Origin: Botryllus schlosseri
Lineage: Eukaryota
NCBI GenBank assembly: GCA_051294905.1
Contig: CM119372.1
Coordinates: 21,764,001 to 21,828,000 of the forward strand
Length of the DNA: 64,000 bases
Direction: 5' to 3'
Part shown: in pieces, positions 1 through 64,000 of the stretch
How the letters are laid out: the number at the start of each line of letters is the position of its first letter
Position numbering within the stretch: position 1 is the first letter of the stretch
The notes under the pieces: model-generated
Seen by the model: the letters and a program-made list of their open reading frames with translations, nothing else
Database searches by the model: none
Told to the model about the DNA's origin: nothing
Position numbers and translations under genes: made by a program

Positions 1-244
1 GACACGACCGACGCGAGCGTACACTTCTTCTTTGTCTGTGTGTCCTTGCGGACGACATCAATGGCTGCTCTGTTATTCTCAAGCACGATTCCCGGATTGA
101 AGGATCGCTGAGCAGATCGCAGTCTGAAGAATTGTAGTTTTCGGCGTAAACGTCTTCTTCGAAATATTTTGCGTTCGCATATCTTATCATGGAAGCAACA
201 AAAATCGCCAGCACCAATGTCGACGGCATGAATGAGTATTTCAT
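1..244 (-). CDS. IL-17-like cytokine copy A, 5' part of coding exon 1 (runs off the window start)
   Basis: ATG at 244 reads MKYSFMPSTLVLAIFVASMIRYANAKYFEEDVYAENYNSSDCDLLSDPSIRESCLRITEQPLMSSARTHRQRRSVRSRRSC with no stop. It is clearly homologous to exon 1 of copies B, C and D, and has a hydrophobic signal peptide ending in ANA. Confidence 0.88.
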   Translation of the reverse strand, partial: MKYSFMPSTLVLAIFVASMIRYANAKYFEEDVYAENYNSSDCDLLSDPSIRESCLRITEQPLMSSARTHRQRRSVRSRRSC

Positions 245-380
245 TTCGAAAATAAAGCCTATACTTGTCGAGCTTCAGTGGAATGTGGACCAAATATACC
301 TATACAATATAATCGAGATTGTATAGATAGTATATTCGGATAAGGAGTGAACGTATATCAGTTCGAGGCCTGATTCGTAA

Positions 381-398
381 CTTATATAGGGATTTCGC
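381..398 (-). promoter_or_regulatory. TATA box (TATATAAG, 381-388) abutting a kB-like decamer (GGGATTTCGC, 389-398), copy A
   Basis: About 140 bp upstream of the ATG. The equivalent position carries a TATA-like sequence in B (21411-21420), C (31598-31605) and D (53854-53861). Confidence 0.5.
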
Positions 399-766
399 TT
401 TCTACGTAATTGTTCTTAGGGTGCTTTGCATATAATTTCATAAAGTCAGTTGCGTTGTACGTTGTACCAGTAACATTCCGTTCACTGCAAAAGTAATTAC
501 ATCTTTATTCAATTCAATTTGAAATGTTTAATTTTTCATTATCTCTTTGCAGATATGCTTGCGCATATTGAAATAGCATTGATAGCATCTAAATACAGAT
601 ACATGTTTGCTTGTGTATATGACGTAGGTGATGATGTATTTCTATTGACATATAGTTGTATGCTATCGCAACAATACCCCTACACGTGGAGTAGATAAGA
701 AAATTCCTGATGTGACATCAGTGATGTCTACTCTACTATACTCAAATAGGATAGTACAGTGTGTTG

Positions 767-3704
767 TAGACATGGGGTGATTACTTTATGAATGTAATCG
801 ATTGCGATCACGATTACTTCGGAATCACGCGATTACGATTACGATTACGATTACAGCAAAATCAGGAAGTAGTAGATTACGATTACGATTACATTGAAAA
901 AGTAATCACGATTACTCACGATTACATTTGTTTTGCTTATGACTATAATCTTAAATGATATATGGGAAGGCAATACAAGGATTGCGATGAAAACGTTTAA
1001 TGAGATATCAACTTTCTTCATACATCTGCGTCATTTGCTTATTACGTCATAATATATCAATTGCACAACTTTATAGTGGATGATTTATCGCCTCCAACGA
1101 TTTGCATTATTGCCAGGTCTTTACCTGCCGCGCCCCAAATTCCTTAATAGAGTGGGGAGCGTGCTCGAAGGGGACTCAAAAGTATTTCGTAAACCAACAT
1201 ATATTATAGAGCATTTTTGAGAATTTAATTAATTCTTGTAAATGTTTTTCGAAATTTGCGATTCAAATATCTCTAGTACAGGGGTCACCAACGCGGACCA
1301 AATGAGTCGCCCGCGGTCGCTGTAGTAGTGGTGGCTTTTGGGGTGGGCGAGGTGGGCGATCGCCAGGGGGGGGCTGGCCGAAGGGCTCCCCTATTTGGAT
1401 TATGCGCTTTTTTCAAGGATAATAACGAATAAACATGGAAATCCGTGTAAGGCAAGAATAGGATTCCGTACAGATGTGTCAATCATCATCAAATCTCTGC
1501 ATTTGTTAGAAAAGTACCATATCCCGATAATCATCACGTCTCTGCATGCGGTAGAATTACTTAGTTTTAATGTCGTCTATCTTTGCACACATGAAAAAAT
1601 AGACATGACCGAATCCAGCACCTGGCCAAACCTTGATAGATAGATAATAATAACAGATGCGAAAGAGGGGTCTGGGGGGTGAAGCCCCCCATAAGTTACG
1701 GATAGGTACTTATAGCGCGGCCCCCTGTAAGTCTCGCCCAGCCCCCTCCCCCCCCCGTTCGTATGGCCACCACTGCGCTGTAGCAAATATCCAAATGAGA
1801 GATTTGATAGTTGAAGCTCGTTTCATATGAGCAGCAGCTGAACATGGGTCGGCCGACGCCAAGGAACATACGAACGCAGTCGCTCGGGGCATTGCTTGTC
1901 TTCGCCCACGCGGCGGCTCAACGGGAATCTATATAGTTAATATTCCCGAGTCTAGACGCGGAGATCGGCGCTTCTGCGCGCACTGCAGCAACGCAACTGA
2001 GCTTGGAGGAGCTGGTGTGAGTCCCTGCGAGTGAGCATTTTTTTCTTGGTAAGGGCCGGAAACCCGACCCAGTGCTCTGATTGTCTTACTCCAAGTGAAG
2101 AAATCCAACTGAACATGGATAAACGACGGGAGTACGTGGTAACCCGTCGGTCATCGCAATAATCAGTACACACTACACAAGAAGTAGCTTTTTGTTTCAA
2201 AACAGTTGGTGACCCCTGCTCCAGTAGATCGCTGGGTTTGAAATGCATACCTCTTCCCCTCAAGAAAAAACAAACATAGGGTATATTTTATGGGAACAGG
2301 CATTTCGTAGCCGGTCATTACCGCGCCACGATCCCACAACACACCAAAACACATAAGCAGTTTCGGCCAACACGCAACTCCACGGGATGTGATACCAAAG
2401 AAATACCTTGGTCGAAACTTAGGGTATTCGTCCATTGTCAATAGCCGCGCTGAGTGGGCGGGACTAATAACTCCTGTCCTTCCAATCTGGTGCCACAATG
2501 CAAATGTCACCCGGCGCATCCACAAAGGAATAGAGCCATGACAATGTGTGTGTGCGTCACACAAAAGATATTCTTTTAGTCTGCTACGTTTGGGCGAGTA
2601 CAATATCTTGTGATTATACAACGGACTGGAGGTCGCGAATTAACAACATACAGTAATTATAACAACATACCAGATGCTATGAATATGAATTACGTGCCCC
2701 AGCTTTACAGGTAAATCTGACACTCGGGGCTCAGAGAGGTTATAAATGAATAGTAATATAATGCAATTACCAATATTATTGACGAAATTCACTTTTGAAA
2801 ATTGACCAGCGGTTGGACAGGGGAATTGCTGTTTTGGCTGAATTGCTGATTCTAGCTACAACCCACGCTAACATGTCAGGCTATATAAGCGGATGGTTAT
2901 GGCGGCAGGTCCAAATGCTAAGTAACGAACTGTGAAATAACGATTGACGCCCGTTTTAAGTAGTTATATGAGAATAAGATATGGTTAACACAAAAAATTC
3001 TGCCTTCAACTTAATACATCTACAGCGAGCTGCTGTTACGAGAAACGGCTAAGCACGGCTAGGTTATGATATATATCAGCAGCTGTTTATTTGTAATGCT
3101 TCGTTGTGGAAACTGCAATGTCTTATTCGACGAGTACAAAATTCCGAATCTTCGTCAGGTGCACGTGCGTACGTAGGCATCCTGCTCGCCAAGCAGCAAT
3201 GGTGCACAACCAAACATTAATACATAAGTTACTATTTGAAACTATAGGCAGAGTGGTGATCAATATCCTGCTGCGAGGTAGCGGCTTCTGTAGTGTATTG
3301 ATAACCTGATATACACCACGGGCGGTGTTCTTACAGTCACACTACAATGTCCATCGCATGTCTGTTTACTATGTGTGAATACTTGTTACGCAATGACGAG
3401 CGGAGCTAATACTTCTGACGTAATAATGAGTCAGTGGCGTTTGAAAACAGACGTTTGTGCTAACGCTAACGTGGTATATTATCTCATTCTTGTTCACGAA
3501 TATTCAGTTTATGTCATAGTCCTTGTACAAACAAAAAGTAATCGTTCTTTCACAAACAAATCGATTAGATATAGGAAGTAGTCGATTACGATTACGATTA
3601 CTTTGGATTTTTTTCAAATGTAATCGATTGCGATTACGATTACTTCAAAATGCTGTAATCGTCGTAATCGATTACGATTACTAATCGCGATTACCCCATG
3701 TCTG
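767..3704. mobile_element. non-autonomous hAT element with (GATTAC)n subterminal repeats, inserted in the copy A promoter
   Basis: TIRs TAGACATGGGGT.../...ACCCCATGTCTG. Perfect 8-bp TSD GTGTGTTG (759-766, 3705-3712). Absent from the homologous promoters of B (~21745) and D (~54225). Confidence 0.9.
1279..2218. mobile_element. hAT (Charlie-like) MITE nested in 767-3704
   Basis: TIRs CAGGGGTCACCAAC / GTTGGTGACCCCTG. TSD CTCTAGTA / CTCCAGTA. Confidence 0.85.
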
Positions 3705-3933
3705 GTGTGTTGTATATCTAATATAATCATATATAGTATTCACAAAATAGCTCTACATGGATGCTGAGACAAGATTGTCATCTCGGCTTAAGCCAAATAT
3801 AGCTGTTATCCCGTATAAATTGAATTAATTCAACAAATAGCATCGTTGTAGATACACAAAGCAAATCTATGGGCTTTGTTCCAGCTTATTGGTTATTCAT
3901 TGAATGAATCTTGCATGAAGCGACCGCAGGTAC

Positions 3934-3943
3934 GGAAGTCCCC
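3934..3943 (-). promoter_or_regulatory. NF-kB consensus site GGGGACTTCC upstream of copy A
   Basis: Matches GGGRNNYYCC and is conserved at the homologous position in B (21968-21977) and D (54445-54454). Confidence 0.5.
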
Positions 3944-4452
3944 AATGTTTTGCGGTGGGTGTGTCATATGAGAGAAAATAACGAAAGAGAGAAATTATTA
4001 TTGTACAACATACAGTACTATGTACACTGTGTACACTGTACAGGCAGATCAATTCAAAGGAATAATACCATGCATTTACTAGGCGTTCGACTTCCCATTC
4101 TCGAAATTGCACGCTGCGAATAGATTTTCAAACCTTAATCGGTCGCAATTATTATTAACGAGTACAGTAGCTACTTATCATAAGTGGCGGATATCCAACA
4201 AACGACAACAATGGCGGATTTACAAGTTTGAAATTCGTTGTGTAGAAATATAAAAAATATAAAAAACTTAGAAAAAGGTTAAAAAAAACGTCCCTGCGCC
4301 GTTGGTCACGGATCACTGTTACATATACCGCTGCTCTGGAGTGTCATTTCTCATGCATCTCCTGTGCTACATTTGCTACTGGTGTACCCCGTGTCGATTT
4401 TCATGAACCATGAGGTGCACCATGCACACCGGTTTAAAAGCACTGGTCTAGA

Positions 4453-4871
4453 GAAGGGGTTCTCAATCATAAGGTGCAGATTGAACTGACCACGGTTGCT
4501 GTTAGAATGGATGCCGTCAACAGATAAAAGATAATAACCGACTTCCCAATACTCAGTCATGAGTAGCATTTTGTAAGGGGAAGTCTAAAAAATGTCGAAA
4601 ATACACTATATCAATGTTCAAACCCATAAGTTAATGGCGCTGACTGGAAAAATCATCGCCGGCAATGAGGTGGTGAAATTGTGGCTTGGCCGATATTCAT
4701 GTCTTATTTTTGAGTCACCATGCACCATCATATTGAAGTGCTTGATAGTGATTTGAAGCAGGTAGACGACCTTTTTTCAGTCACCGGCTTACCAAATCTC
4801 GAAAGGATGCCGCATACTATGTTTTTCCAGTTCATGTGATGCTGCGGGATCAAAACAGTTGTGAACCACTA
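4453..4871. mobile_element. older hAT MITE predating the segmental duplication
   Basis: Degenerate ends GGTTCTCAATC ... GTTGTGAACCACT flanked by GTCTAGAG / CTCTAGAG. Homologous copies lie at ~49375-49772 and ~59721-60535 with the same downstream flank. Confidence 0.65.
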
Positions 4872-4880
4872 TCTCTAGAG

Positions 4881-5425
4881 CAGTGGTTCCCAACCTGTGG
4901 TACGCGTACCACTAGTGGTACGCGAAGGTCTTCCAGGTGGCACGGGAGTAGATTCTGTTTTTTTTTTTCGACCGAAGGGAGTTATTACTTCAGTTGGGGT
5001 TGATTTTGAGTTTTTGAAGCCGTCGTCGTCGTGGTAAGGTACGTCGAAGAAACGAAACAGACTTGTTGCGCCCATGCATAACTTTTGATGCTCTGTGCGC
5101 ATAGTGTCCTATATACTGCGAGCAAACGTATATGCCACGCACCGACCAGCTAGTGGCAAATTAACAAATGTAGCCATCGCCAAATTGACTTTTGCTGTTT
5201 GTTGTTATTTCATTATGTTGTTCTACTTGTGACCGGGGGTGAAAGACAATTCCATGCATCCGATCAACCTTGGCTGATAATGCCTAGTTGGATAAAATTT
5301 GTTATTAAACCTCGCATGGGTCAAGTACGTGATTATGACGTCATAAATGGTGGTTGTAGGTGGTACGCGAGCACTGCCTGAAACCTTGAAATGGTACGTG
5401 GACGGGGAAAGGTTGGGAACCACTG
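4881..5425. mobile_element. hAT Charlie-like MITE (545 bp)
   Basis: TIRs CAGTGGTTCCCAACC / GGTTGGGAACCACTG. Perfect TSD CTCTAGAG. Same family as 25343-26733 and the partial inverted copy at ~46206-46660. Confidence 0.92.
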
Positions 5426-6387
5426 CTCTAGAGCCTTACCGGCAAGTGATTTTTTTCCCCAAGTCTTTCCAAAATAATCCCTGTGTTAACGTCGTCATGT
5501 GTTTGAAGTTGTCCAGTTGCTGCGGATGGGTGTCGTCAATTCGATGAGAAATAGAGTTTTGAAGCCAATACGGAGAGGTAATATTTAAATTTATTGAATC
5601 GTGGTCTAGCTAGAATATCGATTACGTATTTCGTCGTACATTAGAGCAATAGGAATCAGCAAATATTATACTGACAGTAGGCCCCTTCGTTTGCGTTGAG
5701 CATACATAGACTATCGACCTTTTAGGTTCAGGACGTGTCTCGCATTCCTGTTATCTTGAGAAGCCTTGAAGGTATATTGTTTGCTAATAAATATTTGTCT
5801 GTGTACCATACTATGTCGATACAAAATGAATATGTGGTGAGTTTCAGATTTACAATACGGGTGTTACTTCATCATACTCGGAATTTTTTTCATACGTATC
5901 ACAAGACTGAAGAAGAATATTTATTTGTCGAGAAGTAAATTATCCTACCATAATTGGTGTTCTTCATCGCGTCTTAAAGACTATATATATAGGATCATCA
6001 TTAGTTCATGTGGATTATAACACTGATCAATAGCAGATTTCAAACTAAGATGTGACAAAGTGATTTGAAAGGATTTTGTCCCTGCTTTAAATATGTTATT
6101 ATTTTTCAAGTTTTTGAGATATTTGCATTTTAAATTTTAACTGATATGCAATAATCGTCATAATAGGAACATTGTGGAGTTCATTGCAATCAAATTGTGA
6201 CGTAACTCATGAAGGAATATTTCTGTACCTGACTGATATCTTCCATAATTACGTCATAGTCATCAATTTCCAATTATATCTCAAAGAGGATTTTTTGAGA
6301 TCTTGGCGCAGGTTACGGGTATTTCCAACGCGTTGGATGATGAGATGCCGGTGATAGAAATGACGTGTGTCCTGGTTACGCCTATGT

Positions 6388-7185
6388 CAGAGGTGGCAAA
6401 CCTGCGACCGTCGAAAAAAATTTGTGCGGCCGTGGACACGTAATTCAATGAGTATGTGTTTGCGGGCGTCGACGTGCAATTTGAATTTACGAATTGACTC
6501 CCGATTTCTAGAGAGATTTGAATTAAACATGAAATTTTCTTCGCGCTGCGCACGATTCAATGTGTCTTCATTTTTCGATTTTAATGTAGCGCCCTTTGCA
6601 ATCAGAGCCCAACAGTGTAGATGTGAAAAGCAGAGGAAAATGATGCGCCACATATAGAAATACCAATTCGGAATCGTGTGCTCCTCCTTATACTGACAAT
6701 CCTGATGGAAGGTCATGAAATAACAGCATGCAACAAAGTTACTATTAACAATTGGCCGAGCCGAAAATGCATCATCAACATCATTTATAACTTGCCCTAA
6801 ATTTTCGAAAACACCCCCTCCTTTAACTCTATCTGTGAATCTGGTCACATGGGCTGAGAAAGGACAAATGTTAGACAGTAATATGTAAAACTACCAATAT
6901 TAATGACGAAATTCATCAGTGACTCTGAAAAAGATTTTGCGCTTCGCGCGACTATAAACAATCCCATAACATTGCCATCGACCACTCGCGATTTCAGTGC
7001 GTATAGTAAGCATATATGATTCAATATATTAGTCCGGAGTGCACCGGAAATGAACATAGACAGTTTAACATGGGTATTTGCCATTCCAGCTAGTTCATTA
7101 CGACTATGCCGTGGAATGCGGCCGGATTGGTTACATGAGTAATCGAAATGCGGCCATGAATGGCAAAAAAGGTTGGCCACTCCTG
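6388..7185. mobile_element. ~800-bp hAT MITE, copy 1 of 3
   Basis: Ends CAGAGGTGGCAAACC / GGTTGGCCACTCCTG. Body homologous to 8347-9444 (inverted) and 25625-26468. The paralogous site near 62925 is empty. Confidence 0.85.
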
Positions 7186-8346
7186 TCCTATATGGTCACA
7201 TGATTGAGCAATGAAAGGCATCTTAAACGGCTGCATTCCCCAATTAAATGCAGTGAAACGAAATCGTATTTTTAGGACTTATTATCGAAATTTGATTTGC
7301 TCAGCCGTGATACGTGGAAGAATACGATCATTTCACAGTTCGGTGTGTTGGAAGCATATGTTGACAAAGATGCACTTGTCTGTACCCTTTTGGTGCATTC
7401 CGAAGTAAATATTTACTTGTGTACCGAGTACGTATACAAATTTAGCGTGAAATGTACGCTAGTTACCCATTGCACTCAATGAAGACTTATCAGTCGAACA
7501 ACCATTAAAGTAAATAAAGAATAAGCTTGCATATTCACGATTTCAACATTTATTATAAACAATTTTCTCCAAATTATTTGTGATGTCATTGTCAAACGCG
7601 CGCAGTATTGTACCGTACCATTACAAACTATCAGAAAAACTTCACCATTTGACGGGATACCTGGATATCATTGATGCTGTCGAAATGAACGACTGCCCAA
7701 ATTCTATACCAGTGAGGAGATCATATAGTTATATAGTACATTTGTCATTCAGTCCGTACCATATCTCAGATACAGTCGACTCCGTTTTATTCAGGCCCGT
7801 TGGGCCTGCTTACTTTTGGTCGAATTAAGCAGATAAACTGCTTCGTCTCATGGAATTAAATCTACTTCAGTATGGTTCTTAACCTTTAATGACTTGCTTA
7901 CCCTTACGCTAATCTGCAGATCCTTCGCGGAACTCCTCATTTGCACTGCGTGTCACAAAAACAGAAATCTACCACATTACTGATCTAATTACACATTTAA
8001 TACATTACTATGTAGGGCTGTTACTGGTGCGCAAAATAAACTGTGCATCGACAGAGTGGTGAAAGAACCGCGGCCATTAAAATATTAGTTGTTCCTGGTG
8101 TTTCGGTCGCTATGGTCATTTATACAAGGTCTATATTTTTTATGATGAATCCTGATCGGCGACAGCGACTTATAGCACGGGGCAATTTCTTTCTAGCCTT
8201 TTTGCAAGGCACCGCTCACGAAGATCACGTGACGAGATGGAGCCCAGACAAACACACAGCACTTAAGTAGGAATTCCGGAGTCGACCTCAGTCGGTATCG
8301 AACTCGTAACCTATTGGTGTTTCAGCTGTGGAACGTTCCTCTACGC

Positions 8347-9444
8347 CAGGGGTGGCCAGACTTTTTGCTGTTCACGGCCAAATTTCTATTACTTATGTAG
8401 CCTACCGTCGCATTCCAGGACATAGTAGCAATGAACTAACTGGACTCTAAATACGCATATTAAACTGTACATGTCCATTTCCGGTGAGCTCCGGACTATA
8501 ATTTTCTTTTTCATGTGGTCTTAATATACGCAGCGAAATCGCTAGAGGACATGTAATGAATAGTTACTGGGAGTGGTTATTTTTTCAGATTCACGAATGA
8601 ATTTCGTCATTAATATTAGTAGTTTCACATATTGCTATCAAATATTTATCCTTTCTCATCCGATGTGATCACATTCACTGGTAGAGTTGATGTAGGGGGA
8701 GTGTTTTACCGAAAAGATACCGTATAGTGGTGAAGTGTCCGGCTTCTTGATCGGTAGGTCGTGGGTCCAATCCCCGGCCGGGTCAGACCAAAGACCTGAT
8801 TAGTAACACTGTTATCAATGACTTCTCTGTTTGGCGTTGATGCATTACTTGGATAGCATAGAGGGGTGGTGCAAGACTTGGAAAGCCTTACTGCAGGGCT
8901 ATATCTGCATCTTCCATGTCCAGCGGCATATGCACATCATAGTACGCATATGCACAGATCGTGTGTATGTATATCATGAGTCGGTGTATATGCCGCAAAA
9001 CATCGGGGACAAAAATAGCCTATACGCCCTTTCCTATTTAGGGCAAGTTATAAATGATGATGCATATTCGGGTGGGCCAATTGTTATTAGTTACTTTGTT
9101 ACATGCTGGTATTTCTTGGCCTCGCATCAGGATTGTCGGTATAGTGGTAAGATATTTGAATCTCTCGAACGTACTAGAAACAAATTTCTTTCGTGAGGAG
9201 CAAACGATTCCAAGTTGGTATTTCTATATGGGGTGCATCATATTCCTCCGCCGTTCGCATCTGTACTCTGGGGCTCAAATTGCAAATGGCACTACTATAT
9301 TAAATCGAAAAATGAAGTCGCATTGAATCGCGATTTCACGATCAATTAAATATCTCATGTCGACGACTGCCAACGCATACTAATTGAATTACGTGTCCAC
9401 CACCACACAAATTTCCTTCTACGGCTGCAGGTGGCCCATCCCTG
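8347..9444. mobile_element. ~800-bp hAT MITE, copy 2 (inverted), carrying a nested SINE
   Basis: Ends CAGGGGTGGCCAG / GGTGGCCCATCCCTG. TSD CTCTACGC / CCCCACGC. Homologous to 6388-7185. Confidence 0.82.
8710..9032 (+). mobile_element. tRNA-derived SINE (family 2)
   Basis: A-box-like GTATAGTGG and B-box-like GGTCCAATCCC, followed by a non-tRNA body. This segment is absent from the other two copies of the host MITE. Confidence 0.65.
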
Positions 9445-10126
9445 CCCCACGCTATCCCGCCACATTAACATGATTTTCACGCAAAATGAAAATATTATGG
9501 GGGAAATATTAAAGTTGGATTAGCAATAAAGTCGATTATCGCGTTCGTCAGGATTTATCAACCCAGGATTAAGGAAACCGGTTGATCGCAGCGAATAAAG
9601 TTATGTTAATATCATGATATAAGAAACCGGAACTAGTTATCTGTAAACACCGCGTACATTGCTTACCAGTCCTACGCACAAATATTTTCTATATTGACCG
9701 TGTCGATTGTCTGCTAGCTAGGCAATAGCTTCACTAAACAATCTGCGATTTATGCACCCACCATTGCAGAGCGATATCAATATTATATAATCCGTTTCTT
9801 ACCTGCATCGTAATAATTGGACACGACTTTCATTTAGCAATGATGATAATTCTACCTATTACAGTGGCAGTATCGTCATCAGCAGGCTGCTGTTTCATTC
9901 AACAAATTGACACCTGAAATCCTATAACCCGTTTTCACATTATGATGCAACAGATATCGCCACTTGATTGAAAACTCAGGACACCTCGACTAACCATCGC
10001 GCGTAAGCTTTTCCAACTTTATGCGTCGCGATAAACAGTATTTCCAACCGTAACCTCCCCTGTATACGCCACTGCACTCAAGGTATCATCAAAACCAGGG
10101 CATGGTATGGTATGTATGGTATGGAT

Positions 10127-12166
10127 CAGGGCTGTGGAGTCGGAGTCGGAGTCGGAGTCGTGAAAACTATAATAGCTGGAGTCGGAGTCGGAGTCGGAGT
10201 CGGTGGGAAAATACTGACTGGAGTCGGAGTCGGAGTTTGTGAAAATGACTATGACTTCGACTCCGACTCCGACTCCAACTTCTCTATCATGAAAACATTT
10301 GCTTTCAAAGAATTTTCAATAGAATTTTTATGTACCACCAACCACTGTTAATATTAACCATACAGATCAGGTGCGGCCAGCCCGTGGCACGAAGGTCAAA
10401 TTTGGCACACGAGAAGGTTAGGTGTGGCCTGCGAGGTAATTCTCGAAATTATTTATGACATCAGGTACAATTGCAAGGCCAACCAAAATTTGATTAGCAT
10501 GACCGCGAAATTTGATGATGACTAAAACAACAGTTCTGACGCATTGACGTATCCAGGGGCCAGCCACATTTATCCCAGATCTTCGTATACGACCATGAAG
10601 TAGAATATTTCATAGCAGATTTATTTGACTTGAAATTTTCTCGGTACTTCGCATGATTCATTGTCACTAGATTTCTTGCATTCAGTATTTGAGCCCACTT
10701 CTGAAAATTATAAATACATATTATTCACAGAATTGAGTCTAACTGTATTCGCAATTAGGAGATACGGCTTCGCTTGTGCACTCGCAGCGAGATCGTCGAC
10801 AAAACATTTGCACAAAATTATAGAGGCATGTTCACTGATACCATCGATTTTGCTATGTCTAAACGTCGAATAATCATGTCCTTGCCAAATGAGCCCAGTG
10901 GTATACAGATGCGACCCCCAATGTATGTTAGCAACATATTTATTGATATAGCTATAGCCTAATTCAGTCGTTATCTTGCAAAAAAATTTCGCGCTTCGCG
11001 CGACCAGGGCCTGATTGCGCACTGCACAGTTACATGGCATATTGTTATCAATTTTATAGCGTATTAATATAAGTCTTGTTTGCAATATTACCTAATTCGG
11101 TTCGCTCCTATCGACGACTAAAAAAAGGTTATCAACATTCCAGTTCCCCGCGCAATGGTTCGTAAATCTCAGGTGTCCCTTTCGTCGAAAAAGTTGCCCA
11201 CCCCTGATATAGATAAAATTAGACATTACTTGCAAATTGCAACTCAGTTGCAGAGGGTAAGAAAATCGCAATATGCGTTTTCGCGATGCAGTCAAAATTG
11301 ATGCAATTTTTGGAATTATACCATGATACTGTGACGGAGAAAATGCATCGGCTGGTTTTGTAAAATTGTAAAAATGATGTAGATATGACCAAACGATGCT
11401 CCCCACTTGACAAAATTAAAAATATTTGTAGTGTAGCTTAGCTGTTTGGGTCGAACAAATGATTAAGAAAGACTGCCAATCCTTGAATACTTGATTAAGT
11501 ACATGCAGACTAGACATTGGCTATGGTCTTTGACTACTTAACTAAATTCCATTTCTGACCAATGTCTATTGTTAGTAGTAAGAGTGTTTGACTGTTTGTG
11601 CTTGTAATCAGGATAGTGTGCAATGACAAAATTAGTAAGTGCAATTTCTCTATTAGTTGCTGAGTCATACGTAAGAGCTACACTTGGATTTTTTATCTAC
11701 ATTTTTATTAAACAGGATTGGATATCTGCCATATTTGAATGATTCATACATTTCAGGATATTAAAGAGTCCATGTTATAAAAACTTGAATAAGGAAGGAT
11801 ATTTAGCAAATCTTTATTTCATGTTAATTGCATATAGTGGATGATTCGAGCTGTGCCACAATGAAACAATTTAGCATGCCACAATTAATCATATGTTTGC
11901 ATATGTTTAATGGTTGTATGATAGTCATTCAACCGACAATGTGGTATATAATTTTCGAAGTGCATTGGTAATAATGCTGGAGTCGGAGTCGGGAGTCGGA
12001 GTCGGAGTCGGTACGTTTAAAGACCCAGGAGTCGGAGTCGGAGTCGGAGTCGGTACGTTTAAGAACTCAGGAGTCGGAGTCGGAGTCGGAGTCGGTATAT
12101 TGAAAATGTGTGGAGTCGGAGTCGGAGCCGGAGTCGGTGGTAAAATTTACCGACTCCACAGCCCTG
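10127..12166. mobile_element. hAT element with (GGAGTC)n subterminal arrays
   Basis: TIRs CAGGGCTGTGGAGTCGG / CCGACTCCACAGCCCTG. Perfect TSD GTATGGAT (10119-10126, 12167-12174). Hexamer arrays at 10136-10280 and 11979-12160. Confidence 0.92.
10368..11206. mobile_element. hAT MITE nested in 10127-12166
   Basis: Ends CAGGTGCGGCCAG / GTTGCCCACCCCTG. TSD ATACAGAT / ATATAGAT. Confidence 0.65.
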
Positions 12167-13527
12167 GTATGGATCGATATTTTGGTATGGAATATGGAAC
12201 AATGCAAGTATGGTATGGAATGGAAGATTTTAATCTATGGTACGGAACGACATTTCCATACTTCCATACTTTGGTGTTTTATACATTTTATCGTGATCTG
12301 TGCAAGCTTCATGAAACGTACGTTGTTCGCTGTTCACGGAATACGATCGCTTTTGTAATGTGTGAACGTGAACTATTGAACGCTGTGTAGGATCAAATAC
12401 ACGCTTGTGCAACGGTTTTAGGAGCACTTGGATTGGCATGATTTTGTGATGTAATAATGACAACAGTACTGTTGTTCCGATATTCTATCTAGTCTAGACA
12501 CGACGTCTCCGAGCATAGTCTATCATGTGACGCAATAATTGGTAATGTTGGCTACTCCAACTACCTCATTCCTTGAGTGACGAGAACTTACAAGCAATCA
12601 TGATGCAACGTACTTTATGCGCAATGTGATTGATAATTACATTTCTTCTGAAATATCATCTGCACATTTATACTATTTACATGCCGAGATATCTTATTGG
12701 TCATATTTCAAACGCTCTCGCATTAGGATTATAGATCAGGGAGTGGGGTAGATTTAGTTTGAAATTCTCGCCACTAATCCCAACCAAATACTGTACTAAT
12801 AATCACGCAGATCGCTGCAGTATTGATCGCCTGCAGCTGCGATATTTTATGGGTGCGCCTATATTATAAATTATTTTGCGAGTATTTACTTCAAACTTGC
12901 ATGTGTCTCATGCCAATGTACCGGAAATGCGATGATATTCGGAGCATGGGCGTGCAACTTCTCTAGTAGGTGGGCGGGATATAGGAAAATTAAGTAGGCT
13001 TACTTGGCAGGCCGGATTGCTGAATGGATAAATTATTCGCCCATATATACAAGGAATAAATCGTATTTATTGAATGTATTTTATCGACAGCAATGTCACT
13101 TCAAAGCCATTTCTCGCCGATAATGAAAATACAATGTGGATCTGAGAACAGCATTGTCATACAGGCACCGCCATGTCTGCTTCTCTCCGATCAACTAACT
13201 CACAGTGCAATCCTTAATTAAGATTTCAAAGCGTTTGATAAGCCCCTTCCCCCAAAATGTACCAAGATATCAATTCATTAGGGTTGGGTACATCGTAAAT
13301 GCCGATAATGCAAGTCTTCTCGCTTCGAAGAACTTACCCTTGGGTTCCACTCTCGCACGCGGCGCAGTGCGCAGACCTATATAATAACATGCGGTCACTA
13401 AAATTTGACGTTGAGGCAAGTAGTGGGGAATCTCGGCAGACTGGGCCGCGGGCCACATTATCATGTTAAATGACGGGAAACTGTCCGCTGGCCGGACAAA
13501 ATCTCGTTGCGGGCCGTATGTTGCCAG

Positions 13528-14810
13528 CAGCACCGTAACTGCCGCACCCCAAACCCCCCAATTGGGGGGGGGGGGGGCGAGATCGAAGGAGGCCCAAAAT
13601 TATTTCGTGAATTAGCATAAATCATAGAGTATTTTTTGAAAATTTATGCAATTTTTTCAAAATTTTTTCACGCTGCGCGCGAATTCAAGTTGCCATTTAT
13701 CTGCATTATTGGGTATTAGGCCATTACCGAGCCACGGCTCACCAAGAAACACAATCAAGTTTTAGGCCATATAACTTGCGACTCCAAGAAGTGTGCCAGA
13801 ACTATCGGCAGCGAGAAAACCTTGGCCGAAAAGGTCTATGTCCTTATGCTGACCAAAGACTTCGCTATATATACAAAGTACATATAGGTTTAATTGTCAA
13901 TAGGCGCCTAAATGACTGGCGCCGAATGTTCCTGTCTTTGCAATCTGAACCTCACAAGATAAATACCATCCCGCTTGGAAAAATTTTATGCCAGTGAAGA
14001 AATACCAATTTGAAATCGTGTGCGTCTCTTAGTTTAGAAGCCTACGTTTGGGCGATTCTATATTTTTTGATATAGCAGACTGGAAGTCACGAAATAACAT
14101 CATGTAACGAAGTCATATTTACGGGTCACCCCGGACGTAGATGTTTAATTATTATTTACGGGCCCTCCCGTTTTCAAGACACTTCACTCAGCTCTACCGG
14201 TAAATCTAATTACGTGAGTAGAGAGGACAATAAATTGATAGCATAATATATATGCAATCGCCGATCTGATTTGACCGATTTTATCATAAATTATCGAAAA
14301 TTTTCGCGCCTTTCGCTGGCTCACAATACAGTGCAGATGATTTCGTGACAAACGCGAACAACGTGATGGGGTGGGGGGTCGTTTCATCACCCTATGGTAG
14401 CCCAAGACCCACGTTTGTTGGGGCCTGACGAGGTGCTGTTTCGTTCCTGCCGAGAGGTATACGCCCGAAGATGTTCAATTATTATTAAGTGGTCCTACCT
14501 TTTCAAACACACCTCACTCAGCTCCATACCGGCAAATCTGATTACGTGAGCAGAGCGAGAAGATAAAAATTGATAACAATATATATGCTATTCCCGATCA
14601 TACTGCCCGATTCAGTCATGAATTTTAGAAATTTCCCGCGCTTTGGCGACAAAAGTTGATTCACTAAATAAACTCCCAACGAATATGAAAAATAGCGGTA
14701 AACAGGATATCGCCGGAGGGGGGTCTGAAGTTCGGTCCATAACCCAATGGGGGGCCCAAGAACAAAGTTTTTTTTTTGGGGGGGGCTGATGAAGTGCTGT
14801 TACGGCCCTG
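13528..14810. mobile_element. hAT-type element (CAGGGCCGTAAC-type ends), copy 1
   Basis: Ends CAGCACCGTAAC / GTTACGGCCCTG. TSD GTTGCCAG / GTTTCCAG. Highly similar to 38729-40345. Confidence 0.88.
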
Positions 14811-15909
14811 GTTTCCAGTCCCTTTTATGGACGGTTCTAGATAACAATCTGCTGACTATCTCAATATGCTCGCGGAAGCTGCAGAGTAAAGGTACACGGC
14901 ACCTCATCAATGTGAACTAAACCTCATCAAAACAGACTCTGTGAAACTATTACCAGGACTTAGATTTGCATCATGGCTAGTTTAAGCAATATTGTCATCC
15001 GAAATATCAATAATATAGGTGCTAGAAAAGGTACTATGCTTATGATATTGAAGAATTTGAAAGTATGGAATATGTATCAAGTATGGTATGGAACAATGTT
15101 GGTATGGTATGGTAAATTGCAAGTATGGTATGGAGAGAGTAAGGCAAGTATGGAGTATGGAAAATTCTCGTTCCATACCATACCATACCATGCCCTGATC
15201 ATAACAGTCACAGTTTGACTAATGAACGAGCCTTATTGCCTACAACCAATGATGATCAAAACAAACGTGTTAAAATGACATATCATATGCATAAGTTGAG
15301 TGTGCGTCTTCGCCTCCAGGGATCCTCCGAGACTATGGATCAGGAAAGTCGGGGGGTTCCCGGTAACAAAAGTGTACTTCTAGTCTTAGTTACCGTTGCG
15401 AGTATTACAAAGTGAGTGGTTCTAGTCCTAGTTGCGGATTTCGAGAAGTGAATAGTTCTATACCTATTACTAATTGCGCATTTTGAAAATCCAGAAGTTT
15501 GTACAAGTCTGCGTTAGAGCCATGGTTTGTGCCAATTCCGTTGTTTGCGAATAACGGCGTTACCAGCAAAGTGTCGACATGATGGATGGATCACATAATG
15601 TACAGGACTATTATGTATACTATAGGATGATAAAGCATTTTAGTCAAGAACAAAGATATTATGATATCACATTGAAATCGGAGACGTGTTATCGTGCATG
15701 AATATTGCATAAGCGCATAGCACAGTGCGTGTTACCGCCTTCCAATATAGGTGGTGTTATAATCTTCAGACTTTATGCTTATCTAATGGCGGAAGTTCGA
15801 AATTTCAAAACCAAACTAAACAGACAAAAAGTGAAGAATGAATTTGCAAAAATATAAATATTCTGAGAAAGATATAAAAAATCATAAAATATATATATTA
15901 AAAACAGTT

Positions 15910-16062
15910 TCAGGGAACAACACAGGAACTCTTTCGGTGGTGACTTTGCATATACTGGGCGTACATTGCGAATAATAACGTATCGCGCCTTTCCGCCACT
16001 TCAGCACTATCATGGACGGTGGACGCGTAGATTTCAGTGCTTTTAAGACTTGACATCGGATA
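15910..16062 (-). pseudogene. IL-17-like copy B, 3' part of exon 2 (disrupted)
   Basis: Aligns to D exon 2 (PMSSLKSTEIYAS...VLKWRKGAIR..SQCTPSICKVTTERVPV..VP*). It carries a 7-bp duplication (TGGACGG, ~16013-16026) and a 13-bp deletion between CACA repeats that removes the terminal C-T-C motif. Confidence 0.9.
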
Positions 16063-16943
16063 TAGTCCTGTAGAATTTTCGGTCAACCTAGAAAAAACTC
16101 TTTTAAAGACGTATTATATACCGTTGGAAAGATATTTTTATCAGCTTTTCAATGATGGGTTTTGTCACTTTTTTACTTTGGGGAAAAAAAGTTATGACCA
16201 AAAACGTGCCAGGGGATAAAGCACTATTTTGCCTAACAATAAAATATAATTATAAGCTAAAATACGATACCTTCGTATCAGAATACAACACCATAAATTG
16301 GAATATCACCCCCAGTAAAGCAAACTAACAATCGAACAGCAAAACAATGAAACATAACTTTATGTAAGAGGTATTTATCATACGTCAAGGGGGCAAAAGT
16401 TGACCGAGACGGAGATAACACTGGTTTACAAATTTCGAACAAAAATTAGGGTCAAAAATTTCAATGATTGATTTAGGGTAATTTATGGTTGCTAAATTTG
16501 ATTCTGTCCTAATAATTTCTCCATCACGTCAGATTTTGTCCGTATCAAATTTTCTCATTTTCATAAATTAATCAAATTTCAGCTTTCGTTAGTGACATCA
16601 CGATTAGCATACAGTAGCAAAACTTCAAATATTGTTATTGAAATCATCTATCATGAAACATGGGTTGTTGTAATGCAGAATGAGTGAGTTTTCGGTGAAC
16701 TTGGCTACAGTGATTCTCTATCATCGTTCAATCAGAAGCTCTTTTCGACACATAAAATTACACTGGTAAACAAATTCAACAACGCACACCAAATACCATA
16801 TTGGAACAGAGGCAGAGATGTTTTTAAATGGTATCGAGGCTTTTTGTTTGTGTTTTGCAATATTAAACGCCAATTCTATATACAAAAAGCTTTACTTTTT
16901 TGGCGGTTTCTGATTTGCCGTAATATTTTAATATGAAATTGAG

Positions 16944-17784
16944 CAGTGGTTTTCAACCTTGTTGTATTCGCGGACCCCTTTTGGACCGTCACGGACCCCC
17001 GCGGAGCCCACGAAGTTCAAGTTCCAATTTAGCTCAATTATCGTACAATCGTCATCTGTCATGTGCAAATGATAACTGTAGGCTAGTGATAAACCGCAAC
17101 AAAATTATTTTTCTTGAAAATAACAGCATTCTATGTATGCAGAAATCAGGTTGACTTTTATTATTTCGAAGCTAATTATTCAACTGCTTTTTTTGAAATA
17201 CGTGGTCGTGTCTTTAAAATCTGCGCCTTCGATTTCATATCAACGAGTGCTGAAAATCCATTAAGGCAAAGAAAGGTGGTGGCGAATGTAACAATAGGGC
17301 ATAAAGCTTCCGACGACACATTTGGGTATGATCGCAACAATGATGACACCAAAATTGACAAACGATTTTTTTATTGAACATATAACGTCAAGCCTGTTAA
17401 TTTATATCTAGCAGCTCACCTTGGAGTTATTAGGGGAAATGGTTATGTAGGCCTATATCACAGGCGAAAACGGATTTTGGCGAACATTACGAAGTCTTCG
17501 TGATTGACTGTACTAATCCAACCATTTATTTTTTACACAATGCCCAACAAAACACGTTTATACAGCCAAATATTTGTATCAGTGGGCTATTGGCAATTTA
17601 GCAACTAAAATGAGTCCACACAGCAGGATATTCCATCTCAGACGGCCTTCCTGTTGACCTGAGTTCTACTGCAATGAAGCGAAACTGCAGCCTCGTGATT
17701 TTCCTAATTTTAAAAATATGAATTAGGTTATCAACTATTTTTTTGAATTTAGAGGCTTCGCAGACCCCCGGTTGAGAACCACTG
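16944..17784. mobile_element. hAT MITE nested in the Academ-like element
   Basis: Ends CAGTGGTTTTCAACC / GGTTGAGAACCACTG. Degenerate TSD AAATTGAG / AACTAGAG. Related sequence at ~45440-46170. Confidence 0.75.
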
Positions 17785-19201
17785 AACTAGAGATTGTAAA
17801 AGTGATTGGTGTTGCTAGAGGTAGCACAGGTAACGCCCTATATTTTCTACTCAATTAACATTATAAGTAGTAATTTCTAAGACACGTGAAAACTACTTCA
17901 GGTGGCAGAAATATCTAAGTAGGCTATATTTGGTCGGGGGGAGGGTGGTTACATACTTTCGACAGTTAGTCGGAGGTGGCTACATACGAAATCGCAACAT
18001 GTATCTTCTCGGCTAACGCAAAATGTTTATAATAACACAATACCCATGCATTGGTAGAATATTCGAAAATATATTCAGTTACCGTGCTTTAGGGGCTGTT
18101 AAGGCTACTATATTTAAGAAATCATATGCAGTCAACATCATCGAGGAGCGGAGCTTTGTTTGGAATACATTCGTGTTAAAATGAATAACTGGGTGCAGTA
18201 CCAAATTCAATGTTTGGCAGATATCTCCATGACATTCCCATGTTGATTTACTATAGTCACACAAAGCACTAAAACAATACCCAATACATTAAATTTCCCG
18301 TATTGCCAACCACAGATGGGAATTCGGATTGCGTACATCTGATTCGAAGCACATGGCATGAGCCCGACCGCGATGGCTGTTATAACAACCTTGATTTGAC
18401 CCCGACTATACCACATGCAAATAGTATATATATATATATATGCGATTGAAGCGCAAAATATTTCCAATAGTAAAATCTCAACCAGGAAATAGCGACCGAA
18501 CTTTGATCTCGTACCAGGACCGTAACTGCCGCATCCCAAATCGTCCAATTGAGGGTCCTGAGCTCGAAGGGTGCCCGAAATTATGTCGGTGAATGAACAT
18601 AAATTATTTATACATCTCTTATTGACAATTTATGAAACTCTTTTCAATTTCTTTCGCGCTGGACGGGATTTCATGTTGCCAAATTTTTGATTATTGAGTA
18701 CCCTTCCCCCACGAAAAAAGCATGATTTATAGAAAATAAAAATAGGCATTGCGACTTTGACCATTACCACGCCGCGATGCACAAAAACATACGAAGTATT
18801 TGCCAATATAGTAATCTGAAAAGTGTGCCAATAGATCGCCTGCGAGAAAACCTTTGCCGAAAAGGATTGCCCTTATGTTGACCGTGAACTTCGAAATAAA
18901 TATCAGCCTATCTAATTGTCCATAGCTGCCTAAATGGCTCGTGTCTAATTATTCTATCGTGGCAATCTGAACCCGACAGGTCAAATAACATTTCTCAGAG
19001 AAAAATCATTTGCAAGTGAAGAAATACCAATTTTTCTATAAATCCACCACTAACATTTCTTGGATCTCGCATTGTTTCCCAATAAATTACGGCATGATGT
19101 GTGGATGTACGTAATATGGTCATTTTCTTAATTTTTCTGGAAAGTTGCGATCAGTGTTTCACAATCCAGTATCAATGAATGACCAATTATAGTGTCCAAA
19201 G

Positions 19202-19630
19202 TAGGGTTGCATTTAAAAGAAACACTGTTGTAAAACAATATGTTTAAAAAATATTTTAAACAAAAGCTATATTAAAAAAAACAAAATTGATTTTTTTAAA
19301 TTATAAAATTATGCCATAATTGTGTAAATACTCTCCAAAATCATGTTGTATGAGCACACGGACAATTACCACCCAATTTAGCCGACGTATATCGTTATGG
19401 GATGGATGAAAGTTGGAACCCTCAAAATAGTCGGTTCAACAGTTGTAGTACAGATATTTCTTCAAAGAGGCTATATTTACCCTATATTTTCAATAGTCAA
19501 TTTCAATCCATGACGTCACAATTGAATATTCGTGACGTCATGGTTTAAAAACAAAAAAACATGTTTTGAATTAGGTCCTTCTTTTAAACATGTTTGTTTT
19601 TAATTGATTTTTGTTTTAAATGCAACTCTA
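19202..19630. mobile_element. MITE with an 8-bp TSD, nested in the Academ-like element
   Basis: TIRs TAGGGTTGCATTTAAAA / TTTTAAATGCAACTCTA. Perfect TSD GTCCAAAG. Confidence 0.85.
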
Positions 19631-20169
19631 GTCCAAAGGGTGTGTGGTACTATCACTCTCGCAGAAATAAGCTCCAATGGGACACATTGAATCTCCAGTA
19701 CGAAAGCCTTTTCTACCCTTAACGCAAATTGCTGTTTCTTTTTGACTAAGCACTATCTAAAAAAACAAGCAAGGAAAATGAGACGGACCATAGTAGATAA
19801 ACAATAACATAATGAAGTTATAACGAACAACGACAGCTCTACTTGCGCCCCCCCCCATATCCCCCTGTCCTGCTCACTCTTACTCCCTGAAACAGATATA
19901 TAATTATATTTTTGTTTTCATTTACTCCTTTTGCATCTATATCCTGCTTTTCTGTTGATAATTCATTAGTTTCTAGCCTTTTGTTCATATTTTTATGTTA
20001 ATTTTTCCCGAATTTCAATTTTTACCCCTTGGCACGTTTTTGGTCATAACTTTTTTTCCCCAAGGTAAAAAAAGTGACAAAACCTATCATTGAAAAGCTG
20101 GTATATAGTACGTCTTTATAAGAATTTTTTCTAGGTTGACCCATTTTTAGACCAAATTCTACAGGACTA

Positions 20170-20236
20170 ATACCTCCCAAAGGGATTAAGACAGGTCTTG
20201 CAAAGACATTTGGCAACAGGAAGATGATGAGGATAC
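20170..20236 (-). pseudogene. IL-17-like copy B, 5' part of exon 2
   Basis: Acceptor ...CTTCACAG|G, then YPHHLPVAKCLCKTCLNPFGRY, running directly into an in-frame TAG that forms the transposon end. Confidence 0.9.
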
Positions 20237-20929
20237 CTGTGAAGTTGGCAAAGTTACATCAGGATTAACAATCACAGATGAGATGCAGAAACATCATATC
20301 AATATGTATATAACCCAGAAATAGCTAGAGCAGTTAATTTTGATACTCGAGGGATGTTGAAGTAATGCCAAAATTTTCTACTCATTTACAATTAGTTATT
20401 ATTAGTGATTTCCAAAACATGTAAACCTACTTCGTGAAGAAGTAGAAAACGATCGCGCTGTGTATATTGTGTCAACGTCCTGCAGACTTTATTTTAAGTC
20501 GCCGGTGACGAAATTTCAAGAAGCGCCTTCGAACGCAAAAGGACACAATGTATTCAATTGTAAACTTCTATTCTGGTACCGCGATATATATGGTCAGAAA
20601 ACATAGTCCGGTTGTGATAACATTTTCACTCGCAGTGATGGAAATCTATCCGAACAATACGTTCTGCTTGGCAAAGTACAAGCGTGGCACGGAAGTATTT
20701 TAGCTTCATGAAAGTAGACCGGAATTATTTTAAAAACATGCATGCTTGAGTAAGTATTGGAAATATACACTTAACCTATATTTCAATCACCCGAACATAG
20801 TGGAATTACGTCGTTAGTGAACACCTCTGTGCATTAGTTCATATTTACGATGTCGGTGGTCGATGGAAAGTAGAAAGATAGTGTTTTGTACAGCATTGAC
20901 GATGTAACTAAACAGGTGGGAGATCCTAC

Positions 20930-21280
20930 CTATTTCGACGTTTCTGCACGCAGATCGCCCAGGGAGATATACTCCTTTTGTTTTCGTCAGTAATCGTATC
21001 TTGAATATCTTGGAATTTCGGACATCGAGCAGGAAATGACCGACGCGAGTCAAGACTTCTTCTTTCTCTGTGTCTCCTTACGGACGTCATCAACGGCTGC
21101 TCTGTTATTCTCAAGCAAGATTCCCGGATTGAAGAATCGCTGAGCAGATCGCAGTCTGAAGAATTGAGATTTTCGGCGTAAACGTCCGCGTCGAAATATT
21201 GTGCGTTCGCATATCTTATTGAGGAAGCAACAAAAATCGCCAACATCAAAGCCGACGGAATCGATGAGTATATATTTCAT
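20930..21280 (-). pseudogene. IL-17-like copy B, exon 1
   Basis: The ancestral ATG (21280) is put out of frame by a 4-bp TATA insertion. The downstream frame reads MLAIFVASSIRYANA...RRHRERRS...RSISPWAICVQKRRNR. Donor AG|GTAGGA at 20930/20929, and a 693-bp intron similar to that of D. Confidence 0.9.
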
Positions 21281-21967
21281 TTCGAGAAAATCCATCTAGT
21301 AGATCATTGGAGGAATGATGAATAATTATACCTATACGATAGCCGATATTATATAGATAGTATATTAGGATCAGGAGTGAATGTATATCAGTCCGTGGCC
21401 TGAATTGTCACATATATATAGTGATATCGTTCTGTACGTAATTTTTCTGAGGGTACTTTGCATACGATTACATAGTTACAGTTGCGTTGTACGATCTACT
21501 AGTAACGTTCCGTTCGTTGCAAAATCAATGTATTCTCATTGCAGATATCCAATATTCAAATAGCATTGAAATCAATCTAAAAATACGTCATTGGTTACGC
21601 ATAACGTAGGTGATGATGTATATTTGTATGCTCTCGCAACAAAGCCCTGTGCGTGGAGCAGATAAGGACATTCCTGACGTCTACTCTGCAACTCCACGAG
21701 TATATTTGAAATAAATATACTCCTGTGGCTTAATAGGATTGTACAGTTCATTGTATATCTAATAAAATAATCATATAGTATTCCAAAAATAGTTCTTCAA
21801 TGAATGCTCTTCCAACATTGTTGCACCAAATATAGTTGTTGTCCGGTATATATAGAATTCATTCAAGCAATATCGTTCTTGATACACCAAGCAAATGTTT
21901 AGGCTCTGTTATCAGCTTGGTTATTGGTTATTGATTGAAGGAATTTCGAATACGGGAGCGCGAGAAC

Positions 21968-21977
21968 GGAAATCCCC
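21968..21977 (-). promoter_or_regulatory. NF-kB consensus site GGGGATTTCC upstream of copy B
   Basis: Canonical kB decamer ~690 bp upstream of the ATG, at the position homologous to the sites in A and D. Confidence 0.5.
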
Positions 21978-22342
21978 TAACTTTTATTGTGAGCGTGTCA
22001 TATGAGAGAAAATAATAAACGTGAGAGACTATTTTGTTCATTGTACAGTATGTATATTGTGCAACATACAATACAGTATACGTAAGTACACTGACACAGC
22101 CTGCGACAGTGCTTTGCGACAGATCAGTCCAAAGGAATAATGCCTTGCATGTACTTGGGCCCATGGCTCTGCAACCTGCGGCTCTTTCATGATCCCGGGG
22201 CGGCTCTTTGCATGTTTGAAGCAAAATAATTATTGATTGTATGAATAATTATATTATAAAATAATCTATTTCTCTTTGGATATTTGGTATTTTCTCATGA
22301 AAGTTTCCTTATTTCAAGCTGTTGGGAAGCAGACAAACCAGG

Positions 22343-22518
22343 CAGTAGTGGCTTAAGTAGTCAGCAAGGTTGCTCAAATAGAAGTAGAAGTAGCGACGCA
22401 GAATTCTACTCAAGTACGAGTAGTGATTTCTTAAGCAGCCGAAAATTACTTCAAGTACAAGTAGAATTAGATGTCTTTGTAAACTATACTCAAAGAGTTA
22501 ACTAGTTTTGAAAAGCAG
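22343..22518. mobile_element. terminal fragment of the TACTT-repeat hAT family
   Basis: Its reverse complement aligns with the right end of 54702-55967. Confidence 0.6.
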
Positions 22519-22691
22519 ACATAAAGACTCCTTGGGAAGCGTCAGCACCCGAAAGTTGTCTTTAGACTTCAGCATTGTGGGTCTCCCGTCTTATTTGTAA
22601 TTTATTTTTGACAAACCCGCCAATTTGATAAGAGTGAGGAGGGGAAAGGCTAGCTTATTGTCTCTCAAATTAAATAGCAGTTCCTTATCAT

Positions 22692-23207
22692 TAGGGCTGG
22701 GCACAATGATTCGAGTACTCGAATCTGAATCGAGTATTAATTTTATTGATTCGAGTCGAGTAGTAAAATACGATTTTTTCGAGTACTGAAATTACACGCT
22801 ACTCACCACTGACAGTTAATTTATCAACGTTAATTATAGTTTCGATACGAATTTTCACTGTTGAAGCGTTGAAACCTTGATTGGCGGTATCGTAGCATAC
22901 GAAACATTATTACAAAGCTACGAAGGTTACTGGACGTAGCACATTTCCGAAGTCATGATTATCCCACAATATTGCCACCAAGTGGAATGAAATCGATATG
23001 GTCGAAAAAACAGCAAAGTATTTTTCATGAGATGGATAACGGGTATTATATTCTTTGTTGTAGCATAAACGGTACATATTTGATCTTTGACGTATTACAT
23101 TCTGTTATGACGTCATAATGAGTGATACTCGAATACTCGACTCGACTCGAAGCGTTATACGTGATTCAGAATCGAATCACTCAGGTACTCGATTTTGCCC
23201 AGCCCTA
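22692..23207. mobile_element. hAT MITE with CGAGT/ACTCG repeats
   Basis: TIRs TAGGGCTGGGCA / TGCCCAGCCCTA. Perfect TSD CTTATCAT. Confidence 0.9.
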
Positions 23208-23329
23208 CTTATCATATGCCGGTGTGAAGGAGGCTACATTCGACCCGTGACATATTTCTCTGAGGTCCGGCTAATTGCTAGTTTGCTGTGACGGTAGGAC
23301 GGGAACGCGTGTATAATATCCGATTGGCT

Positions 23330-23605
23330 GGTGGTGAGATAGCGTAGTGGTACAATCCACAGCTGCGACACCAATGGGTTGCGGGTTCGAGTCCGACCGA
23401 GGTCAGAATTCCTACCAGAGTGCTAGGGGTTTATCTAGGCTTCTCCTCGCCATCTCATCCGAGTAGTCGGAGTCTTATAAAAGCCTAGAAGTGGTCCGTG
23501 CTACAAGTCGGCAGCTACGGAATTAGAATGAACAACGTTGGCCTGGTGTAAATGATCATAGTAGTCGACAAACACCATGAATACCACTAACAACAAACAA
23601 CAACA
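23330..23605 (+). mobile_element. tRNA-derived SINE (family 1), near full length
   Basis: A box TAGCGTAGTGG (23340-23350), B box GGTTCGAGTCC (23384-23394), a ~200-bp body and an (AAC)n-like tail. Two homologues elsewhere in the window. Confidence 0.8.
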
Positions 23606-25342
23606 TCGTGGAGTCTAATGTTGGCCGAAACCGCATGGGCCATTTGGTGTGTCGTGTCCTTATAAAGTGGACAATGGGTGCATTATGGCGTAACATGCAA
23701 ATGACGCATCGTTTACAAAGCAAGTTGTTATCTTTCAAGGCAATCCTTATATTGTCTTCAAATATATCTTCTAAGATTAGTTCTAAGAAGCAAAATAACT
23801 GTAATCGTGAGTAATCGTGTTACTTTTCCAATGTATAATCGTAATCGTAATCGACTACTTCGTGATTTTGCTGTAATCGTAATCGTAATCCGACCACACC
23901 ACTGTTGGACAATATGCTTTTGGTGATCCGAAGTGACATCACGGACGACTTGTAACGTCACGAAGGAAATCACCGACAAAATATTCAAAAACTTAAATTT
24001 GTAGAGGTTAAGGCTGAGAGCCAACAAATACAAAATCATTTGCAACAACAATCAACATTTGATCAAATTTTATTAGTGTTGTGAAGTTACTCAGCTATTT
24101 TAGGGTGTATGTTTTACCGTAACTGTGCGTTTGGGTTTTTCAAAAATATCTTTTTGTTTTCAAATTTCACTCGCTTAGTGTTAAAATTGTCCGGTTGCTT
24201 AAAAAACACTACACACCACATTTGGGTCAGTCGGTATTTACGGTGGCAAATTTCGACACTTCGATATGACCAAACATCGTGTTCCAGGCATGCCTGAAGG
24301 GAAAGTAATGTTTTTTTTTCACGGGTTTACATCTTGATACTGGGCTGCGATAGAGTTGAGATAATGAAATTGCTAATTAATGAAAAATTAATTTGAAACC
24401 GATTTGCTGGAAATGAGTCAACGAAATTGAAATAGGCTCGTTAAAACGATGGAGATATTTATTAGCAAATAAAAGAATGTAAAAGAATGTAACTGTAAAT
24501 GAACCATCCAATTGCACAGCGACAATGTAAATATCTTATTATTCAATGAAACGTAAGAACATGACGGGAAAATGGATAACGAAACGAAACACCATAACAA
24601 AGAAATGGATTAATTTGACAAAAATCCAATACCAATCATGTGGATGAATGGGTTGATTTTTCGAACATTTGAAATCTTTGCCGGAGATCTTCCACGACTT
24701 GTAAGAGACTGGCTTGTGTTTTCTGTCGTCAGGTATGTACAATGTACATAGCGTGATCGGTATTTAATTATTTCATCATGTGCGCTGCTGTATCGCTAAG
24801 TTCTTGACCACTATTCATGAATTCCCGAGCACACATGAAACGCAGATCACTATATACCATTCTGACACTGGAAGACTCGACCTGATGGTGTTCCACAGCT
24901 ATAGCATCAATATGAACCACGATTTTGTCCCAATGATATACACTACACAATTAAAATATGACATATGTATCTGTCATTGAATAGGTTTATAGGAGCTTTC
25001 AAAGTCACAAATGTAGATGAATGATCAGATCAGATCGAAACCCTGCTACGGGGGGTGTCAGCTGCCAGTGAATAAAATATAGATGTGCTCTAGCTGTAAG
25101 TTCACCTTCGTTACTTCATGCTGCTGCAGGTCGTCTTCTAGTTATGTTCAGTATTATTCTTGTTGTCTGATTTTAACCTTCAACACTTTATCTTTGCCAC
25201 CAACCGTTCCTAATCTGGGACCTTCCAAATCAGGGTAGGAGTTTATGTCTTGTAGTTCTTTAATCGTCTCAAATGAGCATTTTTGCATCAATTTTCGAAA
25301 TAGCTTCATAGGGGTTCCTTCCCTATATCCCGTAGCTTACGC

Positions 25343-26733
25343 CAGTGGTTCCCAACCTGTGGTACGCGTACCACTAGTGGTACGCGAAGGTCTTCCAGGT
25401 GGTACACGAGTAGATTCTGTTTTTGTCGACCGAAGGGAGTTATTAGTTCAGTTGGGGTTGATTTTGAGTTTTCTGAAGCCGCCGTCATCGTCGTGGTAAG
25501 GTACGTCGAAGAAACGAAACCGACTTGTTGCGCTCATGCATGACTTTCGATGCGCTGTGAACAAACGTATGCCACGCATCGACCAGCTAGTGGAAAATAA
25601 ACGAATGCAGCCATCGCAATAAACCAGGGGTAACCAACCTGCGGCAGTAGAAGGAAATTTGTTCGGCCGTGTAAACGTATTTCAATTTGTATGTGTTAGC
25701 GGTCGTCGACATGAAAATTGAATTTACGAATTTACTCCCAAATTTTTTAGGAGATTTTGATTAACTCTGAAATTTTCTTCGCGCTAGGCGCGATTCAACG
25801 CGACTTCATTTTTTCGATATTAATGTAGTAGCGCCCTTTGCAACCTGAGCACCACAGTACAGATGTGAACAGCAACGAAAAATGATGCGCACCAGATAAA
25901 AATACCAACTTGGAATCGTGCCCTTCTCACGAATGAAATTTGTTTCCATGGTGCGTTCGGGCGATTTCAATATCTTTCCAATATACCCCCAATCCTGATG
26001 GGAGGTCAGGAAATAGCAGTATTCAACAAAGTGACTTATTACATTTGGTCCACTAAAAGATGCATCATCATTTATAACTAATGCCTTAAAATTTTCGAAA
26101 ACACACCTAGAAAACACACCGTCCATCAACTTTACCGGAGAATCTGATCAAATTGGCTGAGAAAAGAATAGATATTTGATACAAATCTGTGAAACTACGA
26201 ATATTAAGGACAAAATTCATTCGTGAATCTGAAAAACTTTCGCGCATCGCGCGACCATAACGAAACCAAAATATCCATTCATAACATGCCACTCGCGATT
26301 TCGGTACGTACGCCAACATGAATAAACCACCGAAAATGGACATGGACAGTTTGAAATGGGTATTTGTCATCTGGTTTGTTCATTACGAACTATGTCCTGG
26401 AATGCGGCCGTAGGCTACATAACTACTCGAAATGCGGATGTGAATAGCAAAAAGGTTGGCCACCCCTGCATTAAACAAATGAATTTATGTTGTTTGTTTT
26501 TATTTCATTATGTCGTTGTTCTTCTTGTGACTGGTGGTGAAAAAACAAAAAAAAATTCCATGCATCTCATCATCAACCCTGGCTGATAATGCCTAGTTTA
26601 ATAGAATTTGTTATTACACCTCGCATAGGTCAAATAGTGATTATGACGTCATAAATAGCGGATGTAGGTGGTACGCGAGCACTGCATAAAACCTCGAAAT
26701 GGTACGAGGGTGGAAAAAGGTTGGGAACCACTG
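25343..26733. mobile_element. hAT Charlie-like MITE containing a nested MITE
   Basis: TIR CAGTGGTTCCCAACC. Perfect TSD GCTTACGC. Same family as 4881-5425. Confidence 0.92.
25625..26468. mobile_element. ~800-bp hAT MITE, copy 3
   Basis: Ends CAGGGGTAACCAACC / GGTTGGCCACCCCTG. TSD CAATAAAC / CATTAAAC. Confidence 0.85.
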
Positions 26734-27550
26734 GCTTACGCAGTACAGCTACAAAGTCAATTTGTGATGTTGCCACATATCCTTGGTCTGGGACAATTGA
26801 ACTTTTTGCAGATGATGAAGAAATTTGAAGGCATAGCATTTTACCATGATCGGGGGTCGCAGATTAGGAACGATTGGTGCCAAGGATGAGGAATTGTTCG
26901 TTAAACTCGGGCAACAAGAAAAAGACTGTACTGCTGGAGGTGCACAGCAGCAGCAAGTGGCCAAGTGAACATACAGAGAACTATTCTATATCTGCACAAG
27001 CAGTTGATTCTCCCCGTAGCAGTGATTTTGAAGTTGCACAATATTTATCTGATCATCCATCTATAAATTTACTACACTCTAAAAGCCACTGTAAACCAAA
27101 TAAACGATAGAGATCTATGACAGGTTTTTGATCGTTGATTTGCTTGAGACAGCTCATTCGCTTACATTGATGGTATGGTGGTAAAACATCATTTGACGAG
27201 TCTTCCAGTTTCAGAATAGCATAGGTATCCGCATTTCATGAGTGCGCGGGAATTCGTATATAATGATCAAGTACTTAAAGATCCAGCAGAACGTATGATA
27301 AAATTAAATACCGACCACGCTATGTACATACCAGATGACAGAAAACAGCACGCCTGTGTCTAACAAGCCGTGGAAGATCTCCGGCAAAGAGTTCAAAATT
27401 TCTAAAAATCAACCCACCAATCTGATTGGTATTGGATCTTTGTCAAACTGATCCATTTCTTTGTATGTTCTTACGTTTCATTGCATAATAAGACATTTAC
27501 AATGTCGCTGAACGATTGGATGGTGCTGTTACAGTTGTATTCTTTTACAT

Positions 27551-29147
27551 CAGTGGTTCTTAACCTTGCCTCCAGCGCCGCCAAAGGGGCGCTGGGCTCA
27601 GGGGGCGATTACGGGGGGCGCTGAAGCAAAATAGCTTCGCAGTAGATGATGTAGTAGTAGGACATGTCCTTAATGAATATTCAGAGCAAATTAACATTCC
27701 ACAAAACATGTCAAATTCTGAAATTTTTGGTCGCGCTACGGGACGATGTTTACTACATATGTTTTCATGAATGTAGTGGTCGGGATATTATAATTCCTGT
27801 AAAACGAATAGCGCGTACTTTTAGATCGCCAATTTCCCGTTAAAACACTGCCGTCACGGTTGCTAGGGTTATTTTAAATAAAATGTTTCGAATTAGGTAT
27901 AATATATCCTGCAGCGCACAACGTTTCAACGTTATATAGTATTAGTTGCTTTGCTTGGAATACATTCATGTTAAAATTAATAACTGGGTGCAGTACTAAA
28001 TTCAGAGAGCAGATATATGCATCCCATTCTCGGTTGACTTACTTAGTCACACAAAGCACTAAGACAAAATCGAATACCATTAATTTCCCCGTATTTCTAA
28101 TCGCAGATGTGAATTCGGGATCGCTCGAACCACAGGGCATGAAACCGTACTCGATTGTTGGTATACGAACCTTGATTTGACCCTGAATATACCACACACA
28201 ATTATTATATGTTTTTTTATAGTCGAGTGGTCCTCGAGCGCGATTAAAGCGCGAAATATTTCCAATAACAAAGTCCCGAAAAGACCGACTGAACTTTGAC
28301 CTCTTACCAGGACCGAAACTGCTGCAACCCAATTCCCAAATCGGTGAGCTCGAAGGGTGCCCTAAATTCTTTCGGTGAATGAACATAAATTACACATCAT
28401 GTTTTGACGACTGCCCCATGAAAAAATATGCATAATTATAGAAAATAGAAATAGGCATTTTGGCGTCGGCCATTACCACGCCATCATGCACAAAAACATA
28501 CAAAGTTCCGGTCAATATGGGTCTCCGAGAAGTGCGTCATGAAGGATCGTAAGCGAGAAAACCTTGGCCAAAGAGGATTGCCCTTATGTTGACCGTAAAC
28601 TTTTATGTATAGAAGTCTAATTGTCCAAAGATTGCGTTTCAATATCTTTTGACTATATAGCGGACAAGAGGCAACAAAATAACAACATGTAACAAAGTAA
28701 TTGTACCAACGGGCACGCCCGAATATGTTCTATTATTAATTACGTGGCCTTCATTTTCCAATACAACAGCTCATTCAGCGCTACTGCTAAATCTGATTAC
28801 TTGGGCAGAGAGGATAAAAAGTTTATATCGACATATATATGCAATTACCACCTATTCATTCATGCATTTTAGAAAATTTTGGCGCCTAGGGCGACCAGGC
28901 CACACAAACTTTGCTGACCATCGAAATCACGCGACGGGGTTCTTGGGGGTGAAGCCCTCAGACGTTGGGTTTATCAGGCTATTGGTGTGCAAGGCAATCG
29001 TTTTTAGCGGGGCTGACGAAGTGCTGTAACGGCCCTCTCTCTCACCCATTTTCTTTATTACAGCTCTTACAATATGAGGTGGGGGGCGCAAGAGCAGGAT
29101 AATTTTTGAAAGGGGGCGCTGGAGGACAAAAAGGTTAAGAACCACTG
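27551..29147. mobile_element. hAT element containing a nested CAGGGCCG-type element (28308-29037)
   Basis: TIRs CAGTGGTTCTTAACCTT / AAGGTTAAGAACCACTG. Perfect TSD TTTTACAT. Confidence 0.88.
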
Positions 29148-29611
29148 TTTTACATAGTGAATCGTGCAAAATGATGGTTAGTTTTAGGTAAGTTTGAGGA
29201 TTTCCAAGGCCGTGTGCAATATGAAAATGGTGTTCTGTACTCGGAAAAATATCTGCAGTGAGGTTTTTCATCACCCCAAACCCCAACAGCTGCTTAAAAC
29301 CTGACATGTATGGCATTTTAGTAGGCTAAGTAAAATCGCAGCACTCAAATTTTATGGTAATCCCCCATTTTCAGCCGATATTCTTCCAGCTCAACATGCA
29401 CACAGATGCAAAGAATGAGTTACGAGAAAAAGTAGCCAGAATGTGTTTTAAGGCATAAGGCATGGAAAACGGACTGAAAACCATGACGTTTTTGAAAGTC
29501 GGTCAATTCTGATCAACCCTGCTATTGGTGCTGCAGCTGTGGATCAAAAATATGTATACTCTATCTCGCCAGATTCTCATGCACTGAGATGCGAGAATAC
29601 AACGTTTAAAC

Positions 29612-30457
29612 CAGTGGTTGCCAACCTTTTTCAACTCATCGCCTCCTTATCAACCTCGACGCAAATTTTCGCCCCTCCCCCCTCCCATATTTACCGATCC
29701 GAAAAAGAGGACATAGAATGGGGAAATTTATTCACCCAAGTCTAATCCCTGGTGAATTTACTAAAGCTCGCCTTTACAGACCCTCTTGTATGATTTTAAT
29801 GGAACGAATATAGTTTATGCGTTTGTATTTTCACGGATGTGTAGATGTTTAGTGTATTGTATCATATCAATTTATTTCAACTTCTCGAGGCTTCGTATTA
29901 GATCCTCTATTTCGGCTGATAATAACAGATTGTAGAATGTAGCTATACAGTTATACTCACATATTTTATTAGCAGTATGCTTACAACGTGTGCGTGATCG
30001 ACGCAACGCAATTTTGCATGTACATTTAACTTTGTATTCGTTATTCGATTCAAGATAAATGGCCAATTAATCTGTTTTGACACAGCTAGCAAAATGTAAT
30101 GACTTTTAATGATCACTCATACTTCGAAACTTCAATTTGACTTGAATTGTGACTTGACTCGTGACTGGACTTGACTTGACTCGAGTCACGTTAAAAAAAC
30201 GAGTGACTTGACTAGGCTCGAGTCAAAATGTGCAATGACTTGAGATGACTCGTGATTCGAAGGTAGTGAATTGATCCCAACACTGTCATGTGCAGAATAA
30301 GTCGTCTTCACGTCCATTTTTTGACCGTGTTAAATAAATATATCTCCCTGGACGTTTTAAGATTTTCGTCCCCCAGTCGCTCCCTTTGGTATTTTCGCCT
30401 GCTTGTTTCTCAAAATCGCCCCCTGGTGAGCGATATCACCCACGTTGGGAACCACTG
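29612..30457. mobile_element. hAT MITE (GGGGCG-rich family) just downstream of copy C
   Basis: Ends CAGTGGTTGCCAAC / GTTGGGAACCACTG. TSD GTTTAAAC / GTTCAAAC. Inverted relative to 42589-43834 and 51038-51407. Internal GACTT/GACTC repeat patch at 30130-30280. Confidence 0.82.
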
Positions 30458-30582
30458 GTTCAAACTGTAGAAACTGCTGACAATATTGAAACAATTCCCA
30501 TACCTTGGAAATTCGACTAATTCCGAGTGTACGATGTCATATATAATGTTCAGATCAAAGTAAAATGGCATAGAGTAAAATT

Positions 30583-30588
30583 TTTATT
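30583..30588 (-). promoter_or_regulatory. polyadenylation signal AATAAA of copy C
   Basis: AATAAA on the minus strand ~120 nt after the stop codon. Confidence 0.5.
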
Positions 30589-30708
30589 ACAACGTAAACG
30601 TAGTGCAAATATAAATATATCTTAGAGCGGCTGGGACGCGATAACGGCATCCAAGGATTTTCTTGACAATAAAACATCGTATCAGCGTAAACAGAATTTC
30701 CTACGCAA

Positions 30709-30931
30709 TCAAGGAACTACGCATGTGCAGCCCACAGGAATTCTCTCGGTCGCAAGTTCACATGTACTAGTCGTGCATTGCGAGAAATGGTGAATGGAAC
30801 CTCTTGGCCACTTCAGCACGGTCACGGATGCATAGATTTCCGCGCTCTTGAGACTGGGCGTCGGGTGCCCGGAATGAGCATCGAGACAGTTCCGGCAAAG
30901 GCATTTGGCGATGGAGAGATGGCGAGGATAC
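30709..30931 (-). CDS. IL-17-like cytokine copy C, coding exon 2 (cystine-knot domain)
   Basis: Acceptor CTTATCCAG|G, then (R)YPRHLSIAKCLCRNCLDAHSGHPTPSLKSAEIYASVTVLKWPRGSIHHFSQCTTSTCELATERIPVGCTCVVP*. 223 nt, phase-compatible with exon 1. Not present in the ORF track. Confidence 0.93.
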
Positions 30932-31159
30932 CTGGATAAGTCGTGGGCATTGTATCGATTTCAGAAATGATCACTAAGGCAATAACCGCAGTCTATATAT
31001 TTACTTTTGGCAGTACCTTTTAGGTTTGAATCAAGGTGAAATTTGAATGAGATTTGTCTTCGATAGTTCATATCTTTGTCAGCAAAGTAATGCTGTTCAA
31101 TACTTCGGATAATTATTTATTCTGCAACTAGATGTAGATACGGTAATTACACATCTTAC

Positions 31160-31497
31160 CTGTTACGTCGTGTCTGTAAGCAGGTTGCCCAGGGAGATAT
31201 GCTTCTTTTACTTTCTTCTGTGACGGTGTTAGGAATATCTTGAAATGTTGGGCATTCGACATCACAAGATAGACGCGACCCAACACTTCTTTTATGTCTC
31301 CTCGCTGACGTCAGTAATGGTTGGTCAGTAATTCTCAAGCAAGACTCCCGGAGCTGTGCGTCATTGAGCAGATCACAGTCTGACGAGTTGTTCTTTACGG
31401 CAATGTCTGCATTTATGCGTCTTGCGTTCGCCTCGTACATCGAAGATGAAATTAAAATCGTCAGGGTCAAAATTGACAGATTGAATGAATATTTCAT
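31160..31497 (-). CDS. IL-17-like cytokine copy C, coding exon 1 (spliced product 186 aa, intact)
   Basis: ATG at 31497: MKYSFNLSILTLTILISSSMYEANA (signal peptide)...RRHKRS...KRSISPWATCLQTRRNR. Donor AG|GTAAGA, and a 228-bp GT-AG phase-2 intron (30932-31159). Confidence 0.93.
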
Positions 31498-31597
31498 TTC
31501 GGAAAATATTTGTTCAGATTTCACGGAATGAATCTATATGCAATATATATTCGGATCACCGTAATCGTATACTGAGAGTCCGTGCCGTGATTTGCCA

Positions 31598-31615
31598 CTT
31601 AAATAGTGAAATCCC
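31598..31615 (-). promoter_or_regulatory. kB-like GGGATTTCAC abutting TATA-like TATTTAAG, copy C
   Basis: The minus strand reads GGGATTTCACTATTTAAG ~100 bp upstream of the ATG, the same adjacency as in copy A. Confidence 0.45.
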
Positions 31616-33009
31616 AGCAAATTAGTTATTTAATCATATATTTGTTATTAGAAAACATATGATGTATTCGGGGGCATTATGCATACATCCCTACCAGTTG
31701 CGATTTCCACCTTTCTCCAATATTCCGACAATTTCATTCATAGACAACCCTCCTAAATATAGTAATACGTGTCTATAGGTCTACGTTTGACGTATAGGTG
31801 ATTATGAGGTTCATGTGATGGCCTGTTGGCATGCAACTGTATGGTAAGCCAATATACAGGAGCGGTAAATATATATATCCTTGGTAAACACGCCCTGTTC
31901 CATCTTATGAGCTTCTCATGTATAATTAACTGGTAGCAAACAATTTTTATCGGGATTAAGATCACGTCGTTTGATATCGCTCAAATTCACAAATCCTCGT
32001 TTTTTCGCCCCTGCCATAAAAATCGTTTTCCAATGTACACAAAATATGATGTTATTTTGTGTAGCCATTTTTGTGGTTTAAATCAAATACATCCTCTGTG
32101 TTCATTCCTCCCCCACATTTGTAAATCACGTCATCGACTGATCGCTAGAAATCCGTCGATATGCTGTGGCCACCTGTTCTCACTGACAGGCCTAACGCAA
32201 CCAAGGATGACACGCTCTGCTTTGCTGGCATTTTCATACAGTGTACCTATCAGAATTCTGTTGATCCTTCCTTAGGATCGACGTTACGTGCTCTTCCAGA
32301 AAATATTTCATTATTCTACCTGAACAGTATTAACGAATACTTTCACTAACTCGACAAATGACGTGATTGTTCATTAAAAGTCTTGGAATTGATGCATTGA
32401 GCATTACTGAAATTCAACTTCAATGGATAACTCAAAAGCTCGGAATATTCATTGCGTCACTTGCTTTAACCTACACAACTTCATAATTCAAATACACGTT
32501 GACACTGTGCGTTTATGTGCAAGAGATACGTCGATAACAGATACGATATGGTAAATTGAATATACTATCCGATGTTACTAGCCAATGTGTAGTTTTTGTG
32601 AATACTTCTTTGTCGGATCAGTTAGCGCCTAGCTTTAAGAGTGGAGCGATGAAGTCATATCTGACATTCACTGAAGGTCATGGTCGCTGTGAGAAATGGA
32701 TAGATACACATTTATTTCTCAAATGAGAATATTTAGATATTCGATAGCGATTATACATATACGGCCGTTCAGTTACCAGTTCGCATGAGAAATTATTTCT
32801 CAGTAACCTTTTGTAAAGAGATTGAGTCACCTGTTCTCATGTATCCAAATTGTCACTCAAATTGACCAGTGTGACGTAAGCAGAATGTCAAAACTGCGTC
32901 GCATGAGACGGGTATCGAATGATATACGTATCGCTTTTATAGCGTAGGATTGGGTCAATTTGAGGCTGGGAGTTACTTGCACTAGGCGCCATATTGTCAC
33001 AATTCAGTA

Positions 33010-35676
33010 CAGGGGTTGGCAATTATTTTCCTCCGCGGGCCAAATGAAAAATACAAAACACGTTGGCGGGCCGAGTGAAAAATTTTAGCTATATTTTACA
33101 TCGTATTTTATTTCTAAATTTCATTGATATTAATGCTGCTCAGTGAATGTTTTGATGTTACGTAATGAGAAATTGGCGGTTAATTATCACACTGGTCAAC
33201 ACACTGATTCCGAATATGACCTTGTTTTTTTCAAATTGGCTCTATTTTTTGAGATAATCCATTGGGCTATTTTGACTAAAATCTCATATTTTCGCTGTAC
33301 GGGCTAGATAAAAAATCGGCTCAGTCGTACTATAAAGTTGAGAAATTCAATCTACTTGTTATTTTGACACGCTGAAGACTGTTTTAAATCAGAATAGATC
33401 AGCCGGGGTATTAGATGTATCATAATTGGAGACTTTCACGGATATCATTGTACATAAATAGACTTCAATCATGTATATAAGTGTTTACCTAAATACTCAA
33501 ATACCGTTGCATTAATTGAACCAGTTCTATGTCAAACATCGATTTTAAATTCAAAATAATCAGTTAGAATATGATATTAATAACTTAACTTAAAGCAAAA
33601 TTGGTTCTTATACTATTTTCGGTTGTAAGCAATTTTAGCGCAGTTTTTCGAAAGGTTCCAGCAATAACCTGCCATAATATGTTCGTCGTATCTGCACTGA
33701 TATCTTTCTTCTGTTGTTTTGATGTATCGGTGGAACCTTTCCCCTTTATATTCCCTCTAATCAACAATATTATCGGAAAATATATCAAGATCACTGAACA
33801 GGGAAAGAGATTTAATGCTCATGTTTGCCCCAAGGTTTCCATATGCAGATGCCAATTTTCGGATCAACTGTTGGTAGTTGGGTGCTTTGTGATCTCCCAA
33901 AAAGTTTTCTTTACTACATCCTAAAAGGGAGTCCATGCAGTGAGCATCTTTCTGTAATCCTTAGTCCGTATTTAAATCTGAGATCCATCAAAGATTCCTG
34001 ATTAAAGCTACTCGTTTGATATGGATACTAGGTATACCCACTTTGTTGGCTGTACGGGTAATTATCCATTTACAAGTTAAAAGAGATGAGTCGCATATGA
34101 GTATATTAGTTAAGCTTTCCAGGGACAAACGTGATAGCTTTATACTCCTCTTTCATCTTGGTAGAATGACCAATTGGTACAGGAGAAAATTATTTCCATT
34201 GTGCAAAATTACAATTTTTAGGCTTGACAAACTGTTTTTTATCAAGCAAAGCTCTCGCATCAGATCATGGTAATATTGATAAAATAACTGAGAACGACAT
34301 GAGTGTTCATCATAGTCAATTATCTATTTATGCGCAGTATAACAGTAGAAAAATCTAAGATTTACTTTCTACCTAGTGAAATATTCAAGGGTGAATACAG
34401 TGATTTTAGGCTTTTTTAGAGGTATAACTATATTTTTTTCTAGAGCCAATTTGGCAAAACTTTTGCGATATTCGTAATCAGCAACCTCAAAACCCCCCAA
34501 AACGGCTCTCAGATGTTCTGCCAAATTTTATTTTTCATTTTGTTGACCAGTGTTATCTATTTGTCGTCATGACTCGAAACAATGTTGAACATGATACAGT
34601 TTGACTCCATTTAAACCCCTCTCCCCGTTATTCTATTAAGACACTACAAAGTGGTTCTCAAACTTTTTTACGCACGCTTCCCTTTTATTATAGGTGAAAA
34701 CCTTCGACCCCCTTATCAAGATATCACAAAATAATAAAACGAGCAACGAGAATGCTAACAATTCCCACGGATGGTTTGTTGGCATGGATGGTTATGGCTG
34801 ATGATGAGAGAATTCTGAAACATCAAAGTGGGACAATACACAGAGCCATAACTTGAACACCATAATGCCGGATTAATTTTTTTTTTTATTTAACTCCGGC
34901 TTCGACCCCTCTTCAGATGTATTTACGTCCAGTTCAAGAACCACTACACTAAAATGTATATGGCATAGTAGCCTACAATGTTTATTGTCTCAGTCGCTGC
35001 CTTCAGAGCAGCTCTAATAGCTTTGACGTTGAGCGAAGTTTGCAGTTTTTCTGAAAAACGCCGTCCCTTGACCGAGTGTTTAGTCATAATTAAAATGTTT
35101 AATCTTGGTGACATGCTCGGCAAAAACTCAAAGGACGGGTTAACCCCCAACTCCAGCATACAAATACTTAGTGCTCTAGCCTTCTTCCAATTACAGCTTT
35201 CGGCTATCTTTTTTTCGACGTGCAATTTTACTCTTTATGGGTGATATGCATGATGAGAGATGAGTTATATAGTAATCGCGATTCGTGAGCACTGATTGAC
35301 TTGTTTCACGAATTAGGAATTTGAAAACGCCTCACGTAACAATACCGTATAATGCGTAATGCCACAATGACAACAAAGAAGGTTTGATCTAATCTATATA
35401 GAGAGAGCGATTTCTTGTGACTTTAATTGCTACTCATACTTTCCTACATTGCCATTATTTAAAATCTGGATTATGCATGCGAGGTACGTAGGCAGTGTAA
35501 TCGTGGTATATTAATGAACAGGCTTTAGAGTCAACGAATTTCCTGTTCAGTGGATGCATCCTATGGTTTTAGTCCATGCGTCAACATTCACAAAGAAGGT
35601 TTTGTGTTACGAATTCCAAGCAACCTTTCGCGGGCCACACGGAATGGCTTCGCGGGCCGCACTTTGCCCAGGTCTG
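33010..35676. mobile_element. hAT element (GCGGGCC subterminal motifs) hosting nested elements
   Basis: Ends CAGGGGTTGGCAA / TTGCCCAGGTCTG. TSD ATTCAGTA / ATTTAGTA. Confidence 0.7.
33190..34552 (-). mobile_element. Chapaev3-like (CMC) transposon relic with degraded transposase fragments
   Basis: TIRs CACTGGTCAACA / TGTTGACCAGTG with 3-bp flanks TCA / TTA. Minus-strand remnants GIFDGSQI, GERFH and MAGYCWNL. Confidence 0.75.
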
Positions 35677-36648
35677 ATTTAGTATGTTTGTGTCGTCCTA
35701 TCGGCGCATCAAAGTCATCTGCAATGAATGACAAATAGACTGCTTGATTTCCATTCGATAAAATATCCAGAGGATCACATTTTTATAGAACAGGAGATCA
35801 CACGGGTAGTTAATTCGCAAATGCAGTGATATGAACAAATAACCTGCCGAAGTACGTAGCAATGAAATGGTGAAACTGCCGTGCTTCACACTTCTTATCC
35901 TCATGTTCTTTTGTACGAAGCACCGTTCACTCAGTTACATTTGTGGTGCCGTGGGTTCAACGATATTTATATCTTGAAAAAAAGTATCTCCCAAAATTAA
36001 TTCGCTCGAAAATATCTGCAATGGATCGCAAGGAACTTACGGCCTAGTGCGAACATATGTGTTACAAGAATGAAAATTTGGGCTGGTGCCAAACGTTTAC
36101 CTGACAATGGCATGTCGTCACGTATTCATTGTAAATTAGTCGACAGAGCTGACGCCACCATACCCAAGTCGGAGGAGGGGTCAGTGGTGCCTTTCGCTCC
36201 CTGGTTGTGCGACTGAGCACGATCGCGTTATTAATCATCAGTCACCACCATCTGAAGATGTCAAGCAGTATAAGATGCTTCTGCAAATGATGAATTTTTC
36301 GCCGGCAAATGAGAAGAGATATGGGTCAAAATGCAACGCTGCTAACCACGGCAAGCTGTTATTGCTCTCAATATGATTCCGTCTACGTCCACTTATCTCT
36401 GCCTGTATGGCTTCTCTTCGTTGCCTAGCATCCGTAAAGCACGAAATGGGTATGACTTTGGACCTTACAGGCGCAGAACATTTTTTTACCGATGGATCAA
36501 ATATTGAAGGACACGTAACGCGTTAACAACGGCAACGGATGTCTCATTAAATTGACCGAACAAACGTATTTCGCCAATTTATTTCTGTTTTAATCATTTA
36601 TATTTTATTATATACTTCGGCTACATTGGGTGTGAATTTAGTGACCAC

Positions 36649-37556
36649 TAAGGATGGTGTGAAGCTATGAAAGGTTCAGGTTCGGGTGAACGCGAACCTT
36701 TTTGAAAGGTTCTGTGCGAACGCGAACGTGAACCTCATGCGACGTCAAATTTCTAGTTCCAACCCTACATTTCAGTGAAGTGATAGCCTATATAATTGTA
36801 CACGATACCTAGCGACGACTCGGGCCACATAATGCCTCAATGCTGAAGTACATATTGACGTTTCAAACGTCGCCAAATGTATCAACTGGGGCAATCAAAT
36901 GATATAATAATCCCATAACATCGATATGTTCCGTAGCTTTGCCACCAATTTCGGCGAGGACTTGCAAGGGAATATAAGGTTGTGCCTTAACGGTCTAGGC
37001 CAGACTGGACAATGTATTCGGAGTCTGAGTATTGCTACGTTGCTATTGAGCAGAGTGTAAAATGGGTTACTATACTTGCTACCGATATCACCCCATTAAC
37101 AAGTTATACAGGGGTCAACATCACGATCGCACGAATTTGGTTTTTATGATACAATAAGCATCATTCGCTGACTACATGTAGTGTATTTGGCTTTAGGTGT
37201 TGTGTTATTACAGGTCAAGCTCACAGCAGAGAGTCACTAAATAGGCTATTCACAAACGAAAAGCAGGATATTTCGAGTAAACTTTTGTAACAAAGCAAGT
37301 AGAATTTTTGAGATTGTCAAGGTGCATGCTCGCTTGCTGTTGATTTTTTTTAATGCTGTCAGCGCCATGCACAGAGTGTCCTGCCGTTGAAATGCAATAA
37401 ATTTCTTACAAAAATGTTATAATGAAGTGAAAATTGTAACATATGAAAAAGTTTCACAGTGCAGAACCTACCAAGTTTCGTTTGTGAACGTGAGCGTCTA
37501 AATTTCTGAGGTTCACTCACAGAACGCGAACGTGAACCTCACGTTCACACAATCCG
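36649..37556. mobile_element. degenerate MITE with GTGAAC/GCGAAC repeats at both ends
   Basis: Repeat clusters at 36675-36735 and 37485-37550. Termini and TSD are not cleanly resolved. Confidence 0.5.
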
Positions 37557-37699
37557 CAGTAACCACTTTAACAAAAGGGTAGATTATGAAAAAAAGGTTG
37601 TGTAGGGTCACAAACAGGCACAAAACCCAAATATATGGGCTCTGTGGCGCGGGATATCACATTGACGATTATGAATTTCTACGATGTATAGCTAACTGC

Positions 37700-38174
37700 T
37701 AGTGCGAGTGGATCGACAAATTTTCTGGTCCGATTTCGATCCTGTTTTTCAATTCTCTGGTCCGACTCCGATCCGATTCCTGGGCCGGATTTTTGAAATG
37801 ACACGGATCCGATCCTGAAAACTCCGATAATATTCATGTACGGTTACCTACTTCTAGTGAACTACAAAAACGGTAGATCACACGGTACGGCATGCAGGAT
37901 ATATTGCAACAAAACAAACATGACATCAAAAACTCGCAGGTGTGTATTGAATATTAAAACTATCACACTCTACACAAGTGAGGTTGGTGGTTACTAGTTA
38001 CAACAGTTATGCTCCTCAATAACAATTCTGACCGTATTATAAAAAGTACTAACCCGACTCCGATCCGACTCCGGCCGCATCATAAAAAATGCTGATCCGT
38101 CCGAACAGGCTCCGGCCAATAATGAGAAAATCCTGCCGGATATCCAATCCAGCACCGATCCATGCCCCACTCTA
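37700..38174. mobile_element. degenerate MITE with CCGAT repeats
   Basis: CCGATCCG clusters at 37730-37830 and 38055-38160. Imperfect ends TAGTGCGAGTGGATCG / CGATCCATGCCCCACTCTA. Confidence 0.45.
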
Positions 38175-38728
38175 CCAACTACACCTAAAATTTCGTCTAT
38201 GGCTTCGACCGCTAGCTGACTGGCAATTATTAGTGTTATTTTGTAGCCAACAGATTCAAATAACACGATTCCTAATCTTGTATTATGCTTCGAGTCAAGT
38301 CGCATACTCGAGTTCCGCATGTTATGACGATATAACGGTAGTGACGATGTTGAAAATTTGTAACCTGGAATGCGACCTCAAAAAAAAAGAATGTCAGGTC
38401 TACACAGCGTAAAGATACTTTGTTATCTTCGGCCATACCTATTTTATTGCATTTTTTGACGATGATGTGGGTTGATAGCAATTTCACATACATGTAATTG
38501 CCACTAACTTGCATTGCACTACAAGCTTCGGATGATGTGATATACGGCCAATCTGACTTTCACGATTTCCACGGCGGAAATATCCAAACTGTAATGTGAG
38601 TTTTAGTTGTGGAAAATGTCGTAAATTTCATTATTAATCCTCGAATCAGATTCGAGTTCGATTTCGACTTATTATGCCCAGTCTTTATGAATATGTTTGA
38701 ATCGCTTTAGTGCGCCATAACTCTCGAT

Positions 38729-40345
38729 CAGCACCGTAACTGCCGCACCCCAAACCCCCCAATTGGGGGGGGGCGAGCTCGATGGGGGCCAAAATTATTT
38801 CGTGAATTAGCATAAATCATAGAGTATTTTTTTTGAAAATTTATGCAATTTTTCAAAAATTTTTCTCGCTGCGCGCGAATTCACGTAGCCGTTTATCTTT
38901 CCTATTGGGTATTGGGCCATTACCGCGCCACGACCCACCAAGACATACAATCAAGTTTTAGGCCATATAACATGCGACTCCAAGAAGTGTGCCAGAACGA
39001 TTGGCAGCGAGAAACGCTTGGCCGAAAAGGTCTATGCCCTTATGCAGATCAAAGACTTCGCTATATATACAAAATACATATAGGTTAAATTGTCCATAGG
39101 CGCCTAAATGACTGGCGCCGAATGTTCCTGTCTTTGCAATCTGAACCTCACAAGACAAATACCATCCCGCTGGGAAAAATTTTATGCCAGTGCAGAAATA
39201 CCAATTTTAAATCGTGTGCTTCTCTTAGTTTAGAAGCCTACGTTTGGGCGGTTCTATATTTTTTGATATAGCAGACTTGAAGTCACGAAATAACATCATG
39301 TAACGAAGTCATATCAACGGTTCCGCCCGCCCGAAGATGTTTAATCATTATTTACGGGCCCTCCCGTTTTGAAGACACTCCACTCAGCTCTACCGGTAAA
39401 TCTAATTACGTGAGTAGAGAGGACAATAAATTGATAGCATATTATATATGCAGTCGCCGATCTGATTTACCGATTTTATCATAAATTATCGAAAATTTTC
39501 GCGCTTGGCGCTGGTTCTCAATACCGTACGGGTAATTTCGTGACAAACGCGAACAACGTGATGGGGGGGGGGTCGTTTAATCACCCTATGGGAGCCCAAC
39601 ACCCACGTTTTGGGGGCCTGACGAGGTGCTGTTTCGTTCCTGCCAACGGGTATACGCCCGAAGATGTTTAATTATTATTGAGTGGTCCTACCTTTTCAAA
39701 CACACCTCACTCAGCTCTACCGGCAAATCTGATTACGTGAGTAGAGAGGACAATATATTGATAGTATATTATATATGCAGTCGCCGATCTGATTGACCGA
39801 TTTTTTCATAAATTAGCGAAAATTTTCGCGCTTGGCGCTGGCTCACTATACAGTACGGGTAATTTCGTGACAAACGTGAACAACGTGATGGAGGGGGTCG
39901 TTTTATCACCCTATGGGAGCCCAAGACCCACGTTTTTGGGGGCCTGACGAGGTGCTGTTTTGTTCCTGCCAACGGGTATACGCCCGAAGGTGTTTAATTA
40001 TTATTGAGTGGTCCTACCTTTTTAAACACACCTCACTCAGCTCTACCGGCAAATCTGATTACGTGAGCAGAGAGAAGATAAAAATTGATAACAATATATG
40101 CAATTCCCGATCATACTGACCGATGAAATCATGAATTCTAGAAATTTTGCGCGCTTCGCTCGCTTAGGCGACAAAAGCTGACTCACTAAAGAAACTCCCA
40201 ATGAATAGGATGAATAGTGGTGAACAGTGTATCGCCGGAGGGGGGTCTGGGGGGCGAAGCCCCCCAGACGTTCGATCTATAACACTATGGGGGGGCCAAT
40301 GCCAAAGTTTTGGGGGGGGACTGACGAAGTGCTGTTACGGCCCTG
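38729..40345. mobile_element. hAT-type element (CAGGGCCGTAAC-type ends), copy 2, with an internal ~326-bp tandem repeat
   Basis: Perfect TSD CTCTCGAT. Repeat units start at ~39330, ~39657 and ~39983 (partial). Confidence 0.9.
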
Positions 40346-41342
40346 CTCTCGATAAGAGGCAATCACAAAGTCATCGAGTTGTATCAAATGCATTGCTACA
40401 ATTCGATGAATTCCTTCCGATCATGAGCAGTTAGTCGGCCACACCTTATGCACGATGTGTTTTCGTCTCCATTTAAATTTCTCACCTATTTTCAAATCAT
40501 TCATATCGTAGCTATCATGTGTCTTCAATTTGCCTATACGTCGCAATTGCTGTGTGCGAGTAATATTGAAAATTGTGAGTTCAGTGAGCAAGAGAGTTTC
40601 GGGACCCTTACAGGTAGGCGGTGTTTAGATATAGCCAACAGCGTAGCAGTAGCTTAGTTGAGATATCATTGAGTCGTGTTTGTTCTGTATTAATATTTTA
40701 GGAGTCAGCAAACAGGTCATTAACACTTATGGTTTCGCTTAATATATTTAGCTTATCGACCTCGTATGCTTAGTACACATTCCTACATTCTTGTGTAGCC
40801 TGCACTACACAGTGTAAGCCAACATTGTGGTGGTGTTTGCTAATAGATATTAAGACTCAGTCGCTGTACGTAAATAGAATATGAACACTTGGCGTCAGTT
40901 TCCGACTTTCAAAACGATAATTACTTCATTGTATTCGGCATTTCCTTATTAGCATGACAGGACTAAGTATTATGCTTATTTGGCGTTCCCCGAGGACAGT
41001 GTCGTGAGCTGTCAGAGTTCTTTGCATTATTCCCACTATATATATCTTTTCCACAAAATGGAGTATACCCATTATCAGCTATAATACTGAAACGTTCATG
41101 TAGCTATCATATTACGTGAATATAAAATAACTGCTATTACAGTTCAGGCTTCACGAAGCGTCTCATCGTGTCAGTACCACAGGCCGAATTAAGCAAAACA
41201 GCCCTTTTTCCGATATTAACTTTTTAAACCTGTCATACCTATAGTCACGAGTCTTATCTTAATGTCCAATAGGCCTACACGCTATTATTTTATTGTTGTT
41301 ATTTCATATGTAACATGGTAAGTGTTCCATTTAAAACAAAAA

Positions 41343-44003
41343 CACTGGCCAACAGAATGAAAACAAAATTGGCAAAACATCTAGGAGTCGATCGTTTCTG
41401 GGGTTTTCATGGTTGCTGATTACAAATATCACATTAGTTTGACAGATTGGCTCTAGTTTAGAAGATACCCCTAAAAAAGCCCAAAATAACTGCATTTACC
41501 CCAGGATTTTTTACTTGTTAGGAAGTAAATAGAGCCTTTTTCTACTTTTATACTGCGCATAAATATATAATTGACTATGAAGAACCCTCATGTCGTTCTC
41601 ATTCGTTCCATCAATATTAACATGACCTGATGCGAGATCTTTGTACGTCAAAAAGCAGTTTGTCAAACTAAAAATTGTAATTTTACACAACAGAAATGTA
41701 TTTTCTCCTCCTCCATTCTATCAAGATGAAAGAGGGGTATAAAGCTATGAAATTTGTCCTTAAAAAGCTTAACTACAATACTCATATGCGTCTCATCTCT
41801 TTTGACTTGTAAACGGATAATTCTCCGCTGAGCCAACAAAGTGGGACACCTAGTATCCCTGTCAAACGATAAGTTTAAACCTAGTATCTTTGATGGACCT
41901 CAGATCCGAATACGGATGGACAATTCCAATTTCATATTAGCAAAAAAAGAGCTTAGTGCATGGAATTTCTTAGGATGTAGTAAATTAAAATCTTTGGAAG
42001 ATCACAAAGCACCCAACTACAACAGTTGGTCCGGAAATTGGTATCTGCTTATGGAAAACTTGAGCAAACATGAGCATTAAAGTTCACTTCTTGATCAGCA
42101 ATTTTGATACATTTCCTGATCATCTTGTTGATAAGAGGGAATAGCAAGGGGAAAGGTTCTACCAAGACATTATAGCAACAAGAGAAAGATGATATGAATA
42201 TATTATGGGATACTGTTGCTGGAACCTTTCAAGAAACTGCATTAAATTGCTTTCAAGTGAAATTCGTACATGAAACAATTTTTGTTTCACGATAAATTAC
42301 TAATATTATATTCCAACAGATAATTTTGAATTAACAATAGGTCGTTGAAGTAAACTGATTGAATTAATGAAGCGTTATTTGAGTACCGAGGTAAATACTT
42401 ATATCTTTGATTGGAGTTAATTTACTCACATGATATCAGTGAAAGTCCCCAACTATGCTAAATCGAATACCCGTAAATATAATGCTGCCGCTGTATTTTG
42501 ATTTAAAACAGTCTTCAGTGTGTAGAAATAACAAATAGATTGAATTTTTGAACTTTATTGTACGACCGAGTCGAATTTTTATCTAGCCCAGTGGTTCCCA
42601 ACGTGGGCGATATCGCCCCCCAGTGGGCGATTCTGAGAAACAAGGGGACGAAAATGCCAAAGGGGGCGACTGGGGGGGGGCGATGGAGGGCGAAAATGTT
42701 AGAACGTCCTGTGAGATATATTTAATTAACACGGTCAAAAAAAACATACGTAAAGGCGGCTTATTCTGCATATGACACGAACGTTGACTAAAAAAAGGTC
42801 ATAACTAGGGCGATTTTTTTAAAATGTCAAAACAAGTTAAAATTTTGTCAAAATTGTAGCGTTACGGAAATAAATTGTCAAAATTGTTTACAATGTCAAA
42901 AAAAATTTGCCACCTGCATTTCGTCTGTATCTTAAATGTTTGTATATCGTCGGTGAGCTTATACGACATTTTACAGCTTTTAGCCTGCTTTATAAGCCTT
43001 CCGTTGTACACGGCACATTATCCGCTCATTGCGAATCATGAATGGCCAAATGAAGCAAATATGTTGACATGGTTTTATGCTGAACGTACCGCAATATCCT
43101 AACTGAAGCGAAGCTGCGTGGGCATTGGTTCTCTTATCAAGAAGCGCATGATGAAAAATTGTGATGTAGACAACATTGTCAGAATGAAGCAACACGACGT
43201 GTCACCAGCAGTGTACCTGTACGCACAACTTCAGTGAAAGACAGACATTTTCTACCCGAGAATGTAAGAAAGTGTCTTTCGTTGTACTACAACAAATTTT
43301 AATTATTTCTACCATATTGCGTGATGTAACTACTGGAATTCATCATAGGTCCAGATTTCATTAAAATAAAGTTTTTTCAAGTAAAAATTTGTTAGTTTCC
43401 AAGTCAAATAAGTTTTTTCAGGCCAAACTACTTTGTAAGGAAAGACAGTTCCAACCACAAATGAAGATAAGTTGTACAATTCTAACATTATGTGGGAAAA
43501 TACCTAATTTACATACATGAGGTAACAATTTGGTCAAAATTAAGTTTTTATGGTCAAAAAATGTCAAAATTGTGATGTTTTAGGTCAAAATCTTCCCTTG
43601 GATAAAAAATCGCCTATAGTCATAACTAAACGGAAAATGGACTCGCAAACCGATTTTCAGAGAATCTGCTCGGATCGATGACCTTATTTTTAGTCAATTC
43701 ACCGGCGATCAGAGTTAGATGAATAAATTTCCCGTATATATGTCCTCTTTTTTAGATCCGTAAATATTGGGGGGCGAACATTCTTGTTGAGCTTGAGAAG
43801 GGGGCGATTATTCAAAAAAGGTTGGGAACCATTTATCTAGCCCCTTCAGCGAAAACATGAGATTTTATTCGAAATAGCCCCATGGGTTATCTCCGAAACT
43901 AGAGCCAATTTGAAAAAACTAAGGCCTTATTCAGAATCAGTGCCCTTCAAAATCCCCAAAACCACTTTTACTTTGTCTGCCTAGAAATATGTGTTGACCA
44001 GTG
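41343..44003 (+). mobile_element. Chapaev3-like (CMC) transposon relic, copy 2, with nested MITEs
   Basis: Ends CACTGGCCAACA / TGTTGACCAGTG. Remnants SIFDGPQIR (~41883), MSIKVHFLISNFDTFPDHLVDKRE*QGERFYQDI (~42070-42171) and MGYCCWNL. Inverted homologue of 33190-34552. Confidence 0.78.
42589..43834. mobile_element. hAT MITE (GGGGCG-rich family) with a further nested insertion (~42806-43618)
   Basis: Perfect TSD ATCTAGCC. The inner insert is flanked by GTCATAAC direct repeats and has GGCGATTTTT / AAAAATCGCC inverted ends. Confidence 0.82.
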
Positions 44004-46667
44004 AAATCAATTCAAAACAAACATGGTTAAAAGATGGCCCTTGTTTAATATATGTTTAATTGCTTTTATTTTGTATTTTAGTCAAAGACGTCACGAATTC
44101 CTAATTGTGACGTCACGACAGATTTCCACTCACAATTGAAAAAGTAGGGCAAATATGGCTCCTTCGACGAAAAGGGATTCCGAGCTCTGTCTTAAACAGA
44201 CCAAAAAAATCTTTAACCGGGACTAGATCGTATTTGAATTTGTCATTGTGAATGTCACTTTCAAGGCAGTTTCTCAGCGTAGATCAGGGAGACAATGTGT
44301 GTGTTTGAGAACTACATTGTCCTACAAGCGTCGCCATGTCTGCTATTTCTTTGATCAATCGTGCAGTCCAAGATTTCGAGGTGAGCGATGGCGGGTAGTT
44401 CGAACTCCCACTGGTGTTAGTCGCCGACGTGACGGAAACTTAAATTTGGGTATTTTTAAAAGGGGGGCAACGAGCCCCTAGCCCTGAATACCCCACTGTC
44501 TTGATATCTCGAAGACATGTTTATGCTATCACGAGAATAATTATTCCGGTCGTCATCAAAATTTACTAACAAGTTGCTGCAATATTGATAAATTTGTCAA
44601 AGAGTTATATGTTACAGCCTACCCAAAAGAGTCATATATGGCTCGCGAACCGTAGGCTCCTGACCACTGAACTAGAGATTGCAAACAGAAGTATGGAAGA
44701 AATGGTTGTGATAACCAAACGCATAATTTTCAACTTTCATATAATACATCTCGAACTCCTGTCAAGCGAATATCTGGTTTTTGAAGAGATATAAAATACA
44801 TATAGGCAAGGTTGTAATGACTCGAAGTCATGAGTCGCGATTTTCTGATGACTCGACTTGACTCTAGTCATTTTCTCAAAATATGGAAATGACTCGACTC
44901 GACTTGGACCTCGACTCGGACCAAGTCACATGACTCGAGTCTCAAACGACCAAGTCCGACATTTCATTGTACTTTCGAAGAATATTTAAGTAACCACAAT
45001 GTTGGTTTTTCGACTATTGTTACTGTTACTTGAAAATGCGATCAGAAACCGTTATAAGTGAGAAAAATTGGTATATTTTGAATGCGAACCAATCGATAAT
45101 AATATTCGTCGAGCTTTATTTTCATGTGAACAAGAAACACACAATGTAGAATGCGATAAGACACAATGCGATGTAACGAACAGATAAGAGGATGTCGAAC
45201 GACGCGCAGTTGCGGTCTCTTAGACTGACATCCTCCCGGCCTAGACTGCGCGATGTCACAGTTCTTTTCAATGTTGGTCTTTTCGAAGGCGCGGCCCTTT
45301 CCAATTCTTTCCATTCCTTGTGAGTGCTTTCTTTCGTCGGGTCTTTTTCTGGGCTTTTTTGTCGCCGTAAGAACGACGACCACTATACGCTATCTCCCCC
45401 GCTCACCACTACGCTCTCTACTTACTTGAGTAATATTCAACGCCCCTTTTGGTCCGTCAAGGCCCCCGCGGACACCAAGGCTTAGTTCAAATTTAGCTTA
45501 GTTTTCCTGCAACCGTAATTAGTCTTGTGCAATTTTTAGCTGTAGGCTAGTGTAAACTGCAACAATGACGCTTTTCTTGAAAATAACACCATGCTATATG
45601 AAATTTGTGAAGATTTATTTTGTTTCAGATCGAATTCCGTTTGTGGGATTTCTGCAGCTCGATGACACTAGAAAGTTGTAAAATACGAGTTCTTGGAAAT
45701 CCACGCCTTCGAGTTGATATGAACGAGAGTCAAAAATCCACTTTCACTTTTCACAACAATAGGCAGAGGATAATTGAATAATATGGCGCAACGCTTACGA
45801 CGGCACCTTAAGCATGACCGCGACACGTGGCACCAAATTTGAGAAGCAGATTTTAGAATGAGCATATCACGTCCAGCATAGCCATTTCTATCAGGCGGGT
45901 CATCTTGAAGTTCTTTCGGAATAGTGGTTTCACTAATTTTCCGAAAACCACAGCTTCAAATCCAGAAAGTTGAGCAAACATTGGAAGTTATACCATGATT
46001 GATCTTTCTATTACAAATGTTCATCTTTCCGATAAACCCAATCTAAACATATCGAAACAGCAATATGTTTGCATCAATAGTTGTATTGCCAAGCGGGCAA
46101 TTGACATGATTTTGCAGTTAAGTGATCAATAATGTTGTAAATTTAGAGATTTCGCGGGCCCCATAAAATGCGTCCCCGCACGGTTACTAACTATTATACT
46201 ATATCATTGGTTCCCAACCTTTTTAAACACACATACCATTTCGAGGTTTCATGTAGTGCTCGCGTACCACCTACATAAGTTACGCGCGCCGAAGGCGGTC
46301 AGAAGATGTTTTCACGTGTTGAGTTGTCGAAGGCAGCGAAACAGAAAATAAACTTCCCATTTTGAGGCGCGGAATATGATTTCTGTAGTGGATTCATTTG
46401 GGATTCTTGTGGTCAAATATATTGAAATGGAATTTGGTCAGGTAAGAATCCCAATGCTTTACGACTAGATCTCTTCTCCGTAGGCCGTCATTGGTGGGAT
46501 TGCCCTTACCCACGACGACGACGACGACGACGGCTTCAAAAAACTCATAATTAACCCCACCTGAACTAATAACTCCCTTCGATCGAAAAATAAAACAGAA
46601 TCTACTCATGTACCGCCTGGAAGACCTTCGCGTACCACTAGTACAGTACGACCACTAGTTCGTAGTA

Positions 46668-47639
46668 CGTAGGGGAGATGTGGTACCGATGGATCACTGG
46701 GACCGAAAATACTTGAAAAATTCTCCATGATAATTCCATGATTACACTCCGTGAATTTGTCTACAATTACATGCTGACAGAATCTTTCCTCACATGCAAA
46801 AAAATTCGACCTGCGTGAGTTATGGGGTCTGTGACGAATGATTTACGTTTTAGGGCGTGTAAAGTAAATTTGGATCGACACATGCATATTTCTATATCAC
46901 CTTTCAGACTAACAAACCCGACATAATTTTTGATGTGAGGTATAGGGCTTGTATCAGGGTATATAATGGCCCATCTTTTTTGAATCAATACCATCCTCGA
47001 GTGGACTGTTTTCAAGTCAATTACAATATTTATGGGGTGGGGGACCTATGGTGCCATAGCCAAATCAAGCGAAATAGATGCACCAACTAATCACTTAACA
47101 ACAGAAACTCGCCTACATATATATAGGCTGTATATCATAGGTACCTGTGGTGCTTTATCGCTATTACAAGGTATTTGAAAGTCAAAATGTCGATTTGCGG
47201 GTAATATGTATGTGGCATTAATTTTGTAAGTTTAGGCGTAAATCAAAACATGATTCTATGCCAACATTTCAGTTGATAAAATCTATATTATTCTTGAAGG
47301 TCCCGACGAAACATTCTTCATTGGCTTGCTGTAGCTTAGCTTATAGTACACAACAAATCAAGTTAACAAATTTGTGTTTTTGATCGTATGTCTCATCGGT
47401 CCCATGGTCGTTTGCCTTTGGACCCACCGGGTCGGGACCGATGACACGTTCGAGTAACAAATTTTAAACGTTTATGAATATTTTTTCAAAAGGCGGATGT
47501 TCATTTAAATGTCCGCGATAGGTAGAGCTTGTATCGAAGTGTTGATACAGCAAAAGATCTGCTATTCTCGGCTAAAGATTAAAGGGCCAGAGATGATTTT
47601 GCAATTTTTGATTCATCGGTATCACATCTCCCCCTACCA
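46668..47639. mobile_element. Tc1/pogo-like MITE
   Basis: TIRs GTAGGGGAGATGTGGTACCGATG / CATCGGTATCACATCTCCCCCTAC, flanked by TA. Confidence 0.7.
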
Positions 47640-48622
47640 TACGGTCGGACTTGCGTTCGCCTCGGTTATCGACGATAGAATGATTGAATATTGACAGCGT
47701 TAAAATGGACGGATTGGGTGAATATATTATTTCGGGGAATACTTGTGAAGACACTGAATGTTCTGTATAGAATGGTCCTATGTATTATATATTTGGATCA
47801 ACCGTTAGCATATACAGAAATTCTGTGATTTGCTTCTTAAACAGTGAAATTCCATCCCATTAGTTATTCAGTCATCGAACTTTCGAAAAATCCCCCGTAG
47901 TAGCTTTCGTGGCATTTTGTATATGTCTTTACCAACTGAAGTTGCGCTTCCCACGGGTTTGTAATATTTGCACTATTTTATTCGCATCAAAATGGACGGA
48001 AAGTATAGGAAATATAGTTAGGACAACCATTCTAAGTATAGTACTGTCTTGTCTATGTGACGTAGGTTTATTCCAGTCATGTTCAGATGCAAACATCATG
48101 TAAAAACATGCAGAAGGGGTCAGGACATTCTTGGTAATTAAACTATGTTGATCTTAGGAATTCCTCGCATTTTATTACACGGGAACTATACATAGTGCTA
48201 TCCTTCCAAATTTGTTACGCGGCAAAATGGCAATTGACCATCCAAATGGGTGCAATTTTTGAAGATATATGTATGTATATATGTATAAGTATGAAAAGTA
48301 TTCAGTTTTGCATAAAAACTGTTTGATAATAGTAGAAGTAGCCTATAGCCTAGAGAAACATAACAACTTTACTAATTAGTACAAGTAGGCAGAAACTACT
48401 ACCAAGAGTATTCCAAAATGTAGAATAACTTCGTTACTGTCCGCCTGTGGCTTCAGTTTGAAGATGAGATACGACTTTAAAGTAAAATAAATCCTCCAAT
48501 TTGAAAACCTACCGACGTTAACCATTTTCAATATTGTATGGTTACGAAATGATCTGACGAATCATTGAACTAAAATTGACTTGGAATCTTCCTGTTGAAA
48601 ACTGTTCCTAGTTCGTTTAAGT

Positions 48623-48934
48623 CAGTGGTTCCCAACGTGGGCGATTTGGCGGTCTAGGGGGGCGAAAATGACGAAGGGAGCGAAAATAGCGAAGGGGCAA
48701 TAGGGGGGGCGATGACGCGTCAAAACGGCTGACCTGTTTTTTTTTTTTTTAGTCAACCCACGGAAATTTAGTTACAAAAGTGTGTCAAATTAGACATCGA
48801 GCCGAAAATTTGCCTTTTTTTTTTAGTCAACCCGCCGGTGATTACAGTTTGTATGCGCAATTTAATTTGGGGGGCGATGATCGGTGTTGACCTTGAAAAG
48901 GGGGCGATGGGTCGAAAAAGGTTGGGAACCACTG
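48623..48934. mobile_element. hAT MITE (GGGGCG-rich family)
   Basis: TIR CAGTGGTTCCCAAC. Perfect TSD GTTTAAGT. Confidence 0.9.
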
Positions 48935-49099
48935 GTTTAAGTCGACTAGTATGAAATGGAATCAGTTTATAGATTACTAGCCTTGCTATTTTGTGGCCAC
49001 GAACTTTTCAGAATATGACTATTCAGACATCAGAATTGTTAGTGGTACAGTATTTTATACCAATTCTAATATTTTTCTCAAATATATGGTTCGCTTTGA

Positions 49100-50300
49100 A
49101 AAAAGGTTGGGAACCACTGCGGCCCGCGAATATGTGTGTATATGGTATGGATTAAGAAAGAGATTCCGATGGCTGGCTCTATCTGTGACAAACTGTACTG
49201 GCAGCTTATTCCAAGATTTCTGTCTCCTGTAAATTCCGAATGCCAAATGCAATCGGTGTGGAACCGGTGATGCAAACAGTGATAAGTTTTCTACCTATTT
49301 AGACACGGCAGCACATGATATATGTGGCGCGGAGTATCATATTTTTGATTTCAGATTTCGCCATGATCAACTGGTAGTGGTTCTCAACCATAAGGTGCCG
49401 ATCGAACTGTTTATGTTTACTGCTAGACGGGTTGCATAAAGAAATTACGGACCTTCAAATACTGAGTTCTGAGTAACAACTGATGACTAAAAACGGTTAA
49501 TCTACGCTACACTGTTCCGGTCCAAATTTGGTGACGGTATCATCACCAACAACGAGGTGGTGCAATCGAGGCTTGGCGGAAAGGTATGACCTTTTTTTAA
49601 TCTCTATACAACATCCTAATCTGGGACTGGACAGTGATTTGAAGCAGTTGACGACCTTTTTTTAGTCGCCAGCTTAAAAAATATTGCACGCATTGTAATC
49701 GAAGTGCTTGGTTACCGCAAACTATTTTTCCATTCCGGCGGGCGCCGCGGGGTCAAAAACGTTGAGAACCAGAACTAGAGCACCGATTCCGAATGACTAT
49801 TTTCTGCAAGTCTTTACAAAATCATCCTCATGTTAATGTTGACATGTATTTTACGTCATGCCTCGTCAATTAAATGAGAAATAGAGTTTCAGGGCTAGTA
49901 CAGAGAGGCAATATTTAAATTAGCGAATCAAGGATGCAAATTACGTATTTATCTAACATTGGGGCAATAGGAATGAGCAAATATTACACTGACAGACATC
50001 GTTTGCGTTGAGTATAAATAGATTGTCGACATTTTAGGTTTAGGACATGTCTTGCATTCTTGTTGGCTCAAGAAACCTTGAAGGTATTGTTTGCTAATAA
50101 ATATTTGTCTGTGTACTATCAACTATGTTGACACAACTTGAATATGTGGTTTGAGTTTCGGATTTACCATATGGGTGTTACTTTATCATACTAGGGATTT
50201 TTTGCATACACATCACAAGACTGAATAATAATAATATTTATTTGACGATAAGTAACATCTAATAGCCTACCATACTTCGTGCTCCTCGCGCCTATATTTT
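49100..50300 (+). repeat. third copy of the distal part of the duplicated IL-17 unit
   Basis: 49100-49215 matches 56425-56535. 49375-50295 matches 4453-4871 plus 5434-5990 in the same order. Confidence 0.8.
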
Positions 50301-51037
50301 ATAGAGCTGTGGTTCTTAAACTGTTTGGCCCGCGACCAAAATCTGAGTTTAATGGCATCTCGCGACCCAAGCGCCACACACTAAAATGAATGCATATACT
50401 ACATTATTGCATAGAGAACGCGCAGACGACAGTTGTACGCAACGCAGCTCTATGAGACATTTCTCAGATTGAAAGGATGGAACTGTGTCAGTTCCGACCA
50501 TTTCCACGACCGCACATATCAATATCCAAGGACTTGGCCAATAAAAGGTCGTCTTTGTCTGCCAAGGGTTTATCACCACAGATCTTGTCGGCACCATACT
50601 TTTCACGCCCATGTGTTGCCTAAAACTTCATATGTTCCGGCGCGGTTGGGGTTAACCTCGAAATACATGTGTTCCATAGTCCTGCACCGGCTTGTTGCAC
50701 ACCCTTATACTAAAGATGGCCGGTAGCAGTTACCACAGAGAAACCATTGTCAAATAACTTTTATCATGAATTCAAACAAATTTGTGAAATACGAAGGGCG
50801 AAACATTTTCATGATCAAGCCATATTGTATAGTAACGACTTTTCTCCGTTTCTCGCTTATTGTCTATGATACCCAACACAGTGACCGCGGATATGCAAAC
50901 ATATCCAGAGGAAATCGCGCCAATCGCGAAGAATTAACACGCAGCATGAAATTCAACAAGTATTGCATACATATTAGAATATCGCTCTGGTGCTGTCGCG
51001 ACCCAAAACTATACCCTTCGCGACCGATGATATAGAG

Positions 51038-51407
51038 CAGTGGTTCCCAACGTGGGCGATATCGCCCCCCAGTGGTGATTTTGGAAACAAGGGGGCGAAA
51101 ATATCAAAGAGGGCGTCTTGGCTACGAAAATGTCAGTGATATATATATAATTAACACGGCCAAAAATGCACGTGAAGATGGCTTATTCTACATGTGACGC
51201 GAAAAAAGGCCAACTCAATAGAAAGTAGAGCCGCTTTTTCGGAAAAATGACCAATTTTTAGTCAATTGACCAGTGATCAGAGTAAGGTTAATAAATTGCC
51301 CGTTTATATGTCGTCTTTTTCGGATCCGTGAATACTGGGGGGGGGGGCGAAAATTTGTGTCGAGCTCGATAAGGGGGCGATGAGCCGAAAAAGGTTGGGA
51401 ACCACTG
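51038..51407. mobile_element. hAT MITE (GGGGCG-rich family)
   Basis: TIR CAGTGGTTCCCAAC. Perfect TSD ATATAGAG. Confidence 0.9.
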
Positions 51408-51929
51408 ATATAGAGGCTAATCATTAGTTCCTAGTGGAGTATAATTGCAATTTTATAATATCGCACGACCTATTATTTACTATTCCGCAAATAATCATCT
51501 TTGTGCGTGAGAATGCCTGTTGTTATATTTAGCGTAGTTCAAAATATTTGAACCGAGTAGCTAAAGAGGTATTAGATAAAAAGAGTCCAGTGTCACGGTA
51601 TTTTTGCAAGCTAATATATTACAGTGTCTCTTAAATATCGCAACAGGGATCTTATCCTTCTCACTAATGTCATAAGATTGTGGATATAAAGTAGAATATA
51701 TTTGAACTTGTATGCGCTGTTCATGTCGTAAAAGTAACAAAAACGCTATTGCCCTATGAAATTTACTTTTTCGGCACTAATATAAGACAAACTCAGAAGG
51801 TATGGTAACGTCTCCAGTTGTCGACAAATCCAATCCAGGGAAGTAACGGCAGGGATATCTCGGATGCCGGCCGGCTACTCCACCGGAAGTCAAATAGACG
51901 CCGAGTGTTGCTGGGACCGCGTAGGCGGA

Positions 51930-52060
51930 TAACATGGCGAGGAGGAGCCTAGGGAAACGGTCCAATACTTAAGTGGTGATTCTGAAGTCAATCTCGATTG
52001 GAATCGCACTCGCAACCGATGGGTGTTGCAGCTGTGCAACCATAACTGCGGTCACTCGCG
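51930..52060 (-). mobile_element. tRNA-derived SINE related to family 1 (shared head; 3' extent uncertain)
   Basis: The reverse complement CACAGCTGCAACACCCATCGGTTGCGAGTGCGATTCC...CTAGGCTCCTCCTCGCCAT matches 23358-23453. Confidence 0.65.
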
Positions 52061-52434
52061 ACGTTGTACACTTCTATGCTTTCGTAAGACACTGCGGACT
52101 CGAGAATACTGCAGGTCCCGTGGATTCGTCATGTCATATAGCCAGTATGAAATCGTGATATCAATTTGGAATGCGAGACATGTTATGGTATAAGATTATC
52201 GAATGATAATAATAATGATAATAAGTGCAATTCGCATCTTCACGCCTTAGAATATAGGTGATGTTGATATACCTTCAACTTTCACGCTTATGTAATGGTG
52301 GTACTTTGAAATATAAAAGCGAAAAGAAACAAACAGAGAGTCAAAATTGAAATATCGAAAATATAAATATTCTGAGAACGGAGCTGTAAGATATGAATTA
52401 TCATAAAAATATACCTAAAATTGCATGAGCAGTT

Positions 52435-52657
52435 TCAAGGAACAACACATGTACAACTCACAGGAACTCTTTCAGTGGTGACTTTGCATATACCAGGCGT
52501 GCATTGCGAATAATGACGTATCGCGCCTTTCCGCCACTTCAGCACTACCATGGACGCGTAGACTTCAGTGCTTTTCAGACTTGACATCGGGTGCCTCGAA
52601 AGAGGATTGAGACAGGTCTTGCACAGACATTTGGCAACGGGCAGACGAGGAGGATAT
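52435..52657 (-). pseudogene. IL-17-like copy D, exon 2 (reading frame intact)
   Basis: Acceptor CTTCACCAG|A, then (R)YPPRLPVAKCLCKTCLNPLSRHPMSSLKSTEVYASMVVLKWRKGAIRHYSQCTPGICKVTTERVPVSCTCVVP*. 223 nt, as in copy C. Confidence 0.85.
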
Positions 52658-53369
52658 CTGGTGAAGTTATAACGGTAAAATGAGATTAACCAATCCCAGA
52701 CGAGATACATAAAACATTATAGCATTATCGATGACCCAGAAGTGACCAAGGTAAGTGATGTAGAAGTAATGTCGTAAATTTATACCCACTTACAAGTATT
52801 ATTAGCGATCTTCAAGACACGTAAACCTATACGTCATGTAGAAGTCTAGAAGACAATGACACTTGAATTAAAGTATTCACTGTGCATTGTGCCAACGTGT
52901 CGCAGACTTTTGTTCGTAAGTCAACGGTAAGTGTGGTGACATCTTTCGAAATTGCAAGATGATTATTTGCGGCGGATGCAAAAGACCACAATGGATTCAA
53001 TTGCTAAACTGATTCTGTTTTCACAATAAATAGTCAACAAACACCGTTCGGTTCTGATAACATTTTCGCCCACAAGAGTGATGCAAATCTTTCCAAACAA
53101 ATCTTTCTACTTGACCAAATGAAAAAGTGACACGTAAGTATTTTAGCTTCATTGAAGCAGACCGGATGTATTTTTAAAACATGTCTACTTGAGTAAGTAG
53201 CGGAAATAGACACGTAACCCATTTGAATCATTTATACACAGTGGACTTACTTATAGTTATTGGCCATCTTTGTGCATGAGATCATAGTTATGATACCAGT
53301 GGTAGATGGAAAGTCTAGTGTTTAGTACAAAAATAACGATATAACAAAAAAAAAAGTGGGGGATCCTAC

Positions 53370-53721
53370 CTATTTCGGCGTTTCTGCATACAGGTTGTCC
53401 ATGGGGATATACTCCTTTTATTTTCGTCAATTACCTTATCTTTATTATCTCGGAAGTTCGGACATCGAACACGACACGACCGACGCGAACGAACTCAAAC
53501 TTCTTCTTCCTCTGTATCTCCTTGCGGACGTCATCAACGGCTGTTCTGTTATTCTCAAGCACGATTCCCGGATTGAAGCATCGCTGAGCATATCACAGTC
53601 TGAAGAGTTGTACTTTTCGGCGTGAACGTCTTCGTCGAAATATTTTGCGTTCGCATATCTTATCATTAAAGCAACAAAAATCGCCAGTATCAATGTCGAG
53701 GGCATTTAATGAGTATTTCAT
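53370..53721 (-). pseudogene. IL-17-like copy D, exon 1 with two frameshifts
   Basis: A +1 insertion lies between ATG 53721 and ATG 53705. A 4-bp duplication (GAACGAAC, 53487-53494) gives a stop at 53445, and the shifted frame continues RRSCRVRCPNFRDNKDKVIDENKRSISPWTTCMQKRRNR. Donor AG|GTAGGA, 712-bp intron. Confidence 0.82.
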
Positions 53722-54444
53722 TTCGAAAATAAAGCCTACTTGTTGAGCATCAGTGGAATGGTGACAAATTATACCTATACAATATATTCGAGATTATATA
53801 GATAGTACATTCGGATCAGGTGAACGTATATCAGCTCGAGGCCTGATTTGTCACTTATATAGTGATATCGCTTTGTACGTAATTTTTCTTAGGGTGATTT
53901 GCATATAATCTCATAAATTCAGTTGCGTTGTACGTTGTACTTGTAAGATTCCGTTCACTGCAAAAGTAATATTATCTTTATTGAATTCAATTGAATATGT
54001 TTAATCTTTCATTATCTCGTTGCAGATATGCTTGCGCATATTGAAATAGCATTGAGAACAATATAAATATGGATACATGCTCGTGTATATGACGTGATAA
54101 TGATGAGGTGAGGATGTATATCTGTTGACATAGTTGTATGCTATCGCAACAAGTCCCCTACACGTGGAGTAGATAAAGAGATTCTTGATGTTTACTCTAC
54201 TATACTCAAATAGGATTATACGGAACATTGTATATCTCATATAATCATATAGTATTCCCAAAATAGTTGTACAAGGGATGGTGTGACAACATTATCTCGG
54301 CTTAAACTAAATATAGCCGTTATCCCGTATACATTGAATTAATTCAACTAATATCTTTGTTGATACACAAAGCAAATGTATAGACTTTGTTACAGCTTAT
54401 TGGTTATTCATTAAATGAATCTTAAATGCGGCGACCGCAGGTAC

Positions 54445-54454
54445 GGAAGTCCCC
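54445..54454 (-). promoter_or_regulatory. NF-kB consensus site GGGGACTTCC upstream of copy D
   Basis: Identical to the site at 3934-3943, ~725 bp upstream of the ATG. Confidence 0.5.
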
Positions 54455-54701
54455 TGTGTTTAGCGTGTCATATGTGAGGAAATGTCGAACGTGAGAAACT
54501 AGTATTTACAGATTGTACACTGTGCAATGTATGTATATTGTACAACATACAGTACAATGTACACTGCACAGACAAATGAATCCAAAGGAATAATATCATG
54601 CATTTACTATGTTTCGACTTTCCATTCTCGAAATTGCATGCTGCGAATTGATTTTCAGACCTTAATAGGACGCAAAGATTATTAACGAGTACAGTAGCTA
54701 C

Positions 54702-55967
54702 CAGAGGTGGTCAGTAACGAAGTACTTCTACTTTTTCGAAGTACTCAAGTAGTTTTCCTCTACTTCTGGTACTTACTCAAGTAGATCTGATTTCTCTACT
54801 TATACTTTTACTCCGTAATATTTTGTGATCTACTTACTTACTTTTCGCTATTATCAGTTTTTCAAGTTGAAGTAGTGTAATCCCCAATACGAAAGATAGC
54901 CTGAGGAATTTCGGGGCTGTTTTCGCGGAGTACCAACATTTAATATTCATAAAAGTCAAGTAAAGCCGAGCAATTTTGCTGTGCTTCGCGCATGGTAATA
55001 GTTATGGACTGACAAATATGTTTTCACGAAAGTATCAGTGAATATAATTTAGGTACCGGATTACTTGGTACCGCTCACACCGCATTGTCACCCATATCAA
55101 ATATTTCATCACAGTAAATATGGCCCATCATAACGTTTGAAACTACCGTTTCGCAATCTAGCAATTAGACCTACCTATCATATCGTAATCTAGCAGACCA
55201 TGACGTGTCCTGCTAATCTAGAAAATCCGGCTTTTTTTAACGTTACACCTGTTTTAGCAGATCACCTTTGAAGCTTTATGGACAAAAGACATGAAATATA
55301 TTTTCCGCTTTTTAGAAGTGGTATTTGTATTTCACTTTGATTCCGAGTGCCATATTTTGAGTTCTAATTACTTTCAGTTCTTTTGTCTGCAGAACATTCA
55401 TGTTGAAGCATAAAAGCTAGTCTAGTAATGCCTCTATTTTCCGAAATTAAAGCTACACTAAACATAAAATTTTACGATCCACAATATTTGCTATTAACGT
55501 ACAGGTCTACTAATCGCACAAAGTGTTTAAACCGTATCCGATACAACTTCTCCGTATTGCTATTCGCCTAAGCTTGGGGTCTTATAATATGGGGGAGGGC
55601 ACCATGCCATGATATTCTCTAAAACGGGGTCTTCTAGTAAACAAAGGGTTAGTATCGCATTTTCATATCAATACTATAATTTGCATCAGTCGAAAATTGA
55701 CACCTCATCGGTGGCATCAATACGAATCAAGCTCTCTGCACCTTCTGCATAGCTCAATTTTCAGCTTTTCACAGTCCATGCGAACGAATTAAGACTGTTT
55801 TCAAAACTACTTACTTACTTGAGTAGATTTAAAGTCAGTCAATTCTACTTCTATTTCAAGTAGTTTTTGGTAGCTTATGGAAGAAGTACTTCTACTCGTA
55901 CTTGAGTAGATTTTTTTCGTCACTACGTCTACTTGAGTAGCTTTCTTGACTACTTTGACCACCTCTG
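54702..55967. mobile_element. hAT element with TACTT/AAGTA subterminal repeats
   Basis: TIRs CAGAGGTGGTCA / TGACCACCTCTG. Perfect TSD GTAGCTAC. Empty paralogous site at 4167-4174. Confidence 0.92.
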
Positions 55968-58847
55968 GTAGCTACTTAACTTATCATAAGTGGCGGATAT
56001 CCAACTAACGATAACAATTGCGGATTTATAAGTTTGGAACTCGTTGTGTAAAAATATTTTAGTAGGACGCCACGGCGAACATAGTGAGTGGACTTCGTAT
56101 TTTCAGTTTCAAAACCTGCAATGTCTCTTAGCTTCGAATTCAAATCTCACTCTATATAGCAGTGGTTCTTGAGCTTCTCTAACCTGCATGGGGAACACTT
56201 ACGCTAATCTGCAAGTCTTCGGAAACCCCAAATTCTCGCTAAGTCACAAAATCAACAATCTACCACAATACTAACTATAAGACATCTAATACACTATAGA
56301 TTACTGGTGCGCAATTACAAATGAATTTATGAATATTGGAGATAGAATTTCAGGATTCTATACCAATTCCAATATTTTTTCTGAAATATATTTTTTTTCT
56401 GAAATATGGCTCTGCTTCAAAATAAGTTTGAAACCACTGAGGCCCGCAAATATGTGAGTATGATTAGGAATAAAAAAGAAATTTCGATGTCTAGCTGTAT
56501 CTGTGACAACGGGACTGGGAGTCTATTCCAAACGTTTGACAATATTACAATTGCCTACAAAAATGAAGAAGGAAAATTGCTGTTTCAACTTTGATAAATC
56601 GATACAGACTAAATTTTAGTTGCTGAATCCATTTTTGCTCCAACACGTCACTCTTCGCTGTACATTTTTGCCAATTCCATAGATTTATCAAATTTTGGAC
56701 TCTGTTAGTGACCGAACGGTGAGCATATAAGAGCAACAGATCAAATGTTGTCGTTGAAAACACCTGTGATGAAACCTGGGCTGAAAGTTTTGTCGTTGCA
56801 CAGAATGGCAGTTTTCGACAAACTTTGATTCAGTAGTTCTCCATCTTTTTTCAATCACGGACCTTTTCGAATTTCAACAATATATATGTCGACGCATTCA
56901 CGTCCTCTTCTATCACTTAGTTACTAGCATCGAACATTGCGCTTGAGAGCTCATCACCTTTATCTTCATACCTCTGGACTGCACACTTGATCGGCCAATA
57001 GGCTACATTTTGTTACCCTAACCTGCTCTTTAAAAAACGTATAAATTATCAACGATAAACCGATAATTGCTCATATAACGTGAAAGAGAATCGTGCGCTA
57101 TGACAAGTGACCCAAATTTGTTCTCATTCGCTAATTATCAACGAAAAACTCAAATAACTCCGCGTTTACTGGCTGGAATTGAGACAAATTTGTTTTGCAT
57201 CGTTTTTGAAGACAACTCAACAATTTCATGGTGTTGACAGAAAAATTTGATTTTTTTTTTATAATTTTTCCTACCAAATTAGACATTTAAATTGGCTCTG
57301 CGGCGGCTTATACTTGTTAGAATTGAACCAAATTTGGCGTGCAGCGTTTTTCAGGGTAACTTTACAATTTTATCAGTGAATGGCTTTAATCCGGAAAAAA
57401 AGGTTATTTTTAACAACCCTACTGTACAGTGTACAGTGTATATATATTTCAGTCTGTTCATATGATAATTTCACTGATCCAAACGATGCAAGCTTATCCT
57501 TAAACTTCTCTCTACTTTTCGTAATCAAATTTTAAAAAGTAACTAGGCCTATTGTTACGTAAAACAGTTCAAGCGGAAGTGGAGGTAGTCTAAAACATAA
57601 CTATTTGAGTAAATACTGCAAGTAGGCAAAACCTACCAGACCATACAAAGGTAGAAGTAATTCGTCACTAGCCCCCGTCTTGTTGCTGGAAGCTTCGTTG
57701 GCAGCAGAGTGGTAGTAAACGACCGGGACCTCGTGAAATGAATGTCCGTCATACAATGGATGACGCACAATATCAGCGGAATATAAAGATACAATGTCTG
57801 AATATCCATATAGATTACTTTGCTGAAAACCTTGGCGATATCAGTGAAGAATAAATTGAGCGACTTCACCAAGATCTTCGAGGTATGGAAGGCTGGTGGA
57901 AGGCCGGTGGAACTTCACGAGAGAAAGTTACACCGCTACTCACGAACGAAGGTCATCAAAATGAAAGTTCTTATTAAAACAACCTTTATGTTTCACGACG
58001 ATTTTATCAATATATTATTGCAATATAATTATTAATATTAATATAATAATATTATATCGAAAAGAGATAGAAACGTGATAGAAACAAAATACCGGCGGAT
58101 TCCGATTCAGTGTCCCCAAATTGAGCAAAATCAAAAGCAAATTGTGTATATGTTCCGTCTCTGCAAATTCTAAATGTCAAATACAATCGGAAGCCCGGAT
58201 TAGGCTAACTGCGCGAATGCTCTGATATCAGATCAATCTTTGTTAAATTCCAAAATATTCTACCCATAATTGTGGCGCGTCAAATGTCCGCGAGCTGCAC
58301 TCGACACCTTTCACGACGCCATTATGCATTTGTCCTCTCGCATTGTGTTTATACCTCATCATTTTCACAAATTATGCCAAGTACAACATAAATTGTATTC
58401 AAACATTCAAAAATATGTTTTCTTTCGTCCCGGGCATGATTATTACAATAGTAAATCACATATTCACGATGTGTGGAATGCCAGTCTGTAAGGTCCCGCT
58501 AAATAAGGCGTACTCATAAATGCATTGAATAACGCTATTGTTGATGCTGCAACCCACGGCGTCATCTAAAACTGGGAAATTGGCCCGCTATCACATTTGA
58601 ATTTGAGACCCCTGCACAATACAGGGATTGGAAAATATTCTATTTTACTCCAAGTATCATAGACTTGAAAGTAGCATGTTTTATGAGCGAGCGTTATCCG
58701 TACGAATCGAGACGAGAGCCACTTCAATCCGGGATGCATCCCCATCCACGCAGTGGCCCAATTTAGGAGAGGCACAGCAGGCATAGGACGTGGCTTGTGA
58801 AACCCGTGCCAATTACGTCCATACTCAACTCATGTCGTAGTCTAGAC

Positions 58848-59491
58848 CAGTGGATCTCAACCGCCGGTACCGTCCTTATCAAGCTTTCAGCCGGTCCGCC
58901 AGATGGATTTGATTTTTATGTGTCAATTCAAAAATGGAGGAATTTGGAAGCTTTTCCAATAATTAGAGAAATCAAACACCAAAGGTTAAATTTATTCAAA
59001 TATGTGGGACTTATTTTATATGGTTCAAGTGTCATAAGACACATTCTAAAACAGTGGTTCTTAAACTTTTAGACCCGCCTTCCTTTATGATAGTGAAAAA
59101 TTTCGCTCCCCCTCTCCCCCCTCCCCAATCCCGCGCGCGCCCCAGTTTGAAATCCACTGTTTTAAAAGTAGCCAACGACTTGTTTCGGACAAGTTACATG
59201 TGAAATCTTTTGAGACTTTTAAACAGACTTCGCTAAATTCCGACAATGCAATTAGGCGACACCTGGCAGCAGAGGCTACAGCAAATATCCAAGTCGCATT
59301 TCTTTCAAAAGATACCGAACAATTACAATTAGTACTCTGCGAGCTTCTGCTTGCAGAATTTTCAATAGAACTACATATAAATAACTACCATCAAAAAGGC
59401 ATCAACTATGTTGCATGCATTTGTGGTGATTAAATTTAGGGAGAATTTCGGTTTTTGAAGGTTCACAGGTCAAAAATGTTGAGAACCACTC
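58848..59491. mobile_element. hAT MITE with a nested 108-bp mini-MITE (59052-59159)
   Basis: Ends CAGTGGATCTCAAC / GTTGAGAACCACTC. TSD GTCTAGAC / GTATAGAC. Inner TSD TTCTAAAA / TTTTAAAA. Confidence 0.72.
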
Positions 59492-59748
59492 GTATAGACT
59501 GCAGTGCTCTTAAATCTTTTAACCTAAAAAAGTTATAAAAAAAAAACCGCCCCCTGTTTCGCTGGTAACGGCCCACCGTTACATATAGACCGTTGCTTAG
59601 GAGTGTCATTTCTCAATGCATCTCCTGTGTAACCTTTGCTACTGATACATGCACCCCTTGCCGATTTTCATGCACCATGTGGTGCACCATGCACACCGAT
59701 TGAAGAGCACTGGTCTGGAGTAATGGTTCTCGATCATACGGTGCAGAT

Positions 59749-60174
59749 GGTGTCCGGTCAATACCGAGCATGCTATTACCGAGTATGCTATTCCTATTAC
59801 CGAGAAGGACAATACCAAGAATGAATATTACCAAGAATGGACAATAACGAGAATGGATATTACCGAGAATGGACACCACCGAGAATGGACATTACCGAGA
59901 ATGCAATATATGCAATGCAGGCATGTTATGCATATGAACAGATCGTGTGTGTACATCATGGCGTTCCCACATCGGTATCGATTCTCAGGTATAAATTTCT
60001 CGACAACGTCCGTTACATTAAGCTAGATTCTTGGGATTGGCCATTCTCGGTAATGTCCATTCTCGGTAATGTCCATTCTCGGTAATGTCCGTTCTCGGTA
60101 ATGTCCATTCTCGGTAATAGCATTATCGGTAATGTCCATCTCGGTAATAGCATTCTCGGTAATAGTATGGCACC
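59749..60174. mobile_element. Mutator-like foldback MITE with inverted arms built of 15-bp tandem repeats
   Basis: 9-bp TSD GGTGCAGAT (59740-59748, 60175-60183). (TTACCGAGAATGGAC)n on the left and its reverse complement on the right. Empty paralogous site at ~4473. Confidence 0.85.
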
Positions 60175-60544
60175 GGTGCAGATTGAACTGCTCACGGTTG
60201 CTGCTAGAATGGTTGCCGTCAACAGATAAAAATAATTACAGATGTCCAATACTCAGTCCTAAGTATTATTTGGTAAACAGATGAATAAAAAATGTCGAAC
60301 CTACATCATATTACTGTTCAATCCCATACTTTGATGACGTTGACTGGAAAAAATCATCGCCGGCAATGAGGTGGTGAAATTGTGGCTGGTCCGATATTAT
60401 TTTTGAGTCACCATGCACCATCATATTGTGGTGCTTGATAGCATCTGCTTACCAAATCTCGGGTACTAGGGTGCCGCACACTATATTTTTCCCGTTCACA
60501 TGATGCTGCGGGATCAAAAAAGTTGTGAACCACTGTCTCTAGAG

Positions 60545-61723
60545 CAGGGGTGGGCAAACTTCTGAGCTCGCGGGCCGCATTCAACATCTGAATCCATTCG
60601 CGGGCCGCACTATATAAAATTGGGATTAAAAACCAAATTGCAATATTGGTATTTGATTATATAGTGAGGACAGAGAGATGATATATGTGCCAAACATTGC
60701 TTTTGATGATATCGTACACGCGTCAGAAACATAGTGGCGAGATTTCATAGGCTGGTCGACCTGAATAACCAATTTGTCAAAACTTTCGAGATGAAAGTCG
60801 GTTGTCTCGATTCTTGGAACAGGATTTAAATTTAAATCTGTGAGCACTGAGCAGCGATCTGTTCATAGATTTAGCAATTCCAATTTTGGTTCAGTTTCAG
60901 GACACACAATGCTAACAGCATCATACCCATCTTCAAACACGCTTCTACTATGTGTAGATAAAATATGAATACCGCAATTCTACGCATACAGAAAACAAAT
61001 CTACGTAAGACACGCGCTAATCGTTTTTTCTTCATAAGCAATTCACTGAAATATTTAAAACTGGAGTGGCCAATCTGAAATCACACTCGTGAATCGAATT
61101 ATGTCAATCTCCTATAGGATTTCTGTGATGTTTAGCAGTTGAAACCTTTCAAACTGAGTGGGCCTTGAAATCGGGCTGTGGCGCCACAAATTAAACATAA
61201 ACAATGATATAGGAAGTATTTTACCTTAGAATAGCGGTTCTCCAACTTCTTAAGACATGCCCTCCTAATGATGATGAAAGATTTGGGCCCCCTTATCGTC
61301 ATATCACAAAACGCAACCATGATGCTAGCAAACCCAATGGATAGTTTGGTGGCATGGAAAGTTACGACTGTGGATAATATATCTTTTAATCTGAAATTCC
61401 GACTATATACAGAGCAATAAACGTGAATTGGCTGTAAATCGCGCGGAGCGCGCAAATTTTTTTCAGTTGAGCTCAGATTCGCATCCTCGTCAGATGCTTT
61501 CACGCCACCAATGTGGGCGCGCCCCCACAGTTTGAGAACCACTGCATTAGAATTATCATGGTGAAATATACTAAGAAAAAGTTTGACTCAAGTCCCTGCA
61601 TTATGTCGATTTTTAGAACGCATTTTTCAATATTTTTAATAAGTTTCATTAGACTCTCGCGGGCCGCACAGAACGGTGTTGCGGGCCGCATGCGGCCCGC
61701 GGGCCGTAGTTTGCCCACCCCTG
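60545..61723. mobile_element. hAT element (GCGGGCCGC motifs) with a nested MITE at 61232-61544
   Basis: TIRs CAGGGGTGGGCAAACT / AGTTTGCCCACCCCTG. Perfect TSD CTCTAGAG. Inner TSD CCTTAGAA / CATTAGAA. Confidence 0.92.
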
Positions 61724-64000
61724 CTCTAGAGCCTCACCGCCAAGTGATTTTTTCCGCACGTCTTTCCAAAATAATCCCTGTGTTAACGATATCAGGTCTT
61801 TTAAGTTATCTAGTTGCTGCGGAAGGGTGTCGTCAATTCGCTGAGAAATAGAGTTTCGAAGTCAATACGGAGAGGCATGCGTATCACAAGACTAAAGAAT
61901 AATATTTATTTGGCGAGAAGTAAATTATATTATACCATAATTGGTGTTCTTCATCGCGTATTATAGACTATATATATACAGGATCATCATTCTTTCGTGT
62001 GGATTATAACACTGATCAACAGCGAATTTCAAATTAATATATGTACTTCGGTGATTTGAAAGGACTTGTTCCCTGATTTCAAATATGCCCTTATTTTTTC
62101 AAGTTTTTGAGATATTTTCATTTTAAATTTCAACTGTTATACAATTATCTTCATAATCGGAACAGTGTGCAGTTCATTATAATCCAATTTTGACGGAACT
62201 CATAAAGGATTATTTCTGACTGACTGATATCATCCATGAAGAAGGCAATAGCGAGGAGGTTCTGCCTCACATAATTACACCATAGTCATCCGTGGGGCAA
62301 GTTTTTGTTGTAGTCAAATCCTTAGAAAGTTGCATTTATTTTTCACAAAAGTTACAGTAAAGAGTTGCATTTATGGATAAGTTCCTTGAAATTTTTAGGA
62401 TATGAGATATTCGAATTGATTCGTATCCAAGGCACTGTAACAAAACTCAGTGTTCAAAACTTCAACAAAATCAATAGCTTGAAAAAATTGACCCGGTAAA
62501 AATATAATTTTCGGCGGCCTAGCATGAATGTACGTCAAATCAAAAAGGACCTCAAATTTGAACGACAGTGAAGTAATCAAGCGATCTATTTACATATAGT
62601 TCCAAATATTTGCAGTAAAAAGTTAGTTGCATGAAAAATCGAAAAACTTGCAAAAATTTACATGAAAAAATGGAGAAAAGTTGCAATATATGATTACTCG
62701 AAACAGCTTAAAACACCATACTACATACCTTCTGAGTATTGAGGGAACTGCCGGAAGCTGTAAAAAAAGTTGAAAAAGTTGCAAAAATTGGGCCTATAGT
62801 CATCATAGTTTCGAATTATATGCCATATAAGATTTTTTGAAAACTTGGCGCAGGTCTCGGATGTTTCCAACGCGCTGGATGATGAGATTCCTGATATAGC
62901 AATGCTGTGTGTCATGCTTACGGCTATACATGGTCCCCTGATTGAGCAATGAAAGGCATTTTAAACGGCTGCATTCCCCAATTAAATGCAGTGAAACGAA
63001 ATCGTATTTTAGGACTGATGCAAATTTGATTTGCTCAGCTGTGATACGTGGAAGAATACGATCATTTCACAATTCGGTGTGTTGGTAGCATAAGTTGACA
63101 AAGATGCACTTGTCCGTACCCTTTTGATGCATCACGAAGTAAATATTTACGTGTGTACCGAGTACGTATACAAATTTAGCGTCAAATGTTACTCATTGCA
63201 CTCAATGAAGATTTATCAGTCGAACAACCATCGAAGTAAATAAAGAATAAGCTTGCATGTTCACAATTTCAAGATATATCATAAACAAACTTTCTCAAAA
63301 TAATTCGTGATATCATTGTCAACCGCAATCTGTATTCTACCGTATCATTACAAACTATCAGAAAAACTTCACCATTTGAAGGGATACCTGGATATCGTTA
63401 ATACTGTCGAAATCAACGACTGTCCAAATTCTATACCAGTGATGAGATCATATAGCTATATAGTAAATTTGTCATTCAGTCCGTACCATATCTCATACAC
63501 AGTTGACTCCGTTTACCCCGAGCACATTTGGTCTGCTCACTTTTGACCGAAATAAGCGGAATAAACTGCTTTGTCTGAGTTAAGCAGAAAATCAATTGCA
63601 CTTTACATGGTCGTGCGTAAAGGCCTAAAACGCATTGGAAATACTGTTCGTTGTATATTAAATGAATTGCAACTGCTCTATACTGCATTAATTTGTATTA
63701 ATCGCAATTACGCACAAGAGTTATACCTTATGGTCGTTGTATTGTACGTGTGCAGTACAATATTTTGATACTGTACGGCCCACAGGACGATTTCATCCGG
63801 CCCGCGAAGCAATTCCGAGTGAATGGAAATTGTTTGTATTATCCAACACATTTTTTCTAAATTTTTTTAAAAAGGCGTTTAGCAAGAAATACTTTGACGT
63901 GAAATCCCTCATAACAGCAACCGTCTAACATATTCAATGTCCATAAGCCACATTGAAACTATCGGAAGGCATCTTCTGTCGAACCGCTATATACCTTATT

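What the first reader, a model, noticed from the sequence alone, without database searches (positions are those of the whole stretch)
30709..31497. IL-17-like cytokines with a conserved two-Cys pro-segment and a furin site: a candidate protease-activated pro-IL-17
Seen: in all four paralogues the signal peptide (ending ANA) is followed by a ~45-50-aa segment (NSSDCDLLxDxxxRESCLRITxQPL, with an N-glycosylation sequon and 2 Cys). This ends in a polybasic R-x-[KR]-R|S motif (A RQRR, B RERR, C RHKR, D RGRR) ahead of the RSISPW/RYP/CxCxxC/CTC domain. The segment is strongly conserved even in divergent copy C, whose intron and promoter no longer align with the others. Known: R-x-[KR]-R is the furin consensus. 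Convertase-removed prodomains are typical of other cystine-knot ligands (NGF, TGF-beta, PDGF, insect PTTH) but are not a standard feature of vertebrate IL-17A-F. Inference: these are secreted as pro-cytokines and matured by a convertase.
Basis: partly seen in the sequence, partly recalled or inferred. Interest (0 to 1): 0.8.

Follow-up and report, generated by a model that had tools for sequence, protein, structure and literature searches.

The report
Sea-squirt IL-17 with furin-cuttable cap
A two-exon gene, likely from a sea squirt, encodes an interleukin-17 immune cytokine whose front end carries a conserved two-cysteine cap followed by a furin-type cutting motif; in a model of a relative the cap is predicted to cover the receptor-binding surface, so the cytokine may be made in a masked form that a protease would unmask.

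Summary
The motifs are real; 'four paralogues' is weaker than stated. Copy C (31497-30709, minus strand) is the only complete intact copy: 186 aa, Pfam IL17 1.5e-14 on exon 2. A is cut by the window edge. B and D are frameshifted, and B holds a 4.1-kb insertion. The C-x11-C segment is the best-conserved part of the gene and is shared with two Styela clava IL-17s, which lack the furin motif. A furin consensus sits at the matching place in 7 of 15 vertebrate IL-17C-like hits. New here: in a predicted dimer of the Styela relative the segment docks on the knot (0.72; best control 0.01), over residues matching human IL-17A receptor sites 1 and 2. Best reading (0.45): a masked pro-cytokine unmasked by a convertase. 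Main rival (0.32): a permanent cap that the receptor displaces uncut, as in IL-17A/F. Cleavage, splicing and expression are not shown (no reads on the gene in 4 RNA runs). A convertase-site IL-17 precursor is already described (crustacean CFSH). This scan found the pro-piece/furin idea before on other DNA of this genome (e1-7882785). New variant of a known kind; interest 0.55.

The parts
31160..31497 (-). Copy C exon 1 (aa 1-113: signal peptide, cap, furin motif, CP linker, RSISPW strand)
   Evidence: GT donor at 31159
31426..31497 (-). Predicted signal peptide of C (aa 1-24, ends ANA)
   Evidence: hydropathy peak 2.5 at aa 7-17; SignalP not run
31288..31425 (-). N-terminal segment ('pro-segment', aa 25-70)
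31381..31392 (-). Overlapping N-glycosylation sequons N36-N-S and N37-S-S
   Evidence: sequence
31339..31377 (-). C-x11-C core (Cys41-Cys53), predicted helix-turn-helix; shared with Styela XP_039267381 and XP_039268281
31288..31299 (-). RHKR furin-type consensus (aa 67-70), followed by Ser
   Evidence: unchanged in contigs of two other runs that cover it
30932..31159 (-). 228-nt phase-2 GT-AG intron at R|YP (inferred, not seen spliced)
   Evidence: same position in B and D; no spliced read or contig
30709..30931 (-). Copy C exon 2: IL-17 cystine-knot domain (aa 114-186 and stop)
   Evidence: Pfam PF06083 E 1.5e-14, 54.6 bits vs cut-off 24
30583..30588 (-). AATAAA, possible polyadenylation signal of C
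1..244 (-). Copy A, 81 open codons, cut by the window edge; RQRR|S and a second RSRR|S
20930..21280 (-). Copy B exon 1; frameshift in the signal-peptide region; RERR|S
20170..20236 (-). Copy B exon 2, 5' piece
16063..20169 (.). 4107-nt insertion in B exon 2 with about 160-nt imperfect terminal inverted repeats and a 3-bp flanking duplication; no long ORF
15900..16062 (-). Copy B exon 2, 3' piece, with two further indels and loss of the CTC motif (start approximate)
53370..53721 (-). Copy D exon 1; frameshifts in the signal region and just after RGRR|S
52435..52657 (-). Copy D exon 2, open, IL-17 domain
   Evidence: Pfam E 4.5e-12
47650..47875 (-). Fifth, decayed fragment: upstream region and signal-peptide part, 71% like C

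Best explanation
Copy C encodes a chordate-type IL-17 with a conserved two-cysteine N-terminal segment and an RHKR motif behind it; the segment likely folds as a small helical cap that is predicted to cover the receptor-binding face of the dimer, and a furin-type convertase would cut at RHKR|S so that the cap can leave and the cytokine becomes active or more active. Shown: the reading frame, the IL-17 domain, the motifs and their conservation. Inferred and untested: dimerisation, cleavage, release of the cap, and any gain of activity.
For: IL-17 domain with the two knot serines of tunicates and vertebrates (S101, S142). Cap under purifying selection, pN/pS 0.15, and aligned to Styela P0001 without gaps from Cys41 to Arg70 (E 2e-05). 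AlphaFold of P0001: helices 70-81, 85-96, 98-113, pLDDT 81-87 over the first two. Complex model, P0001 68-114 x2 on 126-242 x2: score 0.72, best of 3 controls 0.01, runs share at least 91% of contacts, partner pLDDT 71-72; the mark was reached by 51 of 78 solved and 2 of 108 mismatched microbial pairs, and 39 of 65 solved and 2 of 126 unrelated eukaryotic pairs; this job is unlike the calibration. Mapping the 26 interface residues by the alignment onto the IL-17A site table (PMC5566378 supplement; hand count): 4 of 7 mappable site-1 residues (the hydrophobic ones Y85, L122, F133, L135), 7 of 11 site-2, 0 of 9 site-3. The best contacts (L87, C91, I94 on Y166, P167, L204, C216, C221) are identical in C (L49, C53, I56; Y114, P115, L152, C165, C170). 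Listed contacts put C91 against Y166 and L204, not against the loop cysteines, and C79 is not listed, which fits a non-covalent cap that a cut could free. RHKR lies in coil with pLDDT under 50 in a model of C's exon-1 piece (mean pLDDT 54). The consensus survives a two-codon indel between C and A/B/D. 7 of 15 vertebrate IL-17C-like proteins have R-x-[KR]-R 6-9 residues before the CP cysteine, 0.43 expected from shuffles (related rows, not independent). Precedent: CFSH precursor with signal peptide, precursor-related peptide, KR site and IL-17 domain (PMC6056722).
Against: Both full-length Styela homologues keep the cap but have no R-x-[KR]-R, R-x-x-R or dibasic site in the 30 residues before the CP cysteine; P0001 reads KEKVR|G at the aligned place, so the cap is older and more widespread than the site. 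The docking model is of that uncleavable relative and of two pieces of one chain, which tend to pass; in it residues 103-104 and 106-107, next to the aligned site, touch the core, which could shield the site. In human IL-17A/F, N-terminal residues also block site 1 and are displaced by the receptor without a cut (PMC5566378). 8 of 15 vertebrate proteins lack the consensus. The motif arises in 6-13% of shuffles. The whole segment 25-70 is as conserved as the mature part (29/46 vs 70/115), unlike a disposable spacer. Only one intact gene in the window. No read fell on either exon in 4 RNA runs of the same species label, 3-13% of each run read.
Confidence: 0.45

Rival explanations
1. The segment is a permanent part of the mature cytokine, an enlarged version of the N-terminal 'skirt' of vertebrate IL-17A/F that shields site 1 and is pushed aside by the receptor. 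The basic stretch is an Arg-rich linker or matrix-binding patch; any cut there is incidental.
For: Cap kept and site absent in 2 of 2 full-length Styela homologues. Receptor-driven displacement of N-terminal residues is solved for IL-17A/F (PMC5566378). Segment as conserved as the mature part. Basic motifs also lie inside the knot domain of these Arg-rich genes. Motif in 6-13% of shuffles.
Against: Full consensus with P1' Ser in 4 of 4 copies across an indel; same register in 7 of 15 vertebrate IL-17C-like proteins; the folded cap covers more of the receptor face in the model (sites 1 and 2) than the few residues displaced in IL-17A/F; no sequence match of the cap to vertebrate N-termini.
Confidence: 0.32
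2. The protein is cut at RHKR but the cap stays attached, by tight packing or by disulfides from Cys41/Cys53 to the loop cysteines Cys165/Cys170, giving a two-chain cytokine; the cut then tunes stability, range or affinity, or a second trigger is needed as for latent TGF-beta.
For: [quoted passage not shown] The tunicate-type proteins gain a second N-terminal and a second loop cysteine together, and Polypterus IL-17C lacks both an N-terminal and the loop cysteine. The cut pieces stay docked with high confidence in the model.
Against: The 25 best contact pairs show no cap-cysteine to loop-cysteine pair; C216 and C221 pack on F82 and L87 instead. No coordinates were returned, so sulfur distances were not measured.
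Confidence: 0.16
3. The whole cluster is decaying, C included, and the motif has no present function.
For: B, D and a fifth fragment are broken; no RNA reads on C in 4 runs.
Against: IL-17 genes of Ciona are reported as LPS-inducible (PMC5465252), so silence in unchallenged samples is weak evidence.
Confidence: 0.07

Closest known systems
Styela clava XP_039267381 (242 aa) and XP_039268281 ('interleukin-17C-like', 221 aa)
   Same: IL-17 domain (39% and 33% to exon 2), C-x11-C segment with L-R-x-x-C-x-R, extra two-Cys loop before strand 4, CP motif; XP_039268281 also shares the Cys78/Cys106 pair.
   Different: No furin consensus; longer linkers between the segment and the CP cysteine (44 and 72 aa vs 29).
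Vertebrate IL-17C (e.g. Bombina XP_053550938, Ascaphus XP_075433296, Sorex XP_055992128)
   Same: Closest named vertebrate matches of the knot (33-46%); CLCxxC, RSISPW, CP motif; a polybasic R-x-[KR]-R just before the CP cysteine in 7 of 15 examined.
   Different: One N-terminal and one loop cysteine instead of two each; N-termini do not align with the cap by profile comparison. A knot tree does not place C inside IL-17C.
Human IL-17A, IL-17F, IL-25 (PDB 8dyf, 1jpy, 7uwj)
   Same: Same incomplete cystine knot; the Styela model matches them best (Foldseek E 2.7e-07; VIA Z 9.2, rmsd 2.7, 82 aligned). Site 1 is masked by N-terminal residues in the free cytokine (PMC5566378).
   Different: Masking residues are a short strand and coil displaced by the receptor, tied by an inter-chain disulfide; no pro-piece is described in the passages read.
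Crustacean female sex hormone (CFSH), an IL-17-domain preprohormone
   Same: Signal peptide, precursor-related peptide, basic cleavage site, IL-17 domain (PMC6056722, PMC9662296); binds an IL-17 receptor ectodomain in pulldown (PMC10604874).
   Different: Dibasic KR site, 33-aa precursor peptide, all eight cysteines in the mature part, neurohormone of decapods; no CFSH among the 28 hits to exon 2.
Convertase-matured cystine-knot ligands (NGF, TGF-beta, PTTH)
   Same: Related fold (PTTH Z 6.2, NGF Z 5.3); pro-piece removed at basic sites (established knowledge, recalled).
   Different: Complete three-disulfide knot, different receptors, much larger pro-domains in TGF-beta and NGF (recalled).

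Membership tests
IL-17 family (PF06083) | Pfam IL17 above the curated cut-off | tested here: met
   exon 2 of C 54.6 bits, of D 46.6 bits, cut-off 24; only family hit
IL-17 family (PF06083) | Type-2 knot of tunicates and vertebrates: four knot cysteines, serines in place of cysteines 1 and 4 | tested here: met
   C123, C128, C181, C183; S101 in SPW and S142 in the invariant Ser column; definition from PMC11087794 section 7
IL-17 family (PF06083) | IL-17-type fold | tested here: met
   on the Styela homologue as stand-in: best matches IL-17A and IL-25; C itself was not folded whole
IL-17 family (PF06083) | Signal peptide, secreted | tested here: inconclusive
   hydrophobic core and A-N-A end; no SignalP; h-region is Ser/Thr-rich in C
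IL-17 family (PF06083) | Dimer that binds a SEFIR-domain receptor | not testable with these tools
   needs protein work
Convertase-matured pro-cystine-knot ligand | R-x-[KR]-R between pro-piece and knot | tested here: met
   RHKR|S at 67-71; 4 of 4 copies
Convertase-matured pro-cystine-knot ligand | Site conserved among homologues that share the pro-piece | tested here: not met
   absent in 2 of 2 full-length Styela homologues; no closer full-length orthologue was found; unchanged in two other runs' contigs
Convertase-matured pro-cystine-knot ligand | Site exposed in a flexible linker | tested here: inconclusive
   coil, pLDDT under 50 in a core-less model of C; helix 98-113 partly touching the core in the Styela models
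Convertase-matured pro-cystine-knot ligand | Pro-piece not covalently tied to the mature part | tested here: inconclusive
Convertase-matured pro-cystine-knot ligand | Cleavage occurs and changes activity | not testable with these tools
   needs expression and assay
Vertebrate IL-17C orthologue | Groups with IL-17C in a tree | tested here: inconclusive
   C and D fall outside the 28-row IL-17C group (95/88); tunicate-type rows form one side at 79/69, not starred; 76 columns, long branches, no other IL-17 subtypes in the tree
CFSH | Decapod clade, KR site, eight cysteines in the mature hormone | tested here: inconclusive
   no CFSH among 28 hits; C has ten cysteines behind the site; no CFSH sequence was aligned
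PTTH/trunk | Complete knot, better match to PTTH than to IL-17 | tested here: not met
   knot serines present; VIA Z 9.2 for IL-17A vs 6.2 for PTTH; Pfam gives IL17 only

The most novel reading that the evidence does not exclude
Chordate IL-17s of this type, including many vertebrate IL-17C proteins, are latent pro-cytokines: an N-terminal cap occupies the receptor's tryptophan pocket and a furin-type cut just before the CP cysteine switches them on. IL-17 signalling would then have an unrecognised proteolytic control step.
Probability: 0.15. Interest if true: 0.85.

Novelty: new variant of a known kind. Interest (0 to 1): 0.55.

Why it matters
IL-17 cytokines are regarded as controlled mainly by transcription (recalled). 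A cap that masks the receptor sites and a convertase site behind it would add a post-translational switch. It would matter for ascidian work, where IL-17 is tied to allogeneic resorption in Botryllus and LPS responses in Ciona (PMC8398012, PMC5465252), because recombinant protein made uncut could be the weak form. The same motif in many vertebrate IL-17C proteins makes a cheap test available: express wild type and site mutant, sequence the N-terminus, measure signalling. If cleavage proves irrelevant, what remains is a tunicate-type helical elaboration of the IL-17 skirt, of structural interest only.

Tried and rejected
No whole genome is held, so family size in this genome was not counted. 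Word-index searches found no relative of exon 1 among proteins of 62-198 aa, none of exon 2 among longer proteins, and only the three Styela inputs with a 7-row profile. ESM Atlas on exon 1: best score 0.83, below the bar, not used. Metagenome contigs: none of 277 pattern matches confirmed. No RNA holder listed among 24 runs. Contigs of X6, X7 and X13 cross the intron unspliced and their run type is not on record, so they say nothing on splicing. Alignments A1 and A2 misplaced the exon-1 pieces and were not used for searches. Profile comparison of tunicate and IL-17C N-termini aligned only from the CP motif on: homology of the cap with vertebrate N-termini is by position only. No solved fold stands out for the cap (best Z 3.9); it was not folded and searched alone. 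My first idea, that the cap is disulfide-tied to the loop cysteines, was not supported by the contact list and is kept as a rival. PTTH/trunk identity rejected. My early note of a TA duplication at the insertion in B was wrong; it is a 3-bp duplication. Literature: searches listed no paper on convertase processing of a chordate IL-17; subscription journals are mostly not covered, and the original CFSH and Ciona IL-17 papers were not read. Supplements of PMC8353272 and PMC11087794 gave no tunicate sequences or cleavage terms; figures are not held.

Full report
The gene. On the minus strand, copy C runs from an ATG at 31497 through exon 1 (to 31160), a 228-nt phase-2 GT-AG intron and exon 2 (30931-30709), giving 186 aa with 12 cysteines. 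Exon 2 alone scores 54.6 bits on Pfam IL17 (E 1.5e-14, cut-off 24); exon 1 hits no family. The protein has S-P-W and a second knot serine (S101, S142), the type-2 knot that PMC11087794 (section 7 read) gives as the only type in tunicates and vertebrates. A full HMMER scan with exon 2 gave 28 hits: 3 named Styela clava proteins, 16 named vertebrate proteins (15 IL-17C or IL-17C-like, 1 lamprey) and 9 unnamed ones. The best hit is Styela XP_039267381 (P0001). The host is therefore likely an ascidian (inference; CpG observed/expected 1.08). The splice is inferred from signals and homology. Four RNA runs of the same species label gave no read on either exon, with 3-13% of each run read.

The paralogues. 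But only C is complete and intact in the window. A has 81 open codons up to the edge. B is out of frame from the conserved ATG, has a 4107-nt element with terminal inverted repeats in exon 2 and two more indels there. D is out of frame from the conserved ATG and shifts frame right after its RGRRS. A fifth decayed fragment lies at 47650-47875. A, B and D are 84-91% identical in exon 1, so the window holds two lineages, not four independent witnesses. The lesions were not checked against reads.

The segment. Residues 37-60 are 19/24 identical between C and each of A, B and D, with pN/pS 0.15, against 0.34 for exon 2 and 0.8-0.9 for the signal peptide (borders chosen afterwards). It is the most identical of 41 sliding windows, while the whole stretch 25-70 equals the mature part (29/46 vs 70/115, p 0.86). 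Both full-length Styela proteins share the C-x11-C spacing with invariant C, R, C, R, and P0001 aligns without gaps from Cys41 to Arg70. AlphaFold gives P0001 helices at 70-81, 85-96 and 98-113 (mean pLDDT 75.8, pTM 0.48) and gives C's exon-1 piece helices at aa 40-43 and 47-57 (mean pLDDT 54). So this is a conserved folded unit, not a spacer.

The furin motif. RHKR|S is a full consensus (furin rule: established knowledge; the R-X-K/R-R reference appears in PMC9662296's list). It survives a two-codon indel between C and A/B/D, and is unchanged in contigs of two other runs, one of which changes the Arg just before it to Met (single low-depth contigs). Against it: such a motif appears in 12.7% of shuffles of aa 25-82 and 5.9% of shuffles of the mature chain, and neither Styela protein has it; P0001 reads KEKVR|G at the same place. 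Of 15 vertebrate proteins with the region present, 7 have R-x-[KR]-R ending 6-9 residues before the CP cysteine, 0.43 expected; C's site ends 12 before Cys82. The 15 are 12 of the 16 named representatives (P0006, P0009, P0014, P0022 dropped for lacking the region) plus 3 cluster members (P0030 and P0032-P0035 left out as isoforms or partials); among representatives alone it is 6 of 12. The rows are related and not independent. A knot tree keeps C and D outside the IL-17C group but cannot resolve origins, so shared ancestry and convergence of the site both remain open.

Where the segment sits. The spliced protein is in no database searched, so P0001 served as stand-in. Two copies of its residues 68-114 were folded with two copies of 126-242: score 0.72 in three runs, best of three controls 0.01, at least 91% shared contacts, partner pLDDT 71-72. 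The mark was reached by 51 of 78 solved and 2 of 108 mismatched microbial pairs, and 39 of 65 solved and 2 of 126 unrelated eukaryotic pairs; this four-chain job is unlike the calibration, and pieces of one chain tend to pass. The interface holds 26 of 117 core residues. Using the phmmer alignment to human IL-17A and the site table in the supplement of PMC5566378 (read whole), I count by hand 4 of 7 mappable site-1 residues in it (Y85, L122, F133, L135; not E80, E83, R124), 7 of 11 site-2 residues and 0 of 9 site-3 residues. Y166 also equals IL-25 L101, a site-1 residue in PMC9477748 (section 7 read; numbering with an offset that fits Y92, L98, L101, Y106). The best-resolved pairs put I94, C91 and L87 on L204, F203, Y166, P167, C216 and C221; all but F203 are identical in C, though interface identity overall (10/23) is close to background (27/72). 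Exposed hydrophobic pockets attract any model partner, and the model may have learned this surface from receptor, peptide or antibody complexes; the unrelated controls did not dock with confidence.

Mechanism. The likeliest account (0.45) is a cap that masks the receptor face and a convertase cut at RHKR|S that lets it go. The main rival (0.32) is a permanent cap. PMC5566378 (passages) shows that site 1 of free IL-17A/F is already blocked by N-terminal residues that the receptor displaces with no cut, and the Styela proteins must work without the site. A third reading (0.16) is a cut but still attached two-chain form; in IL-17F the N-terminal extension is disulfide-linked to the loop of the other subunit (PMC10299014, passages), and tunicate-type proteins gain one N-terminal and one loop cysteine together. 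Decay of the whole cluster gets 0.07.

What is known. The fold is IL-17's (Foldseek E 2.7e-07; VIA Z 9.2, rmsd 2.7, 82 aligned to IL-17A; PTTH Z 6.2). Tandem arrays and pseudogenes are usual for invertebrate IL-17 (PMC5457136, PMC8353272; passages). A basic-site IL-17 precursor is described: crab CFSH has a 23-aa signal peptide, 33-aa precursor-related peptide, KR site and 167-aa mature hormone with an IL-17 domain (PMC6056722, passages; PMC9662296; PMC4888303; PMC10604874). In those passages the processing is a sequence prediction, and the isolation paper was not read. PMC7683804, PMC8398012 and PMC5465252 were seen as passages only. Six searches listed no paper on convertase processing of a chordate IL-17; coverage of subscription journals is poor.

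Earlier scan notes. e1-7882785 (same genome, 7.8 Mb away) reports three IL-17 genes with a pro-piece, a cutting motif and the IL-17C parallel; e1-9053661 reports a spliced, expressed IL-17 gene with the same closest Styela protein. I had the IL-17C count before seeing them; they are unchecked notes, not independent support.

Verdict. A real IL-17 gene, a real conserved cap, a real but lineage-patchy furin motif, and a predicted masking of the receptor sites. New variant of a known kind; interest 0.55.

Noticed in passing
P0002, P0011, P0015, P0017, P0018, P0019, P0029 (vertebrate IL-17C proteins): R-x-[KR]-R ends 6-9 residues before the CP cysteine in 7 of 15 IL-17C-like proteins (frogs, gecko, python, Tasmanian devil, shrew); absent in rays, lungfish, bichir, lampreys, squirrel and one python-cluster record. 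Human IL-17C not examined.
   Followed up: partly
window 16063-20169: 4107-nt non-autonomous DNA-transposon-like element with about 160-nt imperfect terminal inverted repeats starting TAGTCC and a 3-bp flanking duplication, inserted in exon 2 of copy B; longest stop-free frame 140 codons.
   Followed up: partly
copy C Cys78 and Cys106 (31264-31266, 31180-31182): These two cysteines co-occur: both in C, D and Styela P0028, both absent in P0001, suggesting an extra disulfide; broken copy B has lost the first.
   Followed up: partly
window 1-752, 20179-22081, 52599-54562: A, B and D are recent segmental copies that align through introns and upstream DNA (71-86% by blastn), while C aligns only in exons.
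   Followed up: partly
window 47650-47875: Fifth, decayed copy closest to C: upstream region and signal-peptide part only.
   Followed up: partly
window about 21970 (upstream of copy B): One NF-kB-like site GGGGATTTCC within 1 kb upstream of B; none by the same pattern upstream of A, C or D (no chance control).
   Followed up: no
window 30402-30460: A short dispersed repeat downstream of C draws all the RNA reads laid on this region (partial matches, 90-95% alike), a trap for false expression calls.
   Followed up: yes
window 13528-14810 and 38729-40345: A 1.1-kb repeat at about 90% identity with internal 326-nt tandem units; many other dispersed repeats fill the window, and no other long coding frame was seen.
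   Followed up: no
P0026 (Polypterus IL-17C): Lacks both the N-terminal cysteine and the loop cysteine but keeps the CP and middle CLC cysteines, suggesting CP-middle and N-terminal-loop pairings in IL-17C.
   Followed up: partly
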